A stretch of DNA of 64,000 nucleotides from an uncultured Armatimonadetes bacterium (lineage in GTDB: Bacteria > Armatimonadota > UBA5829 > DTJY01), in the NCBI GenBank assembly GCA_963717145.1, contig OY970325.1:1472001-1536000 (forward strand), read 5' to 3'. The translations under genes were made by a program, and so were the position numbers. Shown here in pieces: positions 1 to 64,000 of this stretch. How positions within the stretch are numbered: the stretch's first letter is position 1; every line of letters starts with the position of its first letter. Under the pieces are notes generated by a model, which was not told the DNA's origin, did not search any database, and was given only the letters and a program-made list of their open reading frames with translations.

Positions 1-1996
1 GACGAGCACGTTCCCGGGCGATGCGGTGAACGCCTTTCGAATCTCGCGGCCGGCCTCGGTCTTGATCGGGATGTTCTGCAGGTTCGGTTCACTGCTGGAG
101 AGCCGTCCGGTGGTCGTGACCGCCTGATTGAGCGAGGTGTGTATCCGCCCGGTCCGCGCGTTGACGAGCTTCGGCAGGGAGTCGGCATAGGTGGACTTGA
201 GCTTCGTCAGCTCGCGGTACTCCAGAATCTTCGCCACAATCTCGTGCATCGGCGCGAGGAATGCCAACGTGTCGGCGTCGGTGGAGTAGCCGGTCTTCGT
301 CTTCTTCGAAGCCTGCAGGCCGAGCTTGTCGAAGAGAACCGTCTGCAACTGCTTCGAGGAACCGATGTTGAACTCCATGCCCGCCAGGCAGAAGATGTCG
401 CTCTCCAAGTCCTTGATGCGCGCATCGAGCCGCTCGGAGAGAGCGTTCAGCCACTCACCGTCGACCGCGACGCCGGTCAGTTCCATATCGGCAAGGATCG
501 GCATCAGCGGCATCTCGATGTCGCAGAGAAGGCGCTCCTGATCGTCTTCCTTCAGTCGTTTCGCAAGCAGCGGCGCCACCCTTTGGATAACGTCCGCCTG
601 CGCGGTGAAGAGCTGCTGAACGGTCCACTCGCCGCCCGGGGTGACGATCTTGCCGGTCCGAGCATCGGGAGTCGGAAGCTCCAGGCCCAGGTGATCGAGC
701 GCAACATCCTCCAAGCGGTGGGATCCCCTCCCCGCGTTGAGGAGATAAGAGGCGAGCATGACGTCGAACTTCGGAGCGGCTAACGAGATGCCGAGCTTGC
801 CGAGGATCTCTTCCTCGTACTTCAGATTATGCCCGTACTTGCTGATCGTCACTGCCTCGAGAACCGGTCGCAGGTCCAGAGGGCTCAGACCCGACCTCGC
901 AAAGTCTATGTAGTAAGACTCCCCCTCACCTGTCGAGATCGCGACGCCGATCGGCTCTGCGTCCACGGGATGCCCGGGCGTACCGTTCATCCTGATCACG
1001 AAGCTGCCGACTTGGCGGATACGCTCCAGAAGCGCGTCGAGCCCCGCCCGATCCATGACCGACGTGAACCTGCTCGGCTCTTCGACCGTTCCGAACAGCG
1101 TCCCTTGGGGCGGGAGCACCGACTCGGCGGGCAACCTTTTCAGCAGCGTTTTGAACTCCGAGCCGCTTGAAGAGGTCGCGCAGCCGGTCGTAATCGGGTT
1201 TCCGATACTCACACCCCTTGAGATCGATCTCCACCGGGACATCGGTCACGATGGTTGCGAGATGCCTGGACTGCTCGGCCATCTCGGGCGCGGACTTGAT
1301 CGCCTTCTGAGCGCGGGAATCCGTGATCTCCTCGAGGTGCGCGAGGATGTTGTCGAGGCTGCCGTACTCCTGAATCAGCTTGACCGCGGACTTGTCGCCG
1401 ATGCCGGGAACGCCGGGGATGTTGTCGGAGGGGTCGCCCTTGAGCGCCTTGTAGTCGATCATCTGCGACGGCTTCAGGCCGTACCGTGCCACGACGGCCT
1501 GCTCGTCGTAAATCACGGTCTCGCTGACACCTTTGATCGTGGTGAGCACCTTGACGTGGTCGTCGACGAGTTGCAGGGTGTCGAGGTCGCCGGTGACGAT
1601 CAGGACGTCATACCCTTCTGCCTTCGCCTTGCAAGCGAGGGTCCCAACCAAATCATCGGCCTCGAAACCGGGGACCTCGAGGATCGGGATCGAGAAAGCG
1701 TCGACCACCTCACGGGCGAGCGGCCCCTGCGACCTCAGATCGTCCGGGGTCGGCTTCCGATGCGCTTTGTAGCCGTCGAACGCGTCGTGACGGAACGTCT
1801 TCGCTGGCGCATCGAATGCCACAAGCAGGACGTCCGGCTTTTCGTCCTGCACGAGCTTGAGGAGCATCATCGTGAAGCCGTAGACGGCGTTCGTCGGCTG
1901 ATTCTCGAGCGTCGAGAAGTGGGGCATGGCGAAGAATGCCCGGTAGAGCAGGCTGTTTCCGTCGATTAAGACTACTTTCGATCGGGTCTTGGTCAT
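1..1996 (-). CDS. polA: DNA polymerase I (runs off window start; one apparent +1 frameshift near 1160)
   Basis: 5'-3' exonuclease motifs LIDGNSLLYRAFFA, EADD, GDPSDNIPGVPGIG. Removing one G near 1160 restores LEFKTLLKRL and continues to the Klenow motif SSEPNLQNIPIKTEAGREIRKAF at the window start. Confidence 0.95.
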
Positions 1997-2094
1997 AGGT
2001 TTGGTTGGCCCCTCCTGACGAAGGGGGGACTGGGGGAGGTTCGCGCGCAGAAACCCTCGGTCCGTCGCCCATCGTAAGGGGGGCATCTACGTGC

Positions 2095-3045
2095 TCAGCG
2101 GATTCTGCCCGCTCTGTCATCGAGGAGCAGCCTTCGAGCAAGGTCCGTCAGGCCCGGCTCAGTCCCCTGCGACGAACTGCCGGTTGAGCCGAACAGAATG
2201 TCCATCAGGCCCTCCTGGTCATACTCCACCACATCATAATCGCCGGCGATCCCCGCGTCATCGGCCGCCGAACGGAGCGCGTCCTCGAGGCCGCCGATCT
2301 TGTCGATCAGTTTGAGCTTGAGCGCCTGCCTGCCTGTGAACACGCGCCCATCAGCGAGGCTCTTCACGTATGCCTTGTCGAGCTTGCGGCCCTTGGAAAC
2401 ATCCGTCAGGAACTGATCGTAGATGTCGAACAGCATCTCCTGGAGGAGCTTCTTCTCGTCCGGGCGCATCGGTCGGTTGGGGCTGCCGATGTCCTTGTAC
2501 TTGCCCGTGGTGAGCGCTCCCATGTCAACGCCGACCTTGTTCCACAGCCCCTGAAGGTTGGCGGTCTCCATGATGACGCCGATGCTCCCGGTCATCGTCG
2601 CGGGGTCGGCAAAGATTCGGTTCGAGGCGCATGATATATAGTAGGCCGCTGACGCCGCTACATCACCCATCGATACCGTAACGTGCTTTCCCCCGGCGCG
2701 CACCTTCTCGATCTCCTTGAAGATCTCCTGTGCGGCTGACGGGCTGCCTCCCGGGCTGTTGACGCGGATGACCACGGCCTTGACCGAGTCGTCCTTTCGC
2801 GCCCTCTCGAGCATCGACACGATTCTCTCCGAGCCCGAGACGCTGTCGCCGAAGACGCCCGCCGACCCTCTGCCGGCAGTCATTACGCCTTCAACGTGGA
2901 TCAAGGCGATCTTGTCGCCGCCGAATCCACCCTCGGACCCCAACCCCGCAAGACCGGCGAACAGCACCCCGACGATCGTGATGGAGAAGAGGACCAGCAG
3001 GATCGCGGCTATCACGATGATGAGTATGAGACGTCTGGATCGCAT
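2095..3045 (-). CDS. sppA: Signal peptide peptidase SppA (36K type, S49)
   Basis: N-terminal TM; RVNSPGGS, AASAAYYI, TGSIGV, GKYKD, DGRVFTGRQA motifs. Confidence 0.92.
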   Translation of the reverse strand: MRSRRLILIIVIAAILLVLFSITIVGVLFAGLAGLGSEGGFGGDKIALIHVEGVMTAGRGSAGVFGDSVSGSERIVSMLERARKDDSVKAVVIRVNSPGGSPSAAQEIFKEIEKVRAGGKHVTVSMGDVAASAAYYISCASNRIFADPATMTGSIGVIMETANLQGLWNKVGVDMGALTTGKYKDIGSPNRPMRPDEKKLLQEMLFDIYDQFLTDVSKGRKLDKAYVKSLADGRVFTGRQALKLKLIDKIGGLEDALRSAADDAGIAGDYDVVEYDQEGLMDILFGSTGSSSQGTEPGLTDLARRLLLDDRAGRIR

Positions 3046-3064
3046 GGGCGGCTAACCTCCTGCG

Positions 3065-3123
3065 GGGAGGGCGAGGCTCCGTCCGAGCCACGGCGACCGG
3101 CTCGGACGGAGCCTCGCCCTCCC
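3065..3123. repeat. REP-like palindrome GGGAGGGCGAGGCTCCGTCCGAGCC...GGCTCGGACGGAGCCTCGCCCTCCC
   Basis: Perfect 25-bp inverted arms between sppA start and tRNA promoter. Confidence 0.8.
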
Positions 3124-3130
3124 GATCATA

Positions 3131-3159
3131 TTGACAGATAGGGCCGGACCGATTACAAT
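3131..3159 (+). promoter_or_regulatory. Sigma70-type promoter of tRNA-Leu
   Basis: TTGACA-N17-TACAAT about 10 nt upstream of the tRNA. Confidence 0.8.
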
Positions 3160-3168
3160 ATCATCAGC

Positions 3169-3254
3169 GCCGGAGTGGCGGAATGGTAGACGCGCTGGTC
3201 TCAAACACCCGTGGGGGCAACCCCGTGTCGGTTCGAGTCCGACCTCCGGCACCA
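3169..3254 (+). tRNA. tRNA-Leu(CAA)
   Basis: GCCGGAG/CTCCGGC acceptor stem, D-loop GGAATGGTAGA, anticodon loop CT-CAA-AC, long variable arm, GGTTCGAGTCC T-arm, encoded CCA. One mismatch in the anticodon stem. Confidence 0.93.
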
Positions 3255-3256
3255 TA

Positions 3257-3342
3257 GGGAAATGGTTTATGGTTGATGGTTGATGGTCAATGGGAGACCG
3301 ATCCGCCATCAACCATTAACCATGAACCATCAACCATTCCCC
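3257..3342. repeat. Hairpin built from tandem heptamers (ATGGTTG)n/(CAACCAT)n
   Basis: Heptamer arrays in inverted orientation between convergent tRNA and panD; same unit at 7059-7149 and 41966-41996. Confidence 0.8.
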
Positions 3343-3693
3343 TCACACATACCGCAGAAACTTGTTCTCATCGTCCACGAGGATCCACTTCGCGGCGATC
3401 TCCTCGTCAGTCAGGACAAATGCGACGATGATGACCTTGTCGCCACATTCAGCGAGGTGCGCGGCGGCGCCGTTAACGCAGATCACCCCCGACCGCTTCT
3501 CGCCGGGCAGCGCATAGGTCTCGAACCGGCTGCCGTTCGACACATTCCAGACGTGGACAAGCTCGCCCTTGACGATCCCCGCTCGGTCCATCAGGTCGGA
3601 GTCGATGGTGATGCTCCCGATATAGTCCAGCTCGCACTGGGTCACGGTGGCCCTGTGTATTTTGCTCTTGCAGATATTCAGTAACTGAGTCAT
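3343..3693 (-). CDS. panD: Aspartate 1-decarboxylase
   Basis: KSKIHRATVT, YIG|SITID autocleavage site, NGSRFETY, NGAAAH. Confidence 0.95.
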   Translation of the reverse strand: MTQLLNICKSKIHRATVTQCELDYIGSITIDSDLMDRAGIVKGELVHVWNVSNGSRFETYALPGEKRSGVICVNGAAAHLAECGDKVIIVAFVLTDEEIAAKWILVDDENKFLRYV

Positions 3694-3765
3694 GGATCCG
3701 CTCTCTCCCGATGTTTTTCCGGCGGTATTATACCATTTTCGTTTGTCCGGCAACAACACCCAGCG

Positions 3766-3866
3766 GGGAAACCTCCCGCAACCGTAGGGGCGATCCTTCA
3801 ACGGTCGCCCGGGTCGGTGCCGGGCGACCGTTGAAGGATCGCCCCTACGGTTGCGGGAGGTTTCCC
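3766..3866. repeat. GTAG-type REP pair (REPIN-like), perfect 47-bp inverted arms
   Basis: GTAGGGGCGATCCTTCAACGGTCGCCCG and its exact reverse complement with a 7-nt loop. Confidence 0.85.
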
Positions 3867-3934
3867 GTTAGATTGCCGTCTTGCCCTCGATGGCTTATTC
3901 ACCGATAATAGTGATAGTCGGTGAACCACTGGGC

Positions 3935-4005
3935 GTAGGGGCGAAGCATTGGCCACTGGATACGCGAACTCTCACGATCTTCCGTCGCCAATGCTTCTCT
4001 CCTAC
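3935..4005. repeat. GTAG-type REP pair, second variant
   Basis: GTAGGGGCGAAGCATTGG...CCAATGCTTCTCTCCTAC. Confidence 0.6.
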
Positions 4006-4046
4006 AGCCGACCCCATACATTCAGCCGATCACGGAGGAATCCCAC

Positions 4047-7000
4047 GTGGACATTCGCGTGCTCATCTTCAAGGAAGAAGACTTCCCATTCATCGATACC
4101 ACTTCAGTCGATACTCAGGAGATCGTGGACGCGCTCCCACCGGTCCAGGAGGTTCGCTCTGTCGGAGTTGCCGGCCTGAGGGAGCGGCTCCGTGCCGACT
4201 CGATCGATCTTTTCATAAACCCTTACGGCTCGGCATTCCCAAAGGATGCCTGGCCGGAGATACACGAGTACCTCGCCGGAGGTGGAAACCTGCTCAACCT
4301 CGGCGGCGCGCCGTTCAGCGTCCCGGTCCGACGTGACGGAAAGGACTGGCATCAGGAGATCCGTCAGACGCAGAATCACCGCGAGCTTGGGATCAACCAG
4401 GCGTACCCGGTCGAGACATCCGGCATCAAGCGGTATGACACCACGAGCACCGAGCCGCTGCTCTCGGGGTTGATCGAGGATTTCTCCTGCGACAAGGTGT
4501 TCGAACTGCAGGTGAGGTTCACCAGCGCAAACGATCATCCGAACGAGTTCGGCAGTTCGGGCGCACGGGAAGCGATCCTCCGTCCGCTGCTCTACGCGTA
4601 TGACTCCGATGGCCGACGACTTGCCGCACCGATCATCGCGATCGACCGCGTGCTCGGCCGGTTCGCCGGCGGACGATGGGTGCTCGCCAACTTCGAGTCC
4701 AAGGCGCTTCCGAGGAAAGAGGCGATAGGACGGCTGGCGGCATATGCGGCTCTCGGGGCGACCGACATGCAGATCAGGCCATCGTTCGCATCCTACAAGC
4801 CTGACGAGCGCGCCAGTCTGATCCTGCACGTCAATCGCCTGGGGACATCCGGTGATGGGCCGCTCAACTTGTTCTTGACGATCCGCAAGGAGAAGTCGAC
4901 TGTCAAGACCGAGAGCATCGATATCAGCGATTTCGCGTCTCCATACTACCTCGACATCCCGGTCACTCAGCCGCTGACTCCCGGCCTCTACTCGATCGAA
5001 GCCAGGCTCTCGACCGGCAACCCGCAACTGACTGACAAGTACGCCGACTACGCTTCCACCGGCTTCTGGTGCTATGACAAAGCGCTCGTCGGGATGACGC
5101 AGCCGCTCTCCGCAGGCAAGGACTACTTCCAACGCGAGAGCAAGCCGGTTGCCCTGATCGGCACGACTTACATGGCGTCGGATGTCCACCGTAAGTTCCT
5201 TTTCGAACCGAATCCCGCGGCGTGGGACCGTGACTTCGAGGAGATGCGGGCTGAAGGCATCAACATCGTCCGAACCGGCATCTGGACAGGGTTCCGGCAG
5301 ATCATGCTCGATCCCGGCGCTCCGAGCGAGGGGATAATGCGCGCGTTCGAGGCGTTCATGTTGACCGCCGCCCAGCACGATATGCCGGTGATCTTCACGT
5401 TCTTCGCATTCGCGCCGGAGATGTGGGAGGGCGCCAATATCTACCTCGATCCGAGGTGTCTCCAGGCGCAGAAGGAGTTCATCGCGGCCTTCAGCCGCAG
5501 GTTCGCCAAGTTCAACAACCTGATCTGGGACCTGATCAATGAGCCGTGCACCAAGCGTCCGAACCGGGACGCATTCGAGGAGGCCGCCTGGCGCGAGTGG
5601 ATCTCCGAGCGACACAATCTCGAAGAGAAGTGGAAGATGACCCCCCGGACCAGCAAGGCGCTCCCGGAACCGCAGGACTTCGATGATGCACAGATCTTCG
5701 AGAATGCGCATCCGGTCCGCAAGCTGGACTACATGCTCTTCTCGCAGGACGTCTTCAACCGCTGGGTCCGGGAAATGACCGCCGTCATCCGCCAGAACGG
5801 CAACCTGAAGCAGCTCATCACCGTCGGCCAGGAAGAGGGCGGGACCGGCGAGAGCCCGAATCCGCAGTTCCACTGGAAGGAGGTCGATTTCACCTGCAAC
5901 CATACCTGGTGGCTGATGGACGACCTGCTCTGGGACGGCCTCGTGACCAAGACGCCGGAGAAGCCGAACCTGATCGAAGAGACCGGTATCATGTTCGTCG
6001 AAAACCTCGACCGCTCCCACCGGCGCACGGAGATCGACTGCCGGAACCTGCTCGAGCGCAAGTTCGTGATGGCGTTTGCATCCGGCGGCGCAGGGGTCAT
6101 TCAGTGGATCTGGAACACGAACATCTTCATGGCCAGCGACAACGAGGTGGCGTGCGGCTTCCACCGGGCCGACCTGACCCGCAAGCCGCAACTGGAGTTC
6201 GTCAAGCCGATGTCGGCGTTCCTCAAGGAGGCCCGCTCGCACTTCATCGACCGCCGGCCGGAGGACGTATGCATGGTGATCCCCCACTCCGCCATGTTCT
6301 CCGTGCGCGACCCGGCGACTCCGGCCACAAAGGTCTGCACGCGCCTGATGAGCTACGATCTCGGCATCCCGATACGCGCGGTCGGGGAGTATACGCTGGA
6401 GAACCTCGGCAAGCCCAAACTGATCGTGCTTCCGTCGCCCAGGGTGTTGAGCCAAAGCGCGTGGGAGACGCTTCTGTGGGCGGTCGATGCAGGCTCGACG
6501 CTGCTCGTGACCGGGCCGATCGACTGGGATGAGTACTGGCGTCCGGTGGATCGGCTGGGGCAGTTCGAGATCGAAGCGGCCACCAGGCCGGTCACCCGCG
6601 AGGAGGAGGCAATCATCTTCGGCAGCGAGTATCGGGTGAGCTTCGGCGGCGACAAGATCGCACGGGTCGATAAGGCGGTCCTCGGAGGGCTCGGCGGCAC
6701 GGTTCGGACGGAGCAGATCGGCGCGGGGAAGCTTGTCTACTCGGCGCTCCCGGTCGAGCTGGCGGACAACATCGAGCCGGCGATCGCACTATACCAGTTT
6801 GCGCTGAAGCAGGCGGTGCTTCAGTCGCCATTCAGCATCGAGAAGCCCGAGCCCGGTGTGCTGATCCGGCCGCTGTTCTTCAAAGATGCGATCCTTTACT
6901 CGCTCGTCTCAGAGACCGACGTGGACAAGGAGCTTTCGTTCACCGACAACGCGACCGGCAAGGCACTCAAGGTGACGGTCCCCGCCCAGCGCGCGGTGAT

Positions 7001-7061
7001 GTTCCTCCTCGGCAGGGATGGGAAGGTCCTGGCGGAGTACGGGGGAGGTATGCATAGCTGA
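4047..7061 (+). CDS. Large clan GH-A glycoside hydrolase (GH5/GH42-like) with GATase-like trimerisation domains
   Basis: GINIVRTGIW, WDLINEP acid/base motif, LIEETG candidate nucleophile, C-terminal KLIVLPS...GSTLLVTG. Confidence 0.7.
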   Translation: MDIRVLIFKEEDFPFIDTTSVDTQEIVDALPPVQEVRSVGVAGLRERLRADSIDLFINPYGSAFPKDAWPEIHEYLAGGGNLLNLGGAPFSVPVRRDGKDWHQEIRQTQNHRELGINQAYPVETSGIKRYDTTSTEPLLSGLIEDFSCDKVFELQVRFTSANDHPNEFGSSGAREAILRPLLYAYDSDGRRLAAPIIAIDRVLGRFAGGRWVLANFESKALPRKEAIGRLAAYAALGATDMQIRPSFASYKPDERASLILHVNRLGTSGDGPLNLFLTIRKEKSTVKTESIDISDFASPYYLDIPVTQPLTPGLYSIEARLSTGNPQLTDKYADYASTGFWCYDKALVGMTQPLSAGKDYFQRESKPVALIGTTYMASDVHRKFLFEPNPAAWDRDFEEMRAEGINIVRTGIWTGFRQIMLDPGAPSEGIMRAFEAFMLTAAQHDMPVIFTFFAFAPEMWEGANIYLDPRCLQAQKEFIAAFSRRFAKFNNLIWDLINEPCTKRPNRDAFEEAAWREWISERHNLEEKWKMTPRTSKALPEPQDFDDAQIFENAHPVRKLDYMLFSQDVFNRWVREMTAVIRQNGNLKQLITVGQEEGGTGESPNPQFHWKEVDFTCNHTWWLMDDLLWDGLVTKTPEKPNLIEETGIMFVENLDRSHRRTEIDCRNLLERKFVMAFASGGAGVIQWIWNTNIFMASDNEVACGFHRADLTRKPQLEFVKPMSAFLKEARSHFIDRRPEDVCMVIPHSAMFSVRDPATPATKVCTRLMSYDLGIPIRAVGEYTLENLGKPKLIVLPSPRVLSQSAWETLLWAVDAGSTLLVTGPIDWDEYWRPVDRLGQFEIEAATRPVTREEEAIIFGSEYRVSFGGDKIARVDKAVLGGLGGTVRTEQIGAGKLVYSALPVELADNIEPAIALYQFALKQAVLQSPFSIEKPEPGVLIRPLFFKDAILYSLVSETDVDKELSFTDNATGKALKVTVPAQRAVMFLLGRDGKVLAEYGGGMHS

Positions 7062-7149
7062 TGGTTGATGGTTGATGGTTCATGGTTAATGCGGGATGCG
7101 GACCGCTTCTCCCCATCCGCCATCAACCATGAACCATCAACCATTCCCC
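7059..7149. repeat. Heptamer-built hairpin (GATGGTT)n/(AACCATC)n between convergent genes
   Basis: Same unit as 3257-3342. Confidence 0.8.
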
Positions 7150-7150
7150 A

Positions 7151-8131
7151 TTACTTATCCGTCGCCCAGGGATACTTGAACCCGTGGACCCAGGCGTGCG
7201 TATGAAGGCGCTCGACCTCCTCGGGCGTCATCTCGACCTTGTCGGAAACCGCAATGTTCTCATCGACATGTCCCGCGCTCCTCATGCCGGGGATCACCGT
7301 CGAAACCGCCGGGTGCGCGAGGGTGAACTTCAGCGCCGCCTGAGCCATCGTGCGACGGTCGTTCTCAACCCAACGGAGCGCCTCGACGTGCTCCCACGCC
7401 TCCTCGAGTCGCCCATCCCCGAGCCATCGAGCGCGCCAATCGCCCTCAGCGAACTGATAGCCCGGACCGATCTTGCCGGTCAGGAGGCCCTCCTCGAACG
7501 GGACGCGGACGATGATGCCGACGTTGTGCTCGATCGCCGCCGGGAAGAGCTGCTCGGCCGGACGCTGCTCGAAGATGCTGTAGATCACCTGGACGCTGTC
7601 TATGAGGTCGGATTTCACCAGCTCGACTCCGCCATACGGGTCCCAGTCGTTCACGCTGACGCCGAAGAAGCGGATCTTCCCTTGCTCCTTGAGTTTCACG
7701 AGCGCTTCGTACCACTGCATGTCCTCGTTGAAGGCGTCGCTCCAGACGTGAAGCTGGGTCAGGTCCAGGCAGTCGGTTTCGAGGTTGCGAAGGCTTCGCT
7801 CGGTCATCTCGATGATCCAGTCCTTCGGGAAGACCTCGCTCACCGGGACGCCCGGGATCGGCGGCCACTTGTAGTTCTTCGGCGGGACCTTCGAGGCAAC
7901 CATGCATCGCTCTCCACGCTCCTTGAACGCGCGGGCGATCAACTTCTCGCTGTGACCGTCACCGTAGCACGCCGCGGTATCTATGAAGTTGAGGCCCTGA
8001 TCCATCGCGCGCTGGATCGCCGCGACGGCATCGTCGTCCTCCTTCGAGCCCCAGTCGCCGCCGATGCCCCATGCGCCGAACCCGACCTCCGATATCATCA
8101 TTCCCGTCCGTCCCAGGCTTCTGTACTTCAT
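7151..8131 (-). CDS. Aldo/keto reductase
   Basis: MKYRSLGRTG, FIDTAACYGDGHSE, SLRNLETDCLDLTQLH, VSTVIPG. Confidence 0.92.
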   Translation of the reverse strand: MKYRSLGRTGMMISEVGFGAWGIGGDWGSKEDDDAVAAIQRAMDQGLNFIDTAACYGDGHSEKLIARAFKERGERCMVASKVPPKNYKWPPIPGVPVSEVFPKDWIIEMTERSLRNLETDCLDLTQLHVWSDAFNEDMQWYEALVKLKEQGKIRFFGVSVNDWDPYGGVELVKSDLIDSVQVIYSIFEQRPAEQLFPAAIEHNVGIIVRVPFEEGLLTGKIGPGYQFAEGDWRARWLGDGRLEEAWEHVEALRWVENDRRTMAQAALKFTLAHPAVSTVIPGMRSAGHVDENIAVSDKVEMTPEEVERLHTHAWVHGFKYPWATDK

Positions 8132-8258
8132 CTCACCCTCCGATTGGTTCGTTGCCTCACTATACCACAGGGAGGAGAGAACACGGAAGCACGGAAGGAG
8201 AGGAAGACACAGAAGGAGATTTGTCGTAATTCACGGAAGACTTGAGGGAGGAAGCGGA

Positions 8259-9323
8259 ATGAAGGGGATTCGGATGTCCACTGTGAAATCCTATGCTCAA
8301 GCTGTCCTCGGTAAGCTGATCGAGCGCATCGGCATTCGGTCGGTCGCGTTCGAGGCGACACAGGAGTGCAACCAGGACTGCGTCTTCTGTTACAACGTCT
8401 GGAAGGCCGGCGCGTATCCGCATGGGCAAATGGATGCCGCCCGGTCGAAGGATCTTCTCGATCGCATCATCCGGGGATACCGCCCGCAGGTTCTCAGCTT
8501 CACCGGCGGAGAGCCGCTGCTTCGACCGGATATCGTCGAGCTGGTCCGACACGTCTCCCGGCGAGTCAGCACCAACCTCATCACCAATGGCACGCTCATG
8601 ACCGACGACTTGGCGAGGGAACTCGTTCAAGCGAAGGTGCGCACCTTCGAGTTCACGCTCCTCTCTGCTGATCGCGAGGTCCACAACTCGCTTGTCGGGC
8701 GCAAGTCGTTCGATGAGGTGATCGATGGGATAGCTTCAGTCCGCGCAGCGGGAGGCAATGTGGCCACCACCTTCGTCGCGATGAAGCAGAACATCGGTTC
8801 GTGGCAGGAAACCCTCCAACTGAACGCGGCGCTCGGCGTCTCGGGGATACTCTTCAACCGGTTCAACGTCGGCGGTTCGGGCATCGAGTGCGCGGACGAG
8901 TTGATGCCGTCGGTCGATCAGTTGAACGAGGCGCTCAGGCTCGCCGACGAGGGCGCAGAACGATTCGGAATCAGCATCTCGTGCGGAGTGCCGATTCCGC
9001 CGTGCGTGGTTGATTGGGATCGTTACCCGAACGTTCACTTCAGCCACTGCCCGGTCGGGACTCGCAAGGCATACCCAACGGTCGATCCGCTTGGGAATGT
9101 CCGTCCGTGCAACCACTCGCCCACGCTGCTCGGCAACCTATTCGACTCTGATATGCGGACGATCCTCCGCTCCCATGCCGCGGCCGGGTATGCATCCGGC
9201 ACGCCGGATGAGTGCCTCGACTGCGAACATGCGCCCGTCTGCCGTGGAGGATGCCGCGCGGCATCCGAAGTCTGTGGGGATGCGTGCGGCATCGATCCGT
9301 TCGTGGAGCTCTGCGGAGGATAA
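8259..9323 (+). CDS. Radical SAM protein with SPASM domain
   Basis: CNQDCVFC (CX3CX2C), FTGGEPLLR, ITNG; SPASM HCPVG...GNVRPC...CLDCEHAPVCRGGC...C. Confidence 0.92.
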   Translation: MKGIRMSTVKSYAQAVLGKLIERIGIRSVAFEATQECNQDCVFCYNVWKAGAYPHGQMDAARSKDLLDRIIRGYRPQVLSFTGGEPLLRPDIVELVRHVSRRVSTNLITNGTLMTDDLARELVQAKVRTFEFTLLSADREVHNSLVGRKSFDEVIDGIASVRAAGGNVATTFVAMKQNIGSWQETLQLNAALGVSGILFNRFNVGGSGIECADELMPSVDQLNEALRLADEGAERFGISISCGVPIPPCVVDWDRYPNVHFSHCPVGTRKAYPTVDPLGNVRPCNHSPTLLGNLFDSDMRTILRSHAAAGYASGTPDECLDCEHAPVCRGGCRAASEVCGDACGIDPFVELCGG

Positions 9324-9329
9324 CACGCC

Positions 9330-9575
9330 GTGAAGATCACTCGAGACACCGTAATCAAATGGATTCTTGGCCTGACCTTTCTCGCGATAGCAGCGGCACA
9401 AGGATGGCGGATGTGGCAGGAACTTCGTGAGAACTGCAGGATGTGCTACCTGCCGACCAATGAGCTACCGAAGCAGTCGATGGATCACTCGTCCTTGACC
9501 CGTAAGTACCATGACCTCGGGGTGATGAGCGACTCGGCGTTTGAGAAGATCTCGGAGATTCGGCATGGGGCGTAG
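9330..9575 (+). CDS. Small membrane protein with CY motif and SHOCT-like C-terminus
   Basis: One TM helix; C-terminus homologous to the next two ORFs; 6 nt after rSAM stop. Confidence 0.65.
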   Translation: MKITRDTVIKWILGLTFLAIAAAQGWRMWQELRENCRMCYLPTNELPKQSMDHSSLTRKYHDLGVMSDSAFEKISEIRHGA

Positions 9576-9620
9576 CTTTTCGGGCCGCTGAACCGTTGTG
9601 GTATGTGGGGGTAATAGACG

Positions 9621-10418
9621 ATGAGGAACCTGCACTTCGCGTATGTCGTCATAGCCGTTCTGCTGTTCGGGGCCGGGCTGTTCAAGGTCAAGGTCTGGGA
9701 ACGTTCACTGGGACTCCGACCGACGGAGTTCAGGCTAGAGATGTCGGAGAAGCACTTGTCGACGATCTCCGACCTGCTCCATGTATATCGAGTACGCACC
9801 GGCCGATACCCAACGAATGATGAGGGACTCCTTGCGGTGCCGGAGTTGGCGGCTCTCGTCGGCAGTTCAGGGGAGGTTCGTTCCCGGGACTATCGCTGGA
9901 GAATGAATGACGCCGGGATACTTTCTCCGTGGGGTGAGCCCTACATCTACGAGAATGAAACGCACGAGTCAGGGAACGCCATGTGGTTGGTGCGGGTGAA
10001 CGATGATGTCTGCGTCTGGTCACTGGCGGCAAAGAAGGCATACAGCCATTACTCGACGTGGTCATCCTGGCTGGGGCGAGCCAGGATTGCCCTTATGCTC
10101 GCAGCCATCCTCTTCTTCGCTGCTTTCATCCGAGGCGCCGTTCGAGCAGGCGCATCATCACCTGCCAGCAAGCTTCCCCGAACAGCCCTCCATCTACTCG
10201 GGGGCATTGGGCTCGGCGCGGTCGTGGCATTGTTTCTCCCCGTATTGATGGGTGTCACGACGTGCTACGTCACGAACTACGGGAACCGGTCTCGCACGCC
10301 GAAACTGACCAGGGAGTACATGGCCTTGATGACGGAGTACCGCGGGCGCGGCATCATCGGCGACTCGGCGTTCGAGAAGATCGAGGCGGCGATGAAGAAG
10401 AGCAGCGGCGAGGACTGA
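9621..10418 (+). CDS. Membrane protein with GspG/pseudopilin-like domain and CY-SHOCT-like tail
   Basis: YRVRTGRYPTNDEGL...SPWGEPYIY resembles the GspG core; about 3 TM helices; paralogous to the next ORF. Confidence 0.75.
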   Translation: MRNLHFAYVVIAVLLFGAGLFKVKVWERSLGLRPTEFRLEMSEKHLSTISDLLHVYRVRTGRYPTNDEGLLAVPELAALVGSSGEVRSRDYRWRMNDAGILSPWGEPYIYENETHESGNAMWLVRVNDDVCVWSLAAKKAYSHYSTWSSWLGRARIALMLAAILFFAAFIRGAVRAGASSPASKLPRTALHLLGGIGLGAVVALFLPVLMGVTTCYVTNYGNRSRTPKLTREYMALMTEYRGRGIIGDSAFEKIEAAMKKSSGED

Positions 10419-10430
10419 CAGGAGGGCGAC

Positions 10431-11282
10431 ATGCGCTACCTATGTCTGGCAATCGGGCTCATACTCCTGGCTTTGGGAATCTTCGGATTCGATGGCCGGG
10501 CCGGGCGGATACTGGACCCGTATCCTCCGCTGCGGGGTCTCGATTCGAGCAGACAGCAGATGGAGTGGGTCGCCCATTTCGTGAGGGAGTACCGGGTCAC
10601 CAATGGGCACTATCCGTCCAACGATGAAGGTCTGATCCTCATTACCGATACGATTCGGCGCGCACGTGCCGACGAGCACAGGTCAACCGATGGCGACACT
10701 CCCAAGTGGCCGGGGTTCCGGCCGGGCCAGTTCGACGGTATCTCCGTCACTTCGCTTTGGGACGAGCCCTTCATCTACGAGAACCGCCGAGGGATCCCGG
10801 CAGCCAAGTTCGCCGGATCGATGGTGGACGCGGACAAGGACCGAGAGTACTCGGTCCGGGTGGATGACGGCGTGTATATCTGGTGTCTCGCCGCCGCTAA
10901 GCTCGACGAGATACATCACTCCCGTCTGAGAAAGAGAACTCCGATCAGAGCATCGCTGATCGGCCTCGGTTCGTTGTTGGTCCTTGCCTACCTGATTCCC
11001 ACCGTCAGATCGGTCGATCGATCCCGACGGGGATTCCCTGCATACCGAGAACTGCTGGGGTCACTCGCAGGTGGCTTCGGTGTCGGCGCGCTCGTGTTCA
11101 TATTCCTCTCGCCCCTGTTCGCCCACGTCTCGTGCTACAAGATGGCGATCATGCACCCGCCGCGCCTGCGCGAGGGTTACGAGGAGTTGATGACCAGGTA
11201 CCGGGATCAGGGCGTGATCAGCGATGAGGCGTATGAGAAGCTGATCCTATCGGTCAGCAAGTATCGAAACCACCGCCGATAG
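10431..11282 (+). CDS. Membrane protein with GspG/pseudopilin-like domain and CY-SHOCT-like tail (paralog)
   Basis: YRVTNGHYPSNDEGL...LWDEPFIYEN; AGGAGG RBS; same architecture as 9621-10418. Confidence 0.75.
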   Translation: MRYLCLAIGLILLALGIFGFDGRAGRILDPYPPLRGLDSSRQQMEWVAHFVREYRVTNGHYPSNDEGLILITDTIRRARADEHRSTDGDTPKWPGFRPGQFDGISVTSLWDEPFIYENRRGIPAAKFAGSMVDADKDREYSVRVDDGVYIWCLAAAKLDEIHHSRLRKRTPIRASLIGLGSLLVLAYLIPTVRSVDRSRRGFPAYRELLGSLAGGFGVGALVFIFLSPLFAHVSCYKMAIMHPPRLREGYEELMTRYRDQGVISDEAYEKLILSVSKYRNHRR

Positions 11283-11319
11283 AGGACATCCGGCAGCCGC
11301 AGTCTAATGCGGAATGAGC

Positions 11320-11345
11320 GGGAGGGCGTTGAAGCCCTCCCCTAC
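11320..11345. repeat. Single GTAG-type REP (reverse orientation)
   Basis: GGGAGGGCGTTGAAGCCCTCCCCTAC, similar to copies at 30281 and 44847. Confidence 0.6.
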
Positions 11346-11362
11346 CGTTTGTGAGGACATGA

Positions 11363-11893
11363 ATGAGACGAGTTGCCGTCATTGGATGCGGGGGAGCAGG
11401 TAAGTCGACGCTCGCGAGGGAGCTTGGCTCGATCCTTGGCATCGAGGTCATCCACCTGGATGCGCTGAACTGGAAGCCGGGATGGGTCGATACCCCGACA
11501 GAGGAGTTCCGGGCGGTGCAGGATGACCTCTTGAAGCGCGACTCCTGGATCATCGACGGCAACTACGGGGCCACGATGCCCGGCCGCCTCGCCGCGGCGG
11601 ATACCGTTGTGTTCCTGGACTACCCTACCCTCCTCTGCCTCTACCGCGCCATCAGGCGGATCATCCATTACTATGGAAGAACCAGGCCGGACATGGGTCC
11701 GGGTTGCCCTGAGAAGTTCGACCTGTCCTACGTCAACTGGATCCTCGGATTCCGCAGGCGGCCTCGGACATCGATTCTCAGACGGATCGAGGAGCACTGT
11801 GAGGGCAAGAGAGTGATCATCCTGCGCAGTCCGAAGGAGGCGGAGGCGTTCCTTCGAGAGCTGTCTCGGCACACCCCGACAGAGGCAGCGTAA
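11363..11893 (+). CDS. Adenylate-kinase-like P-loop protein (FlaR / DNA topology modulation family)
   Basis: GCGGAGKST, IHLD..WKPGW, WIIDGNY, RPDMGPGCPEK. Confidence 0.85.
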   Translation: MRRVAVIGCGGAGKSTLARELGSILGIEVIHLDALNWKPGWVDTPTEEFRAVQDDLLKRDSWIIDGNYGATMPGRLAAADTVVFLDYPTLLCLYRAIRRIIHYYGRTRPDMGPGCPEKFDLSYVNWILGFRRRPRTSILRRIEEHCEGKRVIILRSPKEAEAFLRELSRHTPTEAA

Positions 11894-13259
11894 CCGTGAA
11901 CTTCGTCCCGACGCCAACCGCGCTCTCCACATCGACCGTTCCTCCATGAGCGTCCGCTATCGTTCGCACTATGGAAAGCCCCAGTCCCGTTCCATCAAGT
12001 GTGAGTTTTCGGGCCTCGTCACTGCGGTAGAACTCCTCGAAGATGCGTTCCTGTTCCGCGTCGGGTATGCCGATGCCTGTGTCTGAGACCACTATTCGCA
12101 AGCGATCATCAGCTCCACCAACGCGCACGGTGACGGTCCCGCCCTGGTGCGAATACTTGATCGCATTGCTGACCAAGTTGGTGAGCAGTTGCTCCAGCCC
12201 CTCGGGGTCGCCGCAGATGACAGGAGTATCACCCCGTCTATCGGTAATCACGTTGATGGACCTGGCCCGGGCGTATTCCTCATGCAGGCCAACGACGGTT
12301 TCGATGAGCTGCTCGATGTGAATCTTCTTCCGTCTGGACGAGGGCAGCCTCTCCTCAGCGGCCGCGAGGATGAGAAGGTCGCCGACGACCGCAAGCAGTT
12401 CGCGCGTCCTGCGCTTGGCCCTCAGTATCATCTCGCGGGCATCCGGGGAAACCTCTCCGTGCAACCCATCGGCCACAACTCGCAGCAGGCTGTCCACCGC
12501 CGCCAGCGGAGAACGCAACTCGTGCGCCACCTTGCGCGTGTAGACGCGTTTCGCCTCATCAAGCCCGGCGAGATCATCGTAAGCGATCTGGAGCATATCC
12601 GCATTGTGGCTGACCTTCCGCAGCAGTGTAACCACCTGATCCTCCCGGAAGCGCAGACGGCTGGCGGTCGATGTCGCAAGGTAGACCGTCCCATAAAGCG
12701 CGGTCGCCATCACCCAGACAGCCCCGAGGACCGAGGTCCCGTTCACGTGCATTCCGGGGAAAACCATGCCAATCGGTGAGTCGTAGTGGGGAAGCAGTTC
12801 AAAGTACTCACCGATCGCCATGATCGCGAAGATGGCCAGGGCCACCGTGGCCTGTGCATAGGCGGCTCGCCGGGAGAGCAGAATGCTTGCGATCACCATG
12901 TGGAAAACGAAATAGAAGCCAAAGAGGTTCTCGATACCGCCTGAGAAGTGGATGAGCACTCCGAGGATGACCAGATCGCACACGATCTGGATGTTCGCCA
13001 GCCGTGAGGAGATCCTCTCGATATGCTCGACCCCGACGCGGTTGACCTGTCGCCAGTCCAGATAGGCCACCAGGTTGTAGCACGGGATGGCGCATGCGGT
13101 GACGTACAGGCTCAACCATGGAAGAGAGCTGTCGAATGCGAGGCGCGCGACCAATATCGTGGCGGCAACTCCGACAAACGCAAGCCAGCGGAGGCGGATG
13201 AGCCACCCGATCCGATCGATAAGCTCGAGTTGCGAGAGGCTGAGGTCGTCATTCTCCAT
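11817..13259 (-). CDS. Membrane sensor histidine kinase
   Basis: Multi-TM N-terminus; AHELRSPL H-box, NLVSNAIKY, DTGIGI, GTGLGL. Start estimated. Confidence 0.9.
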   Translation of the reverse strand: MENDDLSLSQLELIDRIGWLIRLRWLAFVGVAATILVARLAFDSSLPWLSLYVTACAIPCYNLVAYLDWRQVNRVGVEHIERISSRLANIQIVCDLVILGVLIHFSGGIENLFGFYFVFHMVIASILLSRRAAYAQATVALAIFAIMAIGEYFELLPHYDSPIGMVFPGMHVNGTSVLGAVWVMATALYGTVYLATSTASRLRFREDQVVTLLRKVSHNADMLQIAYDDLAGLDEAKRVYTRKVAHELRSPLAAVDSLLRVVADGLHGEVSPDAREMILRAKRRTRELLAVVGDLLILAAAEERLPSSRRKKIHIEQLIETVVGLHEEYARARSINVITDRRGDTPVICGDPEGLEQLLTNLVSNAIKYSHQGGTVTVRVGGADDRLRIVVSDTGIGIPDAEQERIFEEFYRSDEARKLTLDGTGLGLSIVRTIADAHGGTVDVESAVGVGTKFTVTLPLSGCAETALEGTPPPPSDCAG

Positions 13260-13272
13260 GACGAGTACGGCC

Positions 13273-13686
13273 CTATCTCTTACTTGCCAGGATAGCTTCG
13301 ATCTTCGCAGCAAGCCGATCCGGATCCAGAGGCTTCTCGAGGAATCCCTGGACAGGCAGGTAATCTCCACTTTCGTCGGAGTCGCCTTGCCCGAAGCGGA
13401 ACCCGGTGGTCTGATGGATCGAACTGGCGACGATGATCGGCACTTCTCGAAGCGACGTATCCGTGTGATGCCTGATCTTGGAGACCCACTGGAATCCTTC
13501 GATCCCCTGCGGCATCATGATGTCCAGGATGATCAGATCGGGCCTTGCTTCCTCCAATGCCTTGAACCCCGCGTCAGGACCCTCCGCTGTGACGACCTCG
13601 TAACCCCGGTCCTGGAGGAGAAGCTTCGTCGCGTCACGGTAGTCAGGATCGTCATCGACAATCAGGATCTTTGACTTGCTCGCCAT
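13273..13686 (-). CDS. Single-domain response regulator
   Basis: ILIVDDD, PDLIILDIMMP, LEKP. Confidence 0.9.
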   Translation of the reverse strand: MASKSKILIVDDDPDYRDATKLLLQDRGYEVVTAEGPDAGFKALEEARPDLIILDIMMPQGIEGFQWVSKIRHHTDTSLREVPIIVASSIHQTTGFRFGQGDSDESGDYLPVQGFLEKPLDPDRLAAKIEAILASKR

Positions 13687-13871
13687 ATGTCCTTCACCTC
13701 TCTGGAACAAGCTCTGTGGCGTGTTCCGTTGATCAGAAACTGACTTAAGTTAAGAGTATGTCAAAACCCGGCTTTTGTCAAATTCCCATGGCTTTCACTG
13801 CTATGCAGGAGCATCCTCACCGGCCAAACTTGACATCACCCAACCCGCGTGGTACCTTACCGGTGATAGAG

Positions 13872-15539
13872 GTGACCACATTGGATTCAGCCACACCGAA
13901 GAGCAACCGGGCGACGCCGATCACCGCGCCGCGGAGCATCCCCCTGATCATAGCCTGGGTTCTGGCAGTTGCGGCCATACTACTTACAATCGCGATACGC
14001 ATCCGACTGCTGGGAACACCGCTGGAACGCGACGAGGGCGAGTTTGCATACATGGGACAGCTCATCCTCAAAGGAATCGCCCCATACAAGGTCGCCTACA
14101 ACATGAAGCTCCCCGGCATATACGGCGTCTATGCCCTGATCATGGCAGTCTTCGGACAGACGGTGGTGGGGATCCACATCGGGCTTCTTCTGGCGAATCT
14201 GGCAACAAGCATACTCGTCTTCCTGCTCGGCCGACGGCTATGGAATACGCAGGTCGCGCTGATCGCCGCGGCGACCTATCCGATACTGACAATCGGACCG
14301 GCGGTCTACGGGCTCTCGGCTCACGCCACGCAATTCCAGATGCCGATGGTCCTGGGGGGGAGTATTCTGCTTCTGAAGGCTCTGGAATGCCGCAGATACG
14401 GTCTATTGTTCTGGAGCGGCCTGCTGATGGGGATGGCATACGTCACCAAGCAGCAGGCGATCATGTTTGCTGCCTTCGGGGGATGCTATCTGGTCTGGGC
14501 GCTCCTTCGCTCGCGGGAGTTCGAGCTGCCGCTGATCCTCAAGCGCGCCGCCATCTATGCACTGGGGGCCGCCATCCCATTGGCCGCTGTGTGCATCATC
14601 GTCCTGGCATCCGGAGCGTTCGGCAAGTTCTGGTTCTGGACGTTTTCCTACGCACGCCAATACGTAAGCTTGATCACTCCAGACGCAGGACTCGGGCTGC
14701 TCACCTATACATCCTCATACATGCTCGCGTTCATCCCGTGGCTGGCAGCACTCGGGGGCATAGGCTTGGCCGCTGTCTGGATTGATAGGATATCCCGAGA
14801 GCGTGCAGCGTTTATCACAGCTTTCCTCCTGTTCGGGTTCCTGGCGACGGCCCCCGGACTCTATTTTCGAGCCCATTATTTCGTTCTGGTCATGCCCGCC
14901 GTATCGCTGCTGATAGGCGTCGCGGTAACGTGGACGAGCCGCCTCCTCTCGCAGTTGAGATTCGCGGCCTTGCTGCAGGTTCTGCCGCTCGTCCTGCTGG
15001 CCGCTGCGGCGGCACAAACGATAGCGGTGAGCGGTGAGTTGTTCTTCAAGTCGACACCAACCGAAGCCTCGCGAATCGTGTATGGGGGCAGCCCGTTCCC
15101 GGAGTCGATCGTCATCGCTCGTTACATCAAGGAGCACACGAAGCCTGGGGAGAAGATCGCAGTCCTCGGGTCCGAGCCTCAGATCTACTTCTACGCCGAC
15201 CGTCCCTCAGCAACCGGCTACTTGTACGCGTACGGCTTGGCGGAGGTGCAGCCTCTCGCCCACCAGATGCAGCAAGAGGTGATTCGCGAAGTCGAGTCGG
15301 CTAAGCCGAAGTACATCATCTACGTGAACCTTGGGGGCTCTTGGCTGCTAAGAACCCGCTCGGACCGGACGATCCTCTACTGGCTTGCTGACTATGCGGC
15401 CTTGCACTACAAGGTCGTCGGCCTGGTGAATATTGTTTCGAGCGACCAGACCGACTACTATTGGGGCGAAGATGCGGACTACTATGCCCCTGCAGTCGCT
15501 CAGGGCATCTGCATCTTCGAGCGCAAGCCTGATCGTTGA
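13872..15539 (+). CDS. GT-C superfamily (ArnT/PMT-like) membrane glycosyltransferase
   Basis: LERDEGEFAY, KLPG, TKQQ, many TM helices, periplasmic tail with GSEPQIYFY. Start estimated. Confidence 0.75.
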   Translation: MTTLDSATPKSNRATPITAPRSIPLIIAWVLAVAAILLTIAIRIRLLGTPLERDEGEFAYMGQLILKGIAPYKVAYNMKLPGIYGVYALIMAVFGQTVVGIHIGLLLANLATSILVFLLGRRLWNTQVALIAAATYPILTIGPAVYGLSAHATQFQMPMVLGGSILLLKALECRRYGLLFWSGLLMGMAYVTKQQAIMFAAFGGCYLVWALLRSREFELPLILKRAAIYALGAAIPLAAVCIIVLASGAFGKFWFWTFSYARQYVSLITPDAGLGLLTYTSSYMLAFIPWLAALGGIGLAAVWIDRISRERAAFITAFLLFGFLATAPGLYFRAHYFVLVMPAVSLLIGVAVTWTSRLLSQLRFAALLQVLPLVLLAAAAAQTIAVSGELFFKSTPTEASRIVYGGSPFPESIVIARYIKEHTKPGEKIAVLGSEPQIYFYADRPSATGYLYAYGLAEVQPLAHQMQQEVIREVESAKPKYIIYVNLGGSWLLRTRSDRTILYWLADYAALHYKVVGLVNIVSSDQTDYYWGEDADYYAPAVAQGICIFERKPDR

Positions 15540-15607
15540 GGCTGCCGTTTCCAGATCAGACTCGCCGGGACTTCCCGCAAGGTTGGCCCTATCGCGTGCC
15601 CGAGCCC

Positions 15608-17040
15608 GGGTGCATTCGCGTTGAGTGGGTAGCAAGTAAGGAAGGAGTCTCCTGTAATAGTCGGTAATGGTTTGTTGAAGGACAAACATTCCGAAAGGAG
15701 ACTCCCAGAGAATGCTTACACTTTTGCACACAGACTCCCTCCTTCAGGCCGCTCGCGACTTTGCGCGCAGCTACATCGATTGCACGGACTTAGGGTCAGC
15801 CGAGGAGCGTATTCAGATCCTGGCGCGTCAGATTGCCGGCGCAATGATGAGTGAGGTTGCCGCCAAGATGAGCGGAAAGCCCACCTACAAGGGTGTTGGG
15901 ATAGAATGCGAATGCGGCAGACTGGCCAGGTTCAAGGGATACCGGAAACGCTTCATTCGGACTTTGCACGGAGACATAGAGGTCGAGAGGTCATACTACC
16001 GTTGCGACCATTGCAGGCGGGGCTACATTCCATGGGACCGCGAGCAGGGGCTGTCCGAGAGAGTATGGACCGCCAGAGTGAAGGAACTCACCGCCTCGAT
16101 CTGCGCCGCGCTTCCATATGAAGCAGCCGCAAGGCTGATCGAGCGAACCACGGGTATTGCGATCGAAGAGAGCAGCGAAGAAGAGATAGTCCGGGATGTT
16201 GGGGAATGCCTCCGCCGAGAGGAGCAGGAAGCGATCATCTCTGTGGTAGACACAGGTGAAGAGGTCTCCTGCGAGGCGACGCCACAGAGGCTCTACATTG
16301 GCATAGACGCGGCCAAAGCGCACACCGATGGCCAGTGGCATGACATCAAGACCATGGTGGTATACGAAGGCGTTCCGGCTGCAGGCAAAGACACGGATAC
16401 CGTCACCAACTCGCGCTACATAGCGGCGCAAGAGACGAGCGACGAGTTCGGGAGACGGGTATACACCAGAGCACTGCAAGCCGGCTATGACGGGGCAAAA
16501 GAGCGTATAGTGATCGCCGACGGCGCAGACTGGATATGGAGAGAGGTCAGGAATCATCTGCCGGAGAGCATCAAGATCATCGACTACTGGCATGCCTGTG
16601 AGCACATATACGGCTTGGCGCGGACACTCTACGGAGAGGGGAATCCCAAAGGGAAGCGCTGGGCAAACGAACACTGCCGGAAGCTTAAAGAGAAGGGGCC
16701 GGGGAGTCTGCTTAGAGCCATGAAGCGGCGCAGAGCACGAAACGATTCTGAGAGGGAAGCGCTTCGGATCGAGACAGGCTACTTCAGAAAGTACCGCAAG
16801 TACATGAACTACCCGGCATACAGGGCCAAGGGGATGATGATAGGCAGCGGTCCGGTGGAAGCGGCGTGCAAGGTGATAGTAGGCCAGAGGTTAAAGCAAG
16901 CCGGGATGCGATGGACGAAGGACGGCGCAGATGCAGTGCTCGCGGTGAGAACTGCCCTCCTAAGCGGCGAACTGGCTCGGATCGAGCACGCAGCACGTGC
17001 CGCCTGAGCCGTGCTCTACCCACTCTGAGGAATTCCACCC
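15608..17040 (+). mobile_element. ISKra4-family (Mutator-like) insertion sequence, complete
   Basis: Imperfect 25-bp terminal IRs GGGTGCATTCGCGTTGAGTGGGTAG / CTACCCACTCTGAGGAATTCCACCC; 9-bp target duplication CCCGAGCCC at 15599-15607 and 17041-17049. Confidence 0.88.
15712..17007 (+). CDS. ISKra4-family transposase
   Basis: Zn ribbon CECG...YYRCDHC, ADGADWI, DYWHACEH, IGSGPVEAACK, KQAGMRW. Confidence 0.88.
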   Translation: MLTLLHTDSLLQAARDFARSYIDCTDLGSAEERIQILARQIAGAMMSEVAAKMSGKPTYKGVGIECECGRLARFKGYRKRFIRTLHGDIEVERSYYRCDHCRRGYIPWDREQGLSERVWTARVKELTASICAALPYEAAARLIERTTGIAIEESSEEEIVRDVGECLRREEQEAIISVVDTGEEVSCEATPQRLYIGIDAAKAHTDGQWHDIKTMVVYEGVPAAGKDTDTVTNSRYIAAQETSDEFGRRVYTRALQAGYDGAKERIVIADGADWIWREVRNHLPESIKIIDYWHACEHIYGLARTLYGEGNPKGKRWANEHCRKLKEKGPGSLLRAMKRRRARNDSEREALRIETGYFRKYRKYMNYPAYRAKGMMIGSGPVEAACKVIVGQRLKQAGMRWTKDGADAVLAVRTALLSGELARIEHAARAA

Positions 17041-17056
17041 CCCGAGCCCTGACGGC

Positions 17057-18418
17057 CGTGTTGCCTCATTTAACTTTGTTACCGAAACGCCATTCGTTGC
17101 GTCATTGATAATGTTACCAAGTAGTGTGTTCAAGTATGTCAGATCGGCTCTTGATCGCCGCTCAGGGCCGCGCCTTGCTCGCTTTCGATCTGTCTTTATT
17201 CGGCATCCTGTCAAGCTTTGATGATAGCCTGTGGATGCGTCTTAGTAGCTCCACCGGGTTCGTCGCTCTACGTTCTTTATCGAGGCGATCCTTTGCTTCA
17301 TCGTCAAGCCATCCTTCAACACTTATCAGCTTGCGGTACGGCGTCATCGCAGGCTCATAGCGTTTGATCACTTTACTCCCAATCCGCTCCTTTTCTTTAA
17401 GACGCATCATGGGCTGACAGAAGTTGTGATACGCCACGATCAGCGGATATATCGCCTTTAGTACCGCAAGCTGCTCGTCCGTCTCGAATCGCCGGTAACC
17501 TATAAACTGCCGGACTACGCTCCAGTTCTTCTGCTCTACATGACATTGATCGTTCTTCTTGTAAGGCCGACTGCGCGTAAACGTGATCCTGTGCGCTCGA
17601 CAGTACTTGTTCATGTGATGGTTGATGAACTCGCCGCCGTTGTCGGTATCTATGCCTCTGACTGCAAACGGTGCGCTCTTGGACGCGGACTGCACCGCAA
17701 GCACGGTTCCGTGCTCCCCTCGGCCTTTCATTCCATCAAGCGCTACCCATCCGGTCGCTACATCAGTCATAGTCAAAGTATACAGGAACTCTCCGCTCCC
17801 GTCACCTCCGCAATGACCCACCAAGTCCATCTCGAAGAACCCAGGCTCAGCTTCATCCCAGTCGGCAAACGTCCTCACCGGGATCTGAGACCGAAGCAGT
17901 GTCCCCGGCTTTGTTAAGGTCCTCCCTGTTAGCGATAGGGCAGACCGCTCCTTCTTCATCAACCTGTCGATGCTCGACGCGCTGATCGAGTTAAGCAGCC
18001 TCTCTTCTTCTGGTGTAACCGTTATCTCCCCGAATGACTCCAGTATGGGTAGAAACTCAGTCAGAAACGGCTGCAGACGCTTACCGCACGCGTAGAAACT
18101 CGCAGCCCAGAGTGTCTTCAGCTTGTGGGCTATCGGCTCGTATTTCGACTTCCTTGCGCGTCTCACTGGACTCCTCGCTGGTGGAACTCCTTTCGCGAAC
18201 AGCCTCACCAGCGACTTCCTGTGGTAACCGGTCAATCCCTGGACTTCACTCAATACCAGCTTCTTCTCCGATTTGGTGGCTTTGCCATATTCTTTGCGTT
18301 TGCGCCTCACGACTTCTCTTACGGATGCAGTTGTCATCTTCTCCATGCCTCAGTTTCGGTAACATTCTTATCTGAGGCAACGTTTCCGTTTCGGTAACAT
18401 CGTTCGTGAAGCAATTCG
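17057..18418 (-). mobile_element. Insertion sequence with rve/DDE transposase and reiterated end motifs (family uncertain)
   Basis: 5-bp duplication ACGGC at 17052-17056 and 18419-18423; each end has two copies of GTTGCCTCA-N6/7-(A)TGTTACCGAAAC-like motifs in inverted orientation. Confidence 0.82.
17162..18346 (-). CDS. Integrase-core (rve) DDE transposase
   Basis: EMDLVGHCG, IDTDNGGEFIN, FTRSRPYKKNDQCHVEQKN. Confidence 0.88.
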   Translation of the reverse strand: MEKMTTASVREVVRRKRKEYGKATKSEKKLVLSEVQGLTGYHRKSLVRLFAKGVPPARSPVRRARKSKYEPIAHKLKTLWAASFYACGKRLQPFLTEFLPILESFGEITVTPEEERLLNSISASSIDRLMKKERSALSLTGRTLTKPGTLLRSQIPVRTFADWDEAEPGFFEMDLVGHCGGDGSGEFLYTLTMTDVATGWVALDGMKGRGEHGTVLAVQSASKSAPFAVRGIDTDNGGEFINHHMNKYCRAHRITFTRSRPYKKNDQCHVEQKNWSVVRQFIGYRRFETDEQLAVLKAIYPLIVAYHNFCQPMMRLKEKERIGSKVIKRYEPAMTPYRKLISVEGWLDDEAKDRLDKERRATNPVELLRRIHRLSSKLDRMPNKDRSKASKARP

Positions 18419-18501
18419 ACGGCTTGCACATCCTCCCCGTTTTCGTGTATCCTATGGTGGTGTTTTGGCAATACTACGGCTGAACGTATAGAGGTAGAGA
18501 T

Positions 18502-19866
18502 ATGGCCATCAAGGTTCTACTCCCGATGCTGGGCCAGACGATGGAAGAAGGTACCATCATCCAGTGGTTCAAGCAGGAAGGCGATAGAGTCGAGAAGGGC
18601 GAGCCCCTGCTCGAAGTTATGACCGACAAGGTCAATATGGAGGTCGAGTCCCCGGACGCGGGCATCCTCCGCAAGATAATCGCGCAGCCTGATGAGACGA
18701 TCCCGATCATGGCGATGATAGCGATCCTGGGCACAGCGGACGAGCCGATCGACGCGCTTCTCGCCGATGTTTCGACTCCACCATCCGCTGCCAAGGTGAT
18801 CGAGACCGAAGAGGAGGACGTTCTCTCGTCCACACCGACCGCGCCCGCGCTTTCGATCGAGACGCCCTCATCTTCACCATCCAGAGTGTTCATCTCCCCG
18901 CGTGCCCGCAGGTTGGCGCACGAGAGCGGCGTCGAGGTCGACGCGCTCGTCGGACGAGGCACCGGTCCTGAGGGCCGAGTCGTGGAGAGAGACGTCCGGG
19001 CCTATGCAGCGGAAGTACAGGAGGCCGGATCGGTCAAGGCGACCCCACTCGCCTCAAAGGTGGCGGCCGACAAAGGCATCAACCTGCGAGAGATCGTCGG
19101 CTCGGGCCCGGGCGGCAAGATACTCCGCGACGATGTGGATCGAGCAGTCGCCCCCAGACCCGCGATCCCGGCGCTTCAGGGCCGGGTGATCCCTTTCACA
19201 GGCATGCGCAAGATGGTTGGCGATGCCGTTGCCAGGAGTGCGCAGACCGCGCCCCATGTGACTCTTATGCTGGAAGCGGACATGACGGAGACGGTCAAAG
19301 TCCGCGGCCAGATCCTTTCCGAACTGGAGCTGAAGTACGGAGCCAGGATTTCGTTTACGGATTTCATCGTCAAGGCGGCCGCACGCGCGATCCTGGATCA
19401 TCCGATCGTGAACTCCAGCCTGCAGGGAGCGGAGATACGAGTCTTCGACCAGGTCAACATCGGGGTGGCGGTTGCGATCGAGGGTGGCCTGATCGTCCCG
19501 GTCATCAAGAATGCCGACACCAGGAGCCTCGTCGAGATATCGATGGAGTTGAAGCGACTCGTGGACAAGGCGCGGGCAGGAACACTCTTGCCGGATGAGA
19601 TCAGCGGCGGCACTTTCAGCATCACAAACCTCGGGGGTTACGGCATCGAGGCATTCAACCCGATCATCAGTCCCGGCCAGAGCGCGATCCTGGGCGTGTG
19701 CCGAATCGTGGACAAGCCCGTCGCGATCAAGCGACAGGTTGCGCTCCGTTCGATGATGAACCTCTGCCTGTCATTCGATCACCGGGTGATGGACGGCGCG
19801 CCGGCGGCTCAGTACCTCCAGAGATTGAAGGAACTGCTCGAGTTGCCGTACCAGTTGTTGATTTAG
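18502..19866 (+). CDS. 2-oxoacid dehydrogenase E2 (dihydrolipoamide acyltransferase)
   Basis: Lipoyl domain VMTDKVNMEVES, two subunit-binding repeats (GTGPEGRV, GSGPGGKI), catalytic FDHRVMDG. Confidence 0.92.
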   Translation: MAIKVLLPMLGQTMEEGTIIQWFKQEGDRVEKGEPLLEVMTDKVNMEVESPDAGILRKIIAQPDETIPIMAMIAILGTADEPIDALLADVSTPPSAAKVIETEEEDVLSSTPTAPALSIETPSSSPSRVFISPRARRLAHESGVEVDALVGRGTGPEGRVVERDVRAYAAEVQEAGSVKATPLASKVAADKGINLREIVGSGPGGKILRDDVDRAVAPRPAIPALQGRVIPFTGMRKMVGDAVARSAQTAPHVTLMLEADMTETVKVRGQILSELELKYGARISFTDFIVKAAARAILDHPIVNSSLQGAEIRVFDQVNIGVAVAIEGGLIVPVIKNADTRSLVEISMELKRLVDKARAGTLLPDEISGGTFSITNLGGYGIEAFNPIISPGQSAILGVCRIVDKPVAIKRQVALRSMMNLCLSFDHRVMDGAPAAQYLQRLKELLELPYQLLI

Positions 19867-19877
19867 GAATGTTTTCA

Positions 19878-20627
19878 ATGAACCTTGATATCGATCTTCA
19901 CACTCACACGTATCACTCACCGTGCGGGCAGGCGGAAATGCTCCCGGCCGAGATAGTCCGGGTTGCAGCGAAGAAGGGAATCACTTCGCTTGCGATCACG
20001 GACCATTACTACGAGTTTACCGACCGAGGCATCTTCGACAAGATCAGAGAATCGGTGACTGCGGTCCGACGCAACCTGACGAACCCGCCTGAGGTATACT
20101 TCGGCTGCGAGGCCGAAGTGATGGCTCCGGGACGGACTGCAGGCAGTCAGCAACTCGCCGACAGCCTCGATTTCGTCATGGCCGGGACGACTCACTTCCA
20201 GAACACAGGGGTCACGGACCTCCCGCCGGGCGACGACGAGTTCCGCGCGTTCCACTACCTTCGGAACTTCGAGTACGCGGTGAGCCTGCCATGGGTCAAC
20301 GTCATCGCGCATCCGTTCTTCGTCGTCCCCAGCGTTTGCTCGGTCGAGATACTCGATCACCTGAGGGATTCCGACCTCCTCCCGGCGATCGAGCAGGCGA
20401 GGGAGAACGACGTGGCGATGGAGATCAGCCGGAGAGCGATTTGGCCCGGACAGGAGGGCTTCTCTCTGCGGTTCTACACACTCTGCAAACAGGCAGGGTT
20501 GAAGTTCACGATCGGGAGCGATGCTCATCGCCTCGAGGATGTCGGGAACGTGCATGTCCTCGAGCCGTTCCTCGACGAACTGGGCATCACCGAGGCGGAT
20601 ATCAGGCTGCCGAGCCACAGGGATTAG
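19878..20627 (+). CDS. PHP-domain phosphoesterase
   Basis: DLHTHT, AITDH, IAHP, GSDAH. Confidence 0.85.
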   Translation: MNLDIDLHTHTYHSPCGQAEMLPAEIVRVAAKKGITSLAITDHYYEFTDRGIFDKIRESVTAVRRNLTNPPEVYFGCEAEVMAPGRTAGSQQLADSLDFVMAGTTHFQNTGVTDLPPGDDEFRAFHYLRNFEYAVSLPWVNVIAHPFFVVPSVCSVEILDHLRDSDLLPAIEQARENDVAMEISRRAIWPGQEGFSLRFYTLCKQAGLKFTIGSDAHRLEDVGNVHVLEPFLDELGITEADIRLPSHRD

Positions 20628-20658
20628 CAACGATTCGATCCCCCGATGGGGAAACAGG

Positions 20659-20688
20659 AAAGCGGTGTCAAGCCACCGCACTCCAAAA
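20659..20688. repeat. Palindromic repeat family (AAAGCGGTGTCAAGCCACCGCACTCCAAA)
   Basis: Related copies near 24945-24970 and 33244-33277. Confidence 0.6.
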
Positions 20689-20699
20689 GGAGGTAACGT

Positions 20700-21701
20700 A
20701 TGCAGAAAGTTGCCGTAATCGGGGCGGGGCATATGGCGAGAGTGCATGGACTCGCCTATGCGAGCATGACGAATGCCACGCCCGTCGCGATCGTCGACAT
20801 CCGCAAGGACGCAGCCGACGAACTCGCCGGGGGCCTCGATGCGCAGGCCTTCACCGATTTCGACGCGATGATGCGGGCCGTCAATCCCGATGTGATCGAC
20901 GTTTGCGTCCCTACCCCATTCCACAAGGATTACGTGATCAAGGCGGCGCAAGCCGGTAAGCACGTCGTGACCGAGAAGCCGATGGGCCGGACGCTCGACG
21001 ATTGCCGGGAGATGATTGCGGCGACCGAAAAGGCCGGCGTCAAGTTCATGGTCGCGCACGTGCTCCGGTTCTTCCCCGAGTTCGCGGCGGCCAAGGCGCA
21101 GATAGACGCCGGCGCGGTCGGCAATCCAGCGATCGTCCGCACCACGAGGGGTGGCGGATTCCCGATGGCGTGGAACGACTGGTATGCTAAGCCCGAAATG
21201 AGCGGCGGGCTCGTGCTCGACCTGATCATCCACGACTTCGACTGGCTACGATGGTGCTTCGGGGATGCCGAGCGCGTCTTCGCCAAAGGACTTGTCGATC
21301 GAGGGCTCGATCATCTCGACTACGCGCTGGTCACGATCCGCTTCAAGAGCGGGGTGATCGCCCACGTGGAGGGCACATGGGCGAATCCATCCGGCTTCAC
21401 CGTGAAGTTCGAGATCGCCGGAGATGCGGGCTTGATCGACTTCTACAACAAGGAAGCGATGCCCCTGAACGTCGCGCAGAGGGACGCCGGTGACTCCAAG
21501 CAGGCCGGCGTCGCGATCCCGGAGAGCCCGACCGCCGAGAATCCGTACTTCCTCGAGCTTCAGCATTTCATCGATTGCGTCGAGGGTGACTGCAAGCCGG
21601 GCATAACGGCGCACGATGGGATGGCCGCGGTCGAAATATCGCTCGCCGCACTCGAGTCGATCAGGACCGGCAAGCCGGTAGAGGTTGGTGCAAGGAGATA
21701 G
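20700..21701 (+). CDS. Gfo/Idh/MocA family oxidoreductase
   Basis: IGAGHMA, GKHVVTEKP, DLIIHDFD. Confidence 0.9.
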   Translation: MQKVAVIGAGHMARVHGLAYASMTNATPVAIVDIRKDAADELAGGLDAQAFTDFDAMMRAVNPDVIDVCVPTPFHKDYVIKAAQAGKHVVTEKPMGRTLDDCREMIAATEKAGVKFMVAHVLRFFPEFAAAKAQIDAGAVGNPAIVRTTRGGGFPMAWNDWYAKPEMSGGLVLDLIIHDFDWLRWCFGDAERVFAKGLVDRGLDHLDYALVTIRFKSGVIAHVEGTWANPSGFTVKFEIAGDAGLIDFYNKEAMPLNVAQRDAGDSKQAGVAIPESPTAENPYFLELQHFIDCVEGDCKPGITAHDGMAAVEISLAALESIRTGKPVEVGARR

Positions 21702-21703
21702 AG

Positions 21704-22693
21704 ATGGCCGTCAAAATCGGGATGATGAGTTTCGCTCACATGCATGCCCACAGCTATGCCGGTTGCGTCAACCAGCTCTCCGAGACGGAACTGGTGGGTG
21801 TCGCCGACCACGACCCTGAGCGCGCGAAGAAGGTCGCCGAGACGTTCCATACCAAGGCGTTCCCGAGCTATGAGGAGCTGCTCCGGCAGGATATCGCCGC
21901 GGTCATCATCGGGTCGGAGAACATCCGCCATCGGGAGCTGACGACGATGGCCGCAGAGGCCGGGAAGCACGTCCTCTGCGAGAAGCCGATCGCCACGACG
22001 ATCTCGGACGCCCAAGGGATGATCGACGTCTGCAAGCGGAACGGCGTGCAACTCATGACCGCCTTCCCGTGCCGATACTCGCCCGCGATGGTCCGCCTGA
22101 AGGCGCTTGTCGACGGCGGCACGATTGGCGAGGTCCTCGCCATCAGGGGCACGAACCAGGGACGGATGCCCGGCGGATGGTTCATCGAGAAGGACAAGAG
22201 CGGCGGAGGCGCGGTAATCGATCATACGGTCCACGTGGCCGACCTCATGCGCTGGCTGCTCCGCAGCGAGCCGTCGGAGGTCTACGCAGAGATCAGCAAC
22301 GCCATGCATCACGAGGGGTACGACGATGTCGGGCAGTTGACTATCACATTCGACAACGGAGTGTTCACGAGCCTCAACACGAGTTGGTCGCGCCCGAAGA
22401 GCTTCCCGACCTGGGGAGACGTCACGATGGAGATCACAGGCATGAACGGCGTGGTCTCGTTGGATATGTTTGCTCAGGATTTTGCCATATACTCCGACAA
22501 AGCTATGTCAACGAGTTGGAACTTCTGGGGGGACAACATCGACTTGCTGATGATTCGGGACTTCGCGTCCTCGGTGGCGAACGGCACGCCGGTGAACGTC
22601 ACTGGTGAAGACGGACTCCGCGCCGTCGAGGTCGCACTCGGCGCCTACCAGTCCGCCGAGATCGGCGTCCCCGTGAAGCTTCCGTTGGGATAG
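21704..22693 (+). CDS. Gfo/Idh/MocA family oxidoreductase
   Basis: SFAHMHA, GKHVLCEKP, DHTVHVADL. Confidence 0.9.
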   Translation: MAVKIGMMSFAHMHAHSYAGCVNQLSETELVGVADHDPERAKKVAETFHTKAFPSYEELLRQDIAAVIIGSENIRHRELTTMAAEAGKHVLCEKPIATTISDAQGMIDVCKRNGVQLMTAFPCRYSPAMVRLKALVDGGTIGEVLAIRGTNQGRMPGGWFIEKDKSGGGAVIDHTVHVADLMRWLLRSEPSEVYAEISNAMHHEGYDDVGQLTITFDNGVFTSLNTSWSRPKSFPTWGDVTMEITGMNGVVSLDMFAQDFAIYSDKAMSTSWNFWGDNIDLLMIRDFASSVANGTPVNVTGEDGLRAVEVALGAYQSAEIGVPVKLPLG

Positions 22694-22754
22694 GGAGTAT
22701 GGGGGTATGGGAGTGTGGGAGTCCGGAGCGCCCATTCTCCCATTCTCCCACTCC
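22693..22754. repeat. Hairpin built from tandem octamers (GGGAGTAT)n/(CCCATTCT)n
   Basis: Imperfect inverted octamer arrays directly after the stop codon. Confidence 0.65.
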
Positions 22755-22768
22755 GCCGAGGTCTGCTC

Positions 22769-22921
22769 TTGTTCTGTCCGAAGTGTCGAGTGAAGATGAA
22801 AGAGGAGCCGCGCAGCTTCCATAAGAAACGCAAGTGGATCTGCCCCAAGTGCGGCAAGGCCCGCATGCAGAGCCCGAAAGAGACCGACCACGGAGGCACG
22901 GAGAAAGGCCGCTCAGTATGA
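22769..22921 (+). CDS. Small basic zinc-ribbon protein (~50 aa)
   Basis: TTG start with GAGG RBS; CPKC-x15-WICPKC; ATGA overlap with the next gene. Confidence 0.6.
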   Translation: MFCPKCRVKMKEEPRSFHKKRKWICPKCGKARMQSPKETDHGGTEKGRSV

Positions 22922-24864
22922 CACGCCCATTCCCACTCATACTCCTACTCATACTCATACTCCCGCATCCCACGCTCCAAGCCGCCGACGGGCCCGCCCT
23001 GCCCTACTTCACCATCACGGTCGTAGATGACGTGACCGGGCGGGGCGTCCCCCTGGTCGAGCTGACGACGACGAATCACCTCCGATACGTCACGGACAGC
23101 AACGGCATCGTCGCCTTCTACGAGCAGGGCCTCATGAACACGGATGTCTTCTTCCACGTGAAGTCCCACGGCTACTCATATCCCAAGGACGGCTTCGGTT
23201 ATGCGGGTCTGGCGCTCAAAACGACCGAGGGCGGGCGCGCCGAGATCAAGGTCCACCGCGACAATATCGCCCAGCGCCTCTATCGCATCACCGGCGAGGG
23301 AATCTACGCCGAGAGCCTCCTCGTCGGGCGTCCCGTGCCCCTCAAGCAGCCTGTGATCAACGGCCTCGTGTTGGGCCAGGACTCCGTCTTGACCGCGGTC
23401 TACAAGAACATGGTCTACTGGTTCTGGGGCGATACGAACCGGCCCGCGTATCCGCTCGGCAACTTCCATGCCTCCGGTGCGACGTCCCAACTGCCGGGCA
23501 AAGGCGGCCTCGACCCCGAAGTCGGCATTGATCTGACCTATTTCGTGAAGGAAGACGGCTTCTCCAAAGACATGATGCCGTTCGACGCTCCCGGTCCCGT
23601 ATGGCTCGGCGGGCTTCTGACGCTCAACGACGGCACGCGGGGCGAGCGGCTCTTCGCCATGTATTCGAACGTCGACACCGCGATGAAGGCGCAGGAGATC
23701 GGGATCGCCGAGTTCGACGACAAGAAGGAGGTTTTCGAGAAGATCGAACAGTTCGACCTCGATACGCCGATCCAACCGAACGGCCATCCCTTCAGGGTGA
23801 CGGACAAAGGCGTCGAGTGCATCTACTTCTCGCCGGTCACCCGTGTCCGGGCCGACGTGGCGAGCTACAAGGACCCGTCAAAGTACGAGGCGTTCACCGC
23901 ACTCAAGGAGGGATCGCGCAAGGAGAAGCTGGAGATCGACCGCGACGCTCAGGGGAAGGCCCGGTTCGCGTGGAAGAAGAACACGCCCGCACTCTTCCCT
24001 CAGGACGAGGCGCGTCTGATCAAAGAGGAGAAGCTGAAGCCCGAAGACGCGCTCTTCCACATTCAGGATGTCGCAACCGGAAAGCCGGTGGCCTACCACG
24101 GGGCGTCCGTGAGTTGGAACGAGTACCGAAAGCGCTTCGTGATGATCATGTCGGAGATATTCGGCACGTCGCTCCTCGGCGAGGTATGGTACTTGGAGGC
24201 CGATACGCCGCTCGGTCCGTGGGTCTACGCGCGCAAGATAGTGACTCACGACGCCTACACATTCTACAATCCGCGCCACCACCCGATGTTCGACAAGGAC
24301 AACGGACGGGTGATCTACTTCGATGGGACCTACACCAACTGGTTGACCGGCCATACCAATCACACTCCGAGGTACGACTACAACCAGATCATGTACAAGC
24401 TCGATCTCGCTGATCCGCGCCTCGCACTGCCGGTACCGTTCTATGGATTGAGAACGGCGGGTGCAACTGGGCTTGTGGTCAAGGAAACCATAGTCGGGAC
24501 GATCATCAACCAGTCGGGGGGAAGGGGAAAGCTCACATCGGTAGCCTTCTTTGCGCCTAACCAGCCAATGGAGGGGTGCCGGCCCGTAGTTGGAGCGGGC
24601 GGGCGACTCTCACTGATGCCTCAGGAGAAGTCGGACGCGGCCGACCAGTCCGGGGGGGGCGACCGGCGTCTTGCATTCTATGCCCTGCCCGCCGACACGC
24701 CGAATCCGCCGCCCACGACGACGCCTCTCTACGAATACGTCAGTCCCTCGGGCAGTTCGTTCACATACTTGACCGATCCGGCGTGGAGACAGGAGGGATT
24801 CGTCCGCGCCGAGAAACCGCTCTGCCTCGTCTGGAAGAACCCGATGACGGTGCGCCTGCCATAA
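22918..24864 (+). CDS. Large secreted protein, probable beta-propeller (DUF4185-like)
   Basis: Signal peptide, YWFWGDT motif, beta-rich repeats, strong codon bias. Confidence 0.6.
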   Translation: MTRPFPLILLLILILPHPTLQAADGPALPYFTITVVDDVTGRGVPLVELTTTNHLRYVTDSNGIVAFYEQGLMNTDVFFHVKSHGYSYPKDGFGYAGLALKTTEGGRAEIKVHRDNIAQRLYRITGEGIYAESLLVGRPVPLKQPVINGLVLGQDSVLTAVYKNMVYWFWGDTNRPAYPLGNFHASGATSQLPGKGGLDPEVGIDLTYFVKEDGFSKDMMPFDAPGPVWLGGLLTLNDGTRGERLFAMYSNVDTAMKAQEIGIAEFDDKKEVFEKIEQFDLDTPIQPNGHPFRVTDKGVECIYFSPVTRVRADVASYKDPSKYEAFTALKEGSRKEKLEIDRDAQGKARFAWKKNTPALFPQDEARLIKEEKLKPEDALFHIQDVATGKPVAYHGASVSWNEYRKRFVMIMSEIFGTSLLGEVWYLEADTPLGPWVYARKIVTHDAYTFYNPRHHPMFDKDNGRVIYFDGTYTNWLTGHTNHTPRYDYNQIMYKLDLADPRLALPVPFYGLRTAGATGLVVKETIVGTIINQSGGRGKLTSVAFFAPNQPMEGCRPVVGAGGRLSLMPQEKSDAADQSGGGDRRLAFYALPADTPNPPPTTTPLYEYVSPSGSSFTYLTDPAWRQEGFVRAEKPLCLVWKNPMTVRLP

Positions 24865-24976
24865 CACGGAATGCGCTTCGTGGAGGGGCGCTTTCCTGCG
24901 CGGTGGCTCGACACGCGGCGACGGCGTCAAGCCGCCCCAGACCAAAGCGACGTCGAGCCGTCGCACTCCATATGGG

Positions 24977-25005
24977 TTGACATCGGCGATAGGCTGGTAT
25001 ACAAT
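24977..25005 (+). promoter_or_regulatory. Sigma70-type promoter
   Basis: TTGACA-N17-TACAAT. Confidence 0.75.
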
Positions 25006-25045
25006 CAGGCAACAATTACCGCGTTCTTCCTGAGGGGGTGACGTC

Positions 25046-25123
25046 ATGAAACCACAGTGCTTTACCGCAGCCGGCAAGTTTACTGCACATAAGGCTTTGT
25101 CACATCTCCGGAGGGACGTGTAG
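25046..25123 (+). CDS. Putative leader peptide MKPQCFTAAGKFTAHKALSHLRRDV
   Basis: GGGGGTG RBS; lies between the promoter and an intrinsic terminator upstream of the methyltransferase. Confidence 0.55.
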   Translation: MKPQCFTAAGKFTAHKALSHLRRDV

Positions 25124-25154
25124 GCTGCCGGTTGAATACATCCAGCTCACACAC

Positions 25155-25182
25155 AGGCCGTCCCGATCGGGGCGGCCTTTTT
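25155..25182 (+). terminator. Intrinsic terminator / attenuator
   Basis: AGGCCGTCCC-GATC-GGGGCGGCCT followed by a T tract. Confidence 0.75.
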
Positions 25183-25224
25183 GCATCTGGGTGTTGGGAC
25201 TTACGTGTCTGGAAGGAGGACGCT

Positions 25225-26010
25225 ATGACTCTGTACGATGAGACGCCGGCTGGGTATTATGACGTGTTGTTCACCGGTCTGGAGGGCGATGTGGGGCTCT
25301 ACGTCGAGGAAGCGCAGAGGTCGGGATCGCCGGTGCTCGAACTGGGATGCGGGACGGGGCGCATCGTCATCCCGACCGCCGAGGCAGGGATCGAGGTCAC
25401 GGGCCTCGACGTCTCGCCGTTCATGCTTGATGCGGCGAGGCGCAAGGTGGAGAAGCTGGAGCCCGAGGTGAGAGCACGGATAAAGCTTGTCGAGGGCGAC
25501 ATGCGCGACTTCAGTATGGCCACGGAGTTCCCGCTGATCACGATTCCGTACCGGGCGTTCCTGCACATGCTGACGGCCGAAGACCAACAGCGCGCGCTCG
25601 GCTGTATCCGAGAGCATCTGGCCCCGGATGGTCGCCTGGTCTTGAACTTCTTCGACCCGGGGCTCGACTGCATCCTGGGTGGCATCCATGAGACGAAGCC
25701 TGAGATGACAAAGCGCCATGAGGGGACCGTGCCGGCGAGCGGGCACCGACTGATTTTCTATGACCGCGGCATGTACTACCCCGAGACTCAGTCGATCGTG
25801 CAGGAGAGCGTGTTCGAGGAGCTTGATGGCGATGGGAACGTGATCCGACGGACCGAGGACACGTGCTCGTTCAGGTGGATCTACCGTTATGAGATGGAGC
25901 ACCTGCTCGCGCGCACCGGGTTCGAGGTCGAGGCGCTATACGGCGACTTCCGGCGCGAGCCTTACCGGTACCGCGGCGAGCAGATCTGGGTGGCGAGAAG
26001 GGCATTGTGA
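25225..26010 (+). CDS. Class I SAM-dependent methyltransferase
   Basis: VLELGCGTGR, GLDVS, GDMRDF; AAGGAGG RBS. Confidence 0.9.
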   Translation: MTLYDETPAGYYDVLFTGLEGDVGLYVEEAQRSGSPVLELGCGTGRIVIPTAEAGIEVTGLDVSPFMLDAARRKVEKLEPEVRARIKLVEGDMRDFSMATEFPLITIPYRAFLHMLTAEDQQRALGCIREHLAPDGRLVLNFFDPGLDCILGGIHETKPEMTKRHEGTVPASGHRLIFYDRGMYYPETQSIVQESVFEELDGDGNVIRRTEDTCSFRWIYRYEMEHLLARTGFEVEALYGDFRREPYRYRGEQIWVARRAL

Positions 26011-26039
26011 TTGACCTGTGATACGGGACAAATGAAAGA

Positions 26040-26064
26040 GGGAAGCACCGACTGCTGCTTCCCC
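26040..26064. terminator. Hairpin between convergent genes
   Basis: GGGAAGCA...TGCTTCCC. Confidence 0.5.
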
Positions 26065-26096
26065 TTCCAACTTACCTGCTTGTACTCTCGGCGGTC

Positions 26097-26621
26097 TCAG
26101 TGCCGCCTTCGCCTGAGGGCTCCCGCGAGGCCCACGAGGCCCGCTCCGAGCGCCAGGATCGAAGCCGGCTCGGGAACAACCGGCACCAGGACGCCGAGCT
26201 GCCGACCAACCACGTTGTGGAGGTTGTCAGTGAAGTCCCAGGTTGTCGTTGTGTCGCCGTATCCGGGCTTCACGGTGATCTTCCAAGCGCCTACGTACAT
26301 GTTGCCCCACGTGAAGGGGTTCGTGTTCGTTTGGCACCCGTATGCGCCGCCCTGATATGAGCCGATCCAGTTCTCCGGAGGGATTATGGTTACGAGCCCC
26401 GGAGTCCAGTTCCCCAGGTTCACATGCCAGTCGAAGATCGGACCCGTGTGGTCGTAGTTGCGCACGTAGTCCAACGAGTAGATGTAGTCATACACATCCT
26501 CTTGGGCGTTGTAGATCTTCTGCACCGTGATCGGATCCATCACCGGAGGATCGGCCATAGCAGGCGCCGCCACCGAAACGATGAGCAGGCAGGCCATCAG
26601 TGTAAGATACCTTCGCATCAT
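26097..26621 (-). CDS. PEP-CTERM sorting-domain protein
   Basis: Signal peptide; C-terminal VPEPASILALGAGLVGLAGALRRRRH. Confidence 0.9.
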   Translation of the reverse strand: MMRRYLTLMACLLIVSVAAPAMADPPVMDPITVQKIYNAQEDVYDYIYSLDYVRNYDHTGPIFDWHVNLGNWTPGLVTIIPPENWIGSYQGGAYGCQTNTNPFTWGNMYVGAWKITVKPGYGDTTTTWDFTDNLHNVVGRQLGVLVPVVPEPASILALGAGLVGLAGALRRRRH

Positions 26622-26876
26622 TCTCACCTCCTTCCGTCACACATCTAAGATAGATTCAGAGACGTGCCGGATCATTGGGAATGCTGCGCTGCTCCGAGGT
26701 ATGCGCCGATCTTTGGCAGGAGGTGATGCTTGAGCAGATCGGACACTGCTGCTGCGGATGGCTGATGGTAAGCGTAGCGTTAATAGAAACGCCCCGGTTT
26801 CGAGCTTCGGCGCACGGACCGCGCCTGGGAGTCGTGCATCGGGTTCGCATCCCGGGCTTCGAAGCTCTGACATCTC

Positions 26877-26904
26877 ATTTTAGCACATCGGCGCGCTGTG
26901 TCAA
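26877..26904 (-). promoter_or_regulatory. Sigma70-type promoter giving a ~250-nt leader to the PEP-CTERM gene
   Basis: TTGACA-N16-TAAAAT with extended TG on the minus strand. Confidence 0.65.
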
Positions 26905-26972
26905 GCCATTTGTGAAATTCTACGCGAATAACTGGTGATAATACCAGTGTCCCCAGAGAGACTGGCACCCAA

Positions 26973-27731
26973 TCAATGCGCCTCGTGGAGGCCGAGGCGC
27001 GCGAAGAACGAGCTTATCGCGAGCATGGAGACGAATCCGAGGGCGATGTACAGAACTATCGAGCCCTTCTCGTGGGCGTACATCTCCTTCAGAAGCGCGA
27101 ATCCGACCGTGTAGAGGAAGCTCCCTGCCACGAGGCCGAGCACGATCCCCATGATGAGAGGCGATTCGCCCGGGACGAAGATCAGGCCGACGAGCGCGCC
27201 GAGTGCGGTCGTGAACTCGATCAGGGCGGTGATCCCGAGTGCCTTCCATCGGCCGTACCCCGCGAGTCGAGCCACGCAGACGAGCGCCAGGCCTTCAGGT
27301 ATCTTGTGATATGACACCGCGATCAGGATCATGATGCCCACGTTCGACGCCGACGCCGATCCCGCACCGATCGCGAGGCCGTCGACGGTGCTGTGGATTC
27401 CCATCGCGACCATCAGGAGAATCCCGAGGCGGAGGTATCCCTCCTCGCTGGCCGATGCGGCACATGCGGGACATAGCACCGAGACGTAGCGCCCGATCAG
27501 CGCGAAGAGGCCGACGCCCCCTGCGATGAGTACTGCAGTCATCGCCGGCCCGACCAACTCCGAGGTTTCGGGGACGATGTGCGCGGCCGTCACTGCGAGG
27601 AGCGACCCCGCGGCGAAACTGACGAGCGCACAGAGTAGCCGGTGGCTCACCTGCTTGCGGCCGATCGCGAATAGCCCGCCGATCGTTGCGGCGAGTATGG
27701 CAATCACGGCGCGCAGTATGACTGTGTTCAA
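26973..27731 (-). CDS. ZIP family metal transporter
   Basis: SFAAGSLL, IHSTVDGLAIG, HKIPEG, AGSFLY. Confidence 0.88.
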   Translation of the reverse strand: MNTVILRAVIAILAATIGGLFAIGRKQVSHRLLCALVSFAAGSLLAVTAAHIVPETSELVGPAMTAVLIAGGVGLFALIGRYVSVLCPACAASASEEGYLRLGILLMVAMGIHSTVDGLAIGAGSASASNVGIMILIAVSYHKIPEGLALVCVARLAGYGRWKALGITALIEFTTALGALVGLIFVPGESPLIMGIVLGLVAGSFLYTVGFALLKEMYAHEKGSIVLYIALGFVSMLAISSFFARLGLHEAH

Positions 27732-27894
27732 AGTTGTCAGCTCATGTATATCGATGACCTAACCTCCACGCAAGTCGGAACACAGAGACACAGAAGGAAC
27801 ACGGAAGCACAGAAGAGATCATGAGGATAGAAGAGAAGCTCCATCGGCTCAAGACCTCTTCCGTGTCCTCCATCTCCTTCTGTGATTCAGTGTT

Positions 27895-30255
27895 CTACCG
27901 GTGCCTCAAGAGCCGCATGCCATTTGCTATGACGAGAAGCGCGCTGCCCTCATGACCAAAGACGCCGAGGGAGAGCCGAAGCCATCCCGCGAGCGTCGTG
28001 CCGACCAGTGCGCCTATTACAATCAGCGCAAAAATCACGTTCTGCCGGATCACCCGCACTGTGTCGCGGCTCAGCCGTATTGCATACGGGAGCTTGACGA
28101 GATCGTCCGACATCAAGGCGATATCGGCCGTCTCCAGTGCAACGTCGGAGCCGGCCGCTCCCATCGCGATTCCGATCGTCGACGCGGCAAGAGCCGGCGC
28201 GTCGTTCACGCCGTCGCCCACGACGGCCACTTTCCCGAACCGCTCGATCAGGACACGAACAATATCCACCTTGTCCTGCGGCAGGAGTTCCGCATAGTAC
28301 TCATCCACATTGAGTTCGCGAGCAACGGCGCGCGCGGTCGCCTCATTGTCGCCCGTCAGCATGACGATGCGCCTGATACCGATCCTCCGAAGCTCCCTGA
28401 ACGCCTCCCCGGCTGTCGCCCGGATGGTATCCGACACGGCGATCATCCCGGCAAGACCTCCGTCGGTCGCCACCATGACGACGGTCTTGCCTTCCTGCTG
28501 CAGTTCGAGCAGCCGATCGTTCCAGTCGCCGATCTCGATGCCGAGCTGCTCCATCAGCCGCGAGTTGCCGACGATGGCAGTCGATCCGTTGAACTTCGCC
28601 GCGGCCCCCATTCCCGTCAGCGCCTCGAAGTCGGTGATCGCCTGCGGGAGGAGATGCTGCTCCTTCGCGTATCGGAGAATCGACTGTGCGAGAGGATGCT
28701 CCGACCGGCTCTCGACGCTCGCCGCGAGGGTCAAGACCTGCTCTGAAGTGAAAGTATTCGCCGCGACGACGTCGGTTACCTCCGCCTGACCGGTCGTGAT
28801 CGTCCCTGTCTTGTCGAAAACGACGACCTTGATGCCCCCGGCGGCTTCGATGTGCGCCCCACCCTTGATCAGCACTCCGTTGCGGGCGGCATTTCCGATG
28901 GCGGAGACGATCGCGACTGGTGTGGAGATGACCAGCGCGCACGGACACGAGACCACGAGCAATGTGAGGCTGATGTACACGGCCTCGACGAGCGTCGTGC
29001 CGGCGACGTATGGCCAGGTCGCGGCGATGACGACCGCCAGACCGACGACGGCCGGTGTGTAGTACCGACCGAAGACCTCGGTGAACCGCTGAGACGGCGC
29101 TTTCTCGGCCTGAGCCTCCTCCACGAGGTGGATGACCTTCGCCAGTGTGTTGTCCTCCGAAGTCGCAGTCGCACGGATCTCGAGCGACCCACGGTCGTTG
29201 ACGCTTCCGGCGAAGACTTCGTCGTCAACCGTCTTCTCGACGGGGATCGACTCACCGGTGATCGCGGCCTCATTGAGTGTGGACGCGCCCTCGACGACGA
29301 TTCCGTCGGTCGGGATCTTGTCGCCCGGACGCACGACAAAGATGTCGCCGACCTTGACCTCGCTGATCTCGACCTCGTGCTCGTGGCCCTCGTGAAGGAC
29401 CGTCGCCTTCGTTGGGAAAAGACCCACCAGAGAGCGGATCGAGTCACGGGTGCGCTCCATGGTACGCGCCTCAAGAGCGTTGCCGAGGGAGAAGAGGAAC
29501 ATGACGGCGGCGGCCTCGAACCAGTCGCCGATTACCATCGCTCCGACGGCCGCGACAGTCATCAGGAAGTTCATGTCGAGCACGAGTGATCGCAGGCTGT
29601 AGAAGGCTCCTCGAGCGGCATAGAATCCGGCGACGACTGCGGCGACTCCATAGAGCGCATTCGCCGGTGACTGCCATCGAAGGGACAGCAGTCCGCCAAT
29701 GACGAGTGACGATCCTGCGATCGCAGTGAGCAGGGCCTGATTCTCGAGCCTGGTGCGCACCGGTCGGGCGATCTCCCTGGGCTCCTCCCCGGCAATGGCT
29801 GTTTCCGGCGACTTGGCGCGCTTCACATCGTAGCCGGACGCGCGGATGCGCTTCTCGACGGCGGGGATGGTGACCTTGTCAGGCTCGTACTCGAGGCTGA
29901 GCTTCGAGGAGGCGTAGTTCGTTGATGCCCAAAGGACGCCGGGCATCCTTCCGACGGCCTTCTCGAGCTTGAGCGCGCAGTCGGGGCAGTCGAGTCCGAC
30001 GAGGGTGAGGGTCGTGTGGCTGAACCGCTCCTTCAGTTCGACGCCGATATGCTTCGCTCGACGTTCGACATCCTCGATCCTTGCCAGGTGTGGGTCGTAC
30101 GTGAGGATGAGAGTGCAGCCCGCCCGATCTACATCCACCGATGAGATGCCTTCGACCTGAAGGAGCGAGTCCTTCAGGCGGTTGACACATCGCTCGCACT
30201 CCTCGAAGCCGGGAGGGAGGATCACCGGTAGGCTGAGAGTTCTGGTTTCAAGCAC
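27895..30255 (-). CDS. Heavy-metal P1B-type ATPase (ZntA/CadA-like)
   Basis: Two HMA domains (CERC, GLDCPDC), TGES, SCPC, DKTGT, SEHPL, GDGVNDAP. Start estimated. Confidence 0.92.
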   Translation of the reverse strand: MLETRTLSLPVILPPGFEECERCVNRLKDSLLQVEGISSVDVDRAGCTLILTYDPHLARIEDVERRAKHIGVELKERFSHTTLTLVGLDCPDCALKLEKAVGRMPGVLWASTNYASSKLSLEYEPDKVTIPAVEKRIRASGYDVKRAKSPETAIAGEEPREIARPVRTRLENQALLTAIAGSSLVIGGLLSLRWQSPANALYGVAAVVAGFYAARGAFYSLRSLVLDMNFLMTVAAVGAMVIGDWFEAAAVMFLFSLGNALEARTMERTRDSIRSLVGLFPTKATVLHEGHEHEVEISEVKVGDIFVVRPGDKIPTDGIVVEGASTLNEAAITGESIPVEKTVDDEVFAGSVNDRGSLEIRATATSEDNTLAKVIHLVEEAQAEKAPSQRFTEVFGRYYTPAVVGLAVVIAATWPYVAGTTLVEAVYISLTLLVVSCPCALVISTPVAIVSAIGNAARNGVLIKGGAHIEAAGGIKVVVFDKTGTITTGQAEVTDVVAANTFTSEQVLTLAASVESRSEHPLAQSILRYAKEQHLLPQAITDFEALTGMGAAAKFNGSTAIVGNSRLMEQLGIEIGDWNDRLLELQQEGKTVVMVATDGGLAGMIAVSDTIRATAGEAFRELRRIGIRRIVMLTGDNEATARAVARELNVDEYYAELLPQDKVDIVRVLIERFGKVAVVGDGVNDAPALAASTIGIAMGAAGSDVALETADIALMSDDLVKLPYAIRLSRDTVRVIRQNVIFALIVIGALVGTTLAGWLRLSLGVFGHEGSALLVIANGMRLLRHR

Positions 30256-30280
30256 TTTGGAAGCCCTATAGAGCACACCC

Positions 30281-30339
30281 GTAGGGGAGGCCTTCAACGG
30301 CCTCCCGCCGGCGGGCGGGCGTAGAAGCACCGCCCCTAC
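30281..30339. repeat. GTAG-type REP pair
   Basis: GTAGGGGAGGCCTTCAACGGCCTCCCG...GCCCCTAC. Confidence 0.8.
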
Positions 30340-30380
30340 GGCCCATCGAGGTATTCCCAGAATCCTGAGTGTCAGACACG

Positions 30381-31889
30381 TCAGACGGTCGGGCTGATCC
30401 CAAAGAGCGCCGCCGCGTTCTTGTAGAGAATCTTCTCCAGGTCCTCTCGCCCAAGACCGGCTTCCTCGTATGAACCTGCGATGAACCCCGGATGGATCAG
30501 GTCGAGGTCGCTACCGAAGAGAATGCGATCAGCCCCCGCGATTTCCACCGTCCGGCGGACTTTGTCGGTTTCGAGGCCACTGGAACAGAACTCCAGATAC
30601 ACATTGTCCATCGACTTGATCACGTCGGCCGCCTCACGCCATGCGTCCGAGCCTCCGTGGCCCATGATGAACTGCAGGTTCGGGCAGTCGCGGGCCACAT
30701 CCTGGATCTGCGACGGTGTGCCGGCCCCATACGTGTGGATCAGCACGGGCTTGCCATACCGCTCGACTTCACGAAGGAGCGCGCGGTTCTTCGGTGAGTT
30801 GGTCGGCTGACGGCAGTACGCCGGGTGGATCTTGACGCCGATGAAGTTCGGCTTCTTGAGATAAGCCCCGAGTTCCCTGCACGACGCCTCGAAGTAGTTC
30901 GGGTTCACGGTGACATATCCGAGCAGTTCCGGGTGGCCCTCGATCGCGTCGGCCATCTGCTTGTTGCCCTGAACGAAATCGTAGACGATCGCATAGCTCG
31001 ACGACATGACCGTCCTGTTGATGCTCCGATTCCTCATGATCTCCAGGATGTAGTCTATGCCCCACCGGCGCATCGGGAACGGCCACTTGCCGTAGTGGGA
31101 GTGAACGTCGATGATGGGAATGCCGGCGAACGGGTGATCGAGGCTCAGCTTCACGTCCGGCACACTGACACCGAGGATCCGCTGGAGATTGCCCCCCAGG
31201 ATCAGCGCCTTCTGATTGTCCGTCAACTCGGCTTCCACCACACCATTGAGTGAGGCGCGCATCGAGAGTGTCGGGCTCCCCGATCCGTAGACGACGCGCT
31301 CGGCGCCGAGGGCATCGACCGTGACCGCGAGCGAATCCGGCGTGTCATTGACCTGGGCTTCCAGGAATATGGACGGATGCTCCAGAGCGGCGGCGATTCC
31401 CTCAGCGAGATTCCCGTATCCGATCCCGGTGAGGATCACAGGAATCGTCGAGCCTTCGACCGCGCAAATGACTTCAGACGGACCACCTCCTCCCGCACCG
31501 TTCAGGATGACCGGCATCCCGAGCCGCTCCAATTCCTTGAGGATCGGCTTGACCAGCGCGGAGTTCAGCTTCCATCCCTGCTGCTCGGGAAAGAGCCTGA
31601 GGGCGACGAAGCCTTCGCTCTTGCACTTCCCGATCTCCTCGATCACGCCGAGATGCCGGCGCGGATCGACGGTTGCGACCGGAAGCAGGCCGGGGTTCGA
31701 GTCGCAGACCGCGAGCGTCTCCTCATTGCCCTCCCGAAAGTCGTACGCGATGCCCTTGAGCGAGTATGTCAACGCTCCGGCGATTCCGTACCGGCTCATC
31801 GACGACCTGAGCTTCTCGACCGAGACATCCGTGTCGCGGTATGGCAGGAATCCGAAATGGGTGCTGCAGTCGATGACTGTGTAGCCCAT
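30381..31889 (-). CDS. Amidohydrolase-family protein with two tandem TIM-barrel domains
   Basis: IDCSTH...RVVYGSG in the first half; IDVHSH, GVKIHP, MGHGG, ILFGSD in the second. Confidence 0.8.
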   Translation of the reverse strand: MGYTVIDCSTHFGFLPYRDTDVSVEKLRSSMSRYGIAGALTYSLKGIAYDFREGNEETLAVCDSNPGLLPVATVDPRRHLGVIEEIGKCKSEGFVALRLFPEQQGWKLNSALVKPILKELERLGMPVILNGAGGGGPSEVICAVEGSTIPVILTGIGYGNLAEGIAAALEHPSIFLEAQVNDTPDSLAVTVDALGAERVVYGSGSPTLSMRASLNGVVEAELTDNQKALILGGNLQRILGVSVPDVKLSLDHPFAGIPIIDVHSHYGKWPFPMRRWGIDYILEIMRNRSINRTVMSSSYAIVYDFVQGNKQMADAIEGHPELLGYVTVNPNYFEASCRELGAYLKKPNFIGVKIHPAYCRQPTNSPKNRALLREVERYGKPVLIHTYGAGTPSQIQDVARDCPNLQFIMGHGGSDAWREAADVIKSMDNVYLEFCSSGLETDKVRRTVEIAGADRILFGSDLDLIHPGFIAGSYEEAGLGREDLEKILYKNAAALFGISPTV

Positions 31890-31893
31890 GATG

Positions 31894-33153
31894 TCAACTC
31901 CGTGCAAAATGCCGTGCGACCTTCTGCACGCCTGTGACGATATCGTTCACGTCCTTGTCCGTGAAGAACTCGTTGCACGGAAGGGTGATGATCGTCCTCA
32001 GGATCTCCAGCGTATTCGGGCAGTCGCTCTCCTGGTACTCACGGGGATTGGCATGCGGGCAGGTGAACGGGCAGCCGGAATCGCCGTAGGTGATAGTATT
32101 CAGGAACATCGGCGACATGTAGATCGGCTTCCCGATGTACCCTACTCCTGCCGGGATTCCCTCCTTCGAGAGCGCCTGGCCGAACTCGACCGGCGTGACC
32201 CCAAGCAGCGATTCGTCGATCGTGATCGGATAGAGCCACCAGGAATGCTTGCAGCCTTCGCGGACGGTGGGAAGGTTGACTCCGGGGGCGTCGGCGAGAC
32301 CCTTCGTGACGGCTTCGGCGATCTTCCTTCGGCGGGCGACAACGCTCTCAACCTTGCCGACCTGCGCGACCGCGACTGCGCCCGTCAGCTCGTTCATGCG
32401 GTAGTTGATGCCGAGGAACGGGTAGTCACGCGCGCCCGGCTCTCTCGGCCAACCCTTGTCGGCAAACAGCTTGGCGCGTCGGCCGAGGACATCGTCGTTG
32501 GTGACCGTTATGCCTCCGTCGCCGGCGGCCATGTGCTTCGACTGCTGCATGCTGAAGCAGCCGATGTCGCCCATCGTGCCGACGAGCCGTCCCTTGTACT
32601 CGGCGAGATAAGCCTGGCAGCAGTCCTCGATGACCTTCAGATTGTGCTTCTTCGCAATATCGAGGATCGGGTCCATGTCCGCCGATTGGCCGAACAGGTG
32701 GACGACCAGGATCGCCTTCGTTTTGGGCGTGATCCGCGCCTCGATGCTCTCGGGGAGCATCGTGTACGTCTTCGGGTCGAGATCGGCGAATACGGGAATC
32801 GCGTTCTGGAAGAGGATACCGATCAGCGACCCCATATCGGTGATCGGCGCGGTGATGATCTCGTCGCCCGGATTCGGGTTGGCCGCGGCCACGGCGACAT
32901 GGATCGCCGAAGTGCCCGACGTCGATGCTATGCCATGCTTGAGGCCCAGAAGAGCCGCAAAGTCGGCCTCGAATTTGTCTACGAACTTCCCCCCGTATCT
33001 GAAGAGGTTGCCGGAATCGATCACCTCTCTGAGATTTGCCGTCTCCTCCGCGCCGAACCCCCGGCCCGACTTGTTGCCTACGGAAGGCAGCGGCCCCGTC
33101 CGAACCGGAGTCCCGCCGTCTATCACCAGTGTCTCGCTGTCCAAAGTAGCCAC
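31894..33153 (-). CDS. DegT/DnrJ/EryC1/StrS PLP-dependent aminotransferase
   Basis: SGTSAIH, VHLFGQ, IEDCCQA, FSMQQSKH, NYRM. Confidence 0.92.
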   Translation of the reverse strand: MATLDSETLVIDGGTPVRTGPLPSVGNKSGRGFGAEETANLREVIDSGNLFRYGGKFVDKFEADFAALLGLKHGIASTSGTSAIHVAVAAANPNPGDEIITAPITDMGSLIGILFQNAIPVFADLDPKTYTMLPESIEARITPKTKAILVVHLFGQSADMDPILDIAKKHNLKVIEDCCQAYLAEYKGRLVGTMGDIGCFSMQQSKHMAAGDGGITVTNDDVLGRRAKLFADKGWPREPGARDYPFLGINYRMNELTGAVAVAQVGKVESVVARRRKIAEAVTKGLADAPGVNLPTVREGCKHSWWLYPITIDESLLGVTPVEFGQALSKEGIPAGVGYIGKPIYMSPMFLNTITYGDSGCPFTCPHANPREYQESDCPNTLEILRTIITLPCNEFFTDKDVNDIVTGVQKVARHFARS

Positions 33154-33357
33154 CTCGCATTATCTTTTTTGCCCAAGCGACTCTGCCCGGACATACACGC
33201 TTAAGATGCTACACCGACCACTGAATTCCCTCCCGCCTTCATCCGCACTCCAAAGGGTGTCAAGCCACCGCACTCCGACGAGAAGCGCCCTGTCCGCGGC
33301 TGGAAGCCGTGGGCAGGGCGCTTATCTTGCATATATCTGAAACCTGATCGGTCGGCT

Positions 33358-33798
33358 CTACTTCTTGCTCAGCTCCGGCACGATCTTGGTGAGCTTTGCG
33401 ATATCCTTGCTGTCGATGGCGGAATTCGCGCCCAGGACCGACGGGAGAGCTTCCACCAGTGGCTGGCGCAGGATCCTGCGGCAAACGTCATCCATCAACC
33501 GAAGACCTACCTCCTCACGCGTGATGTTGGCAGTGTACACGAAGGCATCCGTCTTCCTCGTGCCCAGTCTCTTCTGGGTAAGTATCCCCTTCTTGGAGAG
33601 CTTTGCCATCGTAAGCATGATGGTAGAGTAAGACAGCTCTCGGCGCGGGTACATGATCTTGAAGACTTGGGCCGATGTGATCGGCGGCTGGAGTTCCCAG
33701 ATCACGTCCATGATCTGCGCCTCCAACTCCCCAAGCGACTGCCCCAACAAGCCTTTCCGAATCCCGACATAGTCCCGCGCCCCGTTCTTTGCATTCAT
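33358..33798 (-). CDS. BlaI/MecI/CopY family transcriptional regulator
   Basis: LGELEAQIMDVIW, LSYSTIMLTMAKLSKKG, FVY. Confidence 0.85.
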   Translation of the reverse strand: MNAKNGARDYVGIRKGLLGQSLGELEAQIMDVIWELQPPITSAQVFKIMYPRRELSYSTIMLTMAKLSKKGILTQKRLGTRKTDAFVYTANITREEVGLRLMDDVCRRILRQPLVEALPSVLGANSAIDSKDIAKLTKIVPELSKK

Positions 33799-34063
33799 AT
33801 AGCCACACTCCTTTGCTGATCTTCAGCGAATTCTGGGCTCCTCGCTGCGGTTCTGCGACGTCACATCCATGAGCGCCCGCGGTCAAGTCTGAGAGTTACA
33901 ACAACTAGTACGCGTGGCGATCTGTGGGTCTCAAGACCGCAAGGAACGTGTTGCTGTGATATGATAGCAATCCGTGGGAGCGCTGTCAAGCTTTATGTAC
34001 GACTTTGCCCAGGTGCAGCAATGATCATCGTGTCTGGTCACGTGGATCTGTATCCGACCCATG

Positions 34064-35215
34064 CTACCGGGCCGCGCGCGGCTCGAATTTCGGCTTGTAG
34101 TCCGAGCAGTTGAAGGACTTGGAGCTCTCCTGCGGCGATTCGGCTTCCGACAGGTAGACGTAATCGCCGGAGACCGAGCACCGCTGATACGTCTCGTCAT
34201 AGAGCCCGCAGTCCATGCAGCGTCGAAGGACATTCCAGCATACCGCACAACGCAGGCTGCCGACGAGTTCGATGCGACCGCACAACGGGCAGTGGATGTA
34301 GACCTCTTTGAAGCCGTGATCGTCCTTTCGGAGCGCCAGCCTGATCTTGTTGCAGAAAACGTCCAGTTCGGCGGAAGCCGTCGCACAACTGCTGAGCACC
34401 TGGTTCATCTCCTCCAGCTTCATGTACTCGATCAGCCGCTCGTCGATCACGTCCGACAGGTGGTTGGCCGCTTTTTCCAGGGCTTGAAGATGCTGGCCCG
34501 CCGTTTGTGACTTGAAAGGCTTCGTCTTCTTCTGCGCCTTGCCGATCTGCTTGAGGATCTCCTCCGTCACGCGCAGAGGCACGCGCAGGAACGCTTCCGT
34601 CTTGGCCGGAACCTCACGGATCGCCTCCAGAATGCGCTGCGTCTCGGCTGCTGACAGATTCTCGTCCTTGATCTTCCGTACGATGCGGGCCTGGAGTCCC
34701 GGATCGGAATTCATGGTCTTCAGCAGACGCGCATGGGCCTCGGAAAAGCAGCTCTCTGACGCGCCGCTGAATGACTCGATCAGCTCGCGCTGAATGGCCT
34801 CGGGGAGTTCGAGCAGGTCGAGATGACGGCGGAGGGTGCTCTCGCTCACACCGAGCGTTTTCGCGCACTTCTCCCACGTCATGAAGCCGAGCAGCGACTC
34901 GATGGCCCTGGCGCGGTCGATCGGGTTCAGGTCTTCACGCTGGAAGTTTTCGAGCAGCGCATCTGCGGCGGCATCCTCGTCGTTCATCTCCCGGATGACC
35001 GCCGGTATCTCATCCAAACCCGCCAGGCGGCTCGCGCGATACCTGCGCTCGCCCATGACGATCTCGTACTTATCGTCTTTGGGTCGGACTACTATCGGCT
35101 CGAGGACCCCGCGCTCCTTTATCGACTGAGCCAGCTCTTCCAGGCTGCTGTCGTAGAACGTCTGCCTCGGCTGCTTGCTGTTGGTGACAATCTCGTCAAC
35201 GCTGATTAGTTGCAA
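34064..35215 (-). CDS. ParB/Spo0J-like protein with C-terminal Cys-rich region
   Basis: QPRQTF, GVLEPIVVR, GERRYRA, ENFQREDLNPI, HTH; tail CPLC..CAVC..CMDC. Start estimated. Confidence 0.82.
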   Translation of the reverse strand: MQLISVDEIVTNSKQPRQTFYDSSLEELAQSIKERGVLEPIVVRPKDDKYEIVMGERRYRASRLAGLDEIPAVIREMNDEDAAADALLENFQREDLNPIDRARAIESLLGFMTWEKCAKTLGVSESTLRRHLDLLELPEAIQRELIESFSGASESCFSEAHARLLKTMNSDPGLQARIVRKIKDENLSAAETQRILEAIREVPAKTEAFLRVPLRVTEEILKQIGKAQKKTKPFKSQTAGQHLQALEKAANHLSDVIDERLIEYMKLEEMNQVLSSCATASAELDVFCNKIRLALRKDDHGFKEVYIHCPLCGRIELVGSLRCAVCWNVLRRCMDCGLYDETYQRCSVSGDYVYLSEAESPQESSKSFNCSDYKPKFEPRAAR

Positions 35216-35364
35216 TGCGCACCCCCATTTGCTTTCCCCACTGAGAATACTCCTACTCATTATTATGGGATCAGAGCACGAGCCGAATAGGGACGAAGGC
35301 CGCTGCGGACGAAAAACCGGCATATGTACTTGTGGAAGCCGAGCTTGAATGCTATACTCCGAAT

Positions 35365-36627
35365 ATGCCACGCTCCATAGCAGGAAGGTTTCTCGTACTG
35401 TCCGTCATCCTGATCATCGCCCTGTCCGGCTGCGGCGGAGGCGGAGGATCGCGGCTTTCCGTGATCCCGGACGATCCGCGATCCCCCCGAGTCTGGACGG
35501 TGCTCGTCTACATGGCGGCGGACAACAGCCTGGAGTCGTCCGGAATCGAGGACATCAACGAGATGGAGACCGTCGGCTCGACAAGCCAGGCGACGGTACT
35601 GGTGCAGATCGACCGCAGACCCGGCGGCGATGACACCAACGGTGGCTGGACGACTACGAGAAGGTATCGCATCACTCGCGATTCCGACCCATCCCTGATC
35701 GGTTCGGAGCTTCTGGCGGACCTCGGCGAGCTGAACATGGCCGATCCCGCGCGACTGACCGATTTCGTTCAGTGGGGAGTGCAGAACTACCCGGCTGAGC
35801 ACTACCTCCTGGTGCTTTGGGACCACGGACAGGGATGGCAGAGCCGCGCGCTCTCCGTTCGACCAAGGGAAGTCCGAGCGATCCACGTCGACGAGACGAG
35901 CGGAGGCGACGACATGAGCCTCCCCGAACTGGAGGAGGCGTTTGCTCCCCTGCCCCGCATGGACATCGTGCTCTTCGACGCGTGCCTCATGGGGATGGTG
36001 GAGGTCGCGCATTCGATCGAGAACTCGGCGGATATCATGATCGCATCCGAGGAGGAGATCCCCGTCGCCGGCCAACCGTATCAGTCGCTGGTGGGGAGGC
36101 TCGTCTACAATCCGAGTATCGAGCCGCCAGCGGTTGCATCAGCGGTGGTCGATGACTACATCAGCCACTACAGCGGAATCAGTTCGCCGTGCACCCTCTC
36201 CGCTCTCGACCTGAGTCGCATGGGGGAGCTGGTATCGGCCACGGATGATCTTGCCGCACAGATGATTGCCGCCAGTGGAGCATGGGGGTCGGCGATCCGG
36301 CTGTCAGCCGAGCAGGCCCAGCACTTCCAGAGCGACAGAGCCGGCAACTCGACCTATACCGACTACCGCGACCTCTACGACTTCGCCTGGAGGGTCAGGG
36401 GATCGGTGCTCAGCGTGCCGATGCGGACTGCGGCATCGGATGTGATCTCCGCGATCGAAGCTGCGGTCATCGCCCAGAGGAACACCGGGGGCACTGTCAC
36501 CAACTCGCACGGAGTCTCGATCTACCTGCCCACGCCGGAGACTCGTTCGGGTGCGCTCCTCACGCAGTACGCGGGCATCAGCTTCGGGCGGGATACGCAG
36601 TGGGACGAGTTCCTCGCGGCATATTAG
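35365..36627 (+). CDS. Clostripain-family (C11) cysteine peptidase lipoprotein
   Basis: Lipobox LSGC, YMAADNSL, WDHGQGW, FDACLM. Confidence 0.88.
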   Translation: MPRSIAGRFLVLSVILIIALSGCGGGGGSRLSVIPDDPRSPRVWTVLVYMAADNSLESSGIEDINEMETVGSTSQATVLVQIDRRPGGDDTNGGWTTTRRYRITRDSDPSLIGSELLADLGELNMADPARLTDFVQWGVQNYPAEHYLLVLWDHGQGWQSRALSVRPREVRAIHVDETSGGDDMSLPELEEAFAPLPRMDIVLFDACLMGMVEVAHSIENSADIMIASEEEIPVAGQPYQSLVGRLVYNPSIEPPAVASAVVDDYISHYSGISSPCTLSALDLSRMGELVSATDDLAAQMIAASGAWGSAIRLSAEQAQHFQSDRAGNSTYTDYRDLYDFAWRVRGSVLSVPMRTAASDVISAIEAAVIAQRNTGGTVTNSHGVSIYLPTPETRSGALLTQYAGISFGRDTQWDEFLAAY

Positions 36628-36630
36628 AGG

Positions 36631-37524
36631 CTATCGGCGGAGAGTGGTGTCCACTCGTGGCCGACCATCCGCAAATGACACCTCGACCGCGCCGTCCTGA
36701 TCCGTGCGGCACGCCTTGATCCCCCGCGCCGTGAGCCTTTCCAACACCTGCCTGCTCGGATGGCCGAATGGGTTGTTCCGACCGACGCTGATGACCGCGA
36801 CCTGAGGGCTGACCTCATCGAGCCAGGAATCGCTCGTGGAGTCGCTGCTGCCGTGATGAGCCACCTTCAGCACGCCGCTCCTGATGTCGCCCGCGAACTC
36901 CATGATGCTCGCCTCGGCATCGCGTCCGGCGTCACCCATCAACATGATGGACGACCGCCCGCTGGTCACGCGGAGGACGATAGAGTTGGTGTTGACGTCA
37001 TCCTCTGTTCCGACCAGGTGCTCTTCCGGCGGGTTGAGTACCTCGGCTCTCGTTCCATCGCCGAGGTCGAGCACCTGACCCCTGACCGCCTTCCGAAATG
37101 GGATACCACGATCTCGAACGGCGACCAGGAAGTCCCGATAGGCCTTGGAGGGATGTGGTATCGCCGGATCGAGCACCATGCCGACGCGGAAGTCGCGCAC
37201 CACGGCGGTGAGTCCGTTGAGATGGTCCGCGTGCGGATGAGTGAGCACGAGGACATCGATGCGGTTGACACCCTGCCTTCTCAGGAACGGCTCGATGAGC
37301 TTGTAACCAATGTCGCCCGATCCCTCCGAGCCGCCGTCGACCAGCATCGTGCGACCCGAGGGAGTGCGGATGAAGGAGCAGTCCCCCTGCCCCACGCTGA
37401 GAAACGTGGCGGCGAACTGACCGGTCACCGGCGGCCTGAGCGCCTCCTGCCAGATCCAGGCGGCGAGGACGGCCAGAACCGCCATCAGGAGATATGCCCT
37501 GTTAAGGTGTTTTCGTGACGGCAT
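36631..37524 (-). CDS. comEC: ComEC metallo-beta-lactamase domain protein (separate ORF)
   Basis: VGQGD, THPHADH, GDA, KVAHHGS, NPFGHP, RTDQDG. Confidence 0.85.
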   Translation of the reverse strand: MPSRKHLNRAYLLMAVLAVLAAWIWQEALRPPVTGQFAATFLSVGQGDCSFIRTPSGRTMLVDGGSEGSGDIGYKLIEPFLRRQGVNRIDVLVLTHPHADHLNGLTAVVRDFRVGMVLDPAIPHPSKAYRDFLVAVRDRGIPFRKAVRGQVLDLGDGTRAEVLNPPEEHLVGTEDDVNTNSIVLRVTSGRSSIMLMGDAGRDAEASIMEFAGDIRSGVLKVAHHGSSDSTSDSWLDEVSPQVAVISVGRNNPFGHPSRQVLERLTARGIKACRTDQDGAVEVSFADGRPRVDTTLRR

Positions 37525-39112
37525 TATTCGGCTTCCTGTGAGGTAAGATGATGCGGTAAGCGTATTCAAGTATCGCCAGAAGCACCGCATAGTACAGCAG
37601 CATGAACACCCATGTCGGGGAGCGGACGGAGTATGATGACCACGAGAACCCGCTCAGCGCAGTCACGATGGATAGCATCCATCCTGAGATCGATCCCGTA
37701 CCCAGCGCCGCCGCAGCACCGATCGGCGGGAGCCAGTTGAAGGCGAGCGAAACCAGGCCGAAGACCGTGAGCGCGACGACCAGGAGCGTCACCATCGCGT
37801 TTGCGAGAATTGATACCACCGAGACGTAGTTGAAGTAGTACGCCGTGATCGGAAGGGTGCCGAGAGTCGCGGCGACCGACAGGAGCACCGCGGCGGCGAT
37901 GTTTCGCCGGCACCACTCAGCGCACCTCCAGAACGGGCCGTACCTTCGAGCCGGTTTCTTGACGTCCTTCTCCTCCTTCGACCGAAGCGATACCTCCAGC
38001 AGCGGCATCACCAGGATGATCGCCAATACGGCTGCGAAGGAAAGCTGGAATCCGACATCGTAGAGGCTCAGGGGACTCGCCATCAGGATGATCAGGCCGC
38101 TCAGCATCACGCTGTCAAGCATGTCAGGCACTCTCTGGAGGAGATACGCGGACAGGAAGACGGTCACCATGATCGTCGCTCGGATGATCGACGGACCTCC
38201 GCCTGCGAGCCCAGCGAACCCCCACAGAAGCGCGATGAGAAGGACGTGCAGCCAGGCGCGAGGGACCGTCAACCTTCGAAGGATCCACCGGAAGATCAGC
38301 ACAATGATCCCACAGTTGTACCCCGAGGCCGCGAGCAGGTGCATTGTCCCTGTACGCATGAATGCCGACTGCACGCTGAGAGGGAGCGCGGAATAGTTCC
38401 CGAGCAGGATTCCGAGGAGCAGATTGCCCCGGTCGTCCGGGAAGAGACGGCGAACCTTCGCTGAGAGAATGGACTTGAACCAGCCGGTCGCGCGCCCGAG
38501 AACGCCTGATCCGGGTCCAAGGCGCTCCGTCACCCCGGTGGGAATCACCATCGCGCAGTAGATCCTCCGGCGGGCCAGGTAGTCGGCATATGAGCCTGAG
38601 TCGGGGTTCGCAGGCGGAGCGGGCACCTTCAGCCTGCCGTGGATGCGCACCCTGTCGGCATGGAACAGGACATGGTTGTCGATCTCCTCCGGCTGCCAGG
38701 TTGGCCGATAGATCGTCACCATCGCCCGGCCTGTGACGGGGTACTCGCCGGTGTACGTCTTCACCGATTCGGCGCGCAATTCGAACCGAACGCTGCCGTC
38801 ATCGCGCGGCTCGGGGTCGGAGGCAATGACTCCGGTGAGGTGGACGAGCTTTCCCTCAGCATATCGGCTGATGTCGTCAGGAGGCACGACCCATCCGGCG
38901 GAGGTCCGGATCAGCCCGACGAGGAATACGACGCCCGCCAAAACCATCATCGATCTCGGCACCGGTCTGATCGGCACGACTGCCGCCGCGAGGATGAATA
39001 TGGATCCGACCCACAGGCCAGTCATCGGCATCAGATGCATCGCGGCGGCGCACACGATCCCTGCGATGTAGGCGACTGCGATCGGAAACAGTGGTCGGTG
39101 ATGTAGGTTCAT
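37502..39112 (-). CDS. comEC: ComEC/Rec2 competence channel, membrane part
   Basis: OB-like N-region, HLLAASGYN, PSIIRA, GFQLSF. Confidence 0.88.
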   Translation of the reverse strand: MNLHHRPLFPIAVAYIAGIVCAAAMHLMPMTGLWVGSIFILAAAVVPIRPVPRSMMVLAGVVFLVGLIRTSAGWVVPPDDISRYAEGKLVHLTGVIASDPEPRDDGSVRFELRAESVKTYTGEYPVTGRAMVTIYRPTWQPEEIDNHVLFHADRVRIHGRLKVPAPPANPDSGSYADYLARRRIYCAMVIPTGVTERLGPGSGVLGRATGWFKSILSAKVRRLFPDDRGNLLLGILLGNYSALPLSVQSAFMRTGTMHLLAASGYNCGIIVLIFRWILRRLTVPRAWLHVLLIALLWGFAGLAGGGPSIIRATIMVTVFLSAYLLQRVPDMLDSVMLSGLIILMASPLSLYDVGFQLSFAAVLAIILVMPLLEVSLRSKEEKDVKKPARRYGPFWRCAEWCRRNIAAAVLLSVAATLGTLPITAYYFNYVSVVSILANAMVTLLVVALTVFGLVSLAFNWLPPIGAAAALGTGSISGWMLSIVTALSGFSWSSYSVRSPTWVFMLLYYAVLLAILEYAYRIILPHRKPNNAVTKTP

Positions 39113-39786
39113 AGCTTGACGAACGGCTTCATCTTCGCGAGCGTCTTCGGGCCGATGCCCTTGACCTCCTCGAGTTCATCGACCGACTTGAAGGCGCCGT
39201 GCTCCTTGCGGTAGTCGATGATCCGCTGGGCCATCGCGGGGCCTACTCCGACGAGGTGCTGGAGTTCGTCCGCACTCGCGCTGTTGATGCTGACCGTGCC
39301 GTCGCCGGGCTTCTTGTATTTCTGGACGCCGGCACTCCCGCCCTTGCTACCAGAGGCACGCGTGCCGGACGGAGGCTCGCCGCCTCTCACGACGGACACG
39401 ACCGGCGGAGGGACCCGGCCTTTCGGAGCGATGTATACCTGCTGGCCGTCCTGAAGCTTCTCGGCGAGGTTGATGGTTTCCAGGTCCGCATTTCCGGAAG
39501 CGCCGCCCGCCGCCTCGATCGCGTCCTGCACTCGGCTGGCAGGCTCCAGCTCATAGAGCCCCGGTTTCGCGACCTTTCCGGAGACGTGCACACTGACCGT
39601 TCGGGGCTTCTCAGGCTCAGGAGAGGTGACGGTGTCGGCGGACGCTCCTCCCGGCTGGATCAACTTCACCGGGCCTGAGTTCATTTGGGCCGCTCCGGAC
39701 TTGGACAGGTAGAAGACCGTGCCGGCGAGCACGATCACGAAGAGGACTATGACGCCGATGATCTGCGGCCGGGTGTAGCTCTTCAC
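39109..39786 (-). CDS. comEA: ComEA DNA-binding competence protein
   Basis: TM, SLBB (VHVSGKVAKPGLY), HhH repeats INSASADEL..GVGP..GIGPK. Confidence 0.92.
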   Translation of the reverse strand: MKSYTRPQIIGVIVLFVIVLAGTVFYLSKSGAAQMNSGPVKLIQPGGASADTVTSPEPEKPRTVSVHVSGKVAKPGLYELEPASRVQDAIEAAGGASGNADLETINLAEKLQDGQQVYIAPKGRVPPPVVSVVRGGEPPSGTRASGSKGGSAGVQKYKKPGDGTVSINSASADELQHLVGVGPAMAQRIIDYRKEHGAFKSVDELEEVKGIGPKTLAKMKPFVKL

Positions 39787-39938
39787 GGCAGGACACCTCC
39801 GGGGATCAGGATGCAGAAACCGCTTACTGGCGGGATTATATCACCGGTACTGAGGGAAAGCAAGGCCTGGATTCCTGCGCGGACATGAACATGGTAGTGG
39901 GGCGCGTGCAGAATGAAGGCGACCATTGGGCTCGCCAG

Positions 39939-40403
39939 TCATGGGCCCTTGGCAAGACGGATGGCATCCGCCAACTCGTCCGGCCTCTGAGAGCCAATGA
40001 TAATGTGCTTCCCATCCCAGAGCAGAAGCTGTACCCCCCGGTTGCCGATGACGTGATAGACCCTAGTTCGGAATACCCAGCCGTAGTATTCAAAGAGCAC
40101 ACCGTAGGCCCGCGCTTCGACGTGGGCAATGTCGCCGAACTGGATCGCGCGGTACGACCTCTGCCATGGGATGCGCTTGATGTATATGCCGTCATTCCGG
40201 ACCTCGGTGATCTGCTTTGTCACGAGGAGCAACACTGCAAACAGCCCGAGAACCGAGGTCATGACGATCAGGCTCCCAATGACCTCGGCTTTGTTCAGGC
40301 CTGAGGTCGCCCAGATGCAGAACACGTAGATCAGCGCGATCGACCATATCCATTTCGACGCGCTCTGGACTTCGCGAAATGTTACGTTGGACTGAACATC
40401 CAT
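39939..40403 (-). CDS. Small membrane protein (two TM plus PH-like domain)
   Basis: GGAGAG RBS; FREVQ...YYGW...GNRGVQL...IIGSQRPDEL. Confidence 0.7.
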   Translation of the reverse strand: MDVQSNVTFREVQSASKWIWSIALIYVFCIWATSGLNKAEVIGSLIVMTSVLGLFAVLLLVTKQITEVRNDGIYIKRIPWQRSYRAIQFGDIAHVEARAYGVLFEYYGWVFRTRVYHVIGNRGVQLLLWDGKHIIIGSQRPDELADAIRLAKGP

Positions 40404-40461
40404 CACTGCTCTCCTGCCCGATATGTGGCATCTCCAGATGCAAACGTTCCCTTCGATCACA

Positions 40462-40922
40462 TCAGAACGAGTCCTCGGTAAAGCGGTAGCCTCTGCTCCG
40501 GACATTAGTGCAAACACTACCTCTAGGTAAGGTTGGTAGTTAGCAGCACTATGGTGTGCTGCAGTCGGTGCACCCCGGGGTTTTGCCCTGGCAGACAGAG
40601 ATGATGCTCACTCTAACCGCCTCATGCAGACGAGAATCCGTATCGTTCTCTCCTGCGAGCGAGCTTCAGAAATCCTCTTCTCGGAATCGGTAGCCTCTGA
40701 TCCGGACCTTTCTGCTGCCACTACCCTTAGATAGGGTTGGTGATTGGCAGCAGTAATGCGGGCATTGCGGTGCTGCCAACGTAGCACCCTGGCTCTTTCC
40801 CTTGCAGGCAGAAACGATACTCAGTCCAAACCGCCTCATGCAGGCGAGAATCCCTATCGTTCTCTCCTGCCAAAGCTTCAGAAATCCTCTTCCTTGAACC
40901 GGTAGCCCCTGATCTGCGCCTT
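40462..40922. repeat. Diverged ~205-212 bp tandem repeat (about 2.2 units) including the sialidase 3' end
   Basis: Units start at 40462, 40666 and 40878 and share CGGTAGCC; the two full units also share CCGCCTCATGCAG, GAGAATCC, TATCGTTCTCTCCTGC. Confidence 0.8.
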
Positions 40923-41987
40923 CGGGGCGTCATCCACGATGTAGTTCACCGCGAGGAAGCTCCCGGGCGCGGTCTCGACCCAGCCGGTGTATCCGCTGTC
41001 CGAGTGCGGGCTGCGGTCGTGATCAAGCGGGAGGATCACCCCATCCTGCTGCTTGCGGACCGGATCGAGCGCGCTCTTCGCGGACTCCAGGTATGCGAAT
41101 GTGTTCTTGGCCCACTTGGTGTGTCCGCCGGTGTAGTGGCGGTAGGTGATCAGCACCTTGCCTGATCTGGTGACATGTGCGACGGGGCGGTGGCCCGCAC
41201 CCATGAGCGTCTCGAACGGGCCTTGCCAGGTGAGCCCGCCATCCGTGGAGATGCACTTGTAGATCGGCCTCCCCTGCCCCGTGTTCTCGCGCATGTAGCA
41301 GATCAACTCGCCACCGGGCATCTCGATGATCGACGCCTCGCAGAAGTCGTAGCCCTTCCGTGACGCCACAGTGATCGGAGCGCTCCATGTGGCGCCCTTG
41401 TCGGCACTCCTGTGCACGTATTGGGCGGTGCTGCCGGTCGCCTTGTCGCGGGAATGGGTCGCCAGCAGCCAATCGCCGCTCTTCAGCTCGACCACCTCAT
41501 CCGGCATGATGCCGTGGACGCCGGTGACCTTCGGCACGGACCACGTCTCGCCGTTGTCGTTGCTGAAGAAGAGCAGGTTCTCGGCCTTCTTCACGCCCGC
41601 ATTGGTCTCATCGGGGCAAGCGAGAAGATCGCACACTATAAGCAGGCGGCCGTCCTTCAACTGCTGGACCTTCGGGCAGTTATACTTCGAGATGCAGTCG
41701 TTCTCGCGCTTGACATCGATCAGCACCTTGCGGTCGGAGAATGTCTTGCCCGCGTCGTCACTCGTTCGGACGATGATGCGGCAGAAGGTGATCGGCTGAT
41801 GGCCATCGCTCTCCCGATAGACGAGCACGATCCGCCCACTCTTCGTCTGAGTCAGGCTCGGGAAACACTCGTGCGCCGAGTCATCCCGGCTGATGGTGAA
41901 CTTCTCGATGGACACTCCGATACCTCCTGTGGCGGCGATTGACGCGCAGAGCATGAGGGCAAGCATGGCTAATGGTCGATGGTTCAT
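40878..41987 (-). CDS. BNR/Asp-box sialidase-family protein, secreted
   Basis: Asp boxes SDDAGKTF, SNDNGETW, SADKGATW, STDGGLTW; signal peptide; ATGA overlap with upstream gene. Confidence 0.85.
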   Translation of the reverse strand: MNHRPLAMLALMLCASIAATGGIGVSIEKFTISRDDSAHECFPSLTQTKSGRIVLVYRESDGHQPITFCRIIVRTSDDAGKTFSDRKVLIDVKRENDCISKYNCPKVQQLKDGRLLIVCDLLACPDETNAGVKKAENLLFFSNDNGETWSVPKVTGVHGIMPDEVVELKSGDWLLATHSRDKATGSTAQYVHRSADKGATWSAPITVASRKGYDFCEASIIEMPGGELICYMRENTGQGRPIYKCISTDGGLTWQGPFETLMGAGHRPVAHVTRSGKVLITYRHYTGGHTKWAKNTFAYLESAKSALDPVRKQQDGVILPLDHDRSPHSDSGYTGWVETAPGSFLAVNYIVDDAPKAQIRGYRFKEEDF

Positions 41988-42754
41988 GGTTGATGGGCGT
42001 GAAAGACGATGACGCCGAAGTTCTTCGGCTGGTGATAGACGCCGGGGGAGAGCGACCACGCGAGGAACTGATCGTCCTCTGCCCCAGGCCCGACGCGCTC
42101 ACAGCGAAAGAGATTGACGCGCCAGGAGTCGCCATCCACGGGCGGGCTGCTTCGGGCGCGGCCCTTGAACTCGATCCATGGGATGGCGATCTCGACGGTG
42201 TACCCCTCGTCCGTATCCTCATGGTCATCGAGCGTGCCGTGGACCTGCGCGCCCGTCCTGAGGCCGAGTACATCGTACTTGGAGAAGATGGCGTATCTCC
42301 CCTGCCAGCCGGCTGCGGTCACGTTGAGATCGACGCCGACGTTCCGGGGGCTGACATCGATCTCCCAGTAGTGGCGTCCGCTCCAATCGGGATCGATGAA
42401 TATCTCGACGGCATCCTGAGCGAATACGGGATCATCGAACTTTGTATAGGTATTCCACACATCCCTGTCCTCGCAGTCGAACGCGACGTAGAGGTATTCA
42501 TCGTCCCACAGGAGCTTGGCGCTGGTGGAGTATACGGGCGCATAACCGGCCTGGAAGCACTCGGTGAATCCGCCGGCACTTGGGGCGCTCCCCCATTCCC
42601 GGGCGCTCAGGACTCCGTCGATCTTCATGCATGCGGGGGCACGGTAGACATCGTAGTACGACCACTGGTTCGGGTTGACGACAGCCGGCTGGATGGTGAT
42701 CACCGTCTGCGTGATGGCGAGAAATGCGATGAGGAAAGCTGACATCCGTTTCAC
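41984..42754 (-). CDS. CBM9-like / DOMON sugar-binding secreted protein
   Basis: IDGVL, LWDDEYLYVAF, DAVEIFIDP, YTVEIAIPW, WRVNLFR. Confidence 0.8.
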   Translation of the reverse strand: MKRMSAFLIAFLAITQTVITIQPAVVNPNQWSYYDVYRAPACMKIDGVLSAREWGSAPSAGGFTECFQAGYAPVYSTSAKLLWDDEYLYVAFDCEDRDVWNTYTKFDDPVFAQDAVEIFIDPDWSGRHYWEIDVSPRNVGVDLNVTAAGWQGRYAIFSKYDVLGLRTGAQVHGTLDDHEDTDEGYTVEIAIPWIEFKGRARSSPPVDGDSWRVNLFRCERVGPGAEDDQFLAWSLSPGVYHQPKNFGVIVFHAHQP

Positions 42755-42845
42755 TCCCTTTCGCGGGTAGTATAGCGGAACGGACGAATGAAGGCAAATG
42801 GAGTAGTCGAGGAGTAACGAAGCCGTCTCGTCGCCCGCTCAGACA

Positions 42846-42941
42846 GGATGACCCTCACCCCAACCCTCTCCCTCAGAGGGAGAGGGGGTCGTCTGGTGCT
42901 CCCTCTCCCTCTGAGGGAGAGGGTTGGGGTGAGGGTCATCC
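42846..42941. repeat. REP-like nested palindrome CCCTCACCCCAACCCTCTCCC.../...GGGAGAGGGTTGGGGTGAGGG
   Basis: Long inverted arms, each with an internal hairpin. Confidence 0.8.
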
Positions 42942-42971
42942 GGCCTCGGACAGGTCCGACTGAGCTGTCAA

Positions 42972-43394
42972 CTAGATCGGGTTCAGCCGCCCCGGAATCA
43001 TGCTGAGGAGCTTCCCATCCTTATCCACAAAGAGCGTCCAGTCGAAGGTCCCCTTGTCGCTGGTCGCCGTCCAGGTCTTCTGCACGGAGTCCTTGCCGAA
43101 TGCCTGGGCGAACGGGCCCTCAACGGGTCCCTCTGACTTGAATTTGAGCGTCTTGACCGCGCCGTAGACCTGCTTCATCTGTGCGGCGGCCTGGGGGAGC
43201 TGCGCCTTGACCTGCGGGTTGTCCAGCGCCTTCCGTGCCTCCGGGTTCAGGGTGTCCTGAATCGGTTCCAATGATCCCGCGTACATGCAGTCCATCACCT
43301 GGCGGGCATACCGGGTATCCGTGTCCTGGTACCAGTAATACGCTCCGCCCGCTACCGCCAGGATCAGAGCGATAATAAGTCCATTCCTCAACAT
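42972..43394 (-). CDS. Small membrane-anchored exported protein (DUF3887/NTF2-like)
   Basis: AGGAGG RBS, N-terminal TM, ...YGAVK...VDKDGKL. Confidence 0.65.
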   Translation of the reverse strand: MLRNGLIIALILAVAGGAYYWYQDTDTRYARQVMDCMYAGSLEPIQDTLNPEARKALDNPQVKAQLPQAAAQMKQVYGAVKTLKFKSEGPVEGPFAQAFGKDSVQKTWTATSDKGTFDWTLFVDKDGKLLSMIPGRLNPI

Positions 43395-43428
43395 ATACCT
43401 CCTGAAATCTCGTTGCTGTCACCTATAC

Positions 43429-43456
43429 AGACGCGCGGGACGCCCATAAGGTTGCA
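43429..43456 (-). promoter_or_regulatory. Putative ECF-sigma promoter TGCAAC-N17-CGTCT
   Basis: Identical boxes and spacing recur at 44763-44790. Confidence 0.55.
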
Positions 43457-43508
43457 CGACCGCCGGCGGACCGTGTTATCATTCCTCGTCCCGCTTACGT
43501 CTAATCAG

Positions 43509-43536
43509 CGAAACCTGCGGTCCGCTCAGGTCGTAG
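43509..43536 (+). promoter_or_regulatory. Putative ECF-sigma promoter CGAAAC-N17-CGTAG upstream of htrA
   Basis: AAC/CGT ECF signature. Confidence 0.45.
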
Positions 43537-43576
43537 GTATCTCTGACAGACAATCCACTCTCAGCCAGGTGATGAC

Positions 43577-44632
43577 ATGCAGACAAAGCGTTTTCAGGTA
43601 CTCCTCGCAGCAATCGCTGTTGCGGTTCTCCTCGGCGGGGTCCCCGTGTTCCCCGCTCCGCCGGAAGTCAGCGCGCAATCGCAGACCGCAGTGGTCAAGG
43701 CGGTCCAGACCGTCGGGCCGGCGGTCGTAAACATCGACACTCTATCCCGACCGAAGCAGACCGCGTTCGACTTCTCGAACTTCTTCGGCGAGCCGCAGCC
43801 CGAGCAGGGACAGGCGTCGGGCTGGGTCTACGACGGCCAGAAGGGCTATATCGTCACCAACGAACACGTCATCCATGGAGCGGACGAGATCACGGTCACG
43901 ATGCCCGACAAGAAGCAATACGTTGCGAAACTGATCGGACGAGATCGAGTGAGCGACATCGCGGTCGTCAAGGTCGAGGCGAAGGGCCTCCCGAGCGCCA
44001 AGCTGTCGAAGGGCGGCGATCCGGTGATCGGCTCGTGGGCGATCGCGATCGGCAACCCGTTCGGATTCCAGAACACGGTGACCGTCGGGGTCATCAGCGC
44101 GACGGATCGTCGGCTCAAGGCCCCTGATGGCCGCGAGATGGAGAACCTCATCCAGACCGACGCGGCGATCAACCCCGGCAACTCGGGCGGTCCGCTCTGC
44201 GACATAGACGGCAATGTCGTCGCGATGAACACGGCGATCATCCCCTACGGCCAGGGTCTCGGTTTCGCGATACCGGCGAAGACGATCTCCAAGGTGGTTC
44301 CCGAGCTGATCAAGAACGGACGGATCATCCGTCCGTGGACCGGTTTCGCCTCAGCCGATGCGAGTCCGAAGCTTGCCAGGTGGTTCAGAGTGACGTACAC
44401 CGAGGGCGTGATCATCCAGGTGTACCGGGGTTACGCCGCCGAGGAAGCCGGACTCAGGAACGGTGACATCATCGTGGAGGCCGCCGGTAAACCGATCAAG
44501 ACTTCCGAAGATCTGGAGGCTGCGATCGGGAAGCACAAGGTGGGCGACAAACTCCCTCTGGTGGTGGTCCGCAGTGGTGGGCGAACCAAAGCTACGGTGA
44601 TCCTGGGCGAAAAGCCGGTGGACATGCAGTAG
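43577..44632 (+). CDS. htrA: HtrA/DegP-family serine protease with PDZ domain
   Basis: TNEHVI, SDIAVVK, TDAAINPGNSGGPL, C-terminal PDZ. Confidence 0.93.
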   Translation: MQTKRFQVLLAAIAVAVLLGGVPVFPAPPEVSAQSQTAVVKAVQTVGPAVVNIDTLSRPKQTAFDFSNFFGEPQPEQGQASGWVYDGQKGYIVTNEHVIHGADEITVTMPDKKQYVAKLIGRDRVSDIAVVKVEAKGLPSAKLSKGGDPVIGSWAIAIGNPFGFQNTVTVGVISATDRRLKAPDGREMENLIQTDAAINPGNSGGPLCDIDGNVVAMNTAIIPYGQGLGFAIPAKTISKVVPELIKNGRIIRPWTGFASADASPKLARWFRVTYTEGVIIQVYRGYAAEEAGLRNGDIIVEAAGKPIKTSEDLEAAIGKHKVGDKLPLVVVRSGGRTKATVILGEKPVDMQ

Positions 44633-44762
44633 ATAGTGCACCGTGAACAGTGAACGGTGGGCAGTGGGTTGGGGCGGGAGTTGTATTCCCGCCCCTTCTG
44701 CTGTCGGGATCAGGATGCACGCCCAACCCACATACCGCTTGGTTGCGAATCTTCCGAGTCGA

Positions 44763-44790
44763 TGCAACTAAAATGCAGTGACAACCGTCT
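44763..44790 (+). promoter_or_regulatory. Putative ECF-sigma promoter TGCAAC-N17-CGTCT upstream of the paralog array
   Basis: Matches 43429-43456. Confidence 0.55.
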
Positions 44791-44846
44791 ACCATGTAGA
44801 AAGACTACTGTGTTGCGCGACCGTGCTTCTGCGGCATGCGGAAGCC

Positions 44847-44953
44847 GTAGGGGCGGGCTTCTACGCCCGCCCGCAGACGGGAGGCCGTTGAAGACCTCCC
44901 CCTACGAATGCTGACTATTACACAGACGGGAGGCCGTTGAAGACCTCCCCTAC
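44847..44953. repeat. GTAG-type REP cluster (three units)
   Basis: GTAGGGGCGGGCTTCTACGCCCGCCC plus two CGGGAGGCCGTTGAAGACCTCCCCTAC-like copies. Confidence 0.8.
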
Positions 44954-44976
44954 CGGAATCACTGAGAGGAGCGACC

Positions 44977-46920
44977 ATGCGCCGTGTACTTATCCCTTTG
45001 TTCATCGTCCTCATATCTGCAGGAGCGTGGGCACAAGACGCAAAGCCCGACAAGCCGGATGCCCGACTCGACCAGAAAGTCACCCTCGAAGTCAGCCACA
45101 CCAAGCTTGAGGACGTTTGCACGTACCTGACCGAAGAGACCGGAGTCACGATCAAGGCCGGGAGCGGGGAGCGGGACTGGAAGGTCCGCGAGCGCAAGGT
45201 CACGATCCAGGCGAAGGATGTGAAGCTCGATACGCTGATGAAGGAGATCTCCAGGCTGCTCGGGTTCTACCTGTCGAAGAGCGGCAAGGAGGGCGAGTGG
45301 GCGTACCTCTACTGGCAGGACAAGAAGAACCGCGACCTAGAGGCCGAGATGTTGAGCGCCGAGAAAGAGGCCGCCGCACAGCGCGCTCGGAAGATGTGCG
45401 AATCGGCGATCGATCAGGCCTCCGATGCATTGAAACTCACTCCTGAAGAGGCGCTCAAGAAGAAGAGCGAGGATCCGCTGCTGGCCTACATGGGCGGAAC
45501 GAGATCCGGGCGGGGATTCGCGCAGTTGCTGGAATCGCTCAACGGCCTCCAGACCGAGCGTGAACTCCTGATGCGGGGTCAGAACACCATGATCGAACTG
45601 AGCGGCGCGATGCTGAAGGCGGCGATGGATGCTGCTTCCGGTGGGATCATCGCTAGCGAGATGAAGGGTCAGAACAGGGAGTTTCCCGGTGACCTGGAAC
45701 CCTACCAGTTAACTATCATGCCCCTCAACGAGGCGGAGAACTTCGAAGCCGGGGTGCTCGGAGTCGGCGGCTTCATCGCAATATCGGGAGTCAATCCGGG
45801 ACAGACACCGACCACCAACGGGGAGAACCCTTTCGGCCAGGGAGACATGATGGGCATGTTCCTTCTGGCGGATCCGAATTCCAAGGTCAGCGACCTGTTT
45901 GCGAGTTTTCTGTTCGACATCGAGTCGGGAATGAGCGCTGAGGAAGCCAACCGCAAGATCAACGAGGAGATGCAGAAACCGGAGTTGCTTGCCTCTGTCC
46001 TTGCCAAGGATTCACCGACGGAGAAGGATCCACCGACCGACCCCAGGCTGACGCGCGAGGTCGAGATCAGCGACAAGATCGGCAAGTCTGCCGGCATTAC
46101 CGACCTCAATGATAGCCCGGAGAACACCGGGAAGACGATGGCCGAGATTTCGAGAGCACTCGGCGTCCCGGTACTCTTCGAGTCATTTGCCAGGCTCATG
46201 CCCGTGTCCGTTTTCGTGAAGCCGGGCAAGCAGCCGCTCTACAAGGTACTGATCGGCCTGGAGAAATGCGATCTCAACTGGGAACTCGATGACGATGCGC
46301 TCCGGATTCGGCCGCGGAACTGGGCGCTCCGCAGGTCATATGAGATCCCCGACCGTTTCATCGCCCACTACAAGGACCTCCTCGAGAAGCAGGGCGAGCT
46401 TACCCTAGATGACATCGCGGACGTGGCACTCGCTCTCACCGACGGGCAGATCGGGAACACCCTGCTCGCGGACCCCGACCTGGGTTGGCTGTTCAACTCC
46501 ATCTTCGGCGAGATGGTGGGGCAAGGCAAGACAATAGTCAGGCTGTACGGTTCCCTGACCGCGCCGCAGAAGTCGGCTCTGAGTACCGAGGCCGGGCTGC
46601 CGTTCTCACAGCTCACCGGCGAGCAGTGGGACCGAGCGAGCAGCCTCATCTCCAGCGGATTCGGCGGCGTCTACGTGCAGGACGGAAGCATTCGGTTGAA
46701 ACCTGACACCAATCCAGCGGAGACACAGAGGTCAGTGCACAACTACTACTTCGAGATCAGCGTTCAGGTAGCTGACGAAGCGAAACCTCGCATGCTGCCT
46801 GAAAGGATCTCGGTGATGGGCAAGGAGACGATCGCCTCCGTGAAGAAGCAGCGGGATGAAACGGCGGCGGCGAGGAAGAAGGCCGCCGAAGAACAGCAGA
46901 AGACCGAACCGGCGAAGTGA
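44977..46920 (+). CDS. Secreted protein with STN-like N-domain, paralog 1
   Basis: Signal peptide; RLDQKVTL...GVTIKAG...RDWKVRERKVTI shared with the next two ORFs. Confidence 0.8.
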   Translation: MRRVLIPLFIVLISAGAWAQDAKPDKPDARLDQKVTLEVSHTKLEDVCTYLTEETGVTIKAGSGERDWKVRERKVTIQAKDVKLDTLMKEISRLLGFYLSKSGKEGEWAYLYWQDKKNRDLEAEMLSAEKEAAAQRARKMCESAIDQASDALKLTPEEALKKKSEDPLLAYMGGTRSGRGFAQLLESLNGLQTERELLMRGQNTMIELSGAMLKAAMDAASGGIIASEMKGQNREFPGDLEPYQLTIMPLNEAENFEAGVLGVGGFIAISGVNPGQTPTTNGENPFGQGDMMGMFLLADPNSKVSDLFASFLFDIESGMSAEEANRKINEEMQKPELLASVLAKDSPTEKDPPTDPRLTREVEISDKIGKSAGITDLNDSPENTGKTMAEISRALGVPVLFESFARLMPVSVFVKPGKQPLYKVLIGLEKCDLNWELDDDALRIRPRNWALRRSYEIPDRFIAHYKDLLEKQGELTLDDIADVALALTDGQIGNTLLADPDLGWLFNSIFGEMVGQGKTIVRLYGSLTAPQKSALSTEAGLPFSQLTGEQWDRASSLISSGFGGVYVQDGSIRLKPDTNPAETQRSVHNYYFEISVQVADEAKPRMLPERISVMGKETIASVKKQRDETAAARKKAAEEQQKTEPAK

Positions 46921-46962
46921 TGCTGGTTACTGGATACTGAATTCCGCAGAGGAGGAACAACC

Positions 46963-48969
46963 ATGAACCGTACCTGCTGGCTGGCAGCATTCCTATTCGC
47001 ATTGGTCGCTACATCGGCAATCAGCGCCGAGAAAGCCTTGACTGACAACGCCGATCCCCGGCTCGACAAGAGGATCACCATCTCCGTGGCCCACACCAAG
47101 CTCGAGGACGTGGTCAAGCAGCTCTTCGAGCAATCGGGAGTCGAGATCAAGGCCGGGACTGGAGCGCGCGACTGGAAGGTCCGCGAGCGGAAAGTCACCA
47201 TCGAGGCGAAAGACGTCCGGCTCGGGACCGTGTTGGACCAGCTTTCGAAGCTGCTCGGGTTCTATGTGTCCAAGAGTGGCAAGAAGGACGAGTGGGCATA
47301 CACCTTCTGGCAAGACATGAAGGCCCGGCTCCTCGAGTCCGAGATGCTGAACGCCGAGCGGGAGGCGCTCGCGCAGCGGTCCGTGGCCATGCGTCAGAGC
47401 GCACTCGACACCGCGGCGGATGCGCTGAAGCTCTCTCCTGAGGAAGCCATGAAGAAGAAGGACACCGATCCATGGTTGGCATACCTCGGCGGAACCAAGG
47501 ACGGGCGGGGATATGCCTCACTGCTGGATTACCTCGGCGGGAACTTCCCCATCGAGCGCGACCTGATGCTCAGAGGGAAGAAGACGACTTTCCCGCTGGA
47601 GAACCTCCCGCCGTATCTGCAGCAGGCCCTCGATGATACCAGGATGGGCGGCTTCATGGCCATGGCAACGGACAACATCCCACCCGAGGCTCAGGAGATG
47701 TTCAAGGGTCTCACTGCCTATGAACTCACCGTGATGCCTATGACAGGGATGGGCGGAGGAGAGCAGGAGATGTCCGCGGCCGGTTTCGGCGGCATGGTGA
47801 TGATGATGGCCAAGATGCCCAAAGAATTCGGCGGCGGGGGAATGGACTCGGAGTTCGGAGGCGGGTTCCCTATGGGGATGTTCCCGCTGAGCGGTTCGGA
47901 CACTTTGATGGGCAAGATATGCGGCAAGATGCTTCTCAGCGTCGAGGACGGACCGAAGGACGGAGACATAGGAAGCCGGATGTCGAAGACGGCCGAGGAG
48001 ATGGGAGACCCGGCGGCTCTCATTGCAGACACAATGGCCCGCGAATCCCCGACCGAGAAGGAGCCGCCAACCGATCCCGAACTGCTCAAGGAGGTGGAAC
48101 TGGGCGAGCTTCCGACGTTCAGTATGACGCAGGCGGATTCCGATTCCCCGAAGTCGATCGGCAAGGAAGTCGTCGCGATATCGAAGGCCATCGGAAAGCC
48201 CGTGCTGCTCGAATCCTTCATCGGATCGATGCCGATCAGCCTGTACGTGAAGGCCGGGAAGCAGCCGCTCTACAAGATCCTCATCGGGGCAGAGAAAGCC
48301 GGCTACACCTGGACGTTCGGTGACGGCACGCTCAGACTCCGCCCGGATGACTGGGCGCTCCGGCGCTCATACGAAATTCCCGAGAGTCTGATGGCCAGGT
48401 ACCGCGACATCCTCACGAGGAACGGCGAGTTCACACTGGACGATCTTGCCACTATCGTGATCGAGTTGACCGACGACCAGATCGACAATACGTTGGCGAA
48501 GGAGCCCGAGTTCCTGTTCCCGCTTGCGAGTCTGCGGAACTTCGGGTCCGGCGGCACCAGGGAGCTTCTGAGGCTCTATGGCAGCATGACCGGACCGCAG
48601 AAGGGGACGCTGACCGCGGATGCCGGCCTGGGCTTCTCCCAGTTGAGCGGAGCGCAGTGGGACCGGCTGAACCAGATCATCAGCGAAGAACTCGGCGGCG
48701 TGTACATCCTGGATGGCGTCATCAAGCTCACGATGCCGGGAGCAGGCGAGCAGGCGGCGATGGCCGGGATGTCCAGGTACAAGTTCGAGTTTGCGGTGCA
48801 GGTCGGCGGCGAAGAGAAGCCCCGGACGTTCTCGAAGACGGCCATGACTTACGGCAAGGCTCAGTTGCAGGAGATGCAGAAGAATCTCGACGCCGCCAAG
48901 AAGAAAGCCGAGGCGGACAAGGCCGAGAAAGACAAGCAGAGCCAGGAAGCACCGAAGACGGACCAGTAG
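46963..48969 (+). CDS. Secreted protein with STN-like N-domain, paralog 2
   Basis: Colinear homology with neighbours; GAGGAGG RBS. Confidence 0.8.
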   Translation: MNRTCWLAAFLFALVATSAISAEKALTDNADPRLDKRITISVAHTKLEDVVKQLFEQSGVEIKAGTGARDWKVRERKVTIEAKDVRLGTVLDQLSKLLGFYVSKSGKKDEWAYTFWQDMKARLLESEMLNAEREALAQRSVAMRQSALDTAADALKLSPEEAMKKKDTDPWLAYLGGTKDGRGYASLLDYLGGNFPIERDLMLRGKKTTFPLENLPPYLQQALDDTRMGGFMAMATDNIPPEAQEMFKGLTAYELTVMPMTGMGGGEQEMSAAGFGGMVMMMAKMPKEFGGGGMDSEFGGGFPMGMFPLSGSDTLMGKICGKMLLSVEDGPKDGDIGSRMSKTAEEMGDPAALIADTMARESPTEKEPPTDPELLKEVELGELPTFSMTQADSDSPKSIGKEVVAISKAIGKPVLLESFIGSMPISLYVKAGKQPLYKILIGAEKAGYTWTFGDGTLRLRPDDWALRRSYEIPESLMARYRDILTRNGEFTLDDLATIVIELTDDQIDNTLAKEPEFLFPLASLRNFGSGGTRELLRLYGSMTGPQKGTLTADAGLGFSQLSGAQWDRLNQIISEELGGVYILDGVIKLTMPGAGEQAAMAGMSRYKFEFAVQVGGEEKPRTFSKTAMTYGKAQLQEMQKNLDAAKKKAEADKAEKDKQSQEAPKTDQ

Positions 48970-48991
48970 CGCTGCACTAGGAGGAACGGTT

Positions 48992-50977
48992 ATGCGATGG
49001 ATAGGGATTCTGCTGCTTGTCGCCGTGGTGGCGACGAGCGTCTTCGCAGCGGACGTTGCGACGACGGACAAGCCTGATATCAGACTCGACAAGAAGGTCA
49101 CCATCTCGGTCGTGCACGCCAAGCTCGAGGATGTGGTCAAGCAACTCTCCGAGCAATCGGGAGTCGAGATCAAGGCCGGGACCGGGGCGCGCGACTGGAA
49201 GGTCCGCGAGCGTAAGGTCACGATCGAGGCGAAGGACGTCCGGCTCGGAACCGTCCTCGAGGAGATCTCGAAGCTGCTCGGATTCTACCTCTCGAAGAGC
49301 GGCAAGAAGGATGAGTGGGCGTACACCTTCTGGCAGGACATGAAGGCCCGACTCCTCGAGTCCGAGATGCTGAATGCCGCGCGCGAGGCGGTCGCACAGC
49401 GTTCCGTGGCCATGCGTCAAAGCGCGCTCGACAGCGCATCCGAAGCACTGAAGCTCTCGCCGGAAGAAGCGATGAAGAAGAAGGCTGAGGATCCCTGGAC
49501 GGCCTACCTCGGCGGAACGAAGTCAGGGCGAGGGTATGCGCAGATTCTCGGCTACCTGGCCGGCAACTTTCCAATCGAGCGCGACCTGATGCTTCGCGGC
49601 AAGAAGACGACCATCTCGCTGGAGAGCATCCCGCCGTATCTGCAGCAGGCGATCGAGGATACCAAGTTCGGCGGCTACATGGCCCTCGGGGCTGAGCACA
49701 TGAGCCAGGAAGAGTCCGACATGTATGGAGGTCTCACTGCCAGTCAGCTCACCGTGATGCCGATGAGCGGATTCGCAAGTGATCAGGACATGGCCTCGGC
49801 GGGCTGGAGCGGAATGGTAATGATCAATGCCAGGCTCCCGGGAGACCTCGCAGGCGACGAGGTGCCCCCCGAGGTGGATTCGATGTTCGGCGGAGGAATG
49901 CCTCTGGCCATGTTCCCCCTCGCTCGCTCGGACTCGCTCACGGGGAAGCTGTTCGGCAAGATGCTCCTCGCGATCGACGAGGGGATGAAAGAGGGTGAGA
50001 TGGAGAAGCTCATGGAGGATGAGATGGGCAACCCCGACCTCTTTGCGGAGACGCTCGCGTTGGAATCTCCGACGGAGAAGGAACCTCCGACCGATCCCGA
50101 AATGACGAGGGAGGTGGACCTCGGTGAACTCCCCAAGGTCAACACATTCGAACCCGACACGGATCTTCCGGAAACGATCGGCAAGGAAGTGATCGCAGTC
50201 TCGAAGGCGATCGGGAAGCCCGTGTTACTCGAGTCGTTCCTCGGATCGATGCCGATGGGCATATTTCTGAACTCCGGTAAGCAGCCGCTGTACAAGATCC
50301 TGATCGGCATGGAGAAAGCCGGGTACAACTGGACCTTCGGCGACGGTACTCTGCGACTTCGGCCGGACGACTGGGCGCTTCAACGCTCGTATGAGATCCC
50401 CGAGAGCACGCTGGCGAAGTACAGCGAAATCCTCAAGAACCGCGAGTTCTCTCTCGACGACCTTGCCGGCCTGGCCACCGAGCTTACCGATGGTCAGATC
50501 ACCAATACGCTGATGGAGATGCCCGAGTTCACGTTCCTGGTGATGAGCATGCAGTCCGATTTCGGGGGTGGAAGCAGAGAACTGCTTCGGCTGTACGGCA
50601 GCATGTCCAGTCAGCAGAAGAGCGCCGTGCAAGCCGATCCCGGTCTGGGATTCAGCCAGTTGAGCGGCCCACAGTGGGATCGGCTGAACGTGATCATCAG
50701 CGACGAGTTCGGGGGCGTGTACGTTCTGGACGGCGCTATCGTGCTGACCACGCCGGAGGCCGACGCAGAGGGATACCCGTACACCTTCGATTTCACGGTC
50801 CAGGTCGGCGGAGAAGAGACTCCGAGGACCTTCTCGAGATCTATCACCGTATACGGCAAGGCGATGCGGGAGGAGATGCAGAAGTCCGTCGACGAGGCAA
50901 AGAAACAGGCAGAGACAGACACGCCTGGACAGGACAAGCCTATTCAGGAACAACCGCCTACAGAGGTTGGCAAATAG
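48992..50977 (+). CDS. Secreted protein with STN-like N-domain, paralog 3
   Basis: Colinear homology with neighbours; AGGAGG RBS. Confidence 0.8.
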   Translation: MRWIGILLLVAVVATSVFAADVATTDKPDIRLDKKVTISVVHAKLEDVVKQLSEQSGVEIKAGTGARDWKVRERKVTIEAKDVRLGTVLEEISKLLGFYLSKSGKKDEWAYTFWQDMKARLLESEMLNAAREAVAQRSVAMRQSALDSASEALKLSPEEAMKKKAEDPWTAYLGGTKSGRGYAQILGYLAGNFPIERDLMLRGKKTTISLESIPPYLQQAIEDTKFGGYMALGAEHMSQEESDMYGGLTASQLTVMPMSGFASDQDMASAGWSGMVMINARLPGDLAGDEVPPEVDSMFGGGMPLAMFPLARSDSLTGKLFGKMLLAIDEGMKEGEMEKLMEDEMGNPDLFAETLALESPTEKEPPTDPEMTREVDLGELPKVNTFEPDTDLPETIGKEVIAVSKAIGKPVLLESFLGSMPMGIFLNSGKQPLYKILIGMEKAGYNWTFGDGTLRLRPDDWALQRSYEIPESTLAKYSEILKNREFSLDDLAGLATELTDGQITNTLMEMPEFTFLVMSMQSDFGGGSRELLRLYGSMSSQQKSAVQADPGLGFSQLSGPQWDRLNVIISDEFGGVYVLDGAIVLTTPEADAEGYPYTFDFTVQVGGEETPRTFSRSITVYGKAMREEMQKSVDEAKKQAETDTPGQDKPIQEQPPTEVGK

Positions 50978-51042
50978 TCGATCGGTCGCATGTCAACATA
51001 ACTTGCATGAATTGGCCAGGTGTTTTGGCAATACAGCGCGAA

Positions 51043-51058
51043 TGGCACGATTCTTGCA
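51043..51058 (+). promoter_or_regulatory. Sigma54 (-24/-12) promoter
   Basis: TGGCACGATTCTTGCA, matches the consensus. Confidence 0.8.
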
Positions 51059-51068
51059 GGTAAGAACA

Positions 51069-51180
51069 CCAGGTGATTACAAGAGTTTTCTTCTTCTTTA
51101 CCTTTCGTGGCAAAATCGCCGGTTGGCTACCGGCACAGAAGACAGGCCCGACCGCAGACGGCGGTCGGGCTTATTTTTTT
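51069..51180 (+). ncRNA. Candidate sigma54-dependent small RNA
   Basis: Between the sigma54 promoter and a strong terminator; CU-rich single-stranded tract plus internal hairpin; no RBS-led ORF. Confidence 0.5.
51144..51180 (+). terminator. Intrinsic terminator
   Basis: AGGCCCGACCGC-AGACG-GCGGTCGGGCTT then ATTTTTTT. Confidence 0.85.
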
Positions 51181-51266
51181 GCCTGATTGATGCGGAATAT
51201 CCAGTCCCGAGCGTCTAATATGTGAACGAATAATCAGGCGATGGTGGCAAAACAGGTTCTCAGGCC

Positions 51267-51295
51267 TTGACAATTGCCCTGAAAAGTCGTAAAAT
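51267..51295 (+). promoter_or_regulatory. Sigma70-type promoter
   Basis: TTGACA-N17-TAAAAT. Confidence 0.8.
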
Positions 51296-51402
51296 GTGTC
51301 AAGAATTTGAAGACCCGGTGCTCCGGCATGCCTCTGTCAGAGTTCCGTACCCCCCATACGCGCTTCACTCGTAAACTGCATACTCGGAAGGGAGCAACAA
51401 CA

Positions 51403-54348
51403 GTGACGAAGCGAAATCACCCCCGGCTCACTCACGTCTTCTTGATCGCCGGCCTGCTAGTGATGGCGGCCTGCAGCGCAACCTGGGCGCTCGGGCCGAT
51501 GGATTCACCATGGCCGATGTTCCGCCATGATTCGCGCCACAGCGCGACCAGCCCTTACGGAGACCCCACCCCGACAGGCCCCGCATGGTCATACTCCGCA
51601 GGTGGCGGACTCTCGTCCCCGGTCATAGCATCGGACGGCACGATCTACATCGGTGGAAACGGCTATCTGGTGGCCATGAACGGCGACGGGACATTCAAGT
51701 GGAAACTCAGCATCGGCGGCGGCGGTACGCGCAGCACCCCTGCGATCGCCGATGACGGTACTGTCTATATCGGAACGACAGCCGGCAGAGTCTATGCAGT
51801 GAATCCAAACGGCACTCAGAAGTGGTACTACAGCACTGGAGGGAGCGAGATCTCCTGCTCACCGACCATTGGGCCGGACGGGGTGATCTACATCGGAAGC
51901 AGGAACGCCAGCTTCTTCGCCATAAACCCTGATGGAACACTGAAATGGTCCAGGCCCACAGGCGGCGGCCACATGGGGGCGGCCTGCATCGGCCCCGATG
52001 GCACGATATATGTGGGCGGCGGGTTCAATCTATACGCCGTCAACCCGGTCGACGGCAGCACCAAATGGATGTATGTGACCGGATATACCATCCAGAGCGC
52101 CCCGGCGATGAGCCCCGACGGAAGCAGAGTCTACGTCGGATCTTGCGACGCATACCTTCATGCGGTGAACGCCGAGACTGGTGCGATGATATGGCAGACC
52201 ACGGTGCCTCTGGTCCCTGCCAGCACTTCATCCTCGCCGGCGGTCTCCCCGAGCGGTATGATATACATCGGATCGAATGGCGCATCGGCATCGATGGGCG
52301 GCGGGGCTCTCTTCGCCATCAACTCCAGCGGTGAGATAGTCTGGCAGTACCAGACCGCCTATGATGTACGTTCTTCGCCTTCAGTCAGCGCCGACGGCAC
52401 TGTGTACATCGGCGTGATGGACGGATTCGTCTTCGCTTTTAACCCCGACGGCACGAAGAAATGGCAGTATCTGACCACAGCAAGCGGCAGCGGCATCTAT
52501 GGATCGCCAGCCATTGCTGCGGACGGAAGCATAATCGTGCAGAATATCGGCGGCACAGTCTTCGGCAATCTAACCTGCACGCCGCCTGCAGCCAATGCGC
52601 CGAGTGACCTGGTCGTCACGGCGACCTCGGATTCGGCTACGAGCCTGACATGGGTAGATAACTCGGACAACGAGTTCGGCTTCCGCATTCAGCGCAGGAT
52701 GGGCACCAAGGGCGACTTCGTAACCGTAAAGAGCGTCGGCGCCGGCATCACAACCACCACGAACACCGGACTCGCATCAGGACAGACGTACTACTACCGG
52801 GTGTGCGCATACCAACAGGCTGGCGACTCGCAATTCTCCCCGGCCACGGGGATACTCATGCCCGGACTGCCCGCGCCCACCGACCTCATCGCCGAGCCGA
52901 TCACCGGCACACAGGTCGATCTGTCATGGACGGATCTCGCAACCGAGGAACTCGGATTCAAGATCGAGCGCTTCCAGGGAGTCGCCGGTCCGTTCGTACA
53001 GGTGGCGAGAGTCGGCGCCGATGTTTCCTCGTACAGCGATATGAGCGTCAACCCCGGGATCAACTACTACTACCGCGTGAGGGCATACGACGCCACACGG
53101 GATTCCAGCTACTCCAACGAAGACTGGGCGGTCACTCCCGGATTCGACTACGGCAACATCATCCGAGGAAACACTGAGAGACCGCAGATAGCGCTTACTT
53201 ACGATGCGGGCACGGCGGGCATTCGAGGAGCATTGCTCGACACGCTGAAGCAGAAACAGGTGTACTGCAACTTCTACATCACCGGATACGTTGCGCAGAC
53301 TCAGCCGGCCCTGTTGAAGCGGATAACGGATGAAGGTCACCTGATGGGCAACCACAGCATCGACCACCCGGCGTTCACGCAGATCACCGACCAGGAGATG
53401 GATCGTCAGTTGAACACGACTGACAACATCATCTACGGGCTTACCGGACACAAGACGAGACAGTGGTGGCGTGGTCCCTACGGCTCAGTTAACGATCACG
53501 TAATCGACGTGACCAGCACTCTCGGCTTCCGCCATGCAGCCTGGTCTATCGACAGCGGAGACGTGGGAGGCCGCAGTTCCTCTGCGATCACGGATACGTT
53601 CGTCGATGGTGCAGCTAACGGGAACGTGTGTCTCTCACACTGCACCCTGGCCAATTCCGAGGGCGCGGCGGCCGGTACTATCGATGGCCTGCGCGCACTC
53701 GGGTATGAACTCGTAACGGTCGCGGAACTGGTCGCACCACTCCAGGTAACCGCTCCTGCCAGCGATGTAGCCCCCGGTTGGAACTTTCTTTCTTTCCCGA
53801 TCGACCCGGCAAACACGACGCCGATGTGCACCTTCCGTGGAGTCGATATCGACGCCAAGCTGTTCAGGTGCAACAAGGAGACCGGCGTCCAGTCTGCCTT
53901 CAGCCAGACTACTCCTGAACCCTTCGGACAGCTCAGCTCCGACGAAGGATACTGGCTCTATCTGACCCCCGGGCAGAACGTCAAGTTCAACGGTTACGAG
54001 GCAACCAATGATCGGCACATCAAACTGCCGCAGGCTTGCACAACTCCTGACGGGGCTATGACAATGATCGGCTATCCATTCCAGGACCCGCAGCCGGTCG
54101 CGAACCTCATGGTCTACAACCCGAATGCTCCCGAACCGAAGCTTCGTTCCTTGGAGCAGGCTCGGAACGCTGGATGGGTATCGAGCATGCTCTATGGCTA
54201 TGACGCCGTGTATCAGAGCATGTTCATGACAGGGCTTGAAGACGACTACGTGGAGTTCACGCTGCTCCAACCGTGGCACGGCTACTGGTTCACCAGCTAC
54301 GTGAACGAACTCGAGCTGATCATACCCACCCCGGTTCAACCCACGTAG
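51403..54348 (+). CDS. Secreted PQQ-like beta-propeller + 2xFN3 + NodB polysaccharide deacetylase + C-terminal domain protein
   Basis: WPMFRHD, repeated SSPAI.DGTIYIG..NPDGT.KW; FN3 (W.DNSDNE, YYYRV); ALTYDAG, NHSIDHP, RGPYG. Confidence 0.85.
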   Translation: MTKRNHPRLTHVFLIAGLLVMAACSATWALGPMDSPWPMFRHDSRHSATSPYGDPTPTGPAWSYSAGGGLSSPVIASDGTIYIGGNGYLVAMNGDGTFKWKLSIGGGGTRSTPAIADDGTVYIGTTAGRVYAVNPNGTQKWYYSTGGSEISCSPTIGPDGVIYIGSRNASFFAINPDGTLKWSRPTGGGHMGAACIGPDGTIYVGGGFNLYAVNPVDGSTKWMYVTGYTIQSAPAMSPDGSRVYVGSCDAYLHAVNAETGAMIWQTTVPLVPASTSSSPAVSPSGMIYIGSNGASASMGGGALFAINSSGEIVWQYQTAYDVRSSPSVSADGTVYIGVMDGFVFAFNPDGTKKWQYLTTASGSGIYGSPAIAADGSIIVQNIGGTVFGNLTCTPPAANAPSDLVVTATSDSATSLTWVDNSDNEFGFRIQRRMGTKGDFVTVKSVGAGITTTTNTGLASGQTYYYRVCAYQQAGDSQFSPATGILMPGLPAPTDLIAEPITGTQVDLSWTDLATEELGFKIERFQGVAGPFVQVARVGADVSSYSDMSVNPGINYYYRVRAYDATRDSSYSNEDWAVTPGFDYGNIIRGNTERPQIALTYDAGTAGIRGALLDTLKQKQVYCNFYITGYVAQTQPALLKRITDEGHLMGNHSIDHPAFTQITDQEMDRQLNTTDNIIYGLTGHKTRQWWRGPYGSVNDHVIDVTSTLGFRHAAWSIDSGDVGGRSSSAITDTFVDGAANGNVCLSHCTLANSEGAAAGTIDGLRALGYELVTVAELVAPLQVTAPASDVAPGWNFLSFPIDPANTTPMCTFRGVDIDAKLFRCNKETGVQSAFSQTTPEPFGQLSSDEGYWLYLTPGQNVKFNGYEATNDRHIKLPQACTTPDGAMTMIGYPFQDPQPVANLMVYNPNAPEPKLRSLEQARNAGWVSSMLYGYDAVYQSMFMTGLEDDYVEFTLLQPWHGYWFTSYVNELELIIPTPVQPT

Positions 54349-54409
54349 TATGTGGGAGACTCCGATATGCTCAGTGGGATGAGGGAAATACTTTGGAACG
54401 GAACAACCT

Positions 54410-57351
54410 ATGACTAAGCGACGTTGCTTTCGGCCCATTCAGGTACTGTCAATCGTCGGCCTGTTGGTGCTTGCGGGGTGTAACGCAGCATGGGCGCTTG
54501 GGCCCATGAACTCGCCCTGGCCGATGTTTCGCCATGACGCGCGACACAGCGCGACGAGTCAGTACCACGACCCCGTGCCAACCGGTACGCCGTGGTCGTA
54601 TACCGCAGGCGGCGGACTCTCATCCCCGGTCATAGCGACCGACGGCACGATCTACGTTGGCGGGAATGGCAATCTGAGGGCTCTGAACGCCAACGGGACC
54701 TCCAAGTGGAGCTTCTCGATAGGCGGCGGGGGAACTCGGTCCACGCCTGCGATCGCGGATGACGGCACCGTATACATCGGAACGACGGCGGGCCGGGTCT
54801 ACGCGGTGAATGCCAACGGCACTCAGAAGTGGTACTACAGCACGGGCACTGAGAATCTCGGGGTCGCCCGCAATCGCTGCTGACGGCACGATCTATATCG
54901 GCAGCAGGAACGGCAACCTCTATGCCCTGAACCCCAACGGATCGCTCAAGTGGTCCAGGGCGGTAGGCGCGGTACACATGGGATCGCCCTGCATCGGCGC
55001 GGACGGGGTAGTGTACATAGGCGGCGGTTTCAACCTGAACGCGGTCAATTCGGATGGTACGGAAAAGTGGCACTACACCACCGGCTACACCATCCAGAGT
55101 TCCCCTGCGCTCAGCCCTGACGGCAGCAGGGTCTACGTAGGATCTTGCGACGCCTACCTGTATGCGATAAACACTTCCGACGGGTCGATGGTATGGGCGA
55201 CCACGGTTCCTCTGGTCCCGGCCAGCACATCGTCATCTTGCGCGGTGTCACCGAGCGGCATGATCTATATCGGATCGAATGGCGCATCGGCGTCGATGGG
55301 CGGCGGGGCTCTCTTCGCCATAGAGCCGACTGCCGGTGAGATCGTCTGGCAGTACCAGACTGCTTATGACATCCGGTCCTCGCCTGCCATCAGCGCTGAT
55401 GGCACGGTGTACATCGGGGTGATGGATGGCTTCGTCTTCGCATTCAACCCTGACGGAACGAAGAAGTGGCAGTTCCTGACATCCGCCAGCGCCAGCGGCA
55501 TCTATGGATCGCCCGCCATTGCCGCTAACGGCAGTGTGATCGTCCAGAGCATCGGCGGCACGGTTTACGGCAATATCACGTCTACCCCTGCTGCCGCGAA
55601 CGCACCCAGCGGTTTGGTAGTCACTCCCACCGGGGACACGACAACCCACCTGACCTGGGTGGACAACTCGGACGACGAGTACGGCTTCCACATCGAGCGA
55701 AGAATGGGCACTGTTCGGCGATTTCGCCTACGTCAACAAAGTGACCGCCGGGGTAACGGTGTTCGACGATTCAGGCCTGTCATCCGGTCAGACCTATTAC
55801 TACCGGGTATGCGCTTACCAGCAGGCCGGCGATTCTCAGTTCACCCCTGCAACGGGAGTCCTGATGCCCGGACTTCCGGCCCCGACTGGCCTTTCCGCGG
55901 ATCCGGTGACCGGCACGCAGATCGATCTCTCGTGGACCGATGTCGCCGCCGAGGAGATGGGCTACAAGATCGAGCGGTTCCAGGGGCCGGAGGGACCGTT
56001 CCTGCAGGTGGCAAGAGTCGGAGCGGACCTCCAATCGTACAGCGACGTGAGCGTCAACCCCGGGATCAACTACTACTACCGCGTGAGGGCATACGACGCC
56101 ACGCGCGATTCGAGCTACTCCAACGAAGACTGGGCGGTCACGCCCGGGTACGACTACGGCAACATCATCCGAGGAAACACTGAGCGGCCGCAGATAGCGC
56201 TCACGTTCGATGCCGGCACAGCGGGCATTCGCGGAACGCTGCTCGACACTCTTCTGCAGAAAGAGTGCTACTCCAACTTCTACATAACCGGGTACGTTGC
56301 CAAGACCCAGCCGGCGCTCATGCAGCGGATAGCCGCTGAGGGCCACCTGGTCGGCAACCACAGCATCGACCACCCGGCATTCACGCAGATCACCGACGAA
56401 GAGATGGATCGTCAGTTGAACACGACTGACAGCATCATCTACGGACTCACCGGACACAGAACGCGTCAGTGGTGGCGTGCTCCCTACGGCAACATCGACA
56501 GTCATGTTCTGGATGTTACCAGCAACCTCGGCTTCCGCCATGCCGCCTGGACTATCGACAGCGGAGATGTCGGCGGCGCGAGTTCGCAGTCGATCATCAA
56601 CACCATGCTGAATGGGGCGCAGAATGGGAATGTCTGTCTGTTCCACTGCACCCTGGCCAACACCGAGGGCGCCGTCGCAGGCGTGATAGACGGGCTGCGC
56701 GGCCTGGGGTATGAGTTGGTGACCGTGCCGGAGCTTGTGGCGCCCCTCCAGGTGACCGCACCTGCGAGCGCGATCTCGCCCGGCTGGAACTTGATGTCGC
56801 TCCCAATCGAACCGGCTAATACTTCCCCGATGTGCGTTTTCCGTGGAGCCAACCTCGATGGCAAGCTGTACGCATGGACGAAAGACACTCAGAGTCTTCA
56901 GCTCTTCGACAGCTTCTCGCCGGATTCGTTCGGACAGCTCAGCTCCGATTCGGGGTACTGGCTGGTTCTCGATCCGGGCGAAACCGTGAAGTTCAACGGT
57001 TACCCGGTCACCAACGATCGGCACATCAAACTGCCGCAGACAGCGGGCAACCCTCATGGCGCAATGATGATAATCGGGTACCCCTTCCAGACGGCGCAGC
57101 CTCTCGCGAACTGCCAGGTCTATAACCCGAATGCGCCCGATCCCAAGCTGCGGACGATCCAGGAAGCTCGTGACGCAGGATGGGTCTCCAGCAGCCTCTA
57201 TGGCTGGGACTCCGCGACCCAAAGCCTCTTCATGGTCGGTTTGGAAGACGACTGGCTGCAGTTCACTGAACTTGAGCCGTGGCACGGCTACTGGTTCACC
57301 ACTTATGTGAACGAGCTAGAGTTGATCATTCCCGTGCCAATAGACATCTAG
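54410..57351 (+). CDS. Paralog of 51403-54348 with two +1 frameshifts (near 54854 and 55714), probably sequencing errors
   Basis: ORFs 54410-54883, 54810-56183 and 55741-57351 together are colinear with the upstream paralog. Confidence 0.8.
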
Positions 57352-57479
57352 CTTCAGCCGCCACTCCGTTGAAAATGGGCCGGTCGAGTTCACTCGTCCG
57401 GCCCTTCTTTGCGCCAACTGCAGCTCCCCTTGTGAATCCTGGTACAAATAGCAGTTTTTTTTCGCCGCCCTGGCACTTT

Positions 57480-57495
57480 TGGCATGGTTCTTGCA
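57480..57495 (+). promoter_or_regulatory. Sigma54 promoter of PEP-CTERM gene with upstream TGT-N10-ACA site (57431-57446)
   Basis: TGGCATGGTTCTTGCA; TGTGAATCCTGGTACA 33 nt upstream. Confidence 0.7.
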
Positions 57496-57637
57496 AGTTA
57501 GCTCCAGTGAGAATGGCTTCCCCCCGGCCCGAGGGAAGCCACCGAATCGTTTCACGTCCGGATGCTACGACAGCCGACCGGCGGTTTCACCATGCCGGTC
57601 TCAGCCGAGATAGGATGCGGTCGAAAGGAGCTGTGCA

Positions 57638-58393
57638 ATGAGGAAGTCCCTTGCCATTACAGCAGGAATCGTGTTGCTGCTCGGCCTGCAGTGCGCGAGT
57701 TTCGCAGATGCCCCTAACCCAGCCGTAAAATGGTCTCAGTTGCCGGACATGGGCAATGGACACCAGTTCTCCAGCGAGGTCAAGGTCCCGTCCACGGTAG
57801 CGGATGACTGGACTTGCCCGGACGGCAGGCCGATCACAGACATCCACTGGTGGGGCGGCTACTGGACACCTGTCGCCGACGGGCAGTATTCCCATTACAC
57901 CGACGGCCTATCGGCGGCGCTCACTCCCGGGTCGCTGCAGACATTTACGATCAACATATGGAGCGATGCCCCCGCAGGCGGCTCCCAGCCGTTCAGCAGA
58001 CCAGGGAGCATTCTCGAAACATACGTTTTCAACCTGGCCGATGTCCATGAGGTTCTCTACAACACTACAACATCGGGAAGGACGGTCTATCAGTACTACG
58101 TGGACCTGCCGGAGCACTTCGAGCAGGTGCAGGGGACGACCTACTGGCTGTCCATCCGTGCGGATCTGCCTCCCACGTCCGTGCAATGGGGATGGCACGA
58201 ATCGAACGACCATCGCGTGAGCCCCGCAGTCGAGGATTTCAAGGGCTCCGGATGGGTTCAGCTACAGAATAATCAATACGACAACGACATGGCGTTTGAA
58301 TTGACAACGATCCCCGAGCCGGGCGGACTCAGTGTCCTCTGCACCGGTGTTGTGAGCCTGGCAGCCTTCCTCTACAGACGGCGCAGAGTGTAG
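57638..58393 (+). CDS. PEP-CTERM sorting-domain protein
   Basis: Signal peptide; ADDW..ITDIHWWG..DMAFEL; IPEPGGLSVLCTGVVSLAAFLYRRRRV. Confidence 0.9.
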   Translation: MRKSLAITAGIVLLLGLQCASFADAPNPAVKWSQLPDMGNGHQFSSEVKVPSTVADDWTCPDGRPITDIHWWGGYWTPVADGQYSHYTDGLSAALTPGSLQTFTINIWSDAPAGGSQPFSRPGSILETYVFNLADVHEVLYNTTTSGRTVYQYYVDLPEHFEQVQGTTYWLSIRADLPPTSVQWGWHESNDHRVSPAVEDFKGSGWVQLQNNQYDNDMAFELTTIPEPGGLSVLCTGVVSLAAFLYRRRRV

Positions 58394-58422
58394 AATCAGG
58401 CAGAGATACGCATCAGATATAC

Positions 58423-58453
58423 GACAGCCGCTCCCGTTGGGGCGGCTGTCTTT
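58423..58453 (+). terminator. Intrinsic terminator
   Basis: GACAGCCGC...GCGGCTGTC-TTT. Confidence 0.7.
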
Positions 58454-58484
58454 GCGCTAGACCTCCACAGCACGCCCCATCTCC

Positions 58485-58513
58485 TTGACTTTTGGCCTCC
58501 ACTGCTCTACAAT
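58485..58513 (+). promoter_or_regulatory. Sigma70-type promoter of TPR gene
   Basis: TTGACT-N17-TACAAT. Confidence 0.7.
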
Positions 58514-58573
58514 TTGTCTCGGATCACGTGGCTTATTCCCAGCCCGGATGCTGGTTACAGGAGTTTCTACATA

Positions 58574-61258
58574 ATGCGAATCAAACATCTTTTACTCATC
58601 ACACTTTGTGCTCTTCTAGTCGGTACATCCGCTGCCTATCCGAGCATCGCGGATGTCATGAAAGGCAAACAGCCTCAACAGACGAAGCCCGCTCCCGCCA
58701 AGCAGGCGGCTCCTCCGGGACAAGCCGAGCTTATCAAGGCCATCGAGTTCATGAAGGCCAACAAGCCGAAGGAAGCCATAGCCCAACTCAAGATCGTCAT
58801 CCAGAAGGATCCCAAGAACATTGCGGCTCTCGCGAATCTCGCTCAGCTCAGCGCGCGGACAGGTGATTCGAAGGCCGCGCTCGGCTACATACAGACCGCG
58901 ATCAAGCTGCAGCCCAAGGACGCCCAGTTGCGCCTGATGGCCGCCGGAATCTACATGCAGTTGAAGCAGCCCGAGCAGGCCAGGCAGAGTCTCAAGCAAG
59001 CCGTCTCGCTGAACCCCAAGTTGACGCAGGCGCACCTGCAACTCGGCATGATGTATGCATCCGAGAAAAAGTATGCTGCCGCAGAGACCGAGTTCCTCGC
59101 GGTCGTCAAGTATACTCCGAACGATGCCCAGGGTTGGTACAACGTGGGCTCCGTCCGCGTGAGCCAGAACAAGTTCAAGGAAGCGATCCCTGCCTTTCAG
59201 AAGGCCTCCAAGCTCACCCCGAAGGAAGCGCACACGTACTTCGCCATCGGATCGTGCTATGTCCAGTTGAAGGACAACAAGAGCGCCGCCACCTACTTCA
59301 AGAAGGCGGCCGATCTGGACACCAAGAACCCCCAGTACATCATGGCGGTTGGAGTGGCTCATCAAGAGTCCGGCGAGTACGAGAAAGCTCTGACCGCCTA
59401 CGCCATGGCAGCACAGCTTTCGCCGAAGAACGTGGGCATTTATCTGAACTCCGGGCAGTGCTTCTTCATGATCCAGAACTACGCCGCGGCCGAGAAGAAG
59501 TTTGGCGAGGCACTTGCCATCGATCCCAAGAATACGCAGGCAATGGTGAACGTCGCTGTCGCCAAGACCTATCTCCAGAAGTACGACGAGGCCGAGACCT
59601 GGTACAAGAAGACACTCACGTTCGAGCCGAAGAACAAGACTGCCGCAAACGGTCTGGCCTACCTCTATGAGCAGCAGGGCAAGAAGGACGAAGCCATCGC
59701 GCTCTACCAGAAGATGCTCGCGGAGGATCCGAAGGACATGCAGGCTCGCACCCGCCTGGCGATGGCATACCAGGGGCAGAATAAGACCGACATGGCCATC
59801 CAGACTTACCGCGACCTCATCAACATCGATCCGAAGAACATCCAGGCGCGCGCAGCCATTTTCGAGATGCTGAGGAAAGACCAGAAGTACGACGACGCTG
59901 CCAAAGAGATCCAGCAGATGCTGGATATCAACCCCAAGAACACCGACACACTCGCCAGCGCCGCCCTGCTCGCCCAGGAGATGGATGACTACGAGAAGGC
60001 GATAGGATACTACAACCAGATCAAACAGATCAACCCCAAGGACGAGTCGCCATATCTCTCGATCGCACAACTGAACGAGACTTCCAAGAAGGATCCCGAA
60101 GCGATCAAGGAGTACGAGGCTCTCATCAAGGTCAACCCTAAGAGCGGCGCGGCATATTCCGGCATTGCAGCCATCTACGAGCGCCAGAACAAGACCGCGG
60201 AGGCCCTCGCGAAGTACAAAGAGCTACAGAAGGTAGCACCGGATCAGGTCCAGCACCTCACCAACATTGGCCGCCTGCTCGAGAAATTGGACCAGAAGGG
60301 CCAGGCGCTCATCGAGTACCGCAAGCTGGTTGCCGCGAATCCCAAGAGCATCGCCGCGAGGTACGCACTTGCCGGTGGGCTCGTCAGGATGGAGAGGAAG
60401 GATGAGGCCGTCAAGGAATACGAGACCGTCCTCAAGCAGAAGCCCGGCGATTTCACCTCCATCAACGCAATCGCGGACATCTACGCAGATACAGAGAAGT
60501 ACGACCTGGCGATCGAGCAGTACAAGCAACTGCTAGCCATCAGCCCGAACTACAGCCCCGTCCTCGACAAGGTGATGACCATGTACGAGAAGCTCAATAA
60601 GCAGTCCGAGGGCATGGACTACCTGAAGACCCTGATAGAAAAGGACACGAGCAACGGCGCGGCCATGGCGGCGCTCGGAAAGGCATACAATACGGCGGGC
60701 AAGAACGATGACGCGATCGCATACTTCAAGGGCCTCGCCGATAAGAATCCCGATCTTCTCCCGGCCAGGCACGCGCTCGTCACCGCCTATACGAATGCCG
60801 GCAAGAAGGACGAGGCTATCGCGTTTTACAGAGGGTTGCTTGAGAAGAAGCCGGATGATGGCGCAACCAAACGGGCTTTGGCCCAGTATCTCGAGGGCGC
60901 TGAGCGTTACGACGATGCGCTCGCCGAGTATGAAGCCCTGCTCAAGACGACACCCGATGACTCGTTCCTGAGTTACCGAATCGCGCAGATCTACGAGAAG
61001 CAAGGTAAGAAGGACTTAGCCATCGAGATATACAAGAAGCTGGTGGAAAAGAACCCGGACAGCGAGTTCTTCAAGACCCAGCTCGACAAGTTGCAGGCGC
61101 CGCCTCCTGCTCCGGAAGGCACTCCCGGGGCGGAGACCAAACCGGCCGAGACGCCGGGGACTGACGCCAAACCTGCTGAGACTCCGGCAGCCGAGACCAA
61201 GCCCGCCGAAGCTGCCGGCGCGACAACACCAACGGCCCCGGTGGAAGGTACGAAGTAG
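58574..61258 (+). CDS. Secreted multi-TPR protein with Pro/Ala/Thr/Glu-rich repetitive tail
   Basis: Signal peptide, about 20 34-aa repeats ending DPKN/NPK; tail ETKPAETP repeats. Confidence 0.88.
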   Translation: MRIKHLLLITLCALLVGTSAAYPSIADVMKGKQPQQTKPAPAKQAAPPGQAELIKAIEFMKANKPKEAIAQLKIVIQKDPKNIAALANLAQLSARTGDSKAALGYIQTAIKLQPKDAQLRLMAAGIYMQLKQPEQARQSLKQAVSLNPKLTQAHLQLGMMYASEKKYAAAETEFLAVVKYTPNDAQGWYNVGSVRVSQNKFKEAIPAFQKASKLTPKEAHTYFAIGSCYVQLKDNKSAATYFKKAADLDTKNPQYIMAVGVAHQESGEYEKALTAYAMAAQLSPKNVGIYLNSGQCFFMIQNYAAAEKKFGEALAIDPKNTQAMVNVAVAKTYLQKYDEAETWYKKTLTFEPKNKTAANGLAYLYEQQGKKDEAIALYQKMLAEDPKDMQARTRLAMAYQGQNKTDMAIQTYRDLINIDPKNIQARAAIFEMLRKDQKYDDAAKEIQQMLDINPKNTDTLASAALLAQEMDDYEKAIGYYNQIKQINPKDESPYLSIAQLNETSKKDPEAIKEYEALIKVNPKSGAAYSGIAAIYERQNKTAEALAKYKELQKVAPDQVQHLTNIGRLLEKLDQKGQALIEYRKLVAANPKSIAARYALAGGLVRMERKDEAVKEYETVLKQKPGDFTSINAIADIYADTEKYDLAIEQYKQLLAISPNYSPVLDKVMTMYEKLNKQSEGMDYLKTLIEKDTSNGAAMAALGKAYNTAGKNDDAIAYFKGLADKNPDLLPARHALVTAYTNAGKKDEAIAFYRGLLEKKPDDGATKRALAQYLEGAERYDDALAEYEALLKTTPDDSFLSYRIAQIYEKQGKKDLAIEIYKKLVEKNPDSEFFKTQLDKLQAPPPAPEGTPGAETKPAETPGTDAKPAETPAAETKPAEAAGATTPTAPVEGTK

Positions 61259-61349
61259 GGGAGGCCTTCTACGGCCTCCCGTTCGGCGGGCGACCGTGGA
61301 AGGATCGCCCCTACGGATAGGCGGGTGACCGTAGAAGGATCACCCCTAC
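61255..61349. repeat. GTAG-type REP cluster overlapping the TPR stop codon
   Basis: GTAGGGGAGGCCTTCTACGGCCTCCC plus two GAAGGATC(G/A)CCCCTAC units. Confidence 0.8.
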
Positions 61350-61426
61350 GGGTTTCGGGCGGACGTTTCGCTGATCCCCTGGCGCATCCTGTCGTCGGGG
61401 CATGAGACATGTGAGGAGGCAATCAT

Positions 61427-62362
61427 TTGAGAACCAGATCGTTCCGCATCATGATCGCTGTGGCCGCGATCGGCATCATGCTGGCCGCCACATCCTGCAC
61501 TAAGCAGACCACCGGCAAGAAACAACTCACCGTTGGCGTCACGCTCCTCACGAAGAGCCACCCATTCTACCAGGAACTCGAAGCCGCGATGCAGAAGACC
61601 GCCGCCAAGGAGGGACTCAAGCTCAATATCCAGTCAGCCGAGTTCAAGATGGACGAGCAGCAGGCGCAGATCGAGAACTTCATCACCCAGCAGGTCGATG
61701 CCATCGTCGTCTGCCCGGTTGACTCGAAGACCATCGGCGGGGCGATCCAGCGCGCGAACGACGCCAAGATTCCCGTTTTCACCGCCGACATATCAGCAAA
61801 CGAGGGCAAAGTCGTTTGTCACATCGCATCCGACAACGTGGCAGGCGGACGCATCGCCGGGGAATACATGGCGAAACTGCTGAAGGGCAAGGGTAAGATC
61901 ATCATCATCGACCACCCCAAGGTCATGAGCGTTACTGACCGGACCAGGGGCTTCGAAGAGGCAGTCTCCAAGTTCCCCGGCATCAAGATCGTGGCGCGAC
62001 CACCGGGTGACGGCGAGCGCACGACATCCATGAACGTGATGGAGGACATGCTTCAGTCGCACCCGGACATCAGCGGCGTGTTCGCGATCAATGATGTCAC
62101 GGCTCTCGGGGCTCTGGCGGCTCTCAGGCAGGCGAAACGGAATGACATCGTCATCGTCGGCTACGATGGCGCCCCCGAGGCCCGAGAGGAGATCCTCAAG
62201 GGAAGCCCGCTCAAGGCCGACGCGGTCCAGTATCCGACCAAGATCGGATCGACCACGATAGAGATGGTGGCAAAGCACCTCAGAGGCGAGACGGTCCCGG
62301 CGAAGGTCCCGGTCGAGGTTGGCGTGATCGACAAGGCGAAACTCGAGGCGGAGAAGGAATAG
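61427..62362 (+). CDS. Sugar ABC transporter substrate-binding lipoprotein (RbsB-like)
   Basis: Lipobox-like ATSC, HPFY, IASDN, FAIND, VGYDG. Confidence 0.9.
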   Translation: MRTRSFRIMIAVAAIGIMLAATSCTKQTTGKKQLTVGVTLLTKSHPFYQELEAAMQKTAAKEGLKLNIQSAEFKMDEQQAQIENFITQQVDAIVVCPVDSKTIGGAIQRANDAKIPVFTADISANEGKVVCHIASDNVAGGRIAGEYMAKLLKGKGKIIIIDHPKVMSVTDRTRGFEEAVSKFPGIKIVARPPGDGERTTSMNVMEDMLQSHPDISGVFAINDVTALGALAALRQAKRNDIVIVGYDGAPEAREEILKGSPLKADAVQYPTKIGSTTIEMVAKHLRGETVPAKVPVEVGVIDKAKLEAEKE

Positions 62363-62374
62363 GTTCGGGAGCGG

Positions 62375-62470
62375 GTAGGAGGGATTTGCCGGGATGATTG
62401 TGCCCGGTAATCCCGATGGCGAGCGGTATCGGGATTACCGGGCACAATCATCCCGGCAAATCCCTCCTAC
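62375..62470. repeat. Long near-perfect GTAG-bounded palindrome
   Basis: GTAGGAGGGATTTGCCGGGATGATTGTGCCCGGTAATCCCGAT and its reverse complement. Confidence 0.85.
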
Positions 62471-62486
62471 ATGCGAAAGAGAAACC

Positions 62487-63994
62487 ATGGAGAACAGGAA
62501 CGGCACTCCTGCCCTACAGATGAAGGGCATCACTAAGACATATCCCGGCGTGCGGGCGCTCGATAACGTCGACTTCGACGTGCGCAAGGGTGAGGTTCAC
62601 GCGCTCGTCGGCGAGAACGGCGCGGGCAAGTCCACGCTGATGAAGATCCTCGCCGGCGCGCAACCTAAGGACTGCGGCGAGATCCTCATCGACGGCGCTC
62701 CCGTTCACATCACGACGCCCCAGAAGGCGATGGACCTCGGCATCAGCATCATCTACCAGGAGTTCAACCTCGTCCCGTACCTGAACGCCGCGGAGAACAT
62801 CTTCCTCGGCCGCGAGCCCAAGGCGTCCATGCCCGGCTTCGTCGACTTCGGGACGATGTACTCCGAGGCGCAGACGGTCATCGACCAGCTCGGCGTGAAG
62901 CTCGACGTGCGGACGCCGGTCAACCGCCTCTCGGTCGCTCAGCAGCAGATGGTCGAGATCGCCAAGGCGACCTCCCGCAACGCCTCCATCATCGCGATGG
63001 ACGAGCCGTCCGCCACGCTCACCGAGCACGAGCTGGAGAGCCTCTTCGAGCTGATCCGCTCGCTCAAGGCGAAGGGCGTCAGCATCATCTACATCTCGCA
63101 CCGGCTGGAGGAGATATTCGAGATCGCCGACCGCGTGACCGTCCTGCGCGACGGGCAGCTTCGTCGGCACGAAGGACGTCGCCGACCTCGGCCGCGATGA
63201 CATGATCCACATGATGGTCGGCCGCGAGCTGAAGGAGAAGATCCCGAAGCAGGCCGCCGAGATCGGCGAGCCGATGCTCACGGTCAGGGGACTGAACCGC
63301 AAGGGCGCCCTCGAAAACATCAACCTGGAGGTCCGCAAGGGCGAGGTGCTCGGCCTCGCGGGACTCGTCGGCGCAGGACGGACCGAACTCGCGCGGGCGA
63401 TCTTCGGCGCTGACCCGATCGACTCGGGCGAGGTCACCTTGAACGGCAAGCCGGTCCACGTCCGCTCGCCCAAGGACGCGATCAAGCTCGGGATCGGCCT
63501 CGTGACGGAGGATCGGAAGGCGCTCGGCCTGATCCTCGGCATGGCCGTGCGCGAGAACATCACACTGGCGAACCTGGACGCCGTCACGAAGCTCGGCTTC
63601 GTGAACCAGCGCGAGGAGAAGCGCGCGGCGATGAAGTACATCGAGGACCTGATGATCAAGACGCCCTCGAGTCGAGCAGCCGGTCCAGAACCTGAGCGGC
63701 GGAAACCAGCAGAAGGTCGTCCTCGCGAAGTGGCTCTTCACGCAATCGAGAGTCCTGATCTTCGACGAGCCGACGCGCGGCATCGACGTCGGCGCGAAGG
63801 TCGAGATCTACCAGCTCATGAACCGGCTGGCCGCAACCGGCGCCGCAATCATCATGATCTCCTCCGAACTGCCGGAGGTCCTCGGGATGAGCGACCGCAT
63901 CCTGGTGATGCACGAGGGCCGAATCGCCGGCGAGCTTTCCCGGGAAGAGGCAACCCAGGAGAAGATCATGTAGCTTGCCACCGGGGGAGAGTAA
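62487..63994 (+). CDS. Sugar ABC transporter ATP-binding protein (RbsA-like), with frameshifts near 63160 and 63670 and an in-frame TAG at 63971
   Basis: [19 protein letters not shown]; later frames [30 protein letters not shown]. Confidence 0.88.
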
Positions 63995-64000
63995 CCGGTG

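Follow-up and report, generated by a model that had tools for sequence, protein, structure and literature searches.

Organization of the locus

Why would a radical SAM (rSAM) enzyme be encoded directly ahead of three membrane proteins that share a Cys-Tyr (CY) dipeptide? In the 64,000-nucleotide window (the whole stretch of DNA that was analyzed, from an uncultured Armatimonadetes bacterium; all positions are those of the window), positions 8259 to 11282 contain four closely spaced open reading frames (ORFs), all on the plus strand. The first encodes the rSAM enzyme, and the others encode proteins designated p81, p265, and p283. The original prediction described an rSAM/SPASM gene followed at short spacing by ORFs of 81, 265, and 283 amino acids (aa), and this is what was found, with successive gaps of 6, 45, and 12 nt. 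p81 has a GTG start codon with GGAGGA 9 nt upstream. Promoter and terminator scans returned numbers at shuffle level (1 promoter found versus 1.4 expected; 3 terminators found versus 2.0 expected). The features are listed below.

8259..9323, plus strand: rSAM/SPASM enzyme, 354 aa, without an RRE; read as the maturase from its PF04055 match and invariant Cys
9330..9575, plus strand: p81, the smallest CY protein, 81 aa
9444-9449, plus strand: codons for Cys39-Tyr40 of p81
9621..10418, plus strand: p265, 265 aa; identified by PF08334 and the module profile
10233-10406, plus strand: CY module of p265
10263-10268, plus strand: codons for Cys215-Tyr216 of p265
10431..11282, plus strand: p283, 283 aa, paralogue of p265; identified by BLASTP and the module profile
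11103-11276, plus strand: CY module of p283
11133-11138, plus strand: codons for Cys235-Tyr236 of p283

The enzyme is a SPASM protein without an RRE

Pfam analysis placed the enzyme in the radical SAM superfamily (PF04055, residues 34 to 187, E 2.7e-25, 89.9 bits versus a cut-off of 29.5). The CX3CX2C motif (C37, C41, and C44) and a GGEP motif are invariant among its 26 homologues. Further inspection revealed C249, C264, C284, C319, C322, C328, and C332, together with G279, which also are invariant in these homologues and follow the spacing that defines SPASM domains with two auxiliary clusters (PF13186/TIGR04085; CX9-15GX4C ... CX2CX5CX3C). Precomputed PF13186 annotation is present on many of the homologues; for the window enzyme itself, no PF13186 match was reported at E<=1. 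The original prediction noted no obvious N-terminal RRE. Indeed, the radical SAM core begins at about residue 27, and with only approximately 25 residues ahead of it there is no room for such a domain. An RRE supplied in trans was not apparent either, as no PqqD family was found among 50 neighbor proteins from 15 loci.

The closest solved relative of the enzyme is PqqE (6c8v), which aligns over its full length (residues 20 to 345, E 1.3e-25). In an NCBIfam scan every match was far under its cut-off. The top matches, NirJ2 and AhbD (E 1e-27), scored about 95 bits versus cut-offs of 500, which is the generic SPASM level. A word-indexed search with the enzyme returned 557 proteins at E<=1e-30, indicating a clade of several hundred members.

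p81, p265, and p283 share a CY module

The original prediction gave all three proteins a transmembrane (TM) helix, then CY, then a helical tail, and hydropathy analysis and alignment of the tails agree with this order. In p81 the TM helix spans residues 7 to 25 and CY occupies residues 39 and 40. In p265 and p283 it is the third TM helix (192 to 210 and 208 to 226, respectively) that precedes CY (215-216 and 235-236). Alignment of the three tails showed C, Y, G, D, E, and K to be invariant. p265 and p283 match each other in BLASTP (E 1e-25), as do the tails of p81 and p265 (E 5e-6). p81 matches the module profile described below weakly (8.1 bits) and has one homologue, also of 81 aa and 69% identical, in which TCY and the tail are kept.

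We also noted a feature absent from the original prediction, a GspG-like N-terminal domain (PF08334) in p265 (28.2 bits) and p283 (20.4 bits, just under the cut-off of 21). p265 thus consists of an N-terminal TM helix, the GspG-like domain, two TM helices, Cys215-Tyr216, and the helical tail. A Foldseek search of the PDB with an AlphaFold2 model of p283 (mean pLDDT, 80.9) gave no match at E<=0.001, the pseudopilin EpsG appearing only at E ~4. A search of the ESM Atlas with p283 returned T2SSG-type clusters only, with scores of 0.85 to 0.87 that serve as leads only. Residues 234 to 239 around CY scored below 50 in the p283 model, and the tail formed a helix hairpin (residues 246 to 259 and 265 to 281; block pLDDT of ~95). 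The CY site is modelled as disordered and as adjoining a confident helix hairpin.

Conservation of CY in homologues had been set beforehand as a point on which the prediction could fail. CY was present in all 17 aligned homologues of the larger proteins, at 21 to 85% identity, and was kept in all 16 library homologues of p283. By these alignments, conservation of CY in the p265/p283 family exceeds chance. A profile built on the module matched 879 library representatives at E<=0.001, and among the best 150 of these CY was kept in 280 of 282 module copies. The module is about 55 residues long and takes the form [A/V]-[T/M]-C-Y-x-[P/M], then 10 to 20 residues, then a helix-turn-helix follower. 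The consensus of the site itself is [A/V]-T-C-Y-x-[P/M], with Thr at position -1 in 72 of 105 contexts. CY is the sole invariant part of the module.

The tail had been likened to SHOCT domains. The G-[VI]-[IL] turn and a short helix-turn-helix were found, as this likeness implied; membership in the SHOCT family (PF09851) failed. At E<=1, PF09851 matched none of the three window tails and 2 of 87 modules (best E, 0.071). Modules of one carrier family, F6 (see below), reached it only below threshold (E 0.045, 14 bits, cut-off 27). In Pfam and NCBIfam scans of 13 carriers built on other scaffolds, neither the module nor carrier families F5 and F6 received a family assignment.

Some CY sites have no follower. 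These lie just after the signal peptides of F6 proteins, at C termini, and in short peptides, so the follower cannot be the sole recognition element. At two loci (L113 and L125) we observed peptide-like ORFs of 44 to 53 aa ending in W-L-C-[Y/F]. In one locus of the peptide type, CF replaces CY.

The enzyme and the module occur together across genomes

The prediction also hinged on homologues having a neighboring rSAM gene. In agreement with that expectation, among seven full-length family members from species-representative genomes, four have an orthologue of the rSAM enzyme directly downstream (40 to 43% identity). One more has orthologues elsewhere in its genome. The G003 genome has rSAM orthologues, and its CY protein adjoins neither. 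The family member in G002, a Lentisphaerae metagenome-assembled genome whose completeness is unknown, retains CY and is followed by a transposase; no rSAM orthologue turned up there. The two members that lack CY both come from genomes in which the search gave no orthologue: in L014 the site is without a Cys, and the best rSAM match of its genome is at paralogue level (28% identity, E 1.9e-27); L031 has CW, and its genome gave no rSAM match at E<=1e-35.

The pairing was then viewed from the side of the enzyme. Eighty metagenome loci selected by rSAM similarity alone, eight genome loci, and the window gave a sample of 89 loci, the ORFs of which were clustered without motif information. After the rSAM enzyme and its shadow frames, the largest clusters were F5, F6, and F7, three unrelated scaffolds that together comprise GspG-like membrane proteins, Tat-signal lipoproteins, and TM-anchored helical repeat proteins. 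CY was present in 32/32 F5 proteins (24 loci), 26/26 F6 proteins (19 loci), and 19/20 F7 proteins (17 loci), or 77 of 78 proteins combined. CY dipeptides numbered 55, 45, and 21 in F5, F6, and F7, compared with 1.7, 2.2, and 4.3 expected from composition, and the same helix pattern follows CY in all three families. Among the carriers of the module are pseudopilin-like proteins and Tat lipoproteins, as well as repeat proteins that hold as many as nine copies.

The proposed test of co-occurrence with a module profile also came out in favor of the pairing. A module gene detected by the profile was present on the same strand at 58 of the 89 loci, 54 of the 58 within 200 nt, a figure with some circularity, since F5, F6, and F7 modules from these very loci went into the profile. 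For 49 loci the flanks extended 1 kb or more in each direction; 35 of these had a profile match, 10 had another adjacent CY or CF ORF, and 4 had neither. Independent support comes from the motif-blind clustering and from the genome and phylum controls. Across the 74,014 frames of the source genome, the profile matched only p283 (E 3.5e-9) and p265 (E 9.3e-8). Across 401 genomes of the phylum, matches covering the CY columns were confined to G000, G342, and G392, the only genomes among the 401 in which an rSAM orthologue reached 48% identity or more. The matches at the rSAM loci of G342 and G392 arise by construction, because the profile contains their modules; what is independent is their extra module copies on other contigs and the absence of matches elsewhere. 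Weak matches in three genomes without the rSAM enzyme (G148, G172, and G321) fell in an antiporter-like protein, a PilB/GspE-like ATPase, and a DnaJ; these covered helix columns only, with no CY, and were rejected.

On a quick rSAM tree the scaffold labels clustered (30 changes versus a shuffled mean of 53, a value matched in none of 200 shuffles). No protease, exporter, or PqqD recurred across the scaffolds among the 50 neighbor proteins from 15 loci. One F6 subclade is alone in having genes for MoxR, DUF58, and a transglutaminase-like protein after that for the enzyme. These computations show co-occurrence of the enzyme clade with the module across scaffolds that are unrelated to each other.

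CY modules are predicted to face the periplasm

Positive-inside topology predictions put the module outside the cytoplasm in F7, in F5, and in a family with four TM helices. In an analysis confined to F6 carriers, the question was whether the proteins have twin-arginine (Tat) signals. The F6 member L118 matched TIGR01409 (20.6 versus a cut-off of 16.7), N termini were of the S-R-R-x-F-x-K type, and a loose RR pattern was present in 19 of 26 proteins. These sequence features predict a periplasmic orientation of CY modules; any modification therefore probably takes place before export. For proteins inserted cotranslationally, modification before membrane insertion is an added assumption. The periplasmic placement of the CY site did not figure in the reasoning of the original prediction.

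A proposed modification of the Cys-Tyr dipeptide

We consider it probable that the enzyme is a motif-directed SPASM maturase of the Cys-Tyr dipeptides in the CY module. That the membrane proteins are the substrates, with CY as the modified site, was the core of the original prediction, and the conservation of CY together with its recurrence in three scaffolds next to the enzyme argues for this reading. At this locus the module would be presented by p81, p265, and p283, and elsewhere by unrelated envelope proteins. The idea of a membrane-protein modification system fits the carriers in the window, and the scope appears to be wider, taking in Tat lipoproteins and, at two loci, the peptide-like ORFs. 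With an RRE absent from the enzyme and no PqqD-like protein among the 50 scanned neighbors, docking of the substrate may depend on the follower hairpin or on the residues flanking CY. In a complex prediction for the enzyme and the module, one control scored nearly as high as the pair itself, and nothing is drawn from it. The reaction would occur in the cytoplasm ahead of export of the module, given the predicted periplasmic location and the Tat signals of some carriers, and would be confined to the Cys-Tyr dipeptide. Our tentative preference, short of an even chance, is for a thioether from the Cys sulfur to the neighboring Tyr, at its alpha or beta carbon or its ring. The result would be a cross-linked site, potentially active in redox or metal chemistry, on the outer side of the inner membrane. 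It is doubtful, if conceivable, that the Cys-Tyr pair becomes a new protein-derived, cross-linked redox- or metal-active cofactor, made in the cytoplasm and presented on the periplasmic side of the inner membrane by many unrelated carriers.

Three other explanations were weighed. In the first, the chemistry centers on Tyr, as in PqqE or MftC, yielding a C-C cross-link, side-chain excision, or decarboxylation, with Cys as an auxiliary ligand or later partner. The full-length alignment to PqqE as the closest solved relative, the presence of PqqE, MftC, and NirJ/Ahb families among the NCBIfam matches, and a Tyr as conserved as the Cys are what this explanation would lead one to expect. A second conserved cross-link partner is nevertheless missing (Thr at -1 falls short of invariance and nothing else is invariant), Phe stands in for Tyr in the peptide-type locus, and the PqqE model scores 94 bits versus a cut-off of 381, with PqqD in none of the 50 scanned neighbors. 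We therefore regard Tyr-centered chemistry as unlikely.

Chemistry like that of anaerobic sulfatase-maturating enzymes (anSME) on the same substrates appears distinctly improbable. Cys would be converted to formylglycine, or to a thioaldehyde-derived carbonyl, before export, placing a reactive aldehyde at the membrane surface. An enzyme of ~350 aa with a full SPASM domain and no RRE, acting on a short motif in export-bound whole proteins, is in keeping with this, and 4k36 and 4k37 are among the solved relatives (E ~1e-14, core only). Against it, the sulfatase motif C/S-x-P-x-R is absent and the site is T-C-Y, no anSME family occurs among the best 25 NCBIfam matches, and the alignment to PqqE is far better and full length. 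It would also leave the near-invariant Tyr (280 of 282 copies in the best 150 of 879 representatives) unexplained.

It is very unlikely that the CY proteins are not substrates at all, the enzyme making or altering a small-molecule cofactor (e.g., a tetrapyrrole, compare NirJ/AhbD) that they bind with Cys and Tyr as ligands, or the CY proteins being simply coregulated envelope proteins: Cys and Tyr often are metal or heme ligands and NirJ2 and AhbD lead the NCBIfam list, yet their scores lie at the generic SPASM level, no other gene of a cofactor pathway recurs among the 50 scanned neighbor proteins, CY lies in a stretch modelled as disordered with no pocket, and some CY sites end peptide-like ORFs of 44 to 53 aa, as is typical of RiPP precursors.

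Significance of the pairing

Returning to the maturase reading, SPASM rSAM enzymes are known chiefly as maturases of RiPP peptides, and to our knowledge only a few proteins are proven substrates, namely sulfatases, QhpC, and CrpA (2026). Literature searches turned up no report of a SPASM enzyme directed at Cys-Tyr, and we found no Pfam or NCBIfam model that covers the system, which by sequence appears to be a new variant among protein-modifying SPASM enzymes. The recurring pairing of enzyme and site in many uncultured bacteria points to an undescribed protein modification. The partner of the enzyme clade would be a portable 55-residue module present in at least 879 protein clusters. Its carriers, unrelated envelope proteins, occur in Planctomycetota and, by source names, also in Armatimonadota, Myxococcales, Deltaproteobacteria, and Anaerolineales. 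Because each module has one invariant dipeptide, the candidate reaction site is already pinpointed; with this, a smallest putative natural substrate of 81 aa, and a definable soluble fragment of ~58 aa, the chemistry is directly testable. A cross-link or cofactor as the product would constitute a new posttranslational modification. The proposal, if true, would provide a new example of modify-then-export, Tat substrates included, and a function for three families of hypothetical proteins. If the cofactor reading also were true, the CY module would amount to a genetically encoded cassette, portable among proteins, that equips the cell envelope with a cofactor.

Comparison with known systems

p265 and p283 resemble GspG, the major pseudopilin of the type II secretion system, in their T2SSG domain (for p265, 28.2 bits versus a cut-off of 21). 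They differ from GspG in carrying two additional TM helices along with the CY module. Identity with GspG was rejected: no prepilin motif of the G-F-T-L-x-E type is present at their N termini, and TIGR01710 gave 28 bits versus 88.85. The putative substrates in the window also depart from the classical RiPP precursor, a short soluble peptide with leader and core, as they are membrane proteins of 81 to 283 aa; the original prediction had said as much.

Among SPASM enzymes, PqqE shares the SPASM domain and full-length alignment (6c8v), and its reaction, a Glu-Tyr cross-link, involves a substrate Tyr. PqqE requires the RRE protein PqqD and a peptide of 20 to 30 aa, whereas Cys-Tyr proteins are the putative substrates here, with PqqD in 0/50 scanned neighbors. 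The enzyme falls outside the PqqE family (TIGR02109), scoring 94.1 bits versus an equivalog cut-off of 381.35. anSME (PDB 4k36-4k39) is likewise a SPASM enzyme of approximately 350 to 390 aa with no RRE, and its target is a Cys within a short motif, in whole proteins that go on to be exported. The present system differs in its T-C-Y site, in similarity limited to the core, and in carriers that are nonenzymatic membrane proteins or lipoproteins; with its [A/V]-T-C-Y-x-[P/M] consensus, it was not assigned to anSME.

QhpD is a SPASM enzyme that forms Cys-to-Asp/Glu thioethers in QhpC, the small subunit of quinohemoprotein amine dehydrogenase. The cross-linking of Cys takes place in the cytoplasm, before QhpC reaches the periplasm, and the system has its own protease and exporter. 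Unlike QhpD/QhpC, no protease or exporter genes recur among the 50 neighbors scanned here. CrpC of Methanococcus voltae is a SPASM enzyme shown to install thioether (ranthionine) cross-links on a protein, CrpA, and not on a short peptide; CrpA was found as its substrate through gene adjacency (PMC13692751). As described there, an RRE is predicted in CrpC, and the archaeal protein on which it acts is rich in Cys (PMC13692751). By that description, the enzyme studied here differs in having no RRE, one Cys-Tyr per module, and carriers in the bacterial envelope.

A radical SAM/SPASM gene and three membrane proteins with a shared Cys-Tyr site

In the window, a radical SAM (rSAM)/SPASM gene is followed by genes for three transmembrane (TM) proteins, p81, p265 and p283. 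The positions and tight spacing first noted for these four genes were borne out by the sequence.

8259-9323, + strand: radical SAM/SPASM enzyme
9330-9575, + strand: p81, one TM helix, Cys-Tyr, tail
9621-10418, + strand: p265, GspG-like membrane protein with Cys-Tyr
10431-11282, + strand: p283, paralogue of p265
within 11817-13710, minus strand: PilS-like 6-TM histidine kinase (PF25323, HisKA, HATPase_c), just 3' of the operon; looks unrelated

The other flanking genes, a minus-strand aldo/keto reductase (5') and a small AAA_18-like protein (3'), also look unrelated. A 145-aa ORF adjacent to the kinase, on the minus strand in the same region, is response regulator-like by eye, and the sole weak match of a 1004-aa upstream ORF (4047-7061) is a GH5 cellulase (E 9e-7). 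ORFs were called mechanically, from the longest start in each case, which makes N-terminal features and counts of nonmotif Cys residues approximate.

From the N terminus, p265 and p283 (E 1e-25 to each other) consist of a TM helix, the GspG-like domain, two further TM helices, the Cys-Tyr and a helical tail; they score 28.2 and 20.4 bits, respectively, with PF08334 (cut-off, 21). p81, which starts with GTG (GGAGGA lies 9 nt 5' of the start), has a tail resembling that of p265 (E 5e-6), and its one 81-aa homologue (69% identity) keeps TCY. Inspection of sequence and hydropathy confirmed the order TM helix, Cys-Tyr, helical tail in all three proteins.

The enzyme matches PF04055 over residues 34 to 187 (E 2.7e-25). 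Since just ~25 residues precede this core, it lacks an N-terminal RRE (the PqqD-like recognition domain of RiPP maturases), in agreement with the original observation. Its NCBIfam matches all fall far under the cut-offs (at best NirJ2, 97 bits against 500, and PqqE, 94 against 381). The closest solved relative is PqqE (6c8v; E 1.3e-25), matched over its full length; anSME, SkfB and CteB-like chains gave core-only matches. CX3CX2C and seven other Cys residues at SPASM spacing are invariant in an alignment of 26 homologues. The clade numbers 557 proteins at E<=1e-30, with source names including Planctomycetota, Armatimonadetes, Deltaproteobacteria, Myxococcales and Anaerolineales. At least three more SPASM-type rSAM paralogues (29 to 30% identity) are encoded in the window's own genome (G000:C1 2954062-2954898, 4141573-4142580 and 2126435-2127325); no profile-detected Cys-Tyr module was found elsewhere in that genome for any of them.

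Members of the enzyme clade adjoin unrelated scaffolds carrying the same module

The enzyme clade and a module in which only Cys-Tyr is invariant are tightly associated, regardless of scaffold. Eighty metagenome loci, fetched by rSAM similarity alone (37 to 67% identity), were combined with 8 genome loci and the window to give 89 loci, and ORFs of at least 45 aa were clustered by all-against-all BLASTP with motif information unused. With the rSAM and its shadow frames set aside, the largest clusters were three mutually unrelated families: F5 (24 loci; TM hairpin and helical repeats), F6 (19 loci; many with a twin-arginine signal and lipobox-like Cys) and F7 (17 loci), the family of p265 and p283. 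CY was present in 32/32, 26/26 and 19/20 of their proteins, respectively; 55, 45 and 21 CY dipeptides were observed, against 1.7, 2.2 and 4.3 expected from composition. CY is scarce in other real neighbour clusters (e.g., 1/7, 0/6 and 1/6).

Once the sequences were lined up on CY, the same module was seen in all three families: Thr (72 of 105 distinct contexts) or Met (11) at position -1, Pro or Met at position +2 after the Tyr (72/105), and, 10 to 20 residues past CY, an L..L...G-x-[IVL] helix-turn-helix, which we term the follower. A profile built from 104 CY stretches matched a same-strand neighbour in 58 of the 89 loci, within 200 nt in 54, a result that is partly circular, as the profile derives from these loci. 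In another 12 loci, inspection by eye revealed an adjacent ORF of a different kind with [T/M]-C-Y; among these are a 4-TM family, a HEAT-repeat protein of 1305 aa and short ORFs (44 to 53 aa) ending W-L-C-[Y/F]-x-P. Neither was present in the remaining 19 loci, of which 15 have at least one flank shorter than 1 kb. Where both flanks reached 1 kb or more (49 loci), a profile hit was seen in 35, another CY/CF ORF in 10 and nothing in 4.

The short ORFs (L125:3322-3674 and L113:1661-1795) adjoin rSAM relatives of 38 to 39% identity, have acidic, helical N-terminal parts, and end W-L-C-Y-R-P-x-P or W-L-C-F-M-P-H-I; they resemble classical RiPP precursors of this clade of enzymes. A second rSAM gene lies upstream in L125. 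HEAT-repeat proteins recur near the enzyme (L079, L114, L085 and L064); that of L079 (1102-5019; 1305 aa) is directly upstream of it and itself has a T-C-Y site. One F6 subclade (L053:6030-10487 and L059:5669-10407) has a peptidase M1 gene upstream of the enzyme and, downstream of it, genes for MoxR (AAA_3), DUF58 and a TgpA protein (transglutaminase-like); no other scaffold showed this arrangement.

In a quick 85-enzyme tree, enzymes with the same scaffold label group together, with 30 label changes versus a mean of 53 for shuffled labels. The F7 label appears at at least four places, so scaffolds were swapped or recruited more than once. The window enzyme groups with other loci in which F7 is downstream, beside the small-peptide loci (SH-aLRT, 86 to 92).

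The module tracks the enzyme across genomes

Of the 74,014 frames (40 aa or longer) in the window's genome, the profile hit just two, p283 (E 3.5e-9) and p265 (E 9.3e-8); the next match had an E value of 0.17. In a 401-genome sample of the phylum, three genomes, G000 (the window's own), G342 and G392, have an rSAM orthologue at 48% identity or above; G338 has a 34% relative. Module hits spanning the CY columns were found in exactly G000, G342 and G392, so that the anticipated co-occurrence held. Because modules of G342 and G392 are in the profile alignment, what is informative is that such hits are absent elsewhere and that both genomes have extra copies on other contigs. Three other weak hits in the sample cover helix columns only, with CY absent. 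In one of these three, the weakly follower-like stretch (E 1.4e-4) lies in the N-terminal part of a secretion ATPase of PilB/GspE type (L132, G172:C7); this may be notable, given the GspG-like domain of the window's carriers, or could be chance.

Searched against 1.84 billion representatives, the profile matched 879 proteins at E<=0.001, of which 333 reached E<=1e-10; single proteins have as many as 9 module copies. In the best 150 of the 879, CY is kept in 280 of 282 motif-covering copies. Four proteins of 842 to 1233 aa (P0226, P0259, P0273 and P0284) match through follower-like repeats alone (8 to 11 stretches each, no Cys-Tyr); the follower hairpin may have arisen from a separate repeat family or given rise to one.

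Only 16 F7 proteins were found among the 5.8 billion of the library searched, making it a rare family. C235 and Y236 (p283 numbering) are invariant in 17 aligned F7 sequences of 21 to 85% identity, as expected of a conserved site. When one genome per species was searched, 8 loci were found (7 Planctomycetota, one Lentisphaerae), of which 7 hold full-length members. The expected neighbouring rSAM gene was found for four of these seven (L012, L013, L016 and L017), which have TCY and an orthologue (40 to 43% identity) directly 3' of the F7 member, the reverse of the window's gene order. It was not found for L018, which keeps CY and has two orthologues elsewhere in the genome, neither beside a recognisable CY gene, or for L015, which keeps CY with a putative transposase downstream and had no detectable orthologue in its genome (a Lentisphaerae MAG of completeness not established). 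The L015 ORF read as a transposase (4035-5282; 415 aa) occupies the usual rSAM position directly 3' of the CY membrane protein. In L014 the Cys is absent, and the genome's rSAM matches are at paralogue level (28% identity). The only other full-length F7 member in the 401-genome sample (G279) has CW at the site, and its genome gave no rSAM match at E<=1e-35.

Predicted location and chemistry of the proposed modification

Positive-inside counting places the TM2-TM3 loop of p283 (5 K/R, 2 D/E) in the cytoplasm, and the GspG-like domain and CY tail are predicted to be outside, as are F5 bodies and the N-terminal CY of the 4-TM family. F6 proteins have S-R-R-x-F-x-K type signals, with TIGR01409 above cut-off. 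Radical SAM chemistry requires cytoplasmic SAM and reductant. As the enzyme shows no signal sequence and the module is predicted outside, modification would precede export, as with sulfatases; Tat carriers fit well with this order. In an AF2 model of p283 (mean pLDDT, 80.9), CY lies in residues 234 to 239, with pLDDT below 50, and the follower is a confident helix hairpin.

The carriers are very probably substrates of the enzyme, and conservation points to Cys-Tyr as the putative reaction site. Because no PqqD-like gene was found among 50 neighbour proteins, the follower or a local motif may serve recognition in place of an RRE; CY sites without a follower exist, so the follower cannot be the sole element. 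No other residue of the module is sufficiently conserved to be a cross-link partner, and the reaction is therefore expected to be confined to the dipeptide. We tentatively favour a Cys-to-Tyr thioether as the product, with formylglycine-type oxidation and Tyr-centred chemistry like that of PqqE/MftC as rivals; the choice among these three is beyond sequence alone.

Comparison with known systems

No Pfam or NCBIfam model was found for the enzyme clade, the module, or the F5 or F6 scaffolds, and full-text searches of the main text of open papers yielded nothing on this system. The nearest concept in print is CrpC/CrpA, in which a SPASM enzyme, reported to have a predicted RRE, forms thioethers in an archaeal protein rich in Cys (PMC13692751); unlike CrpC, the window enzyme has no RRE. 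The enzyme and its carriers are best filed, on computational evidence, with the protein-modifying SPASM enzymes, to which they would add a portable substrate module.
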